Below are positions 1 to 64,000 of a stretch of DNA of 64,000 nt, piece by piece. Origin of the DNA: Scenedesmus sp. PABB004 (Eukaryota); assembly GCA_014905635.1 (NCBI GenBank), contig JABVCE010000005.1:496001-560000 (forward strand), given 5' to 3'. Within the stretch, counting starts at the first letter, position 1. Each line of letters opens with the position of its first letter. The notes below the pieces were generated by a model. It saw nothing but the letters and a program-made list of their open reading frames with translations, ran no database searches and had not been told where the DNA came from. Made by a program: the position numbers and the translations under genes.

Positions 1-3000
1 GCACGCTGACGTGGGAGAGCACGTCGGGCGCGTCGGGCGTGAGCAGCCCCACCACGCCCTCGGGGATCTCCTCCTCGCCTGGGGGAGAGGGGTGGCAGGG
101 CGGCGGCGGCGCAGGGGGCGCGCGGGCATTACTATTCGGTCGACTTCCCGAGCGCGGCGGCGCGGCGTGGCGGCAGCCCCGCCGCCGCCGCCGCCCCCGC
201 GCGCGCGCGCGCGCGTGCGCCGCGGCGCAGGCGCGGGCGGGCACACGCACCGGTGACGTTGTGCACGACCAGGACGGTGGGCTCGTCGTAGACCTTGTCC
301 TGCACCGCGCTCAGGTGGTCCACCACCTCCACCAGGCCCATCACCTCGTGCGGGCTGATCACCTGCGGTTGGTTGGTCGGGCCGGGAGAGAGGCGTGGGA
401 GAGGCGTGACGCGTGTGGGAGCCGCGGGCGGCGGGCGCGGGCACGCGCAGCGGGGCGAGAGCACGGCACGCGCGTGCACGGCGCGGCGGCGGCGCGGCGC
501 GGCGCACCTGCCACGCGCCGAGCTCGGCCGTCTGGCGCAGGCTGGGCTCGATGGCGCTGAGGACGAGGCTGATCGCAAACGCGGGCCCGCCGCGGACGAC
601 CTCCTCCGCAAAGATCTCGACCGCCCAGGGGTCGCACTTGGCGGCGTTGCCGATCGCGGTCGCAAAGGGGCCGATCGTCGACACGATGCGGTCTGGCGAC
701 CGCGTTTGGGGGGAGGCGAGGAGGGCGGCGGCGGGGGGGGGGGGGGAGCGCGCGCGTGCGGGGCAGTGAGCTCGGCGCGCGCGGCGGCGGCGGGCGCGCG
801 GGGCAGGGGCGCGGGAGCCGCGCCCGGCAGCGGGGCACGTCGCGCGCGCCGCGCCGCACCCGACGTCTCGCTGAGCAGGCGGCGCACGCGGTTCAGCACC
901 GCGACCGCCTGCAGCGCCTCCTCGCGGCTCGGGCGGCCGCCGCTGCGCACGCTGCCGGGCAGGCTGTTCCAGGCCTGGCGGGGGCAGGCGGGGGGGGGGC
1001 ACGTTGGTGGGGCGGGGGGCGGGGCGCATTGGTGGGCGCGCGCGGGCCGCGCCGCCGCCGCGCTGCTGCCGCCGCCGGCGCTGCCACACGCGCTGCTGCC
1101 GCCGGCGCTGCTGCCGCCGCCGGCGCTGCCACACGCTGCTGATGCCACGCTGCTGCTGCTGCCGCGCTGCCGCCGCCGCACGCGCTGCCGCGGCCGCCCC
1201 ACCCACCTTGAGGCAGAAGCAGGCCTCCTCGTTGTTGCCCTGGCTCAGGCACAGGTTCTGCAGCAGCGGGCCCATGAACGCCGCCGCGCCAAAGCCTGCG
1301 CGGGCGCGCGGCCGCGCCGTGAGCCCGCCGCGCGCGCGCGCACGCGCGCGCACCGCCCTCTACCGCCGCCGCCGCGCGCCGCAGCCGCGCCGCCGCCGCC
1401 GCCGCATCCGCACCCGCGCTGCCGACGCCGCGCTCTGCGGCGCCGCGGATGCTGTTCTCGAGCGCGACGTCGAGGTAGAGCAGGTCCCGGTTGCCGGCGA
1501 GGCTCGGCGCGATCTCGGTGCGCGCCTCGACCGCGGCCTCGAGGAAGGGCAGGATCTGGGGGCTGTTGATGTGCGTCGTCACGTAGCCGAGGTACCCGCG
1601 CGCGCCGCCGGGCAGGCAGTTGCCGACCGCCGCGGCCGAGGCCTGCAGGTCGGCGCCTGCGCGCGGCGCGGCGCGGGCGTGCGCGGCGGCGCGGGCGCGG
1701 CGCGCGCTCGGCGCCGCGCGCTCGGGCCGACGTGCGCTCGCCGGCGGACCGCGCGCTCCCAGCGCTGGGCGCGCGCTCCGGGCCGCCCACCCCCCAGGCG
1801 CCGCGCACCCGAGTGCACCGCCTTGAGGATGCCCAGGTAGTTCCTGAACTCCCGGATGAGCGGCTCCTTCTTGCCCGACCCAAACCACTCCGGCTCGCAC
1901 ACGATCGGGCGGTCGAACGACTCGAGCCGCTCCCGCGTGATGCCCGCGTCGCTCAGCACGCGCCAGTACGCGCCGCGGTCGCCGTTGGCCTGCGCGCGCG
2001 CGCGCGCGGGGGCGCGGCCGCGGGCGTGGGCCGGCGCGCGGGCGTGGGCCGCCGGCGGCGGGCCGCGGCGCCACGCCCCTGCCGACAGCTCTGTCCGCCC
2101 GACAGCTCCGCCCCCTCGGCAGCTCCACACAGCAGCACCGTGCGCACGCACAGCGTGCGCAGCACGCGCCCACCCACAGCACGCGCAGCGCGCGCAGCGC
2201 GCTCAGCGCGCAGCGCGCACCTCAAGGAATGCGAGGTAGGCGGAGCAGATGGGCACGTCGTCGGGCGTGGTGTTGTTGTGCAGCTTCTGGTGCCACTCCT
2301 CCATCCAGGTGCCCTTCTTCTCGGGGATGTGGTTCCTGCGAGCGCGGCGCGGCACGCACAGCGCGGCGCGGCGGTGAGCGCGGCGGCGCGCGGCGCGCAG
2401 CGCGGTCGCGCGCGGCGGCGCGCGGCGCGCAGCGCCCGCCCTGCGCCGCAGCCGGCGCGCGGTGTCTGCGCGGCCAAGGCAACAAACACGCGCGGCCGCC
2501 CGAGCTCCCCAACGCTGCACGCCCGGCCGCGCCCGCGTGTGCGCGCGTGTGCGGGCTCTCCCCCTCCGCCTCTCACCGGTGCATGATGTGGAGAATCTCG
2601 TCGCGGATGCGCTGCCCGTCGCCGCCGCGGCCGACGCAGCTGAGCATGAGCCGCGCCCACTCCTGCGCCTCGCCGCTCGTCTTGCCGTGCGCGGCCGCGA
2701 TCGTGTGCGTGAGCCGCGCCTGCGCGGCGGAGAGGATGCGCGGCTGCGTGTTGTAGTTGCGCTGCCACGTGAGCTGGCGCGACGCGGAGTAGCGGAGCCA
2801 GACGTATATGTCTGCCATCGCCTCGGTCGTGTCCACCTCGAAGAAACCGTCCAGCACCTGCGCCCGGCAGACGCGGCGCAACGCAGCAGCAGCGTTGCGC
2901 GCACGGCACACAGGCGGCGGCGGCGGCGGGGCGCGGGGCTCGGGCGCGCGGCCGTCGGGTGTTCGCGCGCGCGATGGGGCGGCGCAGCGTGCGCAGCGCG

Positions 3001-6000
3001 CGCAGCGCGCGGGGCGCGCCTCGTTGATGATGTCGGCCGCCTTGTGGTAGCGGTGCATGAGGGTCCAGTGGAAGGTGTTGATCTCAACCTCCGCGATGGT
3101 GCGCTGCAGGTCGTTGGTGAAGCTGCGCAGGGCGCGGCGCGCCGGGCGGCGGCGCGCGGAGTGAGCGCGGGGGGCGCGGGGGCGAGGCAGGCGCGGGGCG
3201 AAGCGCGCGGGGCGTGGGGCGTGGGGCGTGGGGCGCGCGGGGCGCGGGGCTCACGCGGCCATGGGGTCGGCCGCGTCGAGCGCCGCCTCGTCGCGCTTGG
3301 TGGGGATGGGGATGAAAAAGTTGCCGTTGGCGTCGCGGTACCAGCGCGTCTGGTCCGCGCTGCGCGGGGCGCGGGCGCGGGGCGCAGGCGCGGGTGCAGC
3401 GGCGCGGCGGAGAGCACGGCGTGAGGCGGGCGCCGCGGCGGGAGCAGCAGGGCGCGGCGCGCGGCGCGGCGGCGCGGCGGCGCGGCGGCGGGCCGGGCCG
3501 CGGCCGGTCGGTCGGCCCACCTGCGCAGCACGAACGTGATGCCGCCGACGTCGGCGCTGCCGGGCGGGACGGTGATGGTGATGCGCTGCAGCGGGACCTT
3601 GGACCCCGCGATCTCGACGTCGCACTCGTCGTCCTCGCACTCCAGAAAGTCGGTCTCGCACGCGGTGCCGCCCTCGAGCGCGACCGTGTCCTCCGGCCGC
3701 AGCGCGGGCGCCGCGCGGCGCCAGTCGCGCGAGCCTGCGCCGGGACGCGCGCGCGGCGGCGGCGGGACGCGGCAGCGGTCGGCCGGGCGGCGGCGCGCGG
3801 GCACAGGCGCTCGGGCGCGCCGGCGCGCCGGCGCGGGCGTGCGGGGGGCGCGCACCCGGCTTGCTGACGCCCCAGTGCAGCACGAGGTCGTTTGCGTTGT
3901 CTGAGATGAGGCTGATGTGCGTGGGGCCGTCGAGGCCCTCCGGCTGGCGCACGACGCAGAGCAGCTCGCTCTTGCTGCCGAGCTGGAACACGCGGCGCCA
4001 CTTGGTCCCCGGGTCGACCGCCGCCTTCTGCACCAGGAACTCCAGCGGCTTGGCCTTGCGCTCGCGCTTCTCCTTGCTCAGCTCCGGCGCGACGCTCTTC
4101 TTGATCATGGCAAGCGGGTCGCGCTTGGCGGTGCCCATCGACTGCCCCACCTCGACCGGCGGCGGCGGCGGCGGCGCCACGGGCGCGGGCGGCGGCGGCG
4201 GCGCCGCCGCCTTGGCCTCCGCGCCCTTGGCCTTGGCCTCCTTGGCCTTGGCCGCCGCCTTGGCCTCCGCCTCCGCCGCCTTGGCCTCCGCCTGCTTCAC
4301 GCGCGCCTGCGCCAGGTCCTGCTTGCTCGGCGGCTCCTGGCCGGGGTGCTTGAGCCGCCACTCAATCTCGTCCAGCGTCTGCCCGCTGCGCAGCTTGTCC
4401 TCAATCTTCTTCCGCGCCGCAGACCCAAAGTCGGCGCCCTGCGGCAGCGCCGGCGGCGCGGCGGCCCGCGCCGGTCGGCGCCGGCGGGCGCGGCGGCGGC
4501 GCGCGCGCGCCCGGGCCGCGGCGGGCGCGCTGCGGCGGCGGCGCGCGCCCGTGCCGCGGCGGGCGCGCTGCGCCGGCGGCGCACCTGCGGCTTGCCGGCC
4601 TGCTCCCACATCACAAACGCCTGCACCGCGACGAGGCTGTCGGGGATGACGACCGCCGCGTCGGCCTCCGGGAAGTCGCGGCTCGCCACCGGCACTGCGG
4701 CGCGCGGGCGCGCGGGCGCGCGGGCTCGACGCCCCCCGCCGCGCGCTGGCGGGCTGGCCGCGCGCTGGCGGGCTGGCCGCGCGCTGGCGGCGGCGCTGGC
4801 GGGCGCGCGTGCGGCGGGCGCGGCGCGGCGCGGCGCGGCGCGGCGCGGCGCGGCGCGCACCCGTGACGGTCGCGTCGAGGGCCTGCAGGCCGAGCAGGGG
4901 GTCGATGACGTCCATGCGGTAGTTGCTGTACATCATCTCACCGCTCGCGACGCGCTGCAGCTCCGACAGCGGCCTGCGCGCGCGCAGGTGCGCGCGGCGC
5001 GTGGGCGCGCGCGGGCGCGGCGCGCGGCGGCGAGGCCGTGCGGCGCGGCGCGGCGCGGCGCGGCGCGGCGCGCACCGCCCGCCGGCGATGAGCGCCGCCA
5101 TCTCCGCGACCGCGCGCTCGTACTCCTCGTCCGCCTGCGCCTCGCTGCGGTGGGGCCGGCCCGCGTGGTCCCACCGGATCCACGCCCACGTGTCGCACAG
5201 CGCCTGCGGCAGCTGCGCCGGCGGCGCGCCGCCGCCGGCCGCCTTTGCGGGCCGCAGCGGGACGGCGAAGTTGGAGCCGAGGTGGTCGTACCACGTGTTG
5301 GTCGCGTCGTCCTTCAGCACAAAGTTTATGACGTCGCTCGCCTCGTCGCCCGCGAGCCGGATGCGCACGACGCCGTTCCTGCGGCGCGCGCACGCGTGTG
5401 CGCGCGTGAGCGCGCGCGGCGGCCGCGCGCTCGGCCCGCCCGGCGGCGCGCGGCGCGCTGCTGCCGCTGCTGCTGCTGCTGCCGCCGGCGCCGCTGCCGA
5501 CCGCTGCCGCCGGCGCTGCAGACGCCCCGGCGCGCGGCCCCGCGCGTCGCGCGCCGCACTTGAACGGCGTCTGCAGCGCGCGGTCCTTGTACTGCTGCGT
5601 GCCCTCGGGCCGGAACTTGGCGCCCGGCAGGCGCCAGCCGGCCTTGTAGTCCTTGCCGCCCTCCACGCCCCAGTGCAGCAGCAGGCGGCCCGCCTCGACG
5701 TCCGTGCGCAGCTCAATCTCCTGGCCCTCGCTGTCGGCCATGACGGTCACCTGCGGTGGTGCACGCGGCGGCGGCGCGCGTGTCGGCGCGAGGCCCTCTC
5801 CCGACGGAGCTCAAAGCGGCGGCGCAACCGCCGACGCGCTGGTAGGGTTGTTTGCGCCGCGGCTGCGTGCGCGCGCCGGCGGCGCCGGCAGCGCGCCCGC
5901 CGGGCGCCGGCGCGCCGCACGGGGCCCGGGCACGCCGCCCGACCGCCGGCGCGGCGCGGCGCGGCCGCGCGGCGCGGCTCGGCGGTGCGCGCCTTGATGC

Positions 6001-6533
6001 TGCTGCCCCTGGGCAGGTCGAACGTCTGCTCGACCACCTTGGCGGGCCGCTCCGTGGCGGCGACGGCCTGCACGCGCAGCCCCACCCGGCCGGCGCGGCC
6101 GCCCAGGCCGGGCGCGGGGCCTGCGGGCGCGGCCGCGGCGCGCGGCGCGGCGCGGCGCGCTTGCGGCCGCTGCTGCCGCCGCGCGCCGGCGCGCCGTGCA
6201 GAGAGCCCTGGCCCCGCGCGCGGCGCTGCTGATCGCTGCCGGCGAGCTCTCCCGCGCCCGCTCGCGCACCGTGGCGCCCCGTGCCGCGCGGCAGGCCCGG
6301 CCGGGATGCTGCCGAGGCCGCTCCCCGGCGCGCCCGGCCGCCTGGCAGCCTGCGGGCGGTCCCGGCGGCGGCGTGAGGGTGCCTCCGTCCCGCGGCGCGG
6401 CCCGCCGGCACGCTGCGGGGCGCCCACGCGCCGCTGCGCCCGGCGCGCACCTCAGCACGCAGCCGGCGGGCGCGCCCGGCAGCCGGGCCGCGCCATGGCT
6501 GGCCGCGCAGCGATCGGACCGCCCCAGCTGCAT
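1..6533 (-). CDS. GWD1: Alpha-glucan water dikinase (GWD1/R1/SEX1-type), multi-exon, 3' part outside the window
   Basis: Spliced exons give CBM45-like LLLHWGV/LVLHWGV segments, IPDSLVAVQAFVMWEQAGKP, LMHRYHKAADII, WLRYSASRQLTWQRNYNTQPR, GDGQRIRDEILHIMHRNHIPE, WMEEWHQKLHNNTTPDDVPIC and the phosphohistidine motif TPDAPDVLSHVSV at nt 1-80. Likely ATG at 6533 (MQLGRSDRC..., transit-peptide-like). Confidence 0.95.
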
Positions 6534-6918
6534 GCCGGGCGGCCCTGCGGCGCCGGCCGCTGCAGCTGCAGAGGCGTCGAGACGAGCAGCAGGCGGGGCG
6601 CAGGTACTGCGCGTGATCGCTGCAGGGACGACGACGGTGTGGAGGCGGGGGACGGGAGGCGTTGGTGGGCGCGAGTCACGCCTCGGCCGAGACCCGTTCA
6701 ACCGCCTGCTCGCCTCTCTCTGACTGCACTGCCCCCGCTCTCGCCACGCCCACTCGCTCTCATTGCCGGGCTGCGCGGCGGCGCCGGCGATCACGCGCGT
6801 GCTTGCCGCGCGCCGCCGCTCGTGGGTCCCGGCCGGGCACTCTCGGCGGCGCGCTGGCGGGCACCGCCCTGTCGCATTCAGGTCAGCGCTCACACACATT
6901 CACAGCTCAGGGCAGCCC

Positions 6919-6923
6919 TTACA
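6919..6923 (-). promoter_or_regulatory. Candidate TGTAA polyadenylation signal of the hydrolase gene
   Basis: TTACA on the + strand just beyond the stop at 6928. UGUAA is the established chlorophyte poly(A) signal. Confidence 0.5.
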
Positions 6924-6927
6924 CTCC

Positions 6928-8357
6928 TCACTCGCCCCCGCTTTCAGCAGCGGCACCGGGCGGCAGGCCCAGGTCGGCCGCGAGCGCCGCGAGCGCGGCG
7001 CCGGCGTGCGTGTGCAGCAGGCCGTCGTGCGTGCCGTCGGGCACGCTGACCAGCTCCACGCCCCGCCCCGCCGCCGCGGCCCAGGCGGCCACGTCGCCGT
7101 GGGGCTGCACCGCGTCGGCGGTGCCCGCGTACACGCGCACGTGCGCCGGCACATCGTGCGCGTAGCTGAAGCCGAGCGGCCCGTCGCGCTCGACGCACAG
7201 CGCCATGTCGTCGACAATGCCGCGCAGGCTCGGCCTAGAGAGCGCGCGCGGGGCGGGCGGGGCGGGCCGGGGCCGCGGGGGAAGCTCGCCGTGTGCGGGC
7301 TGCGCTGCCGAGCCGGCCGCCGGCGCCGCCGTGCAGCGCCGCCGCTGGCTGGCTCCCGCTCACCCCCATTCCCCGATCATCGCCCGGTACACGCGCTCGC
7401 CGTCTGGGTTGGCCGCAAACGCGGCGCGCTCGGCGGGGCTGCTGCGCGTCATCAGCTCCACGACCGGCCTCGCGCGCGCCTGGCGGGTCACGGCGGGCGC
7501 GGGCAGACGCGCGGTCGGCGCCGCGGCGCGGCGCGGCGGCGCGCCGCGACGCGGCCGCGTGCCCTCGCGCTGGGCGCCCGCGCGCGCCCGACCTGGCGCG
7601 CGACCCAGCTGTTGCTCCAGCCCACGGCCGCCCGCAACAGCGGCAACGGCGCCCACGTCGCGACCAGCGACAGCGCGCCAGCCGGCGCGCCCGGCTCGCG
7701 GCAGCTGCGCGGCACCCAGGGCGACAGCAGCGTGACCTGGGCGCAGCAACGGCGGGCGCGGCGGCCGGGCGCGGTGGTCGGGGGCAGCTCCAGCTCGCGG
7801 CGCCGCGCCGCGCCGCGCAGCGCCGCCGCTGGCCGCGTCACGGCCCAGGCTCACCTTACCGGCGATGCGGTCCCGTGTCTCGTCCGCCCGGGCCGCGGCG
7901 AGGGCGTACATCGTGCCCGCGGACGAGGCGAGGCAGCTGAACCGCGACAGCCCCAGCTGGTCGGCGACCTCTGCGCGGCGCGGCCCGGCGGCGCGCTCGG
8001 CCGGCGCGGCCGAGGCCTGGCCGAGCCCGCCGGCGAGCGAGGAGCAGCGCACAGCACGCTGCGCGCGCCTGCCAGATCGGCGGCGTAGTCGGTCACGCGC
8101 CGCCCCGGCAGCGGGGTCGAGTCGCCGTAGCCCGGCCGGTCGAGGCCGATGAGCTGCAAGCCCAACCGCTCAGCGGCGCGGTGCATCACCAGCGCCTGCA
8201 CGCGGTTCCCCTGGACCGGGTGGAGCCACAGCACCGTGTGGCGGCTCGCGGCGGCGCCGCAGACGCTGAGGCCGACAGCACGGCCGTCCCGCAGCTCCAG
8301 GCGCCGCAGGCTGCCCGGCAGCGCGGCGTGCTGCTGCTGCATGTCGTCGCTCCCCAT
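6928..8357 (-). CDS. Alpha/beta-hydrolase fold protein, multi-exon
   Basis: LRDGRAVG, LIGLDRPGYGDSTPLPGRRVTDYAADL, nucleophile elbow ASSAG, VYAGTAD and a C-terminal GTHDGLL His motif. Confidence 0.85.
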
Positions 8358-8644
8358 CCGCGCGGCGGCGTCTCGCCGCGCGCGGCGGCGTCTCGCCGCC
8401 GCGCGGACGCGTTCCGTGGGTCAGCGTTGCGGCAGCAGCGGCGCGGCAGCGGCGGCGCGGCAGCGGCGGCGGCGCGGCAGCAGCGGCGCAGCAGCAGCGG
8501 CGGCGCAGCGTGCGGGCCTGCGTCCGGGCGCGGCGCGACGCGTGTCAGGAGCACGGCCCAGTGGGGCAGCACGGGCGGGCGGGGCTGGCGCGCAGGCGGG
8601 CAGGGCGCTGGCGCGCAGGGGGCGTTGAACCGCTCGGAGTTGAC

Positions 8645-10457
8645 TCAGCCGCCCAGCGCCGCGGCGATGCCCGCCAGCCGCGCGCTCTCGCCGCCCGCCG
8701 CGGCGACGCTGTGCCCCGCGGCCAGCCACTCGCCGCGCCGGCCCGCCGCGAGGCTGGCGAGCGCGGCCTCGAGGAACGACGCGGCGCTGTCGAGCGCGTT
8801 GCTGGCGCGCACGAGGCGGCCGGCGTAGAAGTGAAGGAACATGGGGACCGCCCGAAAGTCGTGCCGGTCTTGCAGCGCCCGCGACTCCGCGCCGTCGACC
8901 TTGTACACCTGCGCACACGTGCGGCTGGCTGGCCGCGCGCGGCGCCGGCCAGCACGACCTTGGCTGCAGCCAGGGCGTGGCAGGGCGGCAGCGCACCTGG
9001 ATGCGCGCGACGTCCGCGCCGGCGCGCTCCAGGCAGCTGGCCAGGCCGCCGCCGCTGCCGCCACAGACACCGCTGCCGCCGCCAGCGCCGCCCACGACGT
9101 AGGCGGTGCCGGCCCGCTGCGCCTGCTGCTGCTGCGCGCGGTGCAGCTCGTACATCGCCTCTTGCAGCTCTCTGTGCTCGAGACGCATGCTGACGGGGTT
9201 CCAGCTCGCGAGCACCGCGACGGCGAGCAGCGTGTCGCGCGGGCCGCCCGGCCCCAGCAGCTCGTCGAGCTGCCGCACGCTCAGCAGCAGCAGCTTGCGC
9301 CGCCTGCGCGCAACGGGAGCGCCGGCATGGCCAGCCGGCGTGGCCAGCCAGCGTGGGGCGGCGGCGCGGCCACGGCACGCGCGCGGACGGGCGCGCCCAC
9401 CTGAGGGTATACCCCGAGCTCGGCTGGCCGGCCTCGAGCCGCCTCAGCCTGGCCGCCAGCTTCTCCTGCGCGGGGCTGAGGTGCGGGCTGCCATGGGCTC
9501 CCCGGCCGGCGGCGAGCCGGCGCTGCCCCCGGGCCGGCGCAGCGTGCTGAGGCTCGCAATGCGCGCCTGGCCCCTGTCCAGCTCCGCGATCGCTGCCCGC
9601 AGGGGGCTGTCCGGGGCCATCTGCGCCACGAGCGACCGCAGGTTGCCCAGGCCCGGCTGCGGCGTCGCCGTGCGGTGCGGGGAGGGCAGCACATACACGC
9701 TGCCGCTGCTCGCCATGCGCGCACGGATGGCCGCCACGTCCCTGGTCAGCGGCGCCGAGCGGCGGCGGAACTGCCCGACGCTGAAGCGCTCGCTCGGGCG
9801 CCCCGCCGCGGCGGTGAAGGTCGCCGTGATGTGCTGGCGGCCGGCACACTCGACCACCAGCTCGGCGGTCACGGCGCAGCTGCGCGCGGCGGCGATGGCG
9901 GCGGCCTCGGTGCCCGGCGCGCGTGAGACCCCCGAGCCGACCTGCTTGAGCGGGCGCGGGAGGTCGGGCAGCCCGCCGGCGGCGTTCGCGTGCGCGCGCC
10001 GCACGTGATCAGGGGCTCGCCAGCGCCGCGCGGCCAGCTGCCGCGCTGCTCGATGGGGCCCTCGGCGCCGCACAGCATCCAGCCGGCCGCGGTCGTGACC
10101 AGCCTGGCGGCGGCGCGGGGCGCTCGGTCAGCGCAGGGCGAGCGCGCTCCGCCGCACCGCGGCCCCTGCGCGCCCGGCCACTCGCCATGGCCTGCCGCTG
10201 CCCGCATGGCTCACGCTGCCGACGCCGTCCGGGTCGAACGCTGCGAGCACCTGGGCGTCGTCGGTGTCCGCAAAAAAGGTGTGGAACGCGCCGCCCCCGC
10301 TCCTGCACGCAGTCACAGCGACGCGGCCGCTGGGGTAAAGGCGCGTGCCGTCGGCGGCGGGCGAGAGCTCCACCCCACTCGCCGAGCATCGCTGTTTGAC
10401 CGCCGCGCGGCGCCCGGTCCAGACCAGCGGCGTGGCCGCAGGCAAGCGGGGGTGCAT
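8645..10457 (-). CDS. FAM194/C3orf20/ERICH6-like protein with a C-terminal thioredoxin-like fold, multi-exon
   Basis: LYPSGRVAV...FFADTDDAQVLAAFDPDGVGSV resembles the FAM194 domain. VYKVDGAESRALQDRHDFRAVPMFLHFYAGRLV resembles a Trx-like C-terminus. Start uncertain (ATG at 10457 or 10585). Confidence 0.6.
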
Positions 10458-10680
10458 AACCGGAGTGGAGCGCGTGGCGCCAGCCCGCCAAGCGAGCGGT
10501 TGCGCGCCGGCAGTCCAGCGGCCGCAGTGTGCGAGCGGCGGCGCAGACCCGGCGCGCCGGCCTCCGCGCCAGTCTCGCTGTCCATATCGAACGCCGACCA
10601 CCCAGAGAGCGCTCCTCCACGCTACGTCCCCAAGTGCCGCCGCTCACCTGTGGCGCCGCTGCTGCCAGCCACACGCGCCG

Positions 10681-11585
10681 ATGCTCGCGCCGCGCGCCGC
10701 CCGGCCCTTCTCGGCCACGACATCCGCGCCACGCCGCTCCCGCGTGGTCGCGGGAGCGGTGCAGCGGTCGCGCGAGGCCGCCGCGCCGCCGGCGCTCGCG
10801 CAGCTGGCAGCGGCGGGCGCTGCCGCGGCGCTGCTGCTCGGCGGGTCTGCGGGCGCGGCGCTGGCATTCGGCCCCGTGAGCGTCGCCCTGGAGGACATCC
10901 GGGTGCAGCAGGTCGACTGTGAAGGCACGGCGCTGCTCGAGCCGGCGGCAGCAGCTCCGCCGCGCCCGCCGCGCTGCAGCGCCGCCGCAATACCCGCGCG
11001 CCGCGCCCGGCCGCGCCGCCCGCCCGCGCAGCCGGGAACGCCTCGGTCGGCGGCGTGACCTTCTCCGGCGCCAGCTCCAAGGCCGCCTGCCTCGCCGTGA
11101 GCGCCAACGCGATCAACCCCAGCGGGAAGACGCTCTACAACGCCGACGTGTATGGCCGGGCCTACGACGTCAACGGCGAAGCGCTGATCGACGACGTGCG
11201 GCGCGCGCCGCGCGCCGCGCGGCCAGTGCGTGCCGCGCGGCCAGCGCGTGCCGCGTGGCCTGCTGCGGCGGGGTCCGCGCCGGCCCGCCCGCACCCCGCC
11301 CGCGCGCCGCCGCGGCGGGGCCGCGCGCAGACGGAGAACATTCGCATCGCCTACATCGACGAGATCCCCGCGGGCAGCAGCGGCGTGACCTTCCGCCTGA
11401 GCGTGCCGGCGGAGCAGTTCAACCTCGGCCCGCCGCGCCTGGTGGGGCTCAAGGCGACCGGCTTCCCCGGGCGCATGCTGCCCAAGACCGCGGGCGACGG
11501 CGGCCGCGTGAGCGCCGAGGCCGCGGCCGACTGCGAGATCACGGGCGACTGCGACGACCTGGCCGCCGAGGCCGCGATCCGGTGA
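10681..11585 (+). CDS. Conserved cyanobacterial-type hypothetical protein with a bipartite chloroplast/thylakoid-lumen presequence, 3 exons
   Basis: Arg/Ser/Ala-rich transit peptide followed by a hydrophobic stretch ending ALA. Mature part CLAVSANAINPSGKTLYNADVYGRAYDVNG...IDEIPAGSSGVTFRLSVP...KATGF. Introns 10925-11031 (GC-AG) and ~11197-11330. Confidence 0.7.
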
Positions 11586-11688
11586 CGCGCCGCGCGCCGC
11601 GCGGCGGCGAGGGAGGAGGGTAACGGTAACCACTCGTTACCGCGGCCGCGCGTGCCGCGCCGCGCGCTGCGCCGGTCACTGGCCGCGG

Positions 11689-12320
11689 TCAGCTGCCCGC
11701 CTGCGCCGGCAGCGGCAGCGCCTTGCCCCGGTGGTTGACCGAGATGAAGGAGGGCCGGCAGCTGCCATCCTCCATGCTCCTGCGGGGGCGGCGGCGGCGG
11801 CGGCGGCGGCTTGCGCAGGCCGCGCCCGCACGCGCGGCGCCCGGGCAGCGGCCCGTTGGCACGCGCGCCGCGCTCACGGCGCGCCCTTGCTCAGCACGAT
11901 GGGCTTCATGCTACCCGCCAGCATGACGCCACCTGCGGCGGCGTGCCGAGCGCGGGCGCGCGCCGCGTCGGGCCGCGGCCGCGGCCGCCGCGCGCTGCTC
12001 GCGCGCCGCCGGCGCTCGCGCGCGCTGCCGGCGCTCGCGCCGGGCGCGCCGGCGCGTCACCTAGCAGCGCCAGCGCCGTGCCCAGCACCAGCTCCAGCTG
12101 CAGGCCCTGCGGCAGGCCGCTGAAGTCCTGCTGCGTGAGCTTGAGCATGTCGCGGTCTGCGCGGCGCGCAGGGCGGCCGTCGCGGCTCAGGCGCGGCCGA
12201 TCAAGCACGCCCACGCGTTCCCTCAGGTGACCCCGGACCCTCACACTGCGAGACGGCCCAGGCGCAGCGCAGCAGCACGGCGAAGCCCGCCACCGCCACG
12301 AGGCTGCCCTGCGCCGACAT
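11689..12320 (-). CDS. EMC5: ER membrane protein complex subunit 5 / membrane magnesium transporter (MMgT), multi-exon
   Basis: MSAQGSLVAVAGFAVLLRCAWAV, RDMLKLTQQDFSGLPQGLQLELVLG, GSMKPI, RPSFISVNHRGKAL. Two TM segments plus the RPxFxxxNHRG tail. Confidence 0.8.
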
Positions 12321-13211
12321 GGCGCCGCCGCCCCCTCCTCGCCCGTGCGATCAGGTCCGGGGCGCCAGGAGCGGCGGCAGGAGCCAGGCTCGGCGGCGGC
12401 AGCGGCGGCGGCGGCGCGTGCAGCGGCGGCGGCGCGGCGTGCGAGCGCGGTCGGCGGCGGCGGGAGCGAGCCAGAGGTTGCAGGAAGGACAGCAATCACC
12501 GACTTGACGGAGCACACGCCTGCCCGGCGCCGTGACGCATAACACACACGCGCCCAACAGTTCACCGCCGCAGCCCCCAGCCTCCCGGTGCGAGCGCTCG
12601 TAAAGCCCGCGCCGGCGTCGTCGTTGATTGGTGTACACCCTACGTCAAGGGAAGGGCACGCAATGAGCGTGGCGAGTCGTAGAGTACAAGCGCGCCCCCG
12701 TGCGCGCGCGCGGCGTGTGTGTGGCTCATGATGGATGCAGTCCTGGGTCCGCGGCGCGTGGGCACGCCCGCCTGCAGACAAACAAACGCACACTCCAGCG
12801 GGCAACAACGCAACGCAAACTCCGCAGACTGAGTGACAGTGCGCCCACCCCTCTACCGCGGCGGCGGGCCCGCGCAGCGCAGCGATATGCCCCGGCGCGG
12901 CGCGCGCCCCACACACACCCCGCCCAGCAGCAAACCGGTCGGTCGGTCCCCCCCCCCTTCCCCACCGGCGCAGTTGCATTCGTTCGCGCCGGGTGATCTG
13001 CGCGTGCTGCCGCGCGGCGCGCCCTAGGCATGAAATGCGCGCGAGGGGCGGGCGGCCCAGCCCGCAGCGCTGTGTCGCAGTCCGCAATCGGAATCCGCAA
13101 ATCAAACGCCCCGCGGCCGCGGTGCCAAACCAGCCAGACCTGTGACGACCAACCAACCAGAGCGCGCCCCGCCGCGGCGCCGGGCCGGGGGCCGCCGAGG
13201 CGCGCGCGGGC

Positions 13212-13760
13212 TCAGCAGCGCAGCACGCCCATGAGCACAAACGCCGGCGGCGGCAGCCCGCCGCCCTCGCTGCCGGCGCTGGCGCCGGACGAGGCGGGCA
13301 GCGGGCACGCCGCGTGCGCCTCCATGTGCTCGAGCCAGCGGTGCACAGTCTCGCGCGACGCCGCCGCCGACACGCAGCAGCCTGCCCGCTCGAGGCCGCC
13401 GCCAGCCACCGCCGCCGGCGGCGGCGACGGGCCAAACAGGCAGCGCTGCACGGGGCTGCGCGGCACCGCCGAGCAGCGCGCCGCCGCGCCGCCGCCGCTG
13501 CCGCCGCCGCCGCGGGGCCACGAAGCGCTGGGCGCGCCCGCCATGCCCGGCGGCATGCAGCCAGCGCGCAGCGCGCCCAGGGCGCAGCCCGCGTCCGCCT
13601 CGTCACCGCACGGCTCGGGGACGCGCAGCGGCGAGGGCCGCGCGCAGCGCAGGCGCGCCGGCGTGGGCGATCCGGGCGACGCGCTGCCGCCGCGCCAGCG
13701 CCCGCCGTCGCAGCTCGACACCTCCTCCTCCAGACCTTCCATCCAGCCCGGGGAGCTCAT
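13212..13760 (-). CDS. Hypothetical low-complexity protein (single exon?)
   Basis: Open frame MSSPGWMEGLEEEVSS...PVQRCLFG...ETVHRWLEHME with protein-like composition. No family recognised. Confidence 0.35.
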   Translation of the reverse strand: MSSPGWMEGLEEEVSSCDGGRWRGGSASPGSPTPARLRCARPSPLRVPEPCGDEADAGCALGALRAGCMPPGMAGAPSASWPRGGGGSGGGAAARCSAVPRSPVQRCLFGPSPPPAAVAGGGLERAGCCVSAAASRETVHRWLEHMEAHAACPLPASSGASAGSEGGGLPPPAFVLMGVLRC

Positions 13761-14839
13761 GCTCTCGCAGCTCCAGCCTGTGGCGGCAGGCGTGGCGGGT
13801 GATGGCGCGTCCAACTCTCCCCCCAGGAACGCGCGGCACGGCGCGCTCCGCGGCGCCGGCGCACGCCCACGCCCGCGCTGCGTTGACCGGACGCGCGCGC
13901 GCGCGGCCGCGCGCGGCGTGTGCGCCGGGCGCCTGCTTCCCGCCCCTCACTCGTTCCCCGCTGCGGGCGCTCCGATCGCGCCACGTGACCCCCGAACGCG
14001 CCCGGCCAACGGCAGTGCCTGGCGCCGGCGCGCCCGGCGCTGCGCTGGCGCGCAGCTGGGAGGGCATCATCCCCTCTGCTGCGCTGCCCGCATGCCGCCC
14101 GCCCCCAGCGCCTGCACACCCCGCGCCAGCGCCGCGCGCCGCACCCGCGCGTGACGGCGTGATCGGGGGTCCCGTCGGAAGCCGCGCGCGGGCGTCGCGG
14201 CGGGAGGATCGGGCGCGCCGCGGAGTGTAAAGCGTCCCGCGTCAGCGCCGCGCACGCGTCGTGCCGCCGCGCGGCCTGGCCGTCCCCTGCTCGGGCGTGT
14301 GCGCTGGCGGCGCGGGCGCGAGCGCGGCGGCCTGGCCGCGCGCTGCGACCCGCGCGAGGGCTTTGGCGCAGACCCCCGCGCCGTCGGCGCGGGCGCTGCG
14401 CTGCGCTGGGTGACACGGTTGCTCAACGCAAGGGGCGCGACCGCAAAGCGCGCCAGCGGCAAGAAAAACTGCCCCCCGCTCCTCCTCGCCGGACGGCGAG
14501 CTGGGGCGCGCGGCCGCCGCAATGGCGGCGGCCCGCCGCGCGGGCCCGCGCGGGCCGCGCGGGCCGCGCCGCCGGGCGTGCGCCGTCCCTCGGCAGAGAT
14601 CTCTGGGAACTCTCCAGTTCACCACGCTGCTGCAGCTGCTGCGGCGTCCAAAGTTCGGTGCGGGTGCAGCGTGCGCGCGGGCGCGGCCAATGCAAACCGA
14701 TGATGATGCTGGGGAGGGGAGAGCACGCGCGCGCGACGCCCCCACTCCCGACGCCCCCCCCCCCCTGTCACGGTCCCCGCCGCCGCGCGCGCGCACGTCG
14801 CGCGGCCGCCTCCCGGCCGCCCGCCCCAAGGGAAGCCCC

Positions 14840-16750
14840 TCACACGCGCGCCTGCAGCAGCTGCATCATCGCCACGCTGCGCTGGTATGAGTAGTACTCG
14901 CCCGCGCTGCTGCACAGCGAGTCCGGCGACAGCCAGTCCGTGGCCCGCGCGAGCAGCCGGCGCCGCGCGTCGGCGGCCGGCGGCGCCGGCGGCGCCGCGC
15001 CGGCGCCCCCGCCGCCCGCGCCGGCGGCGCGCGAGAGGCTCGCCGCGGCGGCGGCGAGCCGCGCGCGCGCCGCCGCGAGCCCCGTCTCCGCCCACTCGCG
15101 GTGCTGCGCGCGGAAGCGCAGCCGCTCCCACAGCGTCGCCGCGCGGTGCGCGTTGTCGGCGGGGTCGTACAGGTCCAGCCCCGCCGCGAGCGCCGCGGCC
15201 TGCGCGTCGCGCGCGCTCGCCGCCGCGGCGCCGTCGAGCGGCGCGCCGTCGAGCGCGGCCTTGAGCCCCGCCATCGCGCCGCCGATGCGCGACGCGATGG
15301 CGCTGTACAGCGCGTCCTCGCTCCACCCGCCCGCCGCCGACGCGGCGAGCAGGTCAGAGACGTCGACCGGCGCGCCGACGAGCACCTTGACCTGCGCGCC
15401 GTGGACGCGGACGCGGACGCGGCGGCGGCGGCGGCGGCGGCGGGCGGCGGCGGCGGCGCGGGGTCAGCAGGGCAGGCGCGGGCGGGCGCGGCACCGCGCG
15501 GCGGCGGCGGCGCCCCCGGCCGGCCCCGGGCGCGCCCCGGGCCGCACCTGCTTGTTGACCTTTGGCAGCAGCGAGCCCTTGGGCAGCACCTCCTCCATGC
15601 CGCTGTGCACAAAGGGGAGCACGAGCGGGTCGGCGTCGCCGCACGCCGCGACGAGCCGGCCGACGCCCTTGCGCACCGGCCCGAGCGCGCCGTCGCGGCT
15701 GCGCGTGCCCTCGGGGAAGATGTGCACCCAGTCGCCCGCGCGCAGCCGCTCCTCCGCCGCGGCGAGGCCCGCCTGGAACATGCCCGCGCCGCGCTCGACC
15801 GGCAGGACCTTGGCCGCGCGAAAGAAGGGTACAAGCGCGGCGCGGTGGAAGCAGCGGTCGCTCGCGCACAGCGTCCACCTGCGCCGCGGCGGCGGCAGCG
15901 GCAGCGGCGGCGCGGGCGTGGGCGCGCGCGCGCGCGCGCGCGCGCGCGCGCGCGGCGGGCAGCTGCTGCGGGGCGCGCGCGGCCCCGGTTTCCGCGCGCC
16001 GCCGCGCTGCGGCGCCGCGCGGGGCGCACCGCAGCGCCGCCGGGTCGGCGAAGACCTCGGGCGGCAGTATGGTTGACATGACGAGCGGGTCGTCCATGGA
16101 GGCGACGTGGTTGCACACGGTGATGAGCGGCCGGCCCGGCGCGCGCGCGAGCGCGGCCGCCATGTGCTCCGCGCCCTCCACGGACGTGTCGTTGGCGCGC
16201 GTCATGAACCCGCGGCTGCCGTGCGCGAGCACGTACATCACTGCGCTCTGTGCGCGGTGGCGGCGCGCGGCGGGGACGCGGACGGGCAGCGCGGGCGGGG
16301 CGGTCAGGGGCGGGCGGGCGGGCAGAGAACGTGCGCGCCGCGCGCGCTGAGTCGCCACGGCAAGCCGCCGCGCGCCGCCGCCGCGCGCACCCGCAGCGGG
16401 CCGTCGCTGCCGTAGAGGGGCTGCAGCTCCGCGGGCGCGACGCGCGCCGGCGACGCGGCGGCGCGGCGCGCGGCCGCCTCCGACACCTCTGCCGTGCCGC
16501 ACGCGTCGCGCAGCTGCTGGCGCAGCCGCGCCTTGGCCGCGGCCCACAGCTGCCGCAGGTCGCCCTCCAGCAGCAGCGCGTGCAGGCGGCTCAGCGCGCG
16601 CGTGGGGTCGGTGGTCGACTGCAGCAGAGCGCCGTAGTGCAGCAGCCGCGCCTCGCCGCCGCCGCCGCCCTCCGCCGCGCCGCGTCCGCCAGCCTGCGCG
16701 GTGCCCTTGAGCAGCGCGGCCTTGAGGCTGTGCCCGCTGTGGCCCAGCAT
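14840..16750 (-). CDS. TAZ: Tafazzin-like lysophospholipid acyltransferase (PlsC family), multi-exon
   Basis: PLITVCNHVASMDDPLV (HxxxxD), RWTLCASDRCF, KVLPVERGAGMFQ, GDWVHIFPEGTRS, RKGVGRLV, VLPFVHSGMEEVLP. Confidence 0.9.
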
Positions 16751-17461
16751 CGTGGGCGCTGGCTCTGGAAGGGCCCGAGGATGCTTGCTGCCACGCCCCC
16801 ACGCGCCCGATCAGCCCCCGCCCGGCCGGCAGAGCCTGCGCCGACCGGGCACGGTGCGACGTGGGGCGGGCGCGGCCTCTCGCGACGGGCTCTGCGGATC
16901 GGATGAGGAGGCCGCGGCGCGCGCTGCTGCTGCCGCGGCAGGCGTCGGCGCGTCGCCGAGCACGGGGTCAACGGACGCCGGCGAATTGGACGTCGCGCGC
17001 GGGGCGAGCGCGGGCAAACCGGCGGCGGCGCCGCAGCGGGCGGCGCGGTTGAGGGGGCAGCGGCTGCTGCATGATCGCCCCGCCTCGGCGCGCCTGCGCC
17101 GCCACCGCCAAACGCCCGCCGCGGCCGCCGGCAGCGCTCGCCGGCGGCTCGGGCGGCGGCCCGAGCGCGCGCGCGCGGGCGGCGCCCCCGCGCGGCGAGA
17201 GGGTGCGCGCCACGCGCAGCGCGCCGGAACGGCCTGGTCGGAGAGGGCGCACGCCACGACGGGGCGGCGACCGGCGGCGCCCGACTGCGCAAAGACCCCC
17301 GCTGCTCGAGCGCACACCGCACGCCGCACGCCCGCCGCCCAGTCCCCAGCAGACCGCCACCGCTCCCGCCACGCGCAGCCGGGCGCGCCCTCTCCCACCG
17401 ACGCCCCCAGGCGCCAGCGAGGCCAGGAGCACGGCCCCCTCGCACCCGCGGTCGAGCAGCA

Positions 17462-18210
17462 ATGTCCAAACGCCCGCCCGAGGGCGATGGGGCGGCCGGA
17501 TCAAAGCAGCCGCGCCTGGGCGAGCCCGCCAACGGCGTGGTGAGGCGGGGGGCCGACTCGCCGCTGATTGCCGGCCCGCCCAGGGCCGCTGGGGCCGCAG
17601 GCCGCCAGCCGGCGCCGGCAGGGGCTCGCCAGGACCGTCACGCAGCGCACCAGCGCGCTGCGGCGCGGGCTGCGGCAGCAGCGGCGCCGCGGCAGGGCGG
17701 GGCAGGCGGGCAACCGAAAGCGGGCTCGCCCCGCGCGCCCCGGCGCCTGGACGCCTGGCGCGCCAGCGGGGCCGCCCGGACGGCCTGCCCGGAAGCGTCG
17801 GCCGCCGCGAGGGCCCGCGCCGCGCCCGGCGCCGCGCCGGCGCCGGCGGCAGCCAGCGTCGGGCGACGCCGACGCGCGGCGCCCGCCCCGCCCGCCCGCC
17901 CGCGCGCCGCCGCAGGCCGGCGACGCCGCGGCGCAGCCGGAGAGCAAGCCGCTGCCGCTGGGTGAGGCGCGCGGCGCCGGCGGCTGCGGCACGCGCGCAG
18001 CGCGGCAGTGTGTTGTCGGCGCGCAGCGGCCGCCGCACGCGGCCGCGCGACGGCGCTGCTGCCGTGCGCCCGACCGCCCGCCCGGCCGGCCGCGCACCGC
18101 GCGCCGCGCGCAGACATCCCGACCCTGAACTACAAGGAGGGCCGGCTGGCCAAGGAGATCATCTTCCAGTGGAAGAGCAACAACACGTCGCTGCTGGTGC
18201 GGGGACAGCT

Positions 18211-18244
<34 letters not shown>

Positions 18245-19903
18245 GGCCGCCCCGCTGCAGCCGCGCGCCCGGGGGCTCCCCGCCCACGCCCTCCCTGCCC
18301 TCCTCCCCCCAAGGTGTGCATCGCGCCGGAGTACATGGTCGGGTCGAACAAGCAGGTCAAGTCGCGGCAGCTCTGGGGCGAGGACGTGTACACCGACGAC
18401 AGCGACCTCGTCGCGGTGCTGCTGCACCTCGGCTACCACGCCTCCAACGCCGCGGCGCCAAACCCCCTCGTGTCGCGCTTCTACGCCCAGATCGCCCTCC
18501 TGCCGCCGCGCGAGGCCTACCCGAGCTGCTTCCGCAACGCCGTGCGCAGCCGCGGCTGGTTCTCGCAGATCGAGGGCTGCAGCTACAAGGCGCGCCGCGT
18601 CCGCCGCCGCGCCCGCGCCGCTCCGCCGCCGCGCCGGGGCCGCCGCGCCGCGGGGCCGCGCGCTGTGCGCGCCCGCCGCGCCCGCCCGCGCGCCCACGCC
18701 CGCGCCCGCGCTCGCGCAGGTGGAGCGCTGCTGGCTCGTCACGCGCAGCAACAAGCAGCTGGAGCTCGCGCCGCGCGCGGACGACTGCGCGATCACGCAC
18801 CCGACCTTTGCGCTGAGCAACAGCGGCCCCCAGATGAGCACGCGCAGCACCGCGGGCAGCAGCCGCAACAAGCCCGTCACAGAGGTGCGGCGCGAGCCCC
18901 GCGCCCCGCGCGCGAGCCCCGCGCCCCGCGCGCGAGCCCCGCGCCCCGCGCCGCGGCGCGCTCGCGCGGCGCGCCGCACCGCTGCGCTCCCCTCGCACAC
19001 CACGTCGCGCACCCACGCACGCACGCACACTCACACGCTCGCGCACGCGCCCGCCGCACCCGCCCCCGGCCGGCCGCCCAGGTGACTGTGCTGTACAACC
19101 TGTGCCACGAGCCGTGGCTCAAGTACAGCATGAGCAGCGTCGCCGACCGCGGGCTCAAGAGCAGCCACTGGACGAGCAGCCGCCTGCGCGAGGAGGTCAT
19201 CTATATGGAGACCAGCAGGTGCTGCTGCTGTCTGCGCACGCCTGCAGCAGGGGGCGGGGCGCAGGGGCGGGGCGCGGAGGCGAAGCCGGCGGGCGGCGGG
19301 CGGGCGGCCAATCGAGCGGGCGCTGCCGCTGCTGGCCGACCCGCCGGGCGCCGCTGCGCCGCGCCGCAGGCACCGCTTTGAGCTGAGCTACGCCGGCACG
19401 GCAGGGCCGGACGACGCGCAGGTGGTGCGTGCCGGCGCGCGCGGCGCGCTGCGGCGCGGCGGGGGCGCGCAGCGCGGGCCGGGCCGGGCGGGGCCGGGCG
19501 GCGGCGCGGCGCGCGCCCGACCGCGCGCGTCGGCGCGCGTCGGCGCCGCAGGACACCTACACGTTTGCCCGCTGCAAGCACATCCTGCCGGTCTCGGCGG
19601 TGAAGCAGCTGGGCGTGCCGCTGCCTGCCGACGAGGTCGAGGTGCTGGAGGCGGCGCTCGACTGGGACGACCTGCAGGTGCGGAGGGGGGACGGGCGGCG
19701 CGCGCGCGCGTGCTCGTGTGGGCGGCCGGCCGCGCCGCGGCCGCGCCTGGCGCGCGGCGCCCGCCCGCCCACGCGCCCGCCGCGCCCGCCGCCGCGCCCG
19801 CGTGCGCGCGCTGCAGTGGGCCAACATGTCTATGAGCGTGCGCGGCACGCCGTACAAGATGCTGCGCATGCACTTCATGCCGCGCTGCAAGCCGGGGCAG
19901 TGA
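17462..19903 (+). CDS. HDC1: Histone deacetylase complex subunit HDC1/Rxt3-like, multi-exon
   Basis: NKQVKSRQLWGEDVYTDDSDLVAVLLHLGY (Rxt3 motif), NAVRSRGW, YNLCHEPWLKYSMSSVADRG, TSSRLREEVIYMET, VPLPADEVEVLEAALDWDDLQW. Confidence 0.9.
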
Positions 19904-20143
19904 CGCGCGCGCGCACGCGCTCGCGCCAGGCGCGCGCCGCGCCGCGCGCCGGGCGGCAGCGGCCGCCGCGGCGCGCGGGGCGGGCGAGCCCGCTCGGGCG
20001 GCCGGCCGCGTGTTCGCTGTACATTCTCTCGCCGGCTGCTGCCCGCGCGCGGAGCGGAGCGGCCGCCGTGCTGTGTGACTCTCTCTCTCTCGCGCGCCCG
20101 GAGCCGGCCCCCGCGAGCGATCGAGCAGCGACAGCATCCTGTG

Positions 20144-20148
20144 TTACA
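20144..20148 (-). promoter_or_regulatory. Candidate TGTAA poly(A) signal of petE
   Basis: TTACA on the + strand about 220 nt beyond the petE stop. Confidence 0.55.
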
Positions 20149-20369
20149 CGCGCGCGCGCGCACACGTTTGCGGATGCGACAAAGGCCATCATGTCGGCAC
20201 AGGCCTGCGCGCGCCTGGCTCGCGCCAGGCCGCTGCCCAAAACTCGGCGCCGCTGCGCCACGCGCGCCGCAGCGGGACGCCGACGGCCCTCCTGCCAGAT
20301 GAAAGCGCGCGCGCGCCCTGCACACCCTCTCCCCGCGCGCCGCGCCGGCGCCGCGACCGCGGCCGCCGC

Positions 20370-21321
20370 TTAGTTCACGGTGACGGTGCCCTTCATGCCG
20401 GCGCCCTGGTGGGGCTCGCAGTAGTAGCTGTAGCTGCCGGCGGTGTCAAACTTGGCGGTGTACGTCTCCCCGGGCGCGTTGAGGTAGTCCTCGTGGCTCA
20501 GCGCGTCGGCGTTCACGCCGCTCTGCACGCGCGCACACAAGGCGGGGGGAGGGAGCGGGAGGGAGGTGGGCGCGCGTGCGCAGGCGCGGTCGCCGCCACT
20601 CGCGCCGGCGCGCCGCCCGCCGCTGCGCCGCGGCGCCGCTGCGCCGCGGCGCCGCCGCCCGGCCGCGGGGCACTCACCGGCACCTCGTCCTCGTCGAAGA
20701 CGATGTTGTGGGGGAAGCCGGCGTTGTTCACCCAGGTCACGGACTCGCCGGCCTTCACCGTCACGCTGGCGGGCTCGAACACGAGCGCGCCGGAGTCGGC
20801 GCCGAGCTTCACGGTCGCGTTGGCGTGGGCCGCGCCCACGAGCGCCAGGGAGCTCAGCGCCACGCCCGCCACGGACGCGACCTGCTTGAGGCTGGCGTTC
20901 GCCTTCACCTGCGGTCCGCGGCGGTCGGCGCGGGCGCGACGACCGGGGCGTGAGGCGGGGCGGCCCCGGGCGGCGCGGCCGGGCCAATGAGCGCCCGTGC
21001 GCGGCGGGGCGGCATGCATGCAGCGAAGGGCGAGTCGCGCCCACGGGCGGCCGATGGCACAGATCCGTCGTCCCCCGGCGCCGGCGCGGCACGTCCCGGC
21101 GGCCCGAGCCCCCGCCGCGAGCCGCGGACGCGCGTGGGCGCGGCATTCGGCTCCGATCTGTCGCTGCTGCTGCGCGCGCCACCCGCGCGCCCGGCGCCCG
21201 CGGGGCCGCCCGCGGGCCCTCATTGGCCCGGCCCGGGTCTCCGCTCTCCACTCACCACGCGGGGGCGCGCGGCGCGGCCGGCCACGGCCTGGCTGGAGAC
21301 GGCGCGGAGGGTAGCGGCCAT
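20370..21321 (-). CDS. petE: Plastocyanin precursor, 3 exons
   Basis: Bipartite presequence ending AHA. Mature [16 protein letters not shown]...[17 protein letters not shown]...[18 protein letters not shown] with all four Cu ligands (H, C, H, M). Confidence 0.98.
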
Positions 21322-21592
21322 GGTGCTGGGCTGCGACGGCGGCGAGAGGTACGGAGGAGGGTGTGAGAGGTAAGGGTGGGGCGGCAGGACGACGCTGGCG
21401 GTAAGACGGACGGCACGATCCTCACGCAAGAGCGCTAAACCGCGAGCTGAACTCAAATAAAGCTGCGCAATTGCGCCCGTGCTTGTTGGTTGCCCGACAT
21501 GCGGCCCGAGCCTCGCGGCCAGCGCCCCCAGCGCGAGGCCAGCTCTGGCGCCCCGCCGCACCGCGCGCGCCGGCGACCAGCGGTGTCGCAGG

Positions 21593-22770
21593 CTAGCCCG
21601 CCCCCACCGCGGCGCGCAGCGCCGCGACGCTGGCAGCGAGCTCCTGCTCGGTCGCGTCCTGCTCGTCCGTCCCGCGCCAGCGACGGCGGCGGCCGTGGCC
21701 GCCCCGGGGTGGCGGCGCCGGCCGCCGCGCGCCGCGCCCGCGCTTGCGCGCGCGCTGCCGCCCGAGCGCCGCCGCCACGGCAGACCCGTCGGCGGCGGCG
21801 GGCGCCGCGCCGCGGCCCTCCCCCCACGCCGCGGCGACGCGCGTGGGGGGCTCGGCGACGGCGGCGGCGGGCGCGGGCGCCGGCCGCGGCGCGCGCGGCG
21901 GCGGCACGGTGGGCCTGAAGAGGTGCGGCTTCGCGCCGCCGCCGCCGCTGCCGCTGCTGCCGCCGCCGCTGCCGCTGCCGCTGCCGCTGCCGCTGCCGCC
22001 GCCGCCGTCGGGCGGGCGCCCGAGCTCCTGCTGCTGGTACAGGAGCTCCAGCTCCTGCTCCGCGTCCTGCAGCCGCAGGTGTGCGCCGCCGGCGTCGCCC
22101 GCTGCCGGCGCGCACACGCTGGTGTGCTGGTGCGCCAGCCGCTCGCCGCTCACCGCCGCGGCGCCGGCGGGGCCGTGGCCGTGCTCACCGCCGTGCCTGC
22201 CGCCGTCGGGCTGCCCGTGCGCGCAGCCCGGGCGCTGCTGCAGGTCCCCGCACACGCCCTGCGCCTCGGGGGCCCGGGCGCCGGCCGTTCGCCGCCGGGC
22301 GCCGCGGAACCGGGGCCTGCCGCCGCGCCCTGCTGCTGCTGCTGTTGCCGCCGCTCCCAGGCGCTGAAGCGCGCCGCCGCGTTGGTGTCGGCCTGCAGGA
22401 ACGCGGCAAACGCCTGCGCGCGCGCCAGGTCGTGCTGCAGGCGGGCCTGCGCCGCGTGCGCGGCGGCGAGCTCGTGCTGCGCGGCGGCGTGCAGCTCCCG
22501 CAGCTGCTCCAGCACGGCCGGCGGCGGCCCGGCGCGCTGCTCGTCCGCCGTGCCGGCCAGGTCTGCCGACGCCTGCACGAGCAGGCGCCGCACCAGCGCG
22601 AGCGCGGCCGCCTCAGCAGCCGCAGGCTGCCCGGCCACCTCGGCGCCCGCAGGCGCGGGCACGGCCGCCGCGTCGTCGCCGCCGCTCGTCAGCGCGCGCA
22701 CGTGGCTCGCCAGCCCCGCCAGCAGCGCCTCCAGCGCCTCGTGCTTGCGCGCAGCCTGCTCGTCCTGCAT
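21593..22770 (-). CDS. Hypothetical coiled-coil protein (apparent 1-nt frameshift at ~22270)
   Basis: MQDEQAARKHEALEALL...LEQLRELHAAAQHELAAAHAAQARLQHDLARAQ continues in a shifted frame as HLRLQDAEQELELLYQQQ...EQELAASVAALRAAVGAG. Confidence 0.5.
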
Positions 22771-23172
22771 GGCCGCGCGTCACGCGCGGCCGCCGGGCGC
22801 GCAGTGTTGCGGCGGCGGCGGCAGCTGCTGAGCTGAGCGGTCCAGCCGCTGCAGCGCGCCGGGCATCGTCAGAAGCGCCGGCGGGCGAACGCGGCCGCGC
22901 GGCTGTGCAGCCGCAGAGCGACGGCGCGGCTCGCGCCGCTGCCGCTGTGCCGCTGCTGCTGCTGGATGGCGCTGCTGCTGCTTCCGCGGTTGACTGATTG
23001 ACGGTTGAGCGTGCCGGTGCGGGTGGCTCCAGCGGCCGGGGAAGCCCGGGCTCGGGCGTGGGACCCGTCGTGACGGGGCGCGGCGCCGCTGCTGACGAGA
23101 CGCCGCCGCGCGGCGCGATCGCCGCACTCCGCTCCCCACTGCCACCAGCGCCGCAGGTCGCCGCAGGGTGCC

Positions 23173-24295
23173 ATGCGGCACGTCGTGATCGGCGGCGGCA
23201 TCGCGGGCGTCGTGGCGGCCGAGGAGCTGTGCCGCCTGCGGCCGGGCGACGCGGTCGCGCTCGTGTCGGCGTCGACGGTGCTCAAGGTGCGCACTCTCTG
23301 CCACACACGGCGGCGGCGGCGGCGGTGCGCACGCGCCGCAGCGACAGCGGCGCCCACAACGGCGCGCGTGCGCAGGGCGTCGACGCGGTGGTGCGGATCA
23401 GCAAGACCATTGAGGAGGTCACAGGTGCGCCGCGCCGCGCCGCGCCGCGCGCCGGCCCAGCCGCGCAGTCGGCGCGGCGGCGAGCCCGCGGCCCCGCCGC
23501 CGCCCGCCCGCGCAGTGGTCGAGCGGGACCTGGCGTCGCTCGCGCACCCCAACCTGCGCGTGGTGCAGGGCCTGGTCAGGGCCGTCGACACGCAGCAGCG
23601 GGTGCGGCGCGGGGTCACAGCGGCGCCGCACCCCCGCCCCGCGCCCCTGGCGCGCCCCCGCCCCGCGCCCCCGCCGCCTCGCCCCCCCCCCCCCCCACGC
23701 CGCCCGCCGCGCCCCGCACAGCTCGTGCAGCTGCAGGGCGGCGAGGCCCTGCCGTATGACCGGCTCTGCATCGCCGCCGGCGCGCGGCCCAAGGTGCCGG
23801 CGCGTGCGGCGCCTCCCGCGCTCAGCACAGCGTCGCGCAGCGCCGCGGCTCAGCAGGGCCGCCTCGCCCCGCCCGCCCGCCCGCCAGGTGCTGCCGTTTG
23901 CGCACGAGCGCATCGTCTCGCTGCGGGACGTGCAGTCGGTGGAGGGCTTTGCGCGCCAGCTCGCCAGCGCGCGCCGCATCGCCGTCATCGGCAACGGCGG
24001 CATCGCGCTGGAGCTCGTGTGAGCGGCGGCGCCGCCGGCGGGGGAGCCTGCCAGCGGGCGCCGCGCCACGCCGCGCCGCGCGCCACGCAGCGAGCCTCCG
24101 TCGCCGCCGCCGCCGCTGCCTGTCGCGCAGAGGCGCGGCGCGCGGCGTGGAGGTGGTCTGGGTGCTGAAGCACGGCCACATCGGCGACGCGTTCTTTGAC
24201 CTGGACGCGGCAGAGTTCCTGCTGGGGGTCCTGCAGCAGCAGCAGCAGCAGGAGCAGCAGCAGCAGGGGCAGCAGGAGCAGCAGCAGCAGCAGCA

Positions 24296-24330
<35 letters not shown>

Positions 24331-24406
24331 CGCAGGAGCAGGAGCAGCAGCAGGGGCAGCAGCAGGAGCAGCAGGGGCAGCAGGAGCAGCAGCAGCAGGG
24401 GCAGCA

Positions 24407-24437
<31 letters not shown>

Positions 24438-24880
24438 GCGCAGCAGGCGCAGCAGGCGCAGCAGGAGCAGCAGGAGCAGCAGCCGCCGCCGCCAGAGCAG
24501 CCGGGGCAGCCGGCTGCGGTGGCGGAGGCAGGCACGGCAGGAGCCGCTGCCGCCGCGGCGGCGCGGGGCCACGCGGCAGGGCCCAAGTGGGTCGACCAGC
24601 TCCCGCGCGGCGCGCTGCCGGCGCACGTGCGGCTGGAGCGCAACGCGCAGGTCGTCGGCGCCAGCAGCGCGCCGCAGCAGGCGCCGCCGGTTGGCCCGGG
24701 AGCGGAGCGCTGGCCGCTCTACCTGCGGCTGAGCAGCGGCAAGGAGGTGGGCGTGGACCTGGCGGTGCAGGCCATCGGCGTTGAGCCCGCGACCGACTGG
24801 CTGCCGGGTGCGCGCGCAGGCGCCCGGCGCGGCGCACCTGCGCCTGCGCCAGCGTGCAGGGCCGCGGCTCGCCGCCGACA

Positions 24881-24937
<57 letters not shown>

Positions 24938-25696
24938 ATGCACCGGGCGTGGGCGTGCAGCCGAGCTGCGCCGCGCGCCAGACGGCGGCGTGCTGGTGGA
25001 CGAAAACCTGGAGAGCTCCGTGCCAGGTGGGCGCTGGCGCGCCCCGGCGCGCCGCGCGGCGGGCGCGGCCCCTCGCCCCTGACGCCGCCGCCGCGGGGCG
25101 CGGGCGCAGGCGTGTTTGCCGCCGGCGACTGCTGCACGGTCGACCCCGGTCGCACCGCGGCGCACTGGTTCCAGATGCGCCTGTGGACGCAGGCGCGGCT
25201 CATGGGCCTGCACGCGGCGGCGGGCATGGCGGGCGCGCGCGACGACGAAGTGCTGTCCCTCTCGTTCGAGCTGGTGCGGCGCCGAGCGCCGCCGCGCGGC
25301 GCGATCGCCCGGCGGCCTGCGGCCTGCCGTGCGCGCGGGGCACGGCTGCACGGCGCTGCGTCGCAGCGCACCGTTCACGCGCGCCGCGCCGCCGGCGCGC
25401 AGTTCACGCACGTCACGCGCTTCCTGGGGTTCAAGGTGGTGCTGCTGGGCCTCTACAACGGCCAGAAGCTCTCCGCCGCGCCCCGCGGCGACGTGGTGCT
25501 GTACAGCCGCGCCGACGGCGCGCAGTCGTTTGTGCGCGTGCTGCTGCTCCGCGGGCGGCTCGCGGGCGCGGTGCTGCTCGGCGAGACGGGGCTGGAGGAG
25601 ACGTTTGAGAACCTCATCCTCGACGGCCTGGACCTCTCCGGCTACGGCCCGGCCCTGCTCGACCCCGACGCCGAGCTGGACCACATCTTTGACTGA
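23173..25696 (+). CDS. PYROXD1: Pyridine nucleotide-disulfide oxidoreductase domain-containing protein 1, multi-exon
   Basis: VVIGGGIAG, YDRLCIAAGARPK, IAVIGNGGIALELV, HIGDAFFD, GHAAGPKW, VFAAGDCC, WFQMRLWTQAR, FELFTHVTRFLGFKVVLLGLYNGQ, LEETFENLIL and the tail LLDPDAELDHIFD. Confidence 0.93.
24232..24482 (+). repeat. CAG-rich coding repeat (polyQ/E insert) in PYROXD1
   Basis: About 250 nt of CAG/GAG codons, in frame. Confidence 0.95.
24882..24936. repeat. (GCC)n microsatellite in a PYROXD1 intron
   Basis: Uninterrupted GCC run. Confidence 0.95.
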
Positions 25697-25781
25697 CTGA
25701 CCCGGGGCCGGACCGGCCAGCCAGATGTGTGTGGCACACACATCGTTGCACACACTGTGTGCCACGCCCAGCCACCGGGCC

Positions 25782-25786
25782 TGTAA
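25782..25786 (+). promoter_or_regulatory. Candidate TGTAA poly(A) signal of PYROXD1
   Basis: TGTAA about 85 nt after the stop at 25696. Confidence 0.6.
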
Positions 25787-26032
25787 CTGACTGGCCGCCC
25801 GCCGCGCCGCCGCGCGGGGGGGCCACTTGCGCCGCGCCGCGCCGCCTCCGCGCGCGCGCGCGCCACGCCAATCGCAACCGCGCCACAACCGCAGCTCATG
25901 CTCTCGCTCTCTCCCTCGTGCTGTGCTGTGCCTAGTGTACATTGCGGGCCGGCGCCGGCTGCGCGCCCCAGCCCTGCCAGCCTGCAGCTGTACGCGGCGC
26001 GCCTGCAGCGCCCGCTGCCCGCTAGGAGAGGC

Positions 26033-27283
26033 TCAGGCGAGGAAGGCCGACGCGAGAGCGAGCGCTGCTATGCCAAACGTCGACACCAGGACCCCGGGCG
26101 AGCCAAAGCTCTGCGACGTGGGGCCGGCGGCGCGGCGCGGCGGGCGGCGGGGCGTGGGCGTCGCGGCCGGCGCCGCGCGCGGCTGCGCGGTGCCGCGCGG
26201 CCGGGCGCGCCCGCGCCCGCGCCGCGCGCGCACCCCCAGCGGCACGATGTCGACGCGCAGCCACGCGTTGAGGCCGGCGCCCAGCAGGATGCCCGCGACC
26301 ATCGCGCCCAGCGACAGCCCCACGGCGCGGCCTGGCGGCGGGCGGGCGGGCTCGGGCGCCGCGCCGCTGCCCGGCGCCGCGCGCCTGCCCCCCCCCCTCC
26401 CGCCCCACACCCCCGTGCGCGCCGCCCGCCCAGCGCCACGCGGCCGGCCGGCGCGCGCGCGCACCCAGCGGGAGGCGCTTGAACTCGCGAAAGCCATAGA
26501 CAGCAAACGCGAGCGCCGCCGCGAGCTGCAGCCCCGCGGTGTCCGCCGCCTGCGCGTCGGGCGTCTCCAGCAGCGCCCCCGCGACCGACCAGGTCGCGAG
26601 CCCCGCAAACACCGCCGCCTGCCCCGCCGCGACGCTCTGCTTCGCCGGCGCGACGCTGATGCCGCCGCCCGGCAGCTTCTGCAGCAGCGACGGCTGCGCC
26701 GCCGACGCGCCCTGCGTCCTCCGGCGGCGCGGGCCGGCGTCGGCGGCGGGCGCGCGCGGCGGCGGCGGCGCCGCCGCGCGCGCGGCCGGCCCGGGCCCGG
26801 GGCGCCGCACCGCGCTCGAGCGCTTGCGCGTGGGCGTCACGTCGGCGAAGCGCACGCTGCTGGGCACGGTGGAGGGGCTGGCGATGCGGCGCTTCATGCT
26901 CTGCATGAACAGCACGTCGTACGCCGCCTCGATCTGGCGAGGGCGGCGGCGGCGCGGCGCGCGCGCATGGCGCGCGTGGCGCTGCGGCAGCAGCGGCGCT
27001 GCCGAGCCAGCGGCGCCGCCTCCCCGCGCCCCCGCACCTCCATTTGCCGCTCCTGGTCGCCCGAGCTGGCTGCGAGCTGCTTGTTCTTGGCCGCGAGAAT
27101 GCTGTCGAAGCCCGTGGAGGCGCCGGGAGAGATGCCCAACACCTTCATCGCGTCCTCGAGCGAGAGGCTCGCCGGCCCCTCGCCATCGTCGGCGCTGGCG
27201 CGGAGCGGGCGCACCACCGGCCGGACGCGCGCGCCCGGCGCGAGCCGGGGCTGCAGCCGCGCGTGGGCAGCTCGGAGGTGCAT
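26033..27283 (-). CDS. CPP1: Chaperone-like protein of POR1 (CPP1/CDF1, DUF3353 J-like domain), chloroplast, multi-exon
   Basis: Transit peptide, AMKVLGISPGASTGFDSILAAKNKQLA, IEAAYDVLFMQSMKRR, VPSSVRFAD, TM helices and WLRVDIVPLG. Confidence 0.85.
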
Positions 27284-27745
27284 TTTGAGGGCCTCCCGCG
27301 TTCGGGGTTGCACCGCTTGCCGAGCGCGGGTGGCCCTGAGCAGCAGGAGGCGGGCGGCAAGCAGCCTGTCGTGGCGGGGCGGCTGTGAGCAGCGGGCTGC
27401 GTGGGCTGCGGGCGGTGCGACCAGCAGCAGGTCTTGGCGGCGCGGCGTGTTTGTTAGATGGTATCGCCCCACTCCCGTCCGCGCCGCCACACCGCCCAGC
27501 ACAACAGGAGCAGCCGCAGGAGCGGGAGGCTGCCGACGGCGACGGAGCACGCGCCGGCAGCAGCGCGACCGCCCACGCCGCGTGGCGCGCCACGCCGCCA
27601 GCGTGCCCTTCCGCGCCTGGCTCGCCCGCCCGGGCGCACGGCAGGCGCCTGATCCTCAGCGGCGAGCGCCGCGCGCCGCCGCGCGCGCGCCGGCCGGCGA
27701 TCGGCGGGTGCCCAACCGCCGCCCGGAGGCAGCAGCAGCGGCGCC

Positions 27746-30615
<2,870 letters not shown>

Positions 30616-30641
30616 CCCCGGTCAGCTCGGCGCACGAGCGC

Positions 30642-30646
30642 TGTAA
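30642..30646 (+). promoter_or_regulatory. Candidate TGTAA poly(A) signal of the Sec23-like gene
   Basis: TGTAA 26 nt after the stop. Confidence 0.55.
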
Positions 30647-31569
30647 CCTCACGCACCGGCCGCCCGGGCAGCTGCGCGCGGCTCTCTGCTGGGCTCGGCA
30701 CACTGCGCTCGTTTTACCAGCCGCCGCCCTCCTCACCAACGAAAGAACACGGCGCGGAGCGCAACGCAAGAGCACCAGAGCGAGTGCGCGCGCCGCCGCC
30801 GCCGCCCCCGCCGCCGCAGCCATGCCCTGCACGGGCCGCCGCAGGCTGCCGCTCGCGCGCGGGCGGGACGGCAGGGCGGCGCTGCCGGGCGGGTCGCCGT
30901 CAGGCCGGGCAGGCGCGCGGCCGCGGGCGCGCCTCCACACCGCGCCCGCGGCCGCGGCGCCTCGGCAGTCGCCGCGGTCGTCAAAACCCTTGGGACCGGC
31001 CCGCGCGGCGGCGGGCGGCCGGCGCGTCGCCGTGCGAGGTCGCGCGGGGCACGCGATACCTCGCGCCTGCCGCGCGCAACAGCCGGCCGGCCCGATCCGA
31101 GGCCGCCGCGCTGCCGCGGCCGGCCGCCGCGCGTGTGTCAATGTCGCGGGCCCGCCCGCCCAAGTGCAGGAGGATGCCCTCGCCGCCCCAAGCAGTGCGC
31201 TGGTCGGCTGCCCCCCGCCCAGCCCGTCCCGCGCGCCGGCTGCCGCCACGGGGCCCGCCGGCCCGCAGGCGCCCGCGGCGGCTCGCCGGCGCAGCAGCAG
31301 CGCGGCAGGGCGGTGGCGCCCTGTACACGCGCCCCTCCCCGCCAGGCCGTGGGCAGCCACCGACGAATGAGACGCGACCCCCTCCTTTCACGAGCGGCGC
31401 CCCGCGCCGGACCCCGTCCCGCCGAGCCACCCCGCCGAGCGCCCGGGGCCGCGCCGCAGGCCGTGCGGCGCCCGCGCCCACGCTGCCGACAGGCCGCCGC
31501 GCCGCGCGCCCCCGGCAGCGCCTGCTGCCGCTCGCACGCAGCCCGCCGCCCGCCGCGGGGCGGGCGCCG

Positions 31570-34500
31570 CTACTTTGCCGCGTTGGCCGCCGCGTTGCGC
31601 ATCATGTTGGCATACGCCATGCGCCGCTTGCTCTCGATGTGCGCCGTCTGGCGGCGCCGCAGCTCCTTGAGCTCGCTGCGCGGCGCGGCGCGCGCGCGGG
31701 GGCGGCGCGTGAGCGTGCGCCGTATGGCGGCGGCGGCAGACCCGCGAGCGGCGCGCCGCGCGCGGCGCACGGCGCGCGGCGCGCGCACCGGCAGCGCGGC
31801 ACGGGGCAGTCGCTCGTGGTGCAGCTCTTGGCGTGCAGGTTGAGCAGGCACCACATCTTCTTGCACAGCACACAGCCGCCGGTGACCTTCTGCTGGCACT
31901 GCACCGCGTGCTGGAAGAGCGCGCGCACCTTACGGCAGCTCGTCGACCCGCACGCGGGGTTGTGGCAGCTGCACGCGTGCACGAGCAGCGCGAGCGTCTT
32001 CTGCAGCTGCTGGTTGCGCTCGTTGCGCTCCTGCTCCGTGAGCCGCGTCTTCATCTCGTCGCGGCCCGCAAAGTTGGTCGTCGCCTGCGCGCCCGGGCGG
32101 CGCCGCGCGCCGCGTCGGCACGCCGCCCCCCGGCTGCGCCGCCGCGCCGCGCTCGCCGCCGCGCTCGCCGCGTCGCGGCCGCCGCGCCGCCGCCGCGTGA
32201 ATCTCACCACCATGGGGTGCTCGTGGCGCATGCCCGCGGCCTTGCAGTTCTTGCACATGTCAAAGTCGGAGCACACGGTGCAGCGCAGCCCGGTGCCGGG
32301 CTCGATCTCGACGTGGCAGAAGTTGCAGGTGCTGCTGAACGCGGGGGCCTCGGGGTTGTGCAGGTGGTACAGCACCATCATGCTGCTGTGCTTCGCGCGG
32401 CGCAGGCTGTCAAACTGGTAGTGGTTGCCCTGCGGTGAGTGAGTGAGAGCGTCGGCGGGCGAGTGCGCGAGTGCGCGGGCGGGCGGGGGGTTGTGAGAGA
32501 GGAGCGGTCCCGGTTGTGAAAGGGCGGCGGGCGGCGACGCGCGGCGGCGGGCCGGGCGTGGCGCCTGCGCCTGCACGCGCGCGGCCGCACCTGGCAGAGC
32601 GAGAGGAAGGCCTGCCGCGTCTCGAAGAACTCGCTGCCCACGTCGGGGTCGCGGTCCTGCGCGAGCTGCGTCGGCGGCACGACCTGCGACCGCGCGCACG
32701 CGGAGCGGGGCCGGGCGCCGCGCGTGATGGGTGAGCTCGGGCGCCGGCGGCGGCGGCGGCGGCGCGCAGGCCGCGGCCGCGCAGGCACCGCACACAAGCA
32801 CACGCACACGCACACACAGGCCCGCACCGTCTGCGTGAGCTCCATGAGCCCGAGGCCCCCGGCAGGCGGCTCTTCTGCCCGCTCGCGACGCGCGCCGCCT
32901 CGGTCGCGTAGCAGTCGGCGCAGATCTGCAGGTGCTGCAGCGGCCCGCTCGGCGCGCTCGGGCCGGCGCCCTCGAGGCGGATGCCCTCGAACCGCCGCTC
33001 GCTCGGCGCGGGGCGCGACAGCATGGAGCTGCCGCCGGGGCCGGCGGGGATGTACCTGCGGCGCGCGCGGCGGCGCGCGCGTGGGCCTCGGGCGCGCGGG
33101 GCATGCACGCGCGCGCGCGCGCCAGCCGCCGCAGCCGCCCGCGCCGGCGGCGCACTTGTGCAGCACGCCGCCGCCGGGGATGTGCTTGCGGCAGAAGCTG
33201 CACGGCTCGGCGAGGTGCACCACGATGAAGTCCTCGCGCATGTTGCCGCCCAGGATCTCGCCGAGCCGGCCGAGCAGCTGCTCGTCGGCGGAGCCCGCGC
33301 CGTAGCGCTTGCCCTTGGAGCCGCCGCCGCCCTTGCGCCCGCCGCCGCCGCCGGGGCCGCCGATGGAGAGCAGCAGGTTCTCCGCCTCGCCCGGCCAGTA
33401 GTCGCCCTCGAGGTAGGGGATGGCCGTCACGCTGCACTTGTCGACCCTGGGCGCGTGTGCGTGTGTGGGGCGAGGGTTTAGGGCGAGGGTTCAGGGCGCG
33501 TGAGCAGGCGCATGAGAGCACGCGGCGCGTGAGAGCACGTGCGTGAGCACGCCGCGCGCCGCGCCGCCGCGGCGCGCCGCCGCGTGAGCGCGCGCCTGTG
33601 GTCGCGGCCGCCCTCGAAGAAGGTGTCCCACAGCGTCGTGATGTGCGCGACGCTGCCCTCCTCGCGCGCCTTGCGCAGCATGTCGTGGTACCTGGCGGTG
33701 TGTGGGGCGGGGGGGAGAGGCAGGCCCGCGTGGGCGCCTGCCTGCCGCGGCGCGGCGCGGCGCGCCACGCCGCGCCGGGCGCGCACACGCGCCGCGAGCG
33801 CAGCCCCGCGCCGCCCACCAGGAGCGCAGGCGGTCGCTGCGCGGCGTCTTCTGCTTGCTGGGGTGGCAGTAGAGGATGTAGTCGTCGCCCTGCGTTGGGG
33901 CGGAGCAGGCGGGCGGGCGGTTAGTGTGGTTTGTGCTTGGCTGGCGGTTTTGGCGGTCGGCGGTTTTGCGCGCGCGCGCGACGCGGGCAGGCGCCCAGGC
34001 GTGCGCGGCGCGCGGCGGCGGCGCGCGGCGCGGCAGGTCGCACCGCGAGCGGCGGGCAGGCCCAGATGTACATCTGCTCGAAGCCGAGGCTCTTCACGTA
34101 CGCGAGGTAGCCCTGCAGCAGCTGGTGGTACACAAACGTGCGCAGGCTGATGCCGTTGGCCGCCGGCACCTCGGGCCTGCGCGGCCGCGGCGGCGGCGGC
34201 GGCGGCGCGCGTCGGCCAGCGGCGTGTGTCGACGCGTGCCGGCCAGCGGCCGCGGGGGCCGGCCCCAGCCATGCCAAGTAGCCGGGCGGACAAGGCAGGC
34301 GCGGGCGCGGCGCGGCGCGGCGTGGGAGCCCCGCTCGCCTGAAGTACTTGACGCTGTCGATGTAGCTGAGGTACACGCAGTTGCGGTTGGGCGGCGCCGC
34401 GTCGGGGCCGTACTCCTGCACGTACCTGCGCGGGCGGGGGGAGCGGGCGCGCGCGCGGGGCACCCGGCCGTCGTCGGCGGCGGCGGCGGCGGCCTCCCTC

Positions 34501-36313
34501 TCCCCCTGTGCACAGCCCGCCCCGCCGCCGCCACCAGCGCCGCGCCGCCGCCGCGCCGCCGCGCCGCGCTGTGTGCCGCGCCGCGCTGTGTGCCGCGCCG
34601 CGCTGCGCGTGCGGCGCACATGCAGTAGAGCGCGACGTCGACGCCGTCGATCTTCTGGAACAGCAGCACGACGCGCTGGCGGTAGATGAAGGCCTCGGGG
34701 TAGCCGTCGCCGCGGAAGGTCTCGCCAAACTTGGTCTTGACCTCGCACTTCTTGATGACGTTGTTGATCACGCGGATGGTCAGGCCCTCCGCGCTCGGGA
34801 CCTCCCAGTACTGCTTGCCCTGCGGCGGGGGGCGCGGTGGCGGCGGCGCGGGGCCGTCGGGGCGGGCCGGGGCGGGGCCGTCGCGGCGGCGCGCGGCGGC
34901 CGCGGACGAGCACGCGGGGCGCGCGCGCACCTGCATCATCGCGCGCTGCTGGCGGTCCTGCTCGAGCGCGGCGCGCACGCGCGCCTCCAGCAGCTGGCTG
35001 AGGTTGTTCTGCGGCAGGTCCTTGGCCTCCAGCATCGCCTGCGGCCGCACCGTGATGCGCTCGCGCTGCCCGCGCTCCAGGCCCTGCACGCGCGGCCGCG
35101 GCGGCGGCGGCGGCGGTGAGGCGGCGGCGGCGGCGGCGCGCGCGCGCGCGCGTGGCGTGACCGCGCGCGTCGCCCACGCGCGGCCGCGCGCGCGCCGCGG
35201 GGCCGCACCAGGATGAGGCACTTGGGGCAGAGGTAGTGCACGTTCTGGTCGTTGCGGCCCTTGTTGAAGAGGCCGCAGATCTGGTGCACCCACGCCTCGC
35301 ATGCGTCGCACTGCACCCAGCCCTCCTCGATCTCGTCGTCGTTCTTCTTCTTCTGCAGGTCCGCCTTGCGCACCATGCCCATCTGGTGGGGAGAGAGGCG
35401 CAGGGGCGACGGCGTGCGGGGGCGCGCGGGGGCGCGCGGGGGCGTCGTGGGCCGCGGACCGGCCGCGGCGCGCGCGCGCGGCAGGCGCCGGGCGTGGCGC
35501 CGCCGTCGCGCCTGCCGCCGCCGCCGCTGCGCCTGCCGCCGCCTGCCGCTGCGCCTGCCGCCGCTGGGCCTGCCGGCGCCGCCGCACCTGGCTGCCCTCC
35601 CAGGGGATCTTGTCGCCCTTGTGCTCGCTGAGGCACGAGTGGCACCAGAAGCCGCGGAAGTCGCAGCCCGGCTCGAGCAGCGTGCAGTGGTACGTCTGCC
35701 CGCGCTTGATGCGCTGCCCGCACTGCGTGCAGTAGATGCACGGCGGCTCAAACGTGAGCTTGGTGAGGCCGCAGACCTTGCAGTCGTCGCCGGGGTTGAC
35801 CGGCAGCTGCGCCGCGGTCTTGGTCTGCGCCGCCGCCGACGCGATCGTGTCGAGGTGCGTGCGGATCTCGGTCAGGTCGAAGCACTCCAGCAGCGACGTG
35901 CCCGTGTTCTGTGGCCGCGCAGGCGGGCGCGCGCGCGGGCGCGGGCGGGCGCAGGCGGGCGGGCGGGCGGGCGGGCGGCGGTCGGCGCCGCGCAGCGCGA
36001 GCGGCGCGCGCCCGCGGGCGCCCCCGCCTCGGGGCAGCAGCGCCCGCGCCGCGCCGCGCCGCGCACCTTGGCCAGCAGCTGCGCGTGGCTGGCGCCCTCC
36101 TGCTTTGCGCGCTTGCTCGTGTGCTCGTCCATGCCGGGCCCGCCGTTGGCGAGCGGCACCATGCCCGGGTGGTGGGCCATGCCGCCCGGGTGGGCCATGC
36201 CGCCGGGGCCCATGCCCTGCATGCCCATGCCGCCGTAGCCGGGCGGCCCGCCGCCGTACGGCCCGCCGTACTGCTGCGCGCCGTACTGCTGCGCCTGCGC
36301 CTGCATCGCCGCG

Positions 36314-36346
<33 letters not shown>

Positions 36347-38958
36347 AGCGCCATCATGCCGGGCCCGCCCATCGGCACCATGCCCGGCGGCATGCCCGAC
36401 GGCATCGCCGCCGCCGCGGCGGCGTCCATCATGCCGTTGAGCTGCCGCTTCGCGCCCAGCAGCCCGCCCTGCTGCGCCTGCATGTGCTGCTGCGCCTGCA
36501 TCTGCTGCGCCTGCATCGCCGCGTACTGCGCCTGCATGCCCATGTCGCCCGGCATGGGCTGGCTCAGGCTGCTGCCCGTCGTCTGCGCGCCGCCGGGGCC
36601 GGGCGTGGTGCGCGTCCGCCGCACGTACTCCTTGACCGGCGTGCAGATCGGGCACTGCACGTTCTGCGCGCGGCGACGCGGGCGCGGCGGGCGGGCCGGG
36701 GCGGGTCGGCCGCCGGCGCCGGCGCCGCCGCTGCCGCGGGCGCGCCGCGGGCGCGCCACGCCGCGCCCGCCCCAGCCCGCCCCGCGCGCGCGTGCACGCA
36801 CCTGGCACTTCTGGTGGTGCTTCAGCAGGTCCTTGCTGCTGCTGCAGCGCGCGTAGGTGCACTTTGGGTTGTTGCAGCTGAGAATGTGCGTCCACAGCTC
36901 CTTGCCCACGCGGCAGCTGCGCCCAAACTGGCAGTCAACGTCCGTCTGCTGGCACTTGGCGCAGTGCCGCAGGAAGAGCAACCAGCGCTGCTGCTTCTGG
37001 ATGTACTGCTGCCGGTCCTGCATGTTCTTCTGCACCGCCGGCTGCGCCAGCGCGTCGCCGCCGCCGGCGCCGGCGCCGCCCTGCGCGGCGAAGCCGGCCT
37101 GCCCCTGCGCGCCGCCGCCGTCCAGGCCAAAGTTGCCGCCGGGCGAGCCCGCGCCTGGCCCCATCATGCCTGCAGCGTTGCGCGGGCGGCAGGCGGTGAA
37201 GGGGGCGCGGCGCACGCGAGCGCACGCGCCGCTGATCGCCAGCGCGGCGGCAGCCCTCACCTGGGTTGTCCGGCACGCCCTGCTGCTGCTGCTGCGGCGG
37301 CTGCTGCTGCTGCTGCAGCTGCATCTGCTGCTGCTGCTGCTGCAGCTGGCCCGGCTGCGTCTGCTGCATCTGCTGCCCCGGCGGCGCCTGCTGCATCTGC
37401 AGCGGCTGCAGCGGCTGCTGCGGCAGCTGCGCCTGCAGCTGCGCGTTGCCGCCGCCCAGCGGCTGCATGAGCCCGCCCGTGCCGGGCGTGGGCATCATGC
37501 CGCCGGGGTTGGGCATCATGCCAGCGCCGGGAGTCGGCATCATGCCGCCGCCGCCGCCGCCGCCGCCCTGCAGCATGCCCGCGCTGCTCGGCACCATGCC
37601 GCCCGCGCCCGACGTCGGCACAAAGCCGCCGCCGGCGCCGGCGCCCATCTGCACCGGCATCATGCCGCCCGGCATCATGCCGCCTGCGCGCCGCGCGGTC
37701 GGCGGGTCGGGCGGTGGGCCGGCCGCTCCCAGCGCGCCCCGCGCGCGCGCGCCGCTCTGGCCGGGCCGGCCCCGCCCCGGCGCGCCGCCGCGCGCGATTG
37801 CCGCCCAGCTGCGGCCCCGGCGCCGCCAGGCCGCCGCGCCCCCCTGCGCGTGCGCCGCCGGGCCGCCGCCGCGCCCGCCCGCCGCGCGCGCGCACCTGCG
37901 CTGCCGCCGCCGCCTGCGGCGCCAGAGGTCTGCGATCGAGCGCGCGCGCGGCGCGGGGCGGGGCGGGGCGCGTGGGCGGCCGCCCGGCGCGGCGCGGCGC
38001 CGTGGCGTGCCGGGGGTGCGGTGCGCGCGCCGGCGGCGCCGGCGGCGCGCGCACCGGGATCATGCCGGGCGAGTGCGCCGCCGCTGCCGGCCAGGCCTCG
38101 CCCTTGATCAGCACGGGCGCGCCGTTGCTCATGAGTGTGGAGCTCATGGCGTGCGTGCCGCCCATGGCAGCGACGGGCATCATGCCGGCGGGCTGCTGGA
38201 AGCCCGGGGCGGCCGGGGCCTGCTGCAGTGGCATCCCGTTGGGGAGCGAGGGGGTGCCGCCCTCGCTCTTCACCGGGAGCATGGCGCTGCTGGCGGGGAT
38301 GCCGCCCGGCGCGTTGGGTATGAGCCCGCCGCCCCCGGGGGCCTGCGGGCCCGGGTAGGCGGCCGGCAGCATCAACTGCGGGTTGGCCGCCCCCTCCGGC
38401 CCAGCGCCGGCGCCCTGGCCCGCCTGCTGCTGCTCAGCAGGGCCGCCAGAGAAGCCTCCGTTGCCCTGGCTCCCCGGCCCCGCGCTGGGCGCGCCGGGCG
38501 TGCCGGCCTGGGGTCGCTGCACCAGGGAGCGTGCCACATGCTGCAGCCGGTTCTCCAGCGTCTCAAAGTTGCCGTACTCCTCCTGCGACGCGCGTGGGCG
38601 CCATCGGGACGCCCGCCGCCGGGCGGGCGGGGCCGGCGGCGCCGCGCGGCGCGCCGGGCGCGCGCGCACCTTGCTGCCGGCCTCGCTGAACAGCGCCTGC
38701 TCCAGCCGCTTCACGAAGTCGGGCAGCTTCTCGCTCCAGTTCTGGCCGCCCGTCTTGCGCTGCTGGAACAGCACGTAGCTGCGCGGGCGGGCCGGCGCGG
38801 CGTGAGCAGCGGCGGCGCGGCGCGCCCGTGCCGCCCCCGCCGGCTCGCCCCCGCCCCGGGCCGCCCCGGGCGCGGGCCCGGCGTGTCGCTCACATCTCCT
38901 GGTAGACCTTCGACCGAAGGTCCGTGATGTCCGGGTCCGCCTGCCACGCCTTGGCCAT
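31570..38958 (-). CDS. HAC1: Plant-type CBP/p300 histone acetyltransferase (KIX-like, TAZ, PHD, KAT11, ZZ, TAZ), multi-exon
   Basis: [29 protein letters not shown] (TAZ); [19 protein letters not shown] (PHD); [41 protein letters not shown] (KAT11); [30 protein letters not shown] (ZZ); CPVPRC (TAZ2). ATG at 38958 ([10 protein letters not shown]). Confidence 0.96.
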
Positions 38959-39615
38959 CGCGCCCCACCACCGGCTCCGCTGCTCAGCGCATGCCGGGCT
39001 GCTCGGGACGCGCGGCGGCCGTCACGCCCCCTGGTGTGCCGGGGCCGCGGGAGTGGGCGCCGGGGGCGGAGGGGGCCGCGCACGGCGACGCGGGAGGGCC
39101 GAGCCTGAGCCCGCGTTCTTGCGCGGCCACCCCCACCGCGGACGGGCCCGGACCGGCGTCGGATTGGCTCGGTAAACGATCGCCTACATCAGGGGACGCC
39201 GCCAGCGGGCAGTGCGGCGCTCGGCAGGGCACCCGCGCTCGCGGAGCACGCCCGCGCCCGCCCGCGCGCGTCGGCGGCCACGCGCGGGACGTCCAGGTCC
39301 TGCTCCATGCAGGCGATCCGCCGCCGCGAGCTGCGGGACCGCAGCGCGGCCTGCGGGCCGGCGCGCGACGCGGCGCGCGGCGCGGCGGCGGGCGGCGCGC
39401 GTGCCGGGGCGGCGCGCAGCGCGGCTGCCAGTCGGGCACTGGGCAGCAGAGCTGCGGGCGAGCTGACCGGGACAGCGCCGCTCACACTTGCCGCTCCCGG
39501 CGACCCGTCGCCACCCGACGCCCCGCCGCCCCGCGCGCCACGGGGCGCCGCCGCCCGCTCCGACTCCCCTCCCGCCGCTGCGCCCCGCCCCGGCCGCCCC
39601 CAACTCCAGCTGTGC

Positions 39616-42600
39616 TCAGCGCAGCTGGATGATGCCCGCGCTCACGAGCTTGCTGACCTTGCGGTGGATGTCGGGGTTCTGCAGGTGCTTCTTGGCCGCG
39701 CGCGGGTCGCTCTGGAAGTCCTCCAGCACCTGCGGCGGCGGCGCCGCCAGCGGCGACGGGTCACACGGCGGTTTCGGATCACGGCGCGCGCGCGCGGCGC
39801 GGCGCAGCGCGGCGCGCGGCCCCCACGCGTCCCCGGCGGAGCGCGCCGCGCAGCCCCCGCCGCGCGGCGCCGCCGCGCCGCGCGGCCATGCGGGCGCCGC
39901 GCCCCTGCGCCCGCTCCCACCTGGCGCATGATGGGATCAATGAGGATGCTCTGCACCTCGGGGTCGGCCATCGCGCGCTCCTGGCGCTGCGCCAGCTCCT
40001 CGGGCGACGCGTCGCCTGCGGGTCCGGTCCGGCCGCGCGCGCGGGCGGGCGGGCGCGTGAGCGGGCGGGCGTGCGGGCGGGCGTTGCGCGGCGCGCCGGC
40101 GCCTGCGCAGAGCCACGGCGCCGTCGCTGCAGCGCCGCACAGCACGCGCCGCACCGTGCGCGAGGCGGTCCATGGCGGTGAGGCAGCGCATCATGCCGTC
40201 GCGCAGCTCGGTGCTGTCGGGCTCGTGCGCGAGGCCGGCCTCGTACGTCGCGAGCGCCTTTTCATACTCCTTGCAAAAGTACTGCAGCGTGCCCTTGCGG
40301 CTGTAGCCCTTGACAAACGTCGGCGCGAGCTCGATGCACCTGCGCGCCGCGCGGCGCCCAGCGCGGCGCGTCGGGCGCCGCCACGTCTCGGCGCGAGGCC
40401 CCGCCCCTGCTGTGGCCCGCGCCCCCGCGCCGTCGCGGCCCTGTGGCCCTGTGGCCCTGTGGCCCTGTGGCCCTGTGGCCCTGTGGCCCTGTGCCCCGCG
40501 CGCCGCCGCCGCACTTGTCCGCGGCCTTGAGCCCCTCTGGGTAGGCCCCGAGCTTGGTGTAGCAGGCGGCGAGGTTGGAGTAGAGCTTGTGCGCCTCGGG
40601 GTTGACGCCGGGCGGGCCGCGCCGCAGCGCCTCGCTGTAGTGCGCGACCGCCTCGGGGAAGCGGCACTCCTTGAACGCTGCGCGCGCGCGCGCGCGCGCG
40701 GGGGCGAGCAGGCGGTGGGCGAGCAGGCGGAGGAGGGAGGGAGGGAGGGAGGGAGGGAGGGAGGGAGGGAGGGAGGGAGGGAGGGAGGGAGGGGAGGGAG
40801 GAGGGAGGGAGGGAGGGAGGGAGGGAGGGAGGGAGGGAGGGAGGGGGGAGGGAGGGAGGGAGGGAGGGAGGGAGGGAGGGAGGGAGGGAGGAGGGAGGGA
40901 GGGCGGGCGTGACGCGCACAGTCCCGCCGCGCAGCGCGCCACGCGACGTGCGGCGTGTGCGCGAGCCGGCCCCCCGCGCCCCCGCGGCGCCGCAGCGGGC
41001 GGCGGCGCGCGTCCGCACCCGTGTTGCCGGCCTCCTTCTCCTCGTTAGCGAGGTCCATGTCCACGTACTCTGCCTCCTTGCGCTCCTGCGCGGGGCGCAG
41101 GGCGGGGCGGGTCACGGGTCGGGCGCGGGCGCGGGTTCGCGGGCGACGCGCGGCCCACGGCGCGCACGCGCGCCGTGGCCGTGCTGCCGCCATCCCTGCC
41201 GCCGCCCCCTGCCGCCGCCGCGAGGGCGCCGCGCCTTGAGCGCCTTCTCCGCCTCGTTGAGCCGCTTGAGCGTGTCGGCGGTGCGGTGCTCGGTGAGGCT
41301 CTTGTTGTAAGCGACCACCGCGTCCTCCAGCCGCCCCAGCTTGGCCAGCGCGTTGCCCTGCGCGCGGCCGACGCGGCGTTGGCGGCGGCGGCGGCGCGGC
41401 CGCGGGGGCGCGTGCTGCGTCCATGTGGCGGGCGGGCATGTAGACGGGCGCGCGCACCTTGCGCGCGAGCGCGCGCGCGACGAGGGCGTAGTCGGCGCGC
41501 AGCTCGCGGCCGCGCGTGACGGCCGTCTCGCAGTCCGCGATCGCCGCCTCGTACTCGCCGCGCTCATAGTGCACCGCCGCCCTGCGCGCACACACGAGCG
41601 CGGCGCTGCTGCTCGGCGGGGGCCCCTCCGCGCGCGCGCAGGGCGCCGCGCGGGCGCAGGGCGCGGCGGGGCCTCCCGCCGCGCGGCAGCGGCCAGCGCG
41701 GCGCGGCGGGGCTGCGCGCCTGTTGGTGAGCATGGAGACGTCGCCGTCGTAGAGCTCCAGCGCTCGGCTGTAGGCGTCGATGGCCTCGTCAAACTGGCGG
41801 GCCTTGTACAGCTCGTTGCCCTTGGCCTTGAGCGCCAGCGCCTGCGGGTGTGCGCGCGTGCGTGCGGGGCGCTCGCGCGTGCACGGCCGCGGCCTGCCGG
41901 CGAGCCCCGCAGCGTGCGCGCGACCGCCCGCCGCGCGCGCGGCGACCCGCCCGCAGCGACCGGGCGCCGCACCTCGGCCTTGGCCGCCGCCGCCTCGCGC
42001 TCCTCCTCGGTCATCTCCACCTCGGGCCCCGGCTGCGCGGGCTCCTCCGCCGGCGGCGCCTGCGGGCGCGCGGCGCGGCGCGCTGAGGCGGGGCGGGGCG
42101 CGGCCAGGGGCGCGGCCAGGGGCGCGCGCGGGCGGCGCCGGCGGCCGGCGCCACGCCGCACCTTGCTGCCGCCGCCCGCCGGCGCCTGCTGCTGCGGCGG
42201 CGCGCCGTTGGCGGCGGCGCCGGCCGCCGCCGCTGCTCGGCTGCTGCCGCGACTCGGCCGCGTCCGCCTCGGCCGCCGCGCCCGCGTCAAAGTCGGCCTT
42301 GGTCTGCACCTTGAGCCCCAGCATCACCTCCAGCGCCTGCGCGCCGCGCGCAGCACGGCGTGGTCGCGGCCCCCGGGGGCCGGCGTGAGCACGCGCCGCG
42401 GCACCGCCGCGCCAGGCTGCCGCCGCGCTGCGCTGCCGCCGCCGCACCAGCTGCATGCGCGGGTCGTTCATGCAGCTCCCCAGCAGCGCGGGGTTGGTCG
42501 CGAGGCCCTGCACCAGGCCCATGAACTCGGGGTCGTCCATGAGGTGCCGCGTGCGCTGGTCCATCGCGAGCCGCATGAGCGCCTCAGGGCCAAACAGGCC

Positions 42601-43635
42601 CCCGCCGGCCGGCGGGCGGTTCTTCGCGCCGACCGCGTCGCTCAGCGCGGCCTGCATCTGCTGGTTGTTCGGGTCGAGCCGCAGGCCTGGGCACCGGGAC
42701 GCGGGCGGGCGGGCGCGCGCGCGCGACGCGCGTCGGCGGCCGCCGGGCGGCCGCGTGCGGCGGGGGCTGCTGCTGCGCCGCTGCGCACGCGCTGCCGCTG
42801 CGCACCATCCTCGTACGCCTTGATCGCCTCCTCCCACTCCTGCAGCCCGTAGTGCGCCGCGCCGAGGCGGCTGTAGCCCTTGGCCCAGTCCGGCTTGAGC
42901 TCCACGCACTGCGCGGCCGCGGGCCCCGCGGTGAGGCGCGGGCGCGTCGCAGCTTCCGGAAGCTCCGCCGCGCCGCCGCTGCCGTGCGCGCGCCGGCCGC
43001 CGGCCGGCCAGCGCGGCGGCGCGCCGGGCGCGCGCGTGCACCCCTGCGCCGCGCACCTTGCGTGCGTCCTTCAGCGCCTTGCTGTACTGCTTCAGACTCG
43101 CCTGCGCAGGCGGCCGCGGGTGCGGCGGGCCGCCGCTCAGCATGCAGCCCGGCGTGCGCCCGGCTCGCGCGGCGGCAGTGCTGCTGCGCACGCGGGCGGA
43201 CGGCGGAGGGGCGCCGCGGCCGCGCGGGCGCTGGCGCGGCCGGGCGGACGCGGCTGCGCGGGCGCGTCGCCAGCGCGGCGGCCGGCGCGCGCTGCGCAGC
43301 CCGCCGCCCGCGCGCCGGCCGCCGCTGCTGCTGGCGCCGGCCACCGCAGCGCGCCCCCGGCAGGCCGCCTCGCGGCCCAGGCTCAGAGCGGCCGGCGGCG
43401 GCGCCGCGGCCGCGTGCGGCGCACCTCGGCGGCGCTGCGGTTGCTGTAGAGGACGTGGTTGGCCGGATCGAGCTCTATGGCGGCGCTAAAGTGCTGGATC
43501 GCCTCCTCGTACCGCCCCGCGCTGAAGGCGGCGTTGCCCTTGGCCTGCGCGCGTGCCGGCGCCGGGCTCGCGCGCGATGCGGGCGCGCCGCGCCGCCCGC
43601 GCGCCGCGGCGCCGCACCTTGAGCTCGTCCGCCAT
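39616..43635 (-). CDS. HOP: Hsp70/Hsp90 organising protein (HOP/STI1), multi-exon
   Basis: [98 protein letters not shown]. Confidence 0.97.
40437..40492. repeat. Tandem 8-mer (GGCCCTGT)x7 in a HOP intron
   Basis: Seven perfect copies read directly. Confidence 0.95.
40729..40903. repeat. (GGGA)n polypurine microsatellite in a HOP intron
   Basis: About 175 nt containing only G and A on the + strand. Confidence 0.97.
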
Positions 43636-44390
43636 GCTGGACGAATCGCGGTGGATGGCGGGCGCTGCTGCTGCGCGGTGCGGGCTCTTTCGCGCGCTGC
43701 TGCTGCAGATAGCTCGTCGAGAAGTCTCTGCTGCTCGAGCGCGCGGCTGGGCTGGCGGCGGCAACGTCAGCGCTGCGCGTGACGGCGGAGCAGTGACTGA
43801 GATTGGGGAGGCGGCCGGCGCGTCAGCGGCCGCGCGGCGGCGGCGCGGGGTCGCGCTTCAGCGGCGGGCGGCGCGCGAGCAACCGAGCAATCGGCACATT
43901 GCCCCCCGTGGGTGTGCAGCTCTGATGTACAGCCCTCGCCACACCACCACCACCACGACAGCTAGCGACAAAAAGACATGGCGCGTGCGTGCGCGTGCGT
44001 GTGCTCGCTCGCGCCCCGGACAGGCAGGCGCGGCGGCGGTCCAGCCACGAACCACCAGCATCACCGCCATCAAAACGCCCGCTCCGCATAGGCGCGAGTT
44101 TCATTCGGCGGTGGCTGAACACCGCGCCGCGCCGCGCGGCGCGCCCGCCGGCGCCCGCCGCGGGGCGGGGCGGCGGGCGCGGCGCGGCGGGGCGCCGGGG
44201 CGCGCGCCCGCGCCGCGGCTGCGACGCCGCGGCGCGGGCGGCGCCGGCGCCGCGGGCGCCGCAGGCTCCGGGGGCGCCACAGGCTCCGCGGGCGCCGCGG
44301 CCGGCGGCGGCGGCTCGCGCCGCCGCGCCGGCGGGGTGCGCTCGTCGCGCGCCGCGCGCGCGCGGGCCGCACTCCCGCGCTCGCCCGCGC

Positions 44391-46129
<1,739 letters not shown>

Positions 46130-46589
46130 TCAGCGCCCGACGCGCATGGGCGCGCCGCCCGCCGCGGGGCAGCGACGGGGCCGCGCGGGGACTCGGAGCG
46201 CGGCGCTGGGCGGGCGGGCGCGGCGAGGAAGAGCCTGTTGTTGCCGGGCAGCGCGGGGCGGGCCGTGGCCGCGCGAGTGGCGCCGGTCGGTCGCGCGGAT
46301 AATGGTGGGCGTGCACCGCGGGCGCGGGCGAGAGGGCCGGCCAAGGGACGACAGGCGAGCGGGCGCTGGCGCCGCTCGGGCTCCCGTCCTCTAGAGCGCT
46401 CAGCGACTCGCTGAGAGCCCCCACGCGCGTACAGCACCAACTCGCCCGGCCGCGCAGCGCGCCGCTGCCGCCCGCCCGCCGCGCCCGCCAGCGTGCTGCG
46501 CGTGCCGCGGCGGGCAGGCGCTGCCCCAGCCCCTGCGGAGGGCCGGGGCGTCTCTCGCCCGCCCAGGCGCTGCTGCAGGGCTTCGCTGC

Positions 46590-47033
46590 GTTCAACCAGC
46601 GGCGGCGCGCGGCCCGGCGGCGGCGGGGCCCGCGCCCCGGCGTCCGCGCACGCGCGATCGGATCGACGGCGCGGCACGCAGGGCGCTCGCCGGCGCGCCC
46701 TTCTCCGTGGGTCACCCGCGCGACCGCACTCGCGGATACCCGAGCTCCCCGGCAACGCGCCGCCCCGCGCCGCACCGCCCGGGCAGCAGCCCCTGCGCCG
46801 CGCGCCGCGCGCCGTCGTGCAAGGCGTGCGGCGCGCCCGGCGCGGCGCGGCAGGCGCGCAGGCTGAAGTGTTGTAGGAGACCGTCGGGCTGCCGGCCGCG
46901 GGCGCCGGGGGGTTGGCGCCGCCCGCGCAGCCCAGTCCGCCCACCCCAGAGCACCACGCCGCCGACGCGCCCGCCCGCCAGCGATCAGGCGGTCGCCGGC
47001 ACGCCAGCGCAAACCACCGGCAGGTGCATCGCC
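46590..47033 (+). repeat. Left arm of a ~450-bp inverted duplication (partner at 49533-49985)
   Basis: For example GGCTGAAGTGTTGTAGGAGACCGTCGGGCTGCC (from 46861) is the exact reverse complement of sequence at ~49673-49705. Similarity ends sharply at ...GGTGCATCGCC (47033). Confidence 0.95.
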
Positions 47034-47699
47034 TGGGGGTTACCGGCGCAACCCGCACGCGCGCACGCGCGCCCTCAATCTCTCTCGCACTCGCCGCCGA
47101 CCGACCGACCACAGTCCCTCGCAGCAGCAGCAGCCCTCCACTCCAGCAAACGCGCGTCGAGACACAGCGGGCGGGACGCCGCGCGCGGGGCCCCAAGACT
47201 CCCGGCGCGCCCGCAAACCAGGTTGGTGGTGGGGATTTATGGGGGCGCCAGCACGCGCTGGACCACCGGGCGCGCAGGCACGTGCGTCGCCCTAATAGAC
47301 GGGGGGCCGTTCCACCCTGACACACACGTTCAACCCACACGCAGCGCGGGCGGGCGGGCGCGCGCCGCCTCGGGCGTGCGCGCCGCCCCGCCCCTCAGCC
47401 CCCACTATCCCCCTCTGCTGGCGTGCCCAGCTCACGGCCTGCACAGCTCTGCCGCTGCGCCCGCGCCGCCCCGCCAAAACAGACAGAGTGTGCGCGCGCC
47501 ACAGGTCAACAGGTCTTCGTGCGCCTCCCAAGCGCAGCGCGCCCGCCCCGCTACCTACAGTGTGCGCCGGCGAGCGCGGCGCCGCGCACGCGCGCGGGCC
47601 GCGCCGCGTCGCGCGGCCCAGTCCTGCGTGCCCGTGTTCTGTTTGGTCAGCCCATTCAGGTGTGGTGCAGGCACGCGCCGGCGCGGCGCGGCGCGCGCG

Positions 47700-49528
47700 T
47701 CACGCGTCGTCGTGGCCGTGCGCGTGGCGCTGCTGCTCCAGGTCACAGCCGTCCTCGAGCTCCGCCTCGCCGTCCTGGCCGTGCAGGCGCGCCGCCGCCG
47801 CGCGCAGGTCGCGGCGCTCGACCTCGCTCACGATGTCAGACACGCGCGAGTGGTCGCCTGCGCGCGCGGCGCGCGGCGGCGCGTGGGCGGCGGCGCGCGC
47901 GGGCGCGGGCGGCAGCACGAGCGCGCGGCGCGGCGCGGCGCGGCGCGGCCCTCCGCCCCGCGCCCGCGCGCGCGCCCTGCCGCGGGCCCGGCGGCGCCAC
48001 GGCGCGTGACTTGCAGGACTCCCTCACCTCCCATGACTTGCAGGATGGCGTGCCACATCGCGCGGCCGTTGCTGAGCTCCGCGCTCAGCGTGAGCGCGGG
48101 GCTCGCGGCGGTGCAGAACCACACGCCGCTGCGGCACTCCTCCTCGAGTTGCCCCGGCGCCCAGCCCGCGTACTGCGCGTAGAAGCGAAAGTCGGACGGC
48201 TCCGCCAGCCCCGCCGCGACGGCCGCGCCGGCGCCGTGCACGTTGTGGTGGTACACGCCGTCGGTGACCTGCGGCGCGCAGCGGGCACGGTGGGCAGCGG
48301 CGCGCGGCCGGCAAGCGCGTGCAGGGCGAGCGCGCGCAGGGGGCGGGGGCGCGGGCGCGGGGCGCCGCGCGGGGCGCGCGGCGCCGGCAGGGCCCAGCAA
48401 CGTCGCCCCGCCCCGCGGGCGCACCTGGGTGACGCCGTCGATGTCGGCGCGGTGCGTGAGGACGACCATCGCGGTGTCGCCGCAGTCGCCGCCCATGTGG
48501 AGGCGGTTGTCGGCGAAGAGCGCGAGCAGGTCGTGCACGGTCGACTTGATCTGGCTCACGCGGTACTGCGTGGGGCGGTTGAGGATGATGCCGTAGCTGC
48601 CGTCCGGGCCGTGGTCGAGCAGCAGGATGACGGCCTGGTAGAAGTAGGTCTGTGTTGCGCGTGTGTGTGGCGCCGCACACAGGCGGGAGCGGGAGCGGCG
48701 GGAGCGGGCGGGCGGGTGAGGAGGAGGGGGCGAGGAGGCGCGGGGCGAAGCCGTGGGCGCGGGCGCGGGCGCAACAGACCTGGCGCTCGCGGAACATGTA
48801 GGGGTGCGCCAGCAGCAGGCAGCCCGCCTCGGGCTTGGACAGCTCGTGCGCCCACTCGAGCTGGTTGAAGCTGCTGCGCATCGCCGGCCACGCGCCGCCC
48901 TCCGGCGCCGCGTCTGCGGCGGCGGCGGGCTGCGCCGAGCTGCGGGTGCTGGCCACGAGCCGCGCCCTGCAGCGCGGGCGGGCGGGCGGGCGGGCGGGCG
49001 CATGCGCGGGTGGGTGGGTGGGTGGGCCGCCGGCCAGGCCGGCGCGGCGCGCCGACGCGCGCGCGCGGCCCCGACGGGCGCGGCCGCGCTGCTGCTGCCG
49101 CCGCAGCGCACCTGAATTCGCGCCAGTCCGCGCCCGGCTGGGCCACGGGCACGACGTCCGGCACCGTGGTGGCCTTCTGGTAGGTCTGGTCGCCGGCGCG
49201 GTCCTCGGAGCCGTCGCTGTGGCGCCGGGCAGCAGGGGGTGAGCGCCGGGCCATCACCCCGCCCCCCGCCGCCGCCCCGCGTCGCGGCGGGCCGCCGCGC
49301 ACCTCAGCGCCGCCAGCGTCGTCCGGTGCGACCGTCGGCCGGCGCGCAGCACCTGCGGGGCGCCAGGCAGCTGATGAGGGGCCGGGGCGCGATGGCCACC
49401 GACAGTGCAGCGCCCGGGACGGCGCGCCTGGGCCGCACCGTGTCACGGCCGCATCGGTGTCCGCTGACGGGCGCCGCTGGGCGTGACGTGCTGGCCTGGG
49501 AACCGCTGGCGAGGCGTCCAGCGTGCAT
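47700..49528 (-). CDS. DUF179/YqgE/AlgH-family protein with an organellar-type presequence, multi-exon
   Basis: ADWREFRARLVA, WAHELSKPEAGCLLLA, YFYQAVILLLDHGPDGSYGIILNRP, LHMGGD, FRFYAQYAGWAPGQLEEECRSGVW, MWHAILQVMGG. ATG at 49528. Confidence 0.92.
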
Positions 49529-49532
49529 TTTT

Positions 49533-49985
49533 GGCGATGCACCTGCTGGTGGTTTGCGCTGGCGTGCTGGCGGCCGCCTGATCGCTGGCGGGCGGGCGCG
49601 TCGGCGGCGTCGTGCTCTGGGGCGGGCGGACTGGGCTGCCCGGGCTGCGCCAACCCCCCGGCGCCCGCGGCCGGCAGCCCGACGGTCTCCTACAACACTT
49701 CAGCCTGCGCGCCTGCCGCGCCGCGCCGGGCGCGCCGCACGCCTTGCACGACGGCGCGCGGCGCGCGGCGCAGGGGCTGCTGCCCGGGCGGTGCGGCGCG
49801 GGGCGGCGCGTCGCCGGGGGGCTCGGGTATCCGCGAGTGCGGCGGGTGACCCACGGAGAAGGGCGCGCCGGCGGACGCCCTGCGCGCCGCGCCGTCGATC
49901 CGATCGCGCGTGCGGCGGACACCGGGGTCGTGCGGGCCGCGCCGCCGCCGGGCCGCGCGCCGCGCCGCCGCCGCCAGGTCAACGC
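49533..49985 (-). repeat. Right arm of the inverted duplication; forms the immediate upstream region of the DUF179 gene
   Basis: Reverse complement of 46590-47033 with scattered substitutions and small indels. Ends 4 nt before the DUF179 ATG. Confidence 0.95.
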
Positions 49986-50347
49986 GGCGCGGGCTCGCGC
50001 TCTCCACAGCGTTACGCACACGGACGTCGCCGCGAACCTAAAAGGCTAGCTAGTGATCTCCCGACCGCGCGCTCAAGCCGCAGCCGAGGCGGCGGGCGAG
50101 CCCGCGGCGCGAGGTCCTGTCGTGCGCGTGCCGCAACCCCGGACCCAACGCACTCGCCGGCATCGCCCCGCCATCAATGCAACTCGCAGCAAAACGCCGC
50201 CGCCGCGCTGGATTTGAAGCAGTCCCCGCATGTGCGTGAAGCAATGGTGCGGCCCCCGCGCCCCCGCGCGACCCCGCCGCCGCGCCCACGCGGCCCCCCT
50301 GCGTGCGTGTGCTGCGCCCCGTGCCGAGCGCGCCGCACGGCACGCTG

Positions 50348-51028
50348 CTACGCGCCGCCGCCCTGCAGCAGCGCCGCGGCCTCGGCCTGCTGCTCCGCGA
50401 GCAGCAGCTCCAGCTCGTCCATGATCGCGGTCCATATGAAGCAGTACTGCTCCGCCGTCTGCACCGTGCCGCGCCGCTGCTTGCGCAGCGCGGTGACGAG
50501 GCCGGGGATGTCCATCGCGGCCACCACGTCGGCCTCGCTCACACTGCCGTGCAGCTGCAGCGTGAGCGCGTGCAGGCGCTGCAGCAGCATGTCGACCGCG
50601 ACAAACGTCCCCGTGCGCCCCACGCCCTGCGTCGGCGCGGCGCGGCGCGCGGCCGGGCGGCGCGGTCACAGGCGGGCGCGGCGGGGCGGGCAGCGGCCAG
50701 GCGCGCGCGGCCAGGCGGGCGCCGCCGCCGCGGGCACCGCCGCACCGCGCTGCAGTGCACCACGATCTTGCAGCCCGCGCGGCGGCAGCCGTCGAGCGCG
50801 TGGCAGAGCGCGAGCACGCTGCCCGTGCTCGGCGGCACGCCGTAGTCGGGCCAGGCCAGGTACTGATAGTGATTGATCCACAGCCGCGCCGGCGCCGCCG
50901 CCGCCCCGCCGCCGCTGCTGCTGCCCGCACCGCCGGCGGCGGCGCCGCCGGCGCCTCCCGGCGGCGGCGCGGCCGCCGCGGCAGCGGCCGCCGCCGCCGC
51001 CGGCGGCTGCCCCGGCGCGGGCGGCTGC

Positions 51029-51059
<31 letters not shown>

Positions 51060-52085
51060 TGCCGCTGCCGCCGCCGCTCCAGACGACTTCGAGCTGCCGG
51101 AAGACCACGGCGTCGTCCTCGAGCGTGTTGCGGTGCACGCAGGTGACCGTGATGCCGCCGGGCAGGCGCAGGCAGTCGTGCTCGCCGTCGGGGAAGTACG
51201 CCGCGCAGCGCGGCCGGCTGTTGCCGAGCGCGGCGCAGCCGTCGGTGAGGCCGGTCAGCATCACGATCGCGCTCGTGTTGGTCGCGCCGACCATGCGCCA
51301 GAGGTCGGCGACCGTGCCGGGGAGCGGGCCCTGCGTCGCGATGTAGCCCAGCCCCGCGCCGCCCGGCTCGCCCGGCAGCTGCGGGTCGGTGAGGAAGCTG
51401 GCGTTGATGTACGTCCCCTCGCCGCTGCCGACCTCGCCGGCGGCGCCGGCACCACCGCCGCCGCGCCGCGGCGGCAGCGGCGGCAGCGCCACGCGGTTGT
51501 GGTCGTACGGGACGACGTCGCGGTAGCGGTTCTTGGCCGCGTTGCGCTCCGCGTGCGCGACGGCGCAGGGGCTGTCGTACGGGTTGTCCGCGTCCAGGAC
51601 CGCCATGAACTCGGCGGCCGCCGCCTCGGCGCTGAAGCGGCCGCGCAGGTGGCGCAGCGCGGTGCTGCGCGCGCGGCGCGGCGGCGGCGCGGCGCGGTGT
51701 CACGGGCGGGGGCGCGCCGTCACGGTCGCGACGCGGCGCGCGGCGCCCGGCCGCACCTGTATATCTGCTGGCAGAACGCGCTGTTGAGCGCCTCCAGCGC
51801 CTGCACCTTGACCTCCGCAACCTGGCCGCCGCCGCCGCCCGGCGCGCGCTGCTGGTGCTGCAGCTGCAGCTGCAGCTGCTGCCCGTCCATGTGCTGCTGC
51901 TGCTTCTGGTCCTGCTGCCCCTGCTGCTGCTGCTGACTCGCCTGCGGCGGCCGCGGCGGCGCGGGCTGCTGCTGTGCGGGCGCACGCGCTCCGCCGCCGC
52001 CGCTGCTGGAGCCGCGCGGCGCGCCGTCCGGCTGCTGCGGCGCGCGCAGGGACAGCCCGAGAGCGACGGGGATTTCCGGCGACAT
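50348..52085 (-). CDS. PTP1: Classical protein tyrosine phosphatase (PTP1-like), 3 exons
   Basis: KNRYRDVVPYDHNRV, YINAS, YIATQGPL, WPDYGVP, VVHCSA|GVGRTG, QTAEQY. Confidence 0.95.
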
Positions 52086-52705
52086 GGGGCGCCGCCGCCC
52101 TGGCGCTGCGGCGGCCTGCTCACGCGCCGGCGGGTCCCGACGCGGCGGGCATGCCTCGCGAGGGCCCCGCGGGCCAGGGGCGGGGCTGTCCGGCCTGCGG
52201 GCGCGGCGTCAGGCAGGGGCAGCGCCGATCAACGCGTGTCGCCGGGCGCGAGTCCGTGCGCGTGCCTCACGCGCGCGCAGGCGCCCGATTTCGTCGAGCC
52301 CATGCCGCTGCGCCCCTGCGCGCAGCCAGCACTTGCGCACGCCCGCGCGCTCGCCCCGTCCCGGGTGGCGCGACGTGCGCGGATCGCGCGCCCAGGGTCA
52401 GCGCCCAGCAGCTGGAAAGTGCGCAGCGGACCCTTGCCAGCGCCCACCTGCCGGCGCGGCCGCCTGGCGCGTCCGCGGACGCCTCCGAGGCCTGGACGCG
52501 CTGGGCGACCGTCCCGAGGCCTGGACGCGCTGCTGCTGTCGGTGGCAGGTGCAGGCCGGGCGCGTGCAGCAGGCGCGGACTGCCAGGGCGGCCGAGGTGG
52601 AGAGGCTTGCAGAGAGAGAGAGTGGCGCAGTGCACGCGCTGGTTGCAACGTCGTACCGCCGCCGCGCGCCGCGCCGCTTGCGCCCCGTCCGCTGCGCCCG
52701 GCCCC

Positions 52706-55700
52706 TCACGGCGGCGCGCCGCGCGGCTTCATGCCAAAGCGCGGGTTGGCCATCAGCCGCACGTGGTGCCGCCCAGCGCCGCCGCTGCCGCCGGCCCCTG
52801 CCGGCGCCGGCGGCGCGTCGCCCCCACGCGAGCGCGCGCGGGCCGCAAGGCCGCCTGCGCGCGCGGGGCCGGCGGCGGGCTGCCACACCATCGATATCGG
52901 CGCCGCCGCGTCCCAGGCGCCGCCCTCGTCGTCGCCCCGCGCCTCGCCGTCGGGGGAGGGCGACCGCAGCTCGCCCCGCGCCTCGCCGTCGGGGGAGGGC
53001 GACCGCAGCTCGCCCCGCGCCTCGCCGTCGGGGGAGGGCGACCGCAGCTCGCCCCGCGCCTCGCCGTCGGGGGAGGGCGACCGCAGCTCGCCCCGCGCCT
53101 CGCCGTCGGGGGAGGGCGACCGCAGCTCGCCCCGCGCCTCGCCGTCGGGGGAGGGCGACCGCAGCTCGCCCCGCGCCTCGCCGTCGGGGGAGGGCGACCG
53201 CAGCTCGCCCCGCGCCTCGCCGTCGGGGGAGGGCGACCGCAGCTCGCCCCGCGCCTCGCCGTCGGGGGAGGGCGACCGCAGCTCGCCCCCCGCCTCGCCG
53301 CCGAGGGAGGGCGACCGCAGCTTGCCCCGCGCCTCGCCGTCGGGGGAGGGCGGCCGCAGCTCGCAGCCCCCGTCCCAGGCACCGCCGTCGCCGTCGCCCC
53401 ACTCCTCGCCGTCAGGCGAGGGCGGCCGCAGCTCGCCCCGCGCCTCGCCGCTGGGGGAGGGCGGTCGCAGCTCGCAGCCCGCGTCCCAGGCACCGCCGCT
53501 GCAGTCACCCCGCGCCTCGCCGTTGGGGGAGGGCGGCCGCAGCTCGCGGCCCCCGTTGCGCCCGGCGAGGCCGTCCGCCGGCGGCGGCGCGGTCGACGGC
53601 GCGGGTGACCCGCGGCGCCTGGTCGCTCGCGGCGCCGCGTCGCGGCGCGGCGCGGCGCGCACCCAGCCGCTGTCGTCGCTCTCGCGGCGCGTCACGCTGG
53701 AGTGCCTGGGCGGCACGTAGGCGATGGCGTCGCGGCTGCCCAGCAGGCCGCGGCGCGCCGCGTCCCTCGCCGGCAGCAGGATGAGGCGCCGGCCGTCCCG
53801 CAGCACCGCCTCGGGCCCGCCCGGGCCGGCGAGGTTGTCGGCCAGGAAGGCGAGGGTGGAGCGGTAGAGCTGCGCGCGGCGCGGTTTTGGGCGCGCCCCA
53901 CGTGGGCACCGCGCAAACGCCGCCGGCCGCGGGGCAGCCCCGCCCCGCGCCTTGGTCGCCGCACCTTGGCGTACGCGAGCAGCGGCGCCAGGTCTGCCTC
54001 GCAGCCCATGGCGTCTTCGAACTCGGCGAGCGGCAGGCCGGCGCCCTCGGGCGCGCCGCCGCGCAGCCGCGCCAGCGCGGCGAGCAGCAGCCGCCGCAGC
54101 AGGCCGTGGCGGCGCACCGCGGACATGTAGCCGGGGACGGCCTGCGGCGAGCGCGGCGGCGGCGAGCTTGGTGCGGGCCGCCGCAGTGGCAGGCGTGCCG
54201 CGCGGGTGGTGCCAAGCGCCCCGACCCGCTCACGCGCACGCCGCCCTCGCCCGCGCGCTCCAGGGTGGAGCAGCGGCTGCTGGCAGCAAAGTCCGCGGCG
54301 CTGTAGCGACCGGGTGCGAGGCCGTGCGGCAGCGCGCCCCACAGCGCGCCACCCGGCACGAAGAGCTCGGCCACGTTGCGCGGTTCGCACGCGACCTCGA
54401 GGTTGATGCGGATGTCGGCGGCGTTGTGCAGGCCCGTCGGCGCCGCAGCCGCGAGCGCGGCGAGCTCGTGCAGCAGCACCACCGAGCGCAGCTCGTCGCG
54501 CTCGGCGCTGCTGCTCAGGGCCGCCATGCAGCCGGACAGGCGCTCGAGGCAGGCGGCAGACAGGCCAGGCAGCGAGTTGTTCAAGCGCAGGGGCGGCAGC
54601 GGGCCGCCCTGCCGCAGTGCCCCCGCCGGTGAAGCGCGCAGCTGCGACGCGCGCCCCGGCTCGGCCTTACCGCCGCCGCTCCGGTCGTGGCCGCCGCGCT
54701 GCGGCGCGCCGCGCGGCCCGCCACGGCTGGTGTCGCTGTCGCTGTCGCTGCCGCTCGGCGAGCGGCGGCGCTTGTGCGCGCCCAGGCCTGGCGCCCGGTC
54801 CTGGCTGCTGCGCCCCCTGCTGCCAGCGGCGTGCTGCCGCGGCTCCTGCTCTGCGCCGCGCGCCAGCGCCGCCTCCTGGCTGAGCTGATCCCCCTGGCTG
54901 CTGCCGCTGCCAGGGGCCAGCAGCGAGGCGGCGGCCACCGGCGCCTGGCCAGGCTGCGGCTGCTTGGGCGCCTGCTGCTGCGCTGGCACCGCCGCCGGGG
55001 CCCAGCCCTCGGCCTGCAGCTCGGCCTGCTGCGCCGCCAGCTGCGCCTTGAGCGCCGCCGCGCTCGCCGCCGCCGCCGCCAGCGCCTCTGCCGCGCCCGG
55101 GGCGGGTCGGGCGCCCCGGTCCTGGCGTCAAACCACGATGTGGCCATGACCGCCACCGGCGCCACGCTGTCATACAGCAGCCCCCGAGGCCCGTACACGC
55201 GCCCGCCGCCCGGCGCCGCGGCCCAGTGCTTGCGCGCGTGCGGCGGCAGCGCCTGCTGCAGCAGCGGCAGCAGCGGGCCGTTGGGGTTTGCGGACACAAA
55301 AGCGTGCCCAGTCAGCTGGCCGCCGGGAGCGCCGCCGCCGCCGCCGTGCGCGTCGCAGTCGAGCTGCAGGGCGCTGCGCGCGACGTGCGTGCCGCCCTGC
55401 GGGCAGGGCGGGTGCGTCGGCGCGGCGGCGGTCGCCGCTGGCTCGGCAGCGCCGCCCCCCAGGGCTGGGCCGAGCGCGAGCAGCAGCTCGCAGGGGGCCC
55501 TGCGGCCAGCGCTCGCGCACCAGGCGCCCGCCAGAGTTGCGCAGCGCCCGCATCAGCGCGCTGAGCTGCGACACGTCGCCGGCGCCCTCAGGCACCAGCA
55601 CGAGCGGCGCGCCGTCCCAGCCGGCGCTCAGCGGCGCGCCGCCGGGCGGCGCGCCGGGCGGCGGCGCCTGCCAGAGCTGCTTGAATTTGCGCGACGGCAA

Positions 55701-57260
55701 GTCCAGCACAAACTCGAGCTGCCGCGGCAGCCGCTGGTAGCGCAGCCAGTAGCCAGCGTCGCCGCCGCCGGCACTGGCGCCGTCCGCGCACGGAGGAGCG
55801 AAGAGGTGGCCGCACGCGGCAAAGGCGCCGCCGAGGCGGCCGTCCGGCGTGCGCCACGTGACGCGGCCGCGCCACACCTGCGCGCGCCGGGCGGCGGCGC
55901 GCCGCGTCGCGGCCGGGCCGGCCGCCGGCAGCAGCAGCCGCGGCGCGCCCGCCTGCCCGCGCGCGCCCGGGGTCGCGCGTGCGGGCGACCGCCGCCGCGG
56001 CGAGCGGCAGCTCACCAGCGTCTCGACCTCCGCAAAGCACAAGCGGCACTCGGGGGCCGGCACAGCGCTGAGGGAGAACACGTCCACGTCCATTCCCAGG
56101 TCGGTGATGGGCGGCGCGCCTGGCGCGCGAGGCAGAGGTGCGGCGCGCGAGGCCGAGGTGAGCCGGCGAGGGCGTGCACGATGGGCGGGGAGCGCCCGCA
56201 CTCCACCGCTGCACGCCGCCGCTGACCGACGAGGGACGCCGCGCGGCGGCTGAGGCTGCGGGCGTCGGTGCTGAGGCCGGCGGGCGCCGCAGGCGGGAGC
56301 GCAGCGGCCGGGCCCGACGCGCCCCCGCTGGCCGCCGCGCGCGGCGCCGGGGTGGGTCGCCGGCGGGCGCGGGCGCCATCGTGGCGGCGCACGCGCCGCT
56401 CGCCCCGGCCTCGCCCGAGCCCGAGCCCGGCCCCGTGGCGGCGGCGGCCGCGGCTGCGAGGGCGGCCAGCCGCTCCTCCAGGCGCGCGACCTCGCCCTCC
56501 GCCGCCTGGCGCTCCCTGCGGCCAGCGGCGCCCGCGACGGCGCGGCAGCGTGGGCAGCCAGCGGAGGGCGCGGCGACCGCGGGGCGCGCGCGCAAGCAAA
56601 GCGTGGGCGAGCGCTCACTCACGCGGCGCTCGCGTGCGCGAGCCGGTGCAGGGCGGCGGCCCGCGCGGCCAGCGTCCGCGTCGCCTGCAGCCGGATCGCC
56701 GCGGCGTGCAGGGCGGCCTGGCTGACGCCCAGCAGGCGCAGCACGGCCTGCGCCTCGTCCGCAGCGGGCGGGGCGGCGCCGGCGCCGGGCTCGCGCCCGC
56801 GCAGCGCCACCGCCGGGACGGTGCGCGCCGCGACAGAGCCGCCGCCAGGGGCGAGCTCCAGCACGCGCACGCCCGCGAGCGCGCCGGTCGACGTCCGCAG
56901 CACGCGCTCGACCACCGCGAGCTGCGGCGCGCCCGGCAGCTCCAGCAGCGTGTGCGCGAGCGCCGCCGGCGCCTGCGCGCGCGGAGCGGCGCGGCGCTGC
57001 GTCGCGCGCTGCGCGGCGGCCAGCGGCGCTGCGGCCGGTGCGGCGCGGCCCACGCTGTGCGTCCAGCGCGGCTCCTACGCGCCCTTCCGCGGAACGGGCA
57101 AACGAAGCTGGCGCACGCACGCGGCGGAGCGCAGCGCAGCGGACCGGCCGCCGCTGCTCCGCACCGAAACCTCGCCGGGGACGAACAGGCCCGACTCGCC
57201 CACCGTGTCGAGCATGTGCGCCTCCCGCCCCGACCACGCGAGCAACGAGGCGAGGCTCAT
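52706..57260 (-). CDS. Large hypothetical multi-exon protein with a C-terminal Ser/Pro tandem repeat (apparent frameshift at ~55100)
   Basis: Successive GT-AG-bounded protein-like exons (MSLASLLAWSGREAH...; VWRGRVTW...LPRQLEFVLDL...; LERLSGCMAAL...; LYRSTLAFLADNL...; GELRSPSPDGEAR repeats). It could be two genes. Confidence 0.55.
52932..53545. repeat. 39-bp coding minisatellite: 9 perfect copies (52932-53282) plus degenerate copies
   Basis: Unit TCGCCCCGCGCCTCGCCGTCGGGGGAGGGCGACCGCAGC, which encodes GELRSPSPDGEAR repeats on the minus strand. Confidence 0.97.
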
Positions 57261-57597
57261 GGCGGGCGCGCCGGCGGCTGGTGCTGTCGCCGCGTGGCGT
57301 GCGCGGCCAGCCGCTGCGGCGCTGCGCGCCGGCTGCTGTGGACGGGCCGTGCAGGGCGGGGGGCGCCCGGGGAGGGGCGGCCGGCGGTCGCACGGCCGCC
57401 TGCGGACCGACCGTTCAGCCGCCGCCCGCCCCGGCGCATCTCACGCGGCTTCGGGCGCGGCCAAAGCGCTGGGCGCGAGCCAAAGCGCTAGCGCGGGTTA
57501 ACCGTCAACCGCATGCGCCGACCGCCAATGCACACGCGCAGCGCTGGCGCGCGCGCGCTCGGGGTCCGACGCCCCGCGCCGCCGCCGCTCGCGTCGC

Positions 57598-58382
57598 TCA
57601 CACCTCCATGCTGTCCAGCTCTTTCAAGCGCTCCAAGATGACCTGCGCGCGGGCGGGCGGCGCGTCTGGCATGCCGCCGCGCCGGCGGGCCCGCCGCTCC
57701 GCGCCGCCGCCCCGCTGCGCTGGCGCGCGCGCCGCTGGCATCACTCACCTTCTTGCTGGTCTCCTCGAACTCGCCGCCCAGGATGAGCTCATCCAGGATG
57801 AGGTACACCTGAGGCGAGGGAGCGAGGCAGAGAGGGAGAGGCGGCGGGAGGGCGTGTCAGCGGGGGCGCGGGCGGCGGCGTGCGGCGCTCCGCGGCCGGC
57901 GCGCGCCGGCGCGCGGCCGCCCTGGCGCCCGCCCGCGTGCCGCGCCTTGTGGAAGTTGAAGACCAGGTCGAGCTCGCAGACGTTTGAGAAGTAGTGGTCG
58001 AGGATCTCGACAAAGAGGTGGATCGCCTCGAGCGCGGTCAGCTCGTTGTCGGTCACGTCGATGCCGAGCGAGAAGAACAGCCCCGCGTAGCGCCGGTACA
58101 CGATCTTGTAGGCCTTGAACTGCGGCGGCGGCGCGCGCGGGCGGCGGCGCGCTCACGGCACGGCGCGGCGCAGTCGCGTGCGGGCGCGCGCGCCGCAGCA
58201 GCCGCGGCCGCGCCCGCCGCGCGCCGTGCCTCCGCAAAGTTCGTGTGCTTGGGGTCGCGCGTGACGATCATGCGGTGCACGTCGTACTCGAGCTTGCGCT
58301 TCTCGGCGTCGCCCACGGGGACGTAGTACTTTGCGAGCCGCGTCTTGCCCGCCCTGTTCTGCAGCAGCAGGAACCGGATCAT
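57598..58382 (-). CDS. AP2S1: AP-2 complex small subunit sigma, 4 exons
   Basis: [82 protein letters not shown]. Confidence 0.96.
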
Positions 58383-58784
58383 GGCGCCCGCCCCCCGGAC
58401 GCTGCGGACCGTCCTGCGCCCGGTCAGGCCGCGGCGGGCCGGGGCCGGGGCCGCCCCAGCGCGCGCCGGGCGGAGGCGCCCGCCGACGCCGCTGCTGTCG
58501 CGGCCGCGGCGCGTCGGCCGCCCGGCGATCGACGCTGCGGAGGGGCCGCGGCGCTGACCGACGGACCGGCCGGTCAGCAGCCGTGCAGGGAGCGAGCCAG
58601 CAGGGCGCGAGAAGCGCGGGCCTGCACAAGCAGCGGCGGCGTTTGGCGGGGGGCGGTTGGCGCAGTCGTGCCAGAGCTCTGGAGACGCTCAGGACCGCTG
58701 GCCCGGCCTGGCGCTGGGTGCGTGGCGCGCCGCGCGGGGCGCTCGGCAGGCGGTTGGGTGCGCAGCGCGTCACACGCCGCCTGC

Positions 58785-61700
58785 TCAGTCGCTGCCGTCG
58801 CTGTCGGTGTCGAACCAGTCGTCGCTGTCCGCCGCGGCCGCCGCCGGCACCGCAGCCGCCACCGGCACTGCCACCGCCGCCCCGCCGGCACCGCCACTGC
58901 GGGCGCCGGCCGGCCCAGCACGATGCGCTGGCGCTTCAGGGCCGCCTGCTGCGCCGCCGCCGCCGCGCTGTTCAGCCGGCCGGCGGCGTCGGCCAGCACG
59001 CCCGCCCGCACCGGCGCGGGCGCCGACGGCAGCCGCTCGCCGCCAGCTGTCGAGCCCGCGACGAGCGGGCGCTTGGCCGCCGCCGGCGGCGCCGGCGTGG
59101 GCGCGTGGGCGCCCGCCGCGGCGCCTGCGGCCACGCACGGCCGCGCGCCGCCGGCGCTGCTGGACGCGCCCGCCGCCGGCCGCGGCAGCCCCGGCGGCGC
59201 TGCGTGCACGCCCGGCGCCGGCCGGCGCGCGCCCCCCGCGGGCACGGGCGGCGCCGCCGCGGGCTCGGCAAAGTCAAGGCGGCCTGCGACAGAGCATGAG
59301 AAGACGAACGACACAGCATCTCCCGCCGCCGCGCGCAGCGCGGCGTCAGGCACCGTGCCCAGTGCGCCGGCGCTGTGGTGGCCGAAGCGCGACAGGTCCT
59401 CCTCCGACGGCTGCCCCACCTGCGGCCGGAAGCCGCCCAGCGCGTCCAGGTCGTCGGCGGCGCCAGCGGCGGGCGGCGCGGGCGCGTTTTGCTGCTGCGG
59501 GTCCGCCACCACCAACTGCTGCTGCTGCTCCTCTTCCTTCCGCGGCGGCGGCTCGCCCGGCTGCGGCGACGCGTCGTGCAGCTGCAGCTGCAGCTGCCCC
59601 TCGGCGCCCTGCTCCGCGTCGTCCGTGGCGACCAGCTCAAAGCCGTCGCTGTCGCTGGCCGCGCCGCCGCCGCCGCCCGGCTCGCCGTCGCCTGCATCGC
59701 TGCTCTCCTCGGCGCTGCTGCTGCCGCTGCCGCTGCTGCTGCCACTGCTGCTGCTGCTGCTGAGAAAGGCCGCGCGCTGCCGCTGCTTGGCCTTGGCCTT
59801 GGCCCGCGGCGCCTGCTGCTTGCCAGGCTTGCTGCGGCCGCCGGGGCCGCCACCGCTGGCCGCCGCGGCTGCGGCGGCCGCGGCGGCCGCCGCCGCGCGC
59901 TCTGTGCCGCCGCGGAGCATGACGTAGGTGTCCGACGCGACGTCCGGCTGCAGCGAGAAGAGCTGACGCAGCTCCTCCGCGCTCATCAGGCTCGTGCTCG
60001 GCCCGCCGCCGCCGTCGTCGCCGCCGCCGCCGCGCCGGCCGCCGCCGCGGCGGCCGGCTCCGCCCCCGCCCGCGTCGCCGCCCGCGGCGGCCGCGTTGTC
60101 CACGAGCTGCTGCAGGCCCTCCTTGTTCACCTGGCGCTGGAAGACCTTCTCTTCAATCGTCCCCGCCGAGAGCAGGCGGTACACGTAGACGCGCTTGCGC
60201 TGCCCGTCGCGCCACACCTGGGCGCCGGCCGCGGGGGCGCGCGCACGCGCGCGAGGGTGAGCAGGGCGGCGGGCGCCAGCCCGCGGCGCCGCGGCGCGCC
60301 GCGCGCGCACCCGCGCGGCCGCCTGCTTGTCCACGGCCGGGTTCCAGCTGCGGCAGCGGGCGGGCGGGCGGGCGCGGTCAGCGCGCGCACGGTCGCCGCC
60401 GCGGCTGCCCCGGCCGCCCCTTGGCACGCGCGCGCGCGGCGCGGCGGGGCGGGGCGGGGCGCACTCGGGGTCAAACAGTATCAATCGGTTGGCACCGATC
60501 AGGTTGAGGCCGCAGCCCCCGGCCTTGCTGGACAGCAGGAAGACAAACACGCGCGACCCCGGCGCGTTGAGCTGCGCGACGAGCTTCTGCCGCTTGCCGA
60601 TGGTCGTGCTGCCGTCGAGGCGCACGTGCACGTAGCCGCGCTGCCGGCAGAGCGTCGCGAGAAGGTCCAGCGTCTGGGTGTAGTTGGACACGATCACCAC
60701 CCTGCGCGCCCGCGGCGCACGCGGCGGCGGCGCACGCGTGCGGCGGCGGCGCACGCGTGCGGCGGCGGCGGCGCGTGTGTGGGGCGCGGCGCGCGCGGCG
60801 CGCGGCCCGGCCCCGCCCCCGCCCGCGCGCCGCGACCGACTTGTCGTCCGTGGTCTCCCGCAGCACCGCGAGCAGGCGCGCGACGAGCCCAAACTTGCTG
60901 CCCAGCTCCTCCCAGCCGACCGCCATCTCGCCGCGCCCGGGGCGGCCACCATCAAAGAGGCCCGGCGGGAAGAGCTCGCCCACGCCCTCAAACCCCTCCG
61001 CGACAGTGCCGTTGGCCTGGCGGCGGCGGCGGCGGCGGCGGCGCGCGGGCGGGGTGGCTGGGCGCGCGCCGGGGCGGCTGGGCGCGCGCCGCGGCGGCGG
61101 GCGCGGGCCCGCCCCGCGCGCGCGCGCAGGGCGCGCGGGCCGGCCCTGGTCTCGGCCGCACCTGGGCCTTGCTGTGCAGCGTGTCGTAGATGAGCTTTGG
61201 GTGGTTGCACCTGCGCAGGCAGCGCCCACGACGCGCGTCGGCCGCCGCTCGCTCTCCGCTGCGGGGCCCGCGCGCGCCGCGCGTGCGGCGTGCCGGCCCG
61301 GGCCTGCCCCGCGCCTGCCCCTCGCCCAGCCCCGGCAGCGCCGCGCCGCGCTCACAGCTTCTTGAGGCAGGTGATCGCCGAGAGCACGCCCGTGGCCTTG
61401 CTGCCGGCGAGCAGGCGGCGCGTCGCGTTGGAGAGCAGGAAGTGCTCGTACAGCGCCGTCTGCAGCGGCGTCAGCCGGCAGCACACCACCTGCAGCACCT
61501 GCAGTCGTTCGCGACCGCGGCCGCGGCCGCGGCGGTGGGTGCGCGCGCGCGTCGCCGGCGCGCCGCGGCTCCCTGCCGCAGCGGCGGCGGACGCGGCGCG
61601 CGTGCCTTTGGCGGGAGGTGGTCGCTGAGCAGCTTGTTGGTGCGGCGGAGAATGAAGTTGTTCACGAGCGCGCTCAGCGCCGCGCTGCGCTCCTCGCCCA

Positions 61701-63671
61701 GCGCCGCGACCGCCGGCGGCGCGCCCGGCTCGCGGCCTGCGGCGCGACGGTGGGCGCGGCGGGCGGTGGGCGCGGGCGCGGGCGTCGGACCCCCACGCCG
61801 CGCAGCGCGCCGGGGGCGGGCGCTCGGGTCTCCCTCTCGCGCTGCGCCACACACACACCCGCGAGGATGGGTCCCTCAAAGGTCTTGCGAAACTCTGCGG
61901 GGCTGCCGAGCACGCCGGGGTTGGCAAAGTCGACCATCGCAAAGAACTGCACGCCACCAGAGCGGCGAGCGGGGCGGGGCGGGAGGAGCGCGGGAGGGCG
62001 CGCGGCGGCGCGCGCGCGTGAGCGGCTGCGGCGGCGCGGCGGCGCGGCGGCGCGGCGTCCGCCCCGTCCGTCTCCCCGTCCCTCCCCCCGCCTCCCGCGC
62101 CGCGCGCCTCGTCGAGGTGGTTCTGCATCGGCGTCCCCGACAGCAGCACGCGGCGGCGCGTGGGCAGCGCGTCGAGCGCGCGGTTGGTGAGCGTGGCGTC
62201 GTTCTTGAGGCGGTGCGCCTCATCAGCGATGAGCAGGTCCACCGCCGCGCCGGGCGTGGTCAGGCGCGCCGAGTGAAGGCGGAAGGTCTCGTAGCTGCGG
62301 CGCGTGTGGGAGAGTGTCCGAGCGTGCAACGGGCGTGTGATGGGAGCAGAGGGGCGTCGCGGGCGAGCTCAGGCGCTGTCAGCAGGCACGCCGGCAGTCC
62401 CCGACACCCCTGCGCCCCATGCGCCCTGCCCCGCAGCCACGCCGCACCTGATGATGAGGCAGTGATACGGCGCGCGCGGCGCGGTGAAGCGCGCGATGGC
62501 GTCCAGCACGTCGTCGCGGCTGCTCTCGCACAGCGCCAGCGTCCTGCGGCGGCGGCGCGCGCGGCGGCGCGCCGGCTGGGCGGCGGCCACGCCGCCGGCG
62601 GCGGGCGGCGGCGGCGCGCGCGCGGCGGCACAGGCGCGGCGGGTGCGCGCGCCTGCAGCGGCCCTTGAGCCACTTGTCGCACTCGGCGTCCCAGTTGCTC
62701 ACGAGGCTGGTCGGGCAGACGATGATCGCGCGCCGTGCGAGCGGCGACCCGCCGAGCGCCGCGGCGCCCTGCGTGAGCAGCGTCCACATCAGCGAGATGC
62801 CCTGCAGCGTCTGCGCGGCGCGGCGGGGCGGGGCGGAGACGGCGGGGCCGGGGCCGGGGGGCGTGGGCCGGCGGCACACCGTGCCGCGCGGCCGGACGCC
62901 GCCGCCGCCGCCGAGCGCGGCCGCCGCCCTGGCGAGCGCCACTGCGGCGAGCGCCGCCCTGGCGCACCTTGCCCAGGCCCATGTCGTCCGCCAAGATGCA
63001 GCCTGCCGGCAGCGGCGGCGGCGGTGATGGTGTGGCGGCACGGCGGTGAGCGTGAGCTGTCTGGCGGCGCCGGCAGCTGCTGCTGCGCGGCCGGCGCCGC
63101 CGCGCGCTGACGCCGCCGCCGCACCCTGGCCGTTGGGGAGGCGCTGGCCGGTCACGCACTCAAACATGAACGCCACGCCCTCGCGCTGGTGGGGCCTCAG
63201 CCAGCGCGTGAGCATGGGGTCCACCACCACCGGCGCGTCGCCGTCGCCGGCGGCGGCGCCGCCCCCGTCAGCGGGGTCCCACAGCACCAGCGGCTCCACG
63301 CCCGGCGGCAGCGCGAGGTCCTCGGGCGCCGGCGCCGCCGCGGGCAGCTCCGGCGGCGCGACCGGGACGCGCACGGGCGCGAAGGGCTTGGTGGTGCCCC
63401 ACGCGACAAAGTGCTTGCGCGCGAGCAGCCGCCGCCGCAGCGCCTGCGGCCCGCGAGCGGCCGCGGGAACCGGGCGTCAGCCGCGGCACGGGCGCGCGGT
63501 TGCGCGCGCGGCCGGCGTGCGCGCTGCGCCGGGCGCGCGCCGCGCCGCTCACGTCGGACTGCGCCGGCGCGCCGGGCGCGGGCGAGCGGAACGCGCGGCG
63601 CAGCGTCTGCTCGCCCGCCGCGACGCTCAGGTAGCGCGACAGCACGGGCTTGCGCGTCACGTGCAGGCTGC

Positions 63672-63708
<37 letters not shown>

Positions 63709-63933
63709 GGTGAGCGAGCTGTCGGCGCAGCGGGCTCGCCGCGGCAGCAGCGCAGCAACGACGCACTCGTCTGCCAGCAGCGCACGGACGTTGCGCTCGC
63801 GCCGCGCCTCCAGCTGCTCCTGCGTGGCATGCTCCTCCTCCTCCTGCTCGTCCAGCTCCTTGGTCCGGCGCGTGGTCTGGTGCGGCCGCACGAGCTCCTC
63901 CGGCTCCAGCGCCGCCGCCGCGGACGCCGCCAT
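58785..63933 (-). CDS. RAD54: SNF2-family DNA repair/recombination translocase RAD54, multi-exon
   Basis: [122 protein letters not shown]. The true stop is probably 58785 (see the frameshift finding); 58574 as read. Confidence 0.96.
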
Positions 63934-64000
63934 CTGCCGCTGCCGCCGACGCTCCCCCACCCGGCGCGGCCGTGCGCGGCCCGGCCCACCGAGCGCACTG

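Follow-up and report, generated by a model that had tools for sequence, protein, structure and literature searches.

A pair of inverted arms of about 430 bp brackets a single DUF179 gene in the green alga Scenedesmus sp. PABB004, and these arms are probably a scar from the inversion of this one gene, during which a staggered break would have duplicated the promoter and 5' leader of DUF179. The DNA analyzed (assembly GCA_014905635.1, contig JABVCE010000005.1, positions 496,001-560,000 of the forward strand) is 64,000 nt in length and is referred to here as the window. The GC content of the window is approximately 79%, and the proteins closest to those it encodes are from Scenedesmaceae green algae. 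The duplication, its uniqueness, the intact state of the enclosed gene, the linkage of this gene to a MYST histone acetyltransferase gene in relatives, and the positions of two GTAAC words near the junctions were observed directly. The inverted repeat is real, and the rearrangement is most likely of a type already documented, as described in the available portion of an earlier report (PMC1885836).

The coordinates of the features are presented in Table 1. In a local alignment, the two arms were found to share 413 identical positions, with 14 substitutions and 4 indels; BLAST gave 94.5% identity across 436 columns. A preliminary description of this DNA had placed near-identical reverse complements at 46590-47033 and 49533-49985, and the alignment agrees, with ragged homology that reaches about 46584 and 49989 when scored leniently. 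Both inner ends are sharp; the spacer between them is 2499 bp and contains DUF179 alone, as had been proposed for this interval of about 2.5 kb. The inner boundary of the right arm had been placed 4 nt ahead of the DUF179 start codon, and four A's were found between the boundary and the ATG (49528-49526). The substitutions comprise 10 transitions and 4 transversions, a bias that points to biological divergence, and the base changes have no direction (weak/strong, 5 versus 6). The differences gather near both ends of the arms. The center of the arm includes a tract of 165 identical bp (46755..46919), for which P is ~0.004 under uniformly placed differences, the tract having been spotted post hoc; gene conversion may account for it, as may error-prone synthesis close to the junctions.

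The arms constitute the sole long, high-identity inverted pair within the window. A search of the 39.97-Mb genome, in which the best candidates only were scored, returned 31 matches, of which two were full-arm copies; the other 29 were partial and nearly all fell on the GC-rich middle of the arm. This copy-number test had been suggested in the preliminary description, and its outcome shows that the arms do not belong to a dispersed repeat family, which supports an inversion. The outer ends had been described as fading and as lacking a target-site duplication. None was detected there, since the best direct repeat is 5 bp and was equaled or exceeded in 425 of 500 random placements. Short CGCC/TCGC matches at the junctions fit either an inversion or an insertion; at 80% GC, chance alone would be expected to produce them.

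Table 1. Features of the DUF179 locus, in positions of the window
Feature	Position	Strand	Basis
MYST histone acetyltransferase (Tudor-knot, zf-MYST, MOZ_SAS), ATG at 46105	44391..46105	-	Pfam; start agrees with Tetradesmus protein
Left arm, second copy of the probable DUF179 promoter/5' leader, without its gene	46602..47033	+	alignment; two full copies in genome
CGATCG in left arm, sole copy between MYST ATG and DUF179 stop	46655..46660	.	word enriched between divergent genes
Probable DUF179 3' UTR, terminator-like composition	47034..47699	-	interpretation of log-odds of -2.56 per 100 nt
GGTAAC, probable DUF179 poly(A) signal, 5 nt from left inner junction	47039..47044	-	word enrichment and position
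DUF179/AlgH-like gene, 7 exons, 351 aa, intact, single copy	47700..49528	-	gene model, Pfam
Right arm, probable DUF179 promoter/5' leader, stops 4 nt short of ATG	49533..49963	-	alignment, gene model, promoter-like composition
CGATCG in right arm, sole copy between DUF179 ATG and PTP stop	49901..49906	.	word search
CGTAAC, probable PTP poly(A) signal, ~22 nt beyond ragged outer end of right arm	50011..50016	-	word enrichment and position
Protein-tyrosine phosphatase (PTP), coding segments found, 5' end not fixed	50348..51935	-	Pfam; 3' end adjoins right arm

The DUF179 gene was found to have an unbroken reading frame of 351 codons with GT-AG introns (exons 49528-49439, 49352-49303, 49216-49112, 48966-48780, 48649-48425, 48268-48028, and 47857-47700). 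A single match was obtained in the genome, the domain was assigned by Pfam as DUF179, and the start codon is backed by the similar N-termini of the Tetradesmus and Flechtneria homologues. The three genes are arranged as MYST (left), DUF179, and PTP (right). Since all of them are on the minus strand and the DUF179 start codon adjoins the right arm, the right arm is the upstream region of DUF179, of which the left arm is a duplicate directed away from MYST and toward the 3' end of DUF179. From this placement we infer that the arm contains the DUF179 promoter. The locus sits inside the longest same-strand run (31.6 kb) of the 954 kb that were sampled from this genome. Such a run is at least as readily read as the ancestral state, and this observation weighs against an inversion.

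The accession numbers of DUF179 and MYST are consecutive in three assemblies of Tetradesmus obliquus (OEZ85_006394/5, OEZ86_006088/9, and SZX61933/4) and in Scenedesmus sp. NREL 46B-D3 (KAF6264861/2), an adjacency that demonstrates linkage and says nothing on strand. Because DUF179 is adjacent to MYST in these four Scenedesmaceae assemblies and is present here as a single copy, the gene stayed in place and did not move in. The best listed homologues of DUF179 and MYST in Chlamydomonas are on separate chromosomes (Cre03.g189700 and Cre13.g587150), and are thus no guide to the ancestral orientation. A search for PTP homologues gave no match at an E-value of 1e-15 within the lengths searched. Of two metagenome scans for relatives, the first was negative, and the 80 loci from the second (26-37% identity) included no algal orthologue; the viral contigs contained no match to the locus.

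The ends of the transcripts were approached through the words that are enriched between genes. Coding segments were predicted by codon usage in 864 kb with the DUF179 locus excluded, and the intergenic regions were sorted into divergent (63) and convergent (48). GTAAC was the 5-mer most enriched in the convergent regions (23 of 48, versus 5 of 63 divergent; p = 2e-6 without correction), with TGTAA ranking below it (19 of 48 versus 4 of 63). In 90 kb of held-out sequence, GTAAC occurred in 3 of 8 convergent and 0 of 7 divergent regions. In the available portion of a report on Chlamydomonas and Prototheca, GUAAC is the second pentamer upstream of cleavage sites, and UGUAA peaks ~17 nt ahead of the cleavage site (PMC1868727). 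The preliminary description had seen no TGTAA between the DUF179 stop codon and the left arm. TGTAA is indeed absent, and GGTAAC is present at 47044-47039. The two intergenic spaces together contain exactly two GTAAC words, both on the minus strand (47043-47039 and 50015-50011). The DUF179 transcript thus probably extends only a few bases into the left arm, and that of PTP probably stops just short of the right arm. That the only two copies in both spaces lie just outside both junctions supports the inversion model. A Markov score for promoters and terminators, which was correct for 85 of the 111 regions by leave-one-out, was terminator-like for 49986-50130 (-3.46) and weakly promoter-like for the two arms (+0.42 and +0.57); both values count for an inversion.

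A second word, CGATCG, was found in 29 of 63 divergent and 6 of 48 convergent regions. In the held-out set, the counts were 3 of 7 and 2 of 8, respectively, and the enrichment was not clearly repeated. A role for CGATCG as a promoter motif is plausible, not proven, because methylated GATC sites cluster around transcription starts in Chlamydomonas, as stated in the available portion of that study (PMC4835550). The proposal that MYST depends on the CGATCG of the left arm was dropped, since 34 of the 63 divergent regions are without the word. The spacing of facing NGTAA words was also determined: 10 were observed within 80 nt, versus 1.7 expected. The control word TGTAG gave 11 facing pairs within 0-80 nt, versus 3.2 expected, and the spacing test is therefore not specific. 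The weak enrichment of CGATCG in the held-out set and the result with the TGTAG control both count against an inversion.

The single-gene inversion that we favor would have proceeded as follows. The ancestral DUF179 would have had the plus-strand orientation, adjoining MYST head-to-head and PTP tail-to-tail. One break would have been staggered, extending across 430-460 bp upstream of the DUF179 start codon, and a second would have fallen in the ~35 bp between the poly(A) signals of DUF179 and of PTP, which faced each other. Fill-in synthesis and rejoining would have followed, with the middle segment reversed, and the staggered stretch would thereby have been doubled, with one copy left beside MYST as the left arm and the other traveling with DUF179 as the right arm. 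One break between facing signals and one staggered break would explain the placement of both signals and the survival of three genes. The product would have been viable, as DUF179 retained its whole leader and none of the three genes lost its 3' signal; since the duplicated piece is exactly the DUF179 control region, the flip would have been tolerated. We infer both the ancestral orientation and the mechanism of the breaks. A selected function for the left arm is not required, and there is no evidence of a dedicated one. The preliminary description had offered, as one of three options, the scar of a staggered-break inversion or the substrate of a flippable segment; the first part of this option is the best supported of the readings, and the second part ranks low.

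The reversal was carried out on paper by turning the segment and removing one arm. The start codons of MYST and DUF179 are then ~930 bp apart, relative to a median divergent gap of 765, and the two GTAAC words face each other ~34 nt apart. Signals on both strands were found in six convergent regions. Three of these have the same order within 70 nt, one has it at 159 nt, and two are reversed.

A similar outcome has been described for Drosophila. In the available portion of the report by Ranz et al. (2007), inverted duplications are found at 17 of 29 inversions, with a median length of 321 bp, and 12 inversions have a duplication at one breakpoint only (PMC1885836). As at the DUF179 locus, unique breakpoint DNA was duplicated in inverted orientation, a single breakpoint may carry the duplication, and the copies diverged by substitutions and small indels. 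The 432-bp arm is near the Drosophila median, and the match in arm size and in the restriction to one breakpoint with this staggered-break class counts for an inversion. Unlike the inversions described there, the inverted segment at the DUF179 locus would comprise one gene only (2.5 kb), with the promoter and leader of that gene as the duplicated DNA. The Drosophila inversions were established against the gene order of an outgroup. For green algae, the available portion of a study of Chlamydomonas reinhardtii describes insertions of Dualen LINEs with long target-site duplications (median 900 bp), so that widely staggered cuts are made and their repair duplicates hundreds of unique bases (PMC9977147). 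Those duplications flank a LINE, whereas the DUF179 arms stand in inverted orientation on either side of a host gene, and the locus yielded no LINE. No description of this locus, or of such an event in Scenedesmaceae, was found in literature that included few subscription journals and no supplements, and a search by six accession numbers gave no match.

The preliminary description had treated the structure as singular, which proved to be incorrect. Self-alignment was applied to 954 kb from five contigs, an uneven sample of 2.4% of the genome, and inverted pairs of at least 400 bp were found at five loci, including that of DUF179. Four of these loci are on contig C46, with arms of 6.1 kb and 909, 567, and 436 bp, and one is on contig C1, with nested pairs of 433 and 638 bp. 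Contig C2 has one pair of 129 bp, and none was found in the sampled sequence of C13 and C24. All inverted pairs of at least 100 bp have their partner within 10 kb. Genome searches with two inverted siblings and one direct sibling returned two full copies each. The presence of other inverted unique pairs around gene blocks in this genome counts for an inversion. The arm at C46 451962, which belongs to a multi-gene sibling (451962-462324), stops 8 nt before a start codon and its copy is upstream of another gene, and the arm on C1 contains a leader and a first exon. Direct local copies of 166-589 bp were about as frequent as inverted pairs, an observation that counts against an inversion. At C46 342873-347491, a direct copy of a different local segment comes immediately after an inverted copy. 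This sibling fits templated insertion better than a simple inversion, and more complex repair therefore also occurs.

The DUF179 locus is one case of a recurrent process. More tentatively, and in a form that we consider doubtful, this process would be a local one of staggered breaks or templated copies that duplicates 0.2-0.9 kb of DNA from promoters, leaders, or terminators within 10 kb and lets single genes or small blocks flip or insert in a compact genome while keeping or gaining control regions. At the DUF179 locus, a shared bidirectional promoter of MYST and DUF179 would have been split with one copy for each gene, and an antisense promoter would have been left behind DUF179.

Templated insertion of the FoSTeS/MMBIR or polymerase-theta type copies nearby DNA into a junction in either orientation. 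Applied to this locus, the tandem order of the genes would be ancestral and a break at the 3' end of DUF179 would have been patched by a reverse copy of the DUF179 upstream region, the leading alternative, which is possible, if on the unlikely side. It would give the same final structure as an inversion, from which it differs in that the enclosed gene is not inverted and that the tandem order is predicted in relatives. That copying alone yields this structure, and that adjacency in relatives is evidence of linkage only, both count against the inversion. Templated insertion is favored by the side-by-side inverted and direct copies at the sibling locus, by the frequency of local direct copies, and by the several arm ends that fall on CGCC-type words, as microhomology predicts. 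The gathering of differences at both arm ends also resembles the mutation clusters near a repaired break in Chlamydomonas, as described in the available portion of that study (PMC9977147). This clustering is not general among the sibling pairs, since seven other short pairs have no common pattern of differences (p = 0.57). Templated insertion also requires two coincidences, namely that the copy landed 5 nt past the DUF179 signal and that an otherwise unconstrained copy ended ~22 nt from the PTP signal.

A quite improbable alternative is that the segment is still flipping, or that the arms have been homogenized by crossover or gene conversion, in which case the duplication would be older than its divergence suggests. 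DUF179 would have a full leader in either orientation. The 165-bp tract is what such exchange could leave, the 6-kb sibling pair is also uneven with a clean stretch of 1058 bp, and the outer ends are ragged. The tract was noticed post hoc, and the seven other short sibling pairs are without such a tract (P of 0.08-0.82). Little consequence would be expected from flipping, as a promoter is present on both sides. No recombinase or transposase domain was detected in 50 segments of the window (46 of the 89 predicted coding segments and 4 frames over the arms), and the frames over the arms matched no Pfam family. For one DNA run aligned to 43000-53000, the listed pieces were short and included some over MYST and none across the arms.

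It is highly improbable that the arms are a selected regulatory device, in which the left arm would direct an antisense RNA over DUF179 or a read-through stem would feed small-RNA silencing. Of the aligned positions, 96.7% are preserved in the left arm, CGATCG among them, and this arm is directed at the 3' end of DUF179; the full read-through duplex is predicted to be very stable (-1092 kcal/mol), as would follow from any inverted duplication. The read-through hairpin had been the second option of the preliminary description, where it had rested in part on the lack of a poly(A) signal. GTAAC precedes the left arm, which argues against routine read-through. Of the 14 substitutions, 9 break pairing and 5 give G-U pairs, and there is no sign of selection for pairing. 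With cleavage ~17 nt after such signals, as given in the available portion of the algal study (PMC1868727), the transcript would overlap the arm by ~5-15 nt. The transitions are split between 5 G-U pairs and 5 mismatches, without a bias toward G-U, and similar inverted pairs recur without a common target. Weak antisense transcription that starts in the left arm, the first option of the preliminary description, may occur as a by-product; it is plausible because the arm seems to hold what DUF179 uses as a promoter. Separately, a structured noncoding RNA was considered and rejected: the folding of the arm is at the level of shuffled sequences (z = -0.37), and the Rfam search advised in the preliminary description gave 0 matches at E-values up to 5.

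Pack-MULE and TIR DNA transposons have long inverted arms around host-gene sequence. The arms at the DUF179 locus have no target-site duplication, sharp outer ends, or further copies, and DUF179 is an intact orthologue in its ancestral neighborhood. A Pack-MULE or TIR element was rejected in the absence of a target-site duplication, of shared terminal repeats, and of a parent gene elsewhere, and the preliminary judgment that the structure is the opposite of such an element was borne out by the target-site, copy-number, and parent-gene tests. There is accordingly only a negligible likelihood that the arms are the termini of a nonautonomous DNA transposon with a captured gene, given a gene that is intact, single-copy, and linked to MYST in relatives, or that they are an assembly artifact, since the differences are mostly transitions, unlike the indels of read errors, and the contig is 1.63 Mb and without N in the part read.

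As a single locus, the probable DUF179 inversion matters little. It is ordinary in kind, and the pattern across the genome is of more interest, with the DUF179 locus as a tidy small case, its duplicated piece coinciding exactly with the control region of the gene. Several of the local unique duplications place a copy of a promoter or leader beside another gene. If this is confirmed genome-wide against the gene order of Tetradesmus, it would offer a concrete mechanism by which gene order turns over and promoters are reassigned in Scenedesmaceae. If the recurrent process is true, these sites would form a set suited to the study of promoter duplication, reassignment, and silencing. Scaled up from the four additional inverted loci in 954 kb, the genome would contain, very roughly, 50-400 such sites. 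For the annotation of 3' ends in this genome (79% GC), GTAAC should be read in addition to TGTAA.

Other local duplications of unique sequence, obtained from the self-alignment of contigs of the Scenedesmus sp. PABB004 genome, are collected in the table together with repeats on contig C1 and features of the window. The largest inverted pair on contig C46 contains whole coding genes, and the differences between its two copies are unevenly spread, with a clean stretch of 1058 bp towards the inner end. In the 557-bp inverted pair on the same contig, an ATG lies 8 nt beyond the end of one copy, and the other copy is found approximately 190 nt upstream of the ATG of a different gene. The arrangement of this pair is a possible case of promoter reassignment around the enclosed block. 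The outer of the two nested pairs on C1 has copied a leader and first exon to a position just upstream of another gene. By eye, this exon is RING-like.

Features of the sampled contigs and of the window
Location	Feature	Size	Details
C46:315781-321794 and 327154-333174	inverted duplication	6.1 kb	95.8%; spacer 5.4 kb
C46:451962-452518 and 461764-462324	inverted unique pair	557 bp	encloses 9.2-kb multi-gene block
C1:2028072-2038572	inverted pairs, one nested in the other	433 and 638 bp	
C46:342873-347491	mixed duplication		inverted copy of the 3' part of a gene, then immediately a piece of the neighboring gene copied in direct orientation
C46:438648-442064	direct duplication	530 bp	
C2:528231-531248	direct duplication	556 bp	
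C13:1173978-1179174	direct duplication	166 bp	
C1:2003777-2012272	satellite	8.5 kb	units of ~172 bp
C1:2017603-2020911	two direct repeats	279 bp each	flank reverse-transcriptase-like coding DNA
Window 11619-11641	GGTAAC cluster	within ~25 bp	two on plus strand opposite one on minus strand
Window 31800-64000	minus-strand genes	~32 kb	TAZ-domain, STI1/HOP, MYST, DUF179, PTP, clathrin adaptor small chain, SNF2-family
Window 46392-46419	palindromic short stretch		upstream of MYST
Window 52932-53547	tandem repeat	~16 copies of 39 bp	inside predicted coding segment

The mixed duplication on C46 looks like the product of serial template switching. The direct duplications on C46, C2, and C13 consist of leader or 3' DNA, and each flanks one gene or a small block, in which respect they are similar to very long target-site duplications. 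Contig C1 also carries the satellite and, separately, the pair of direct repeats, which probably belongs to an LTR element.

In an 864-kb sample of this genome, GTAAC was found to be a better marker of convergent intergenic regions than TGTAA. Since TGTAA occurs only 93 times in this sample, variants such as GGTAAC probably act as poly(A) signals. The GGTAAC cluster in the window would be a compact convergent terminator.

Every predicted gene in the final part of the window is on the minus strand, and this is the longest same-strand run in the sample. The palindromic stretch is close to the likely transcription start of MYST, and the tandem repeat would encode a 13-residue repeat.
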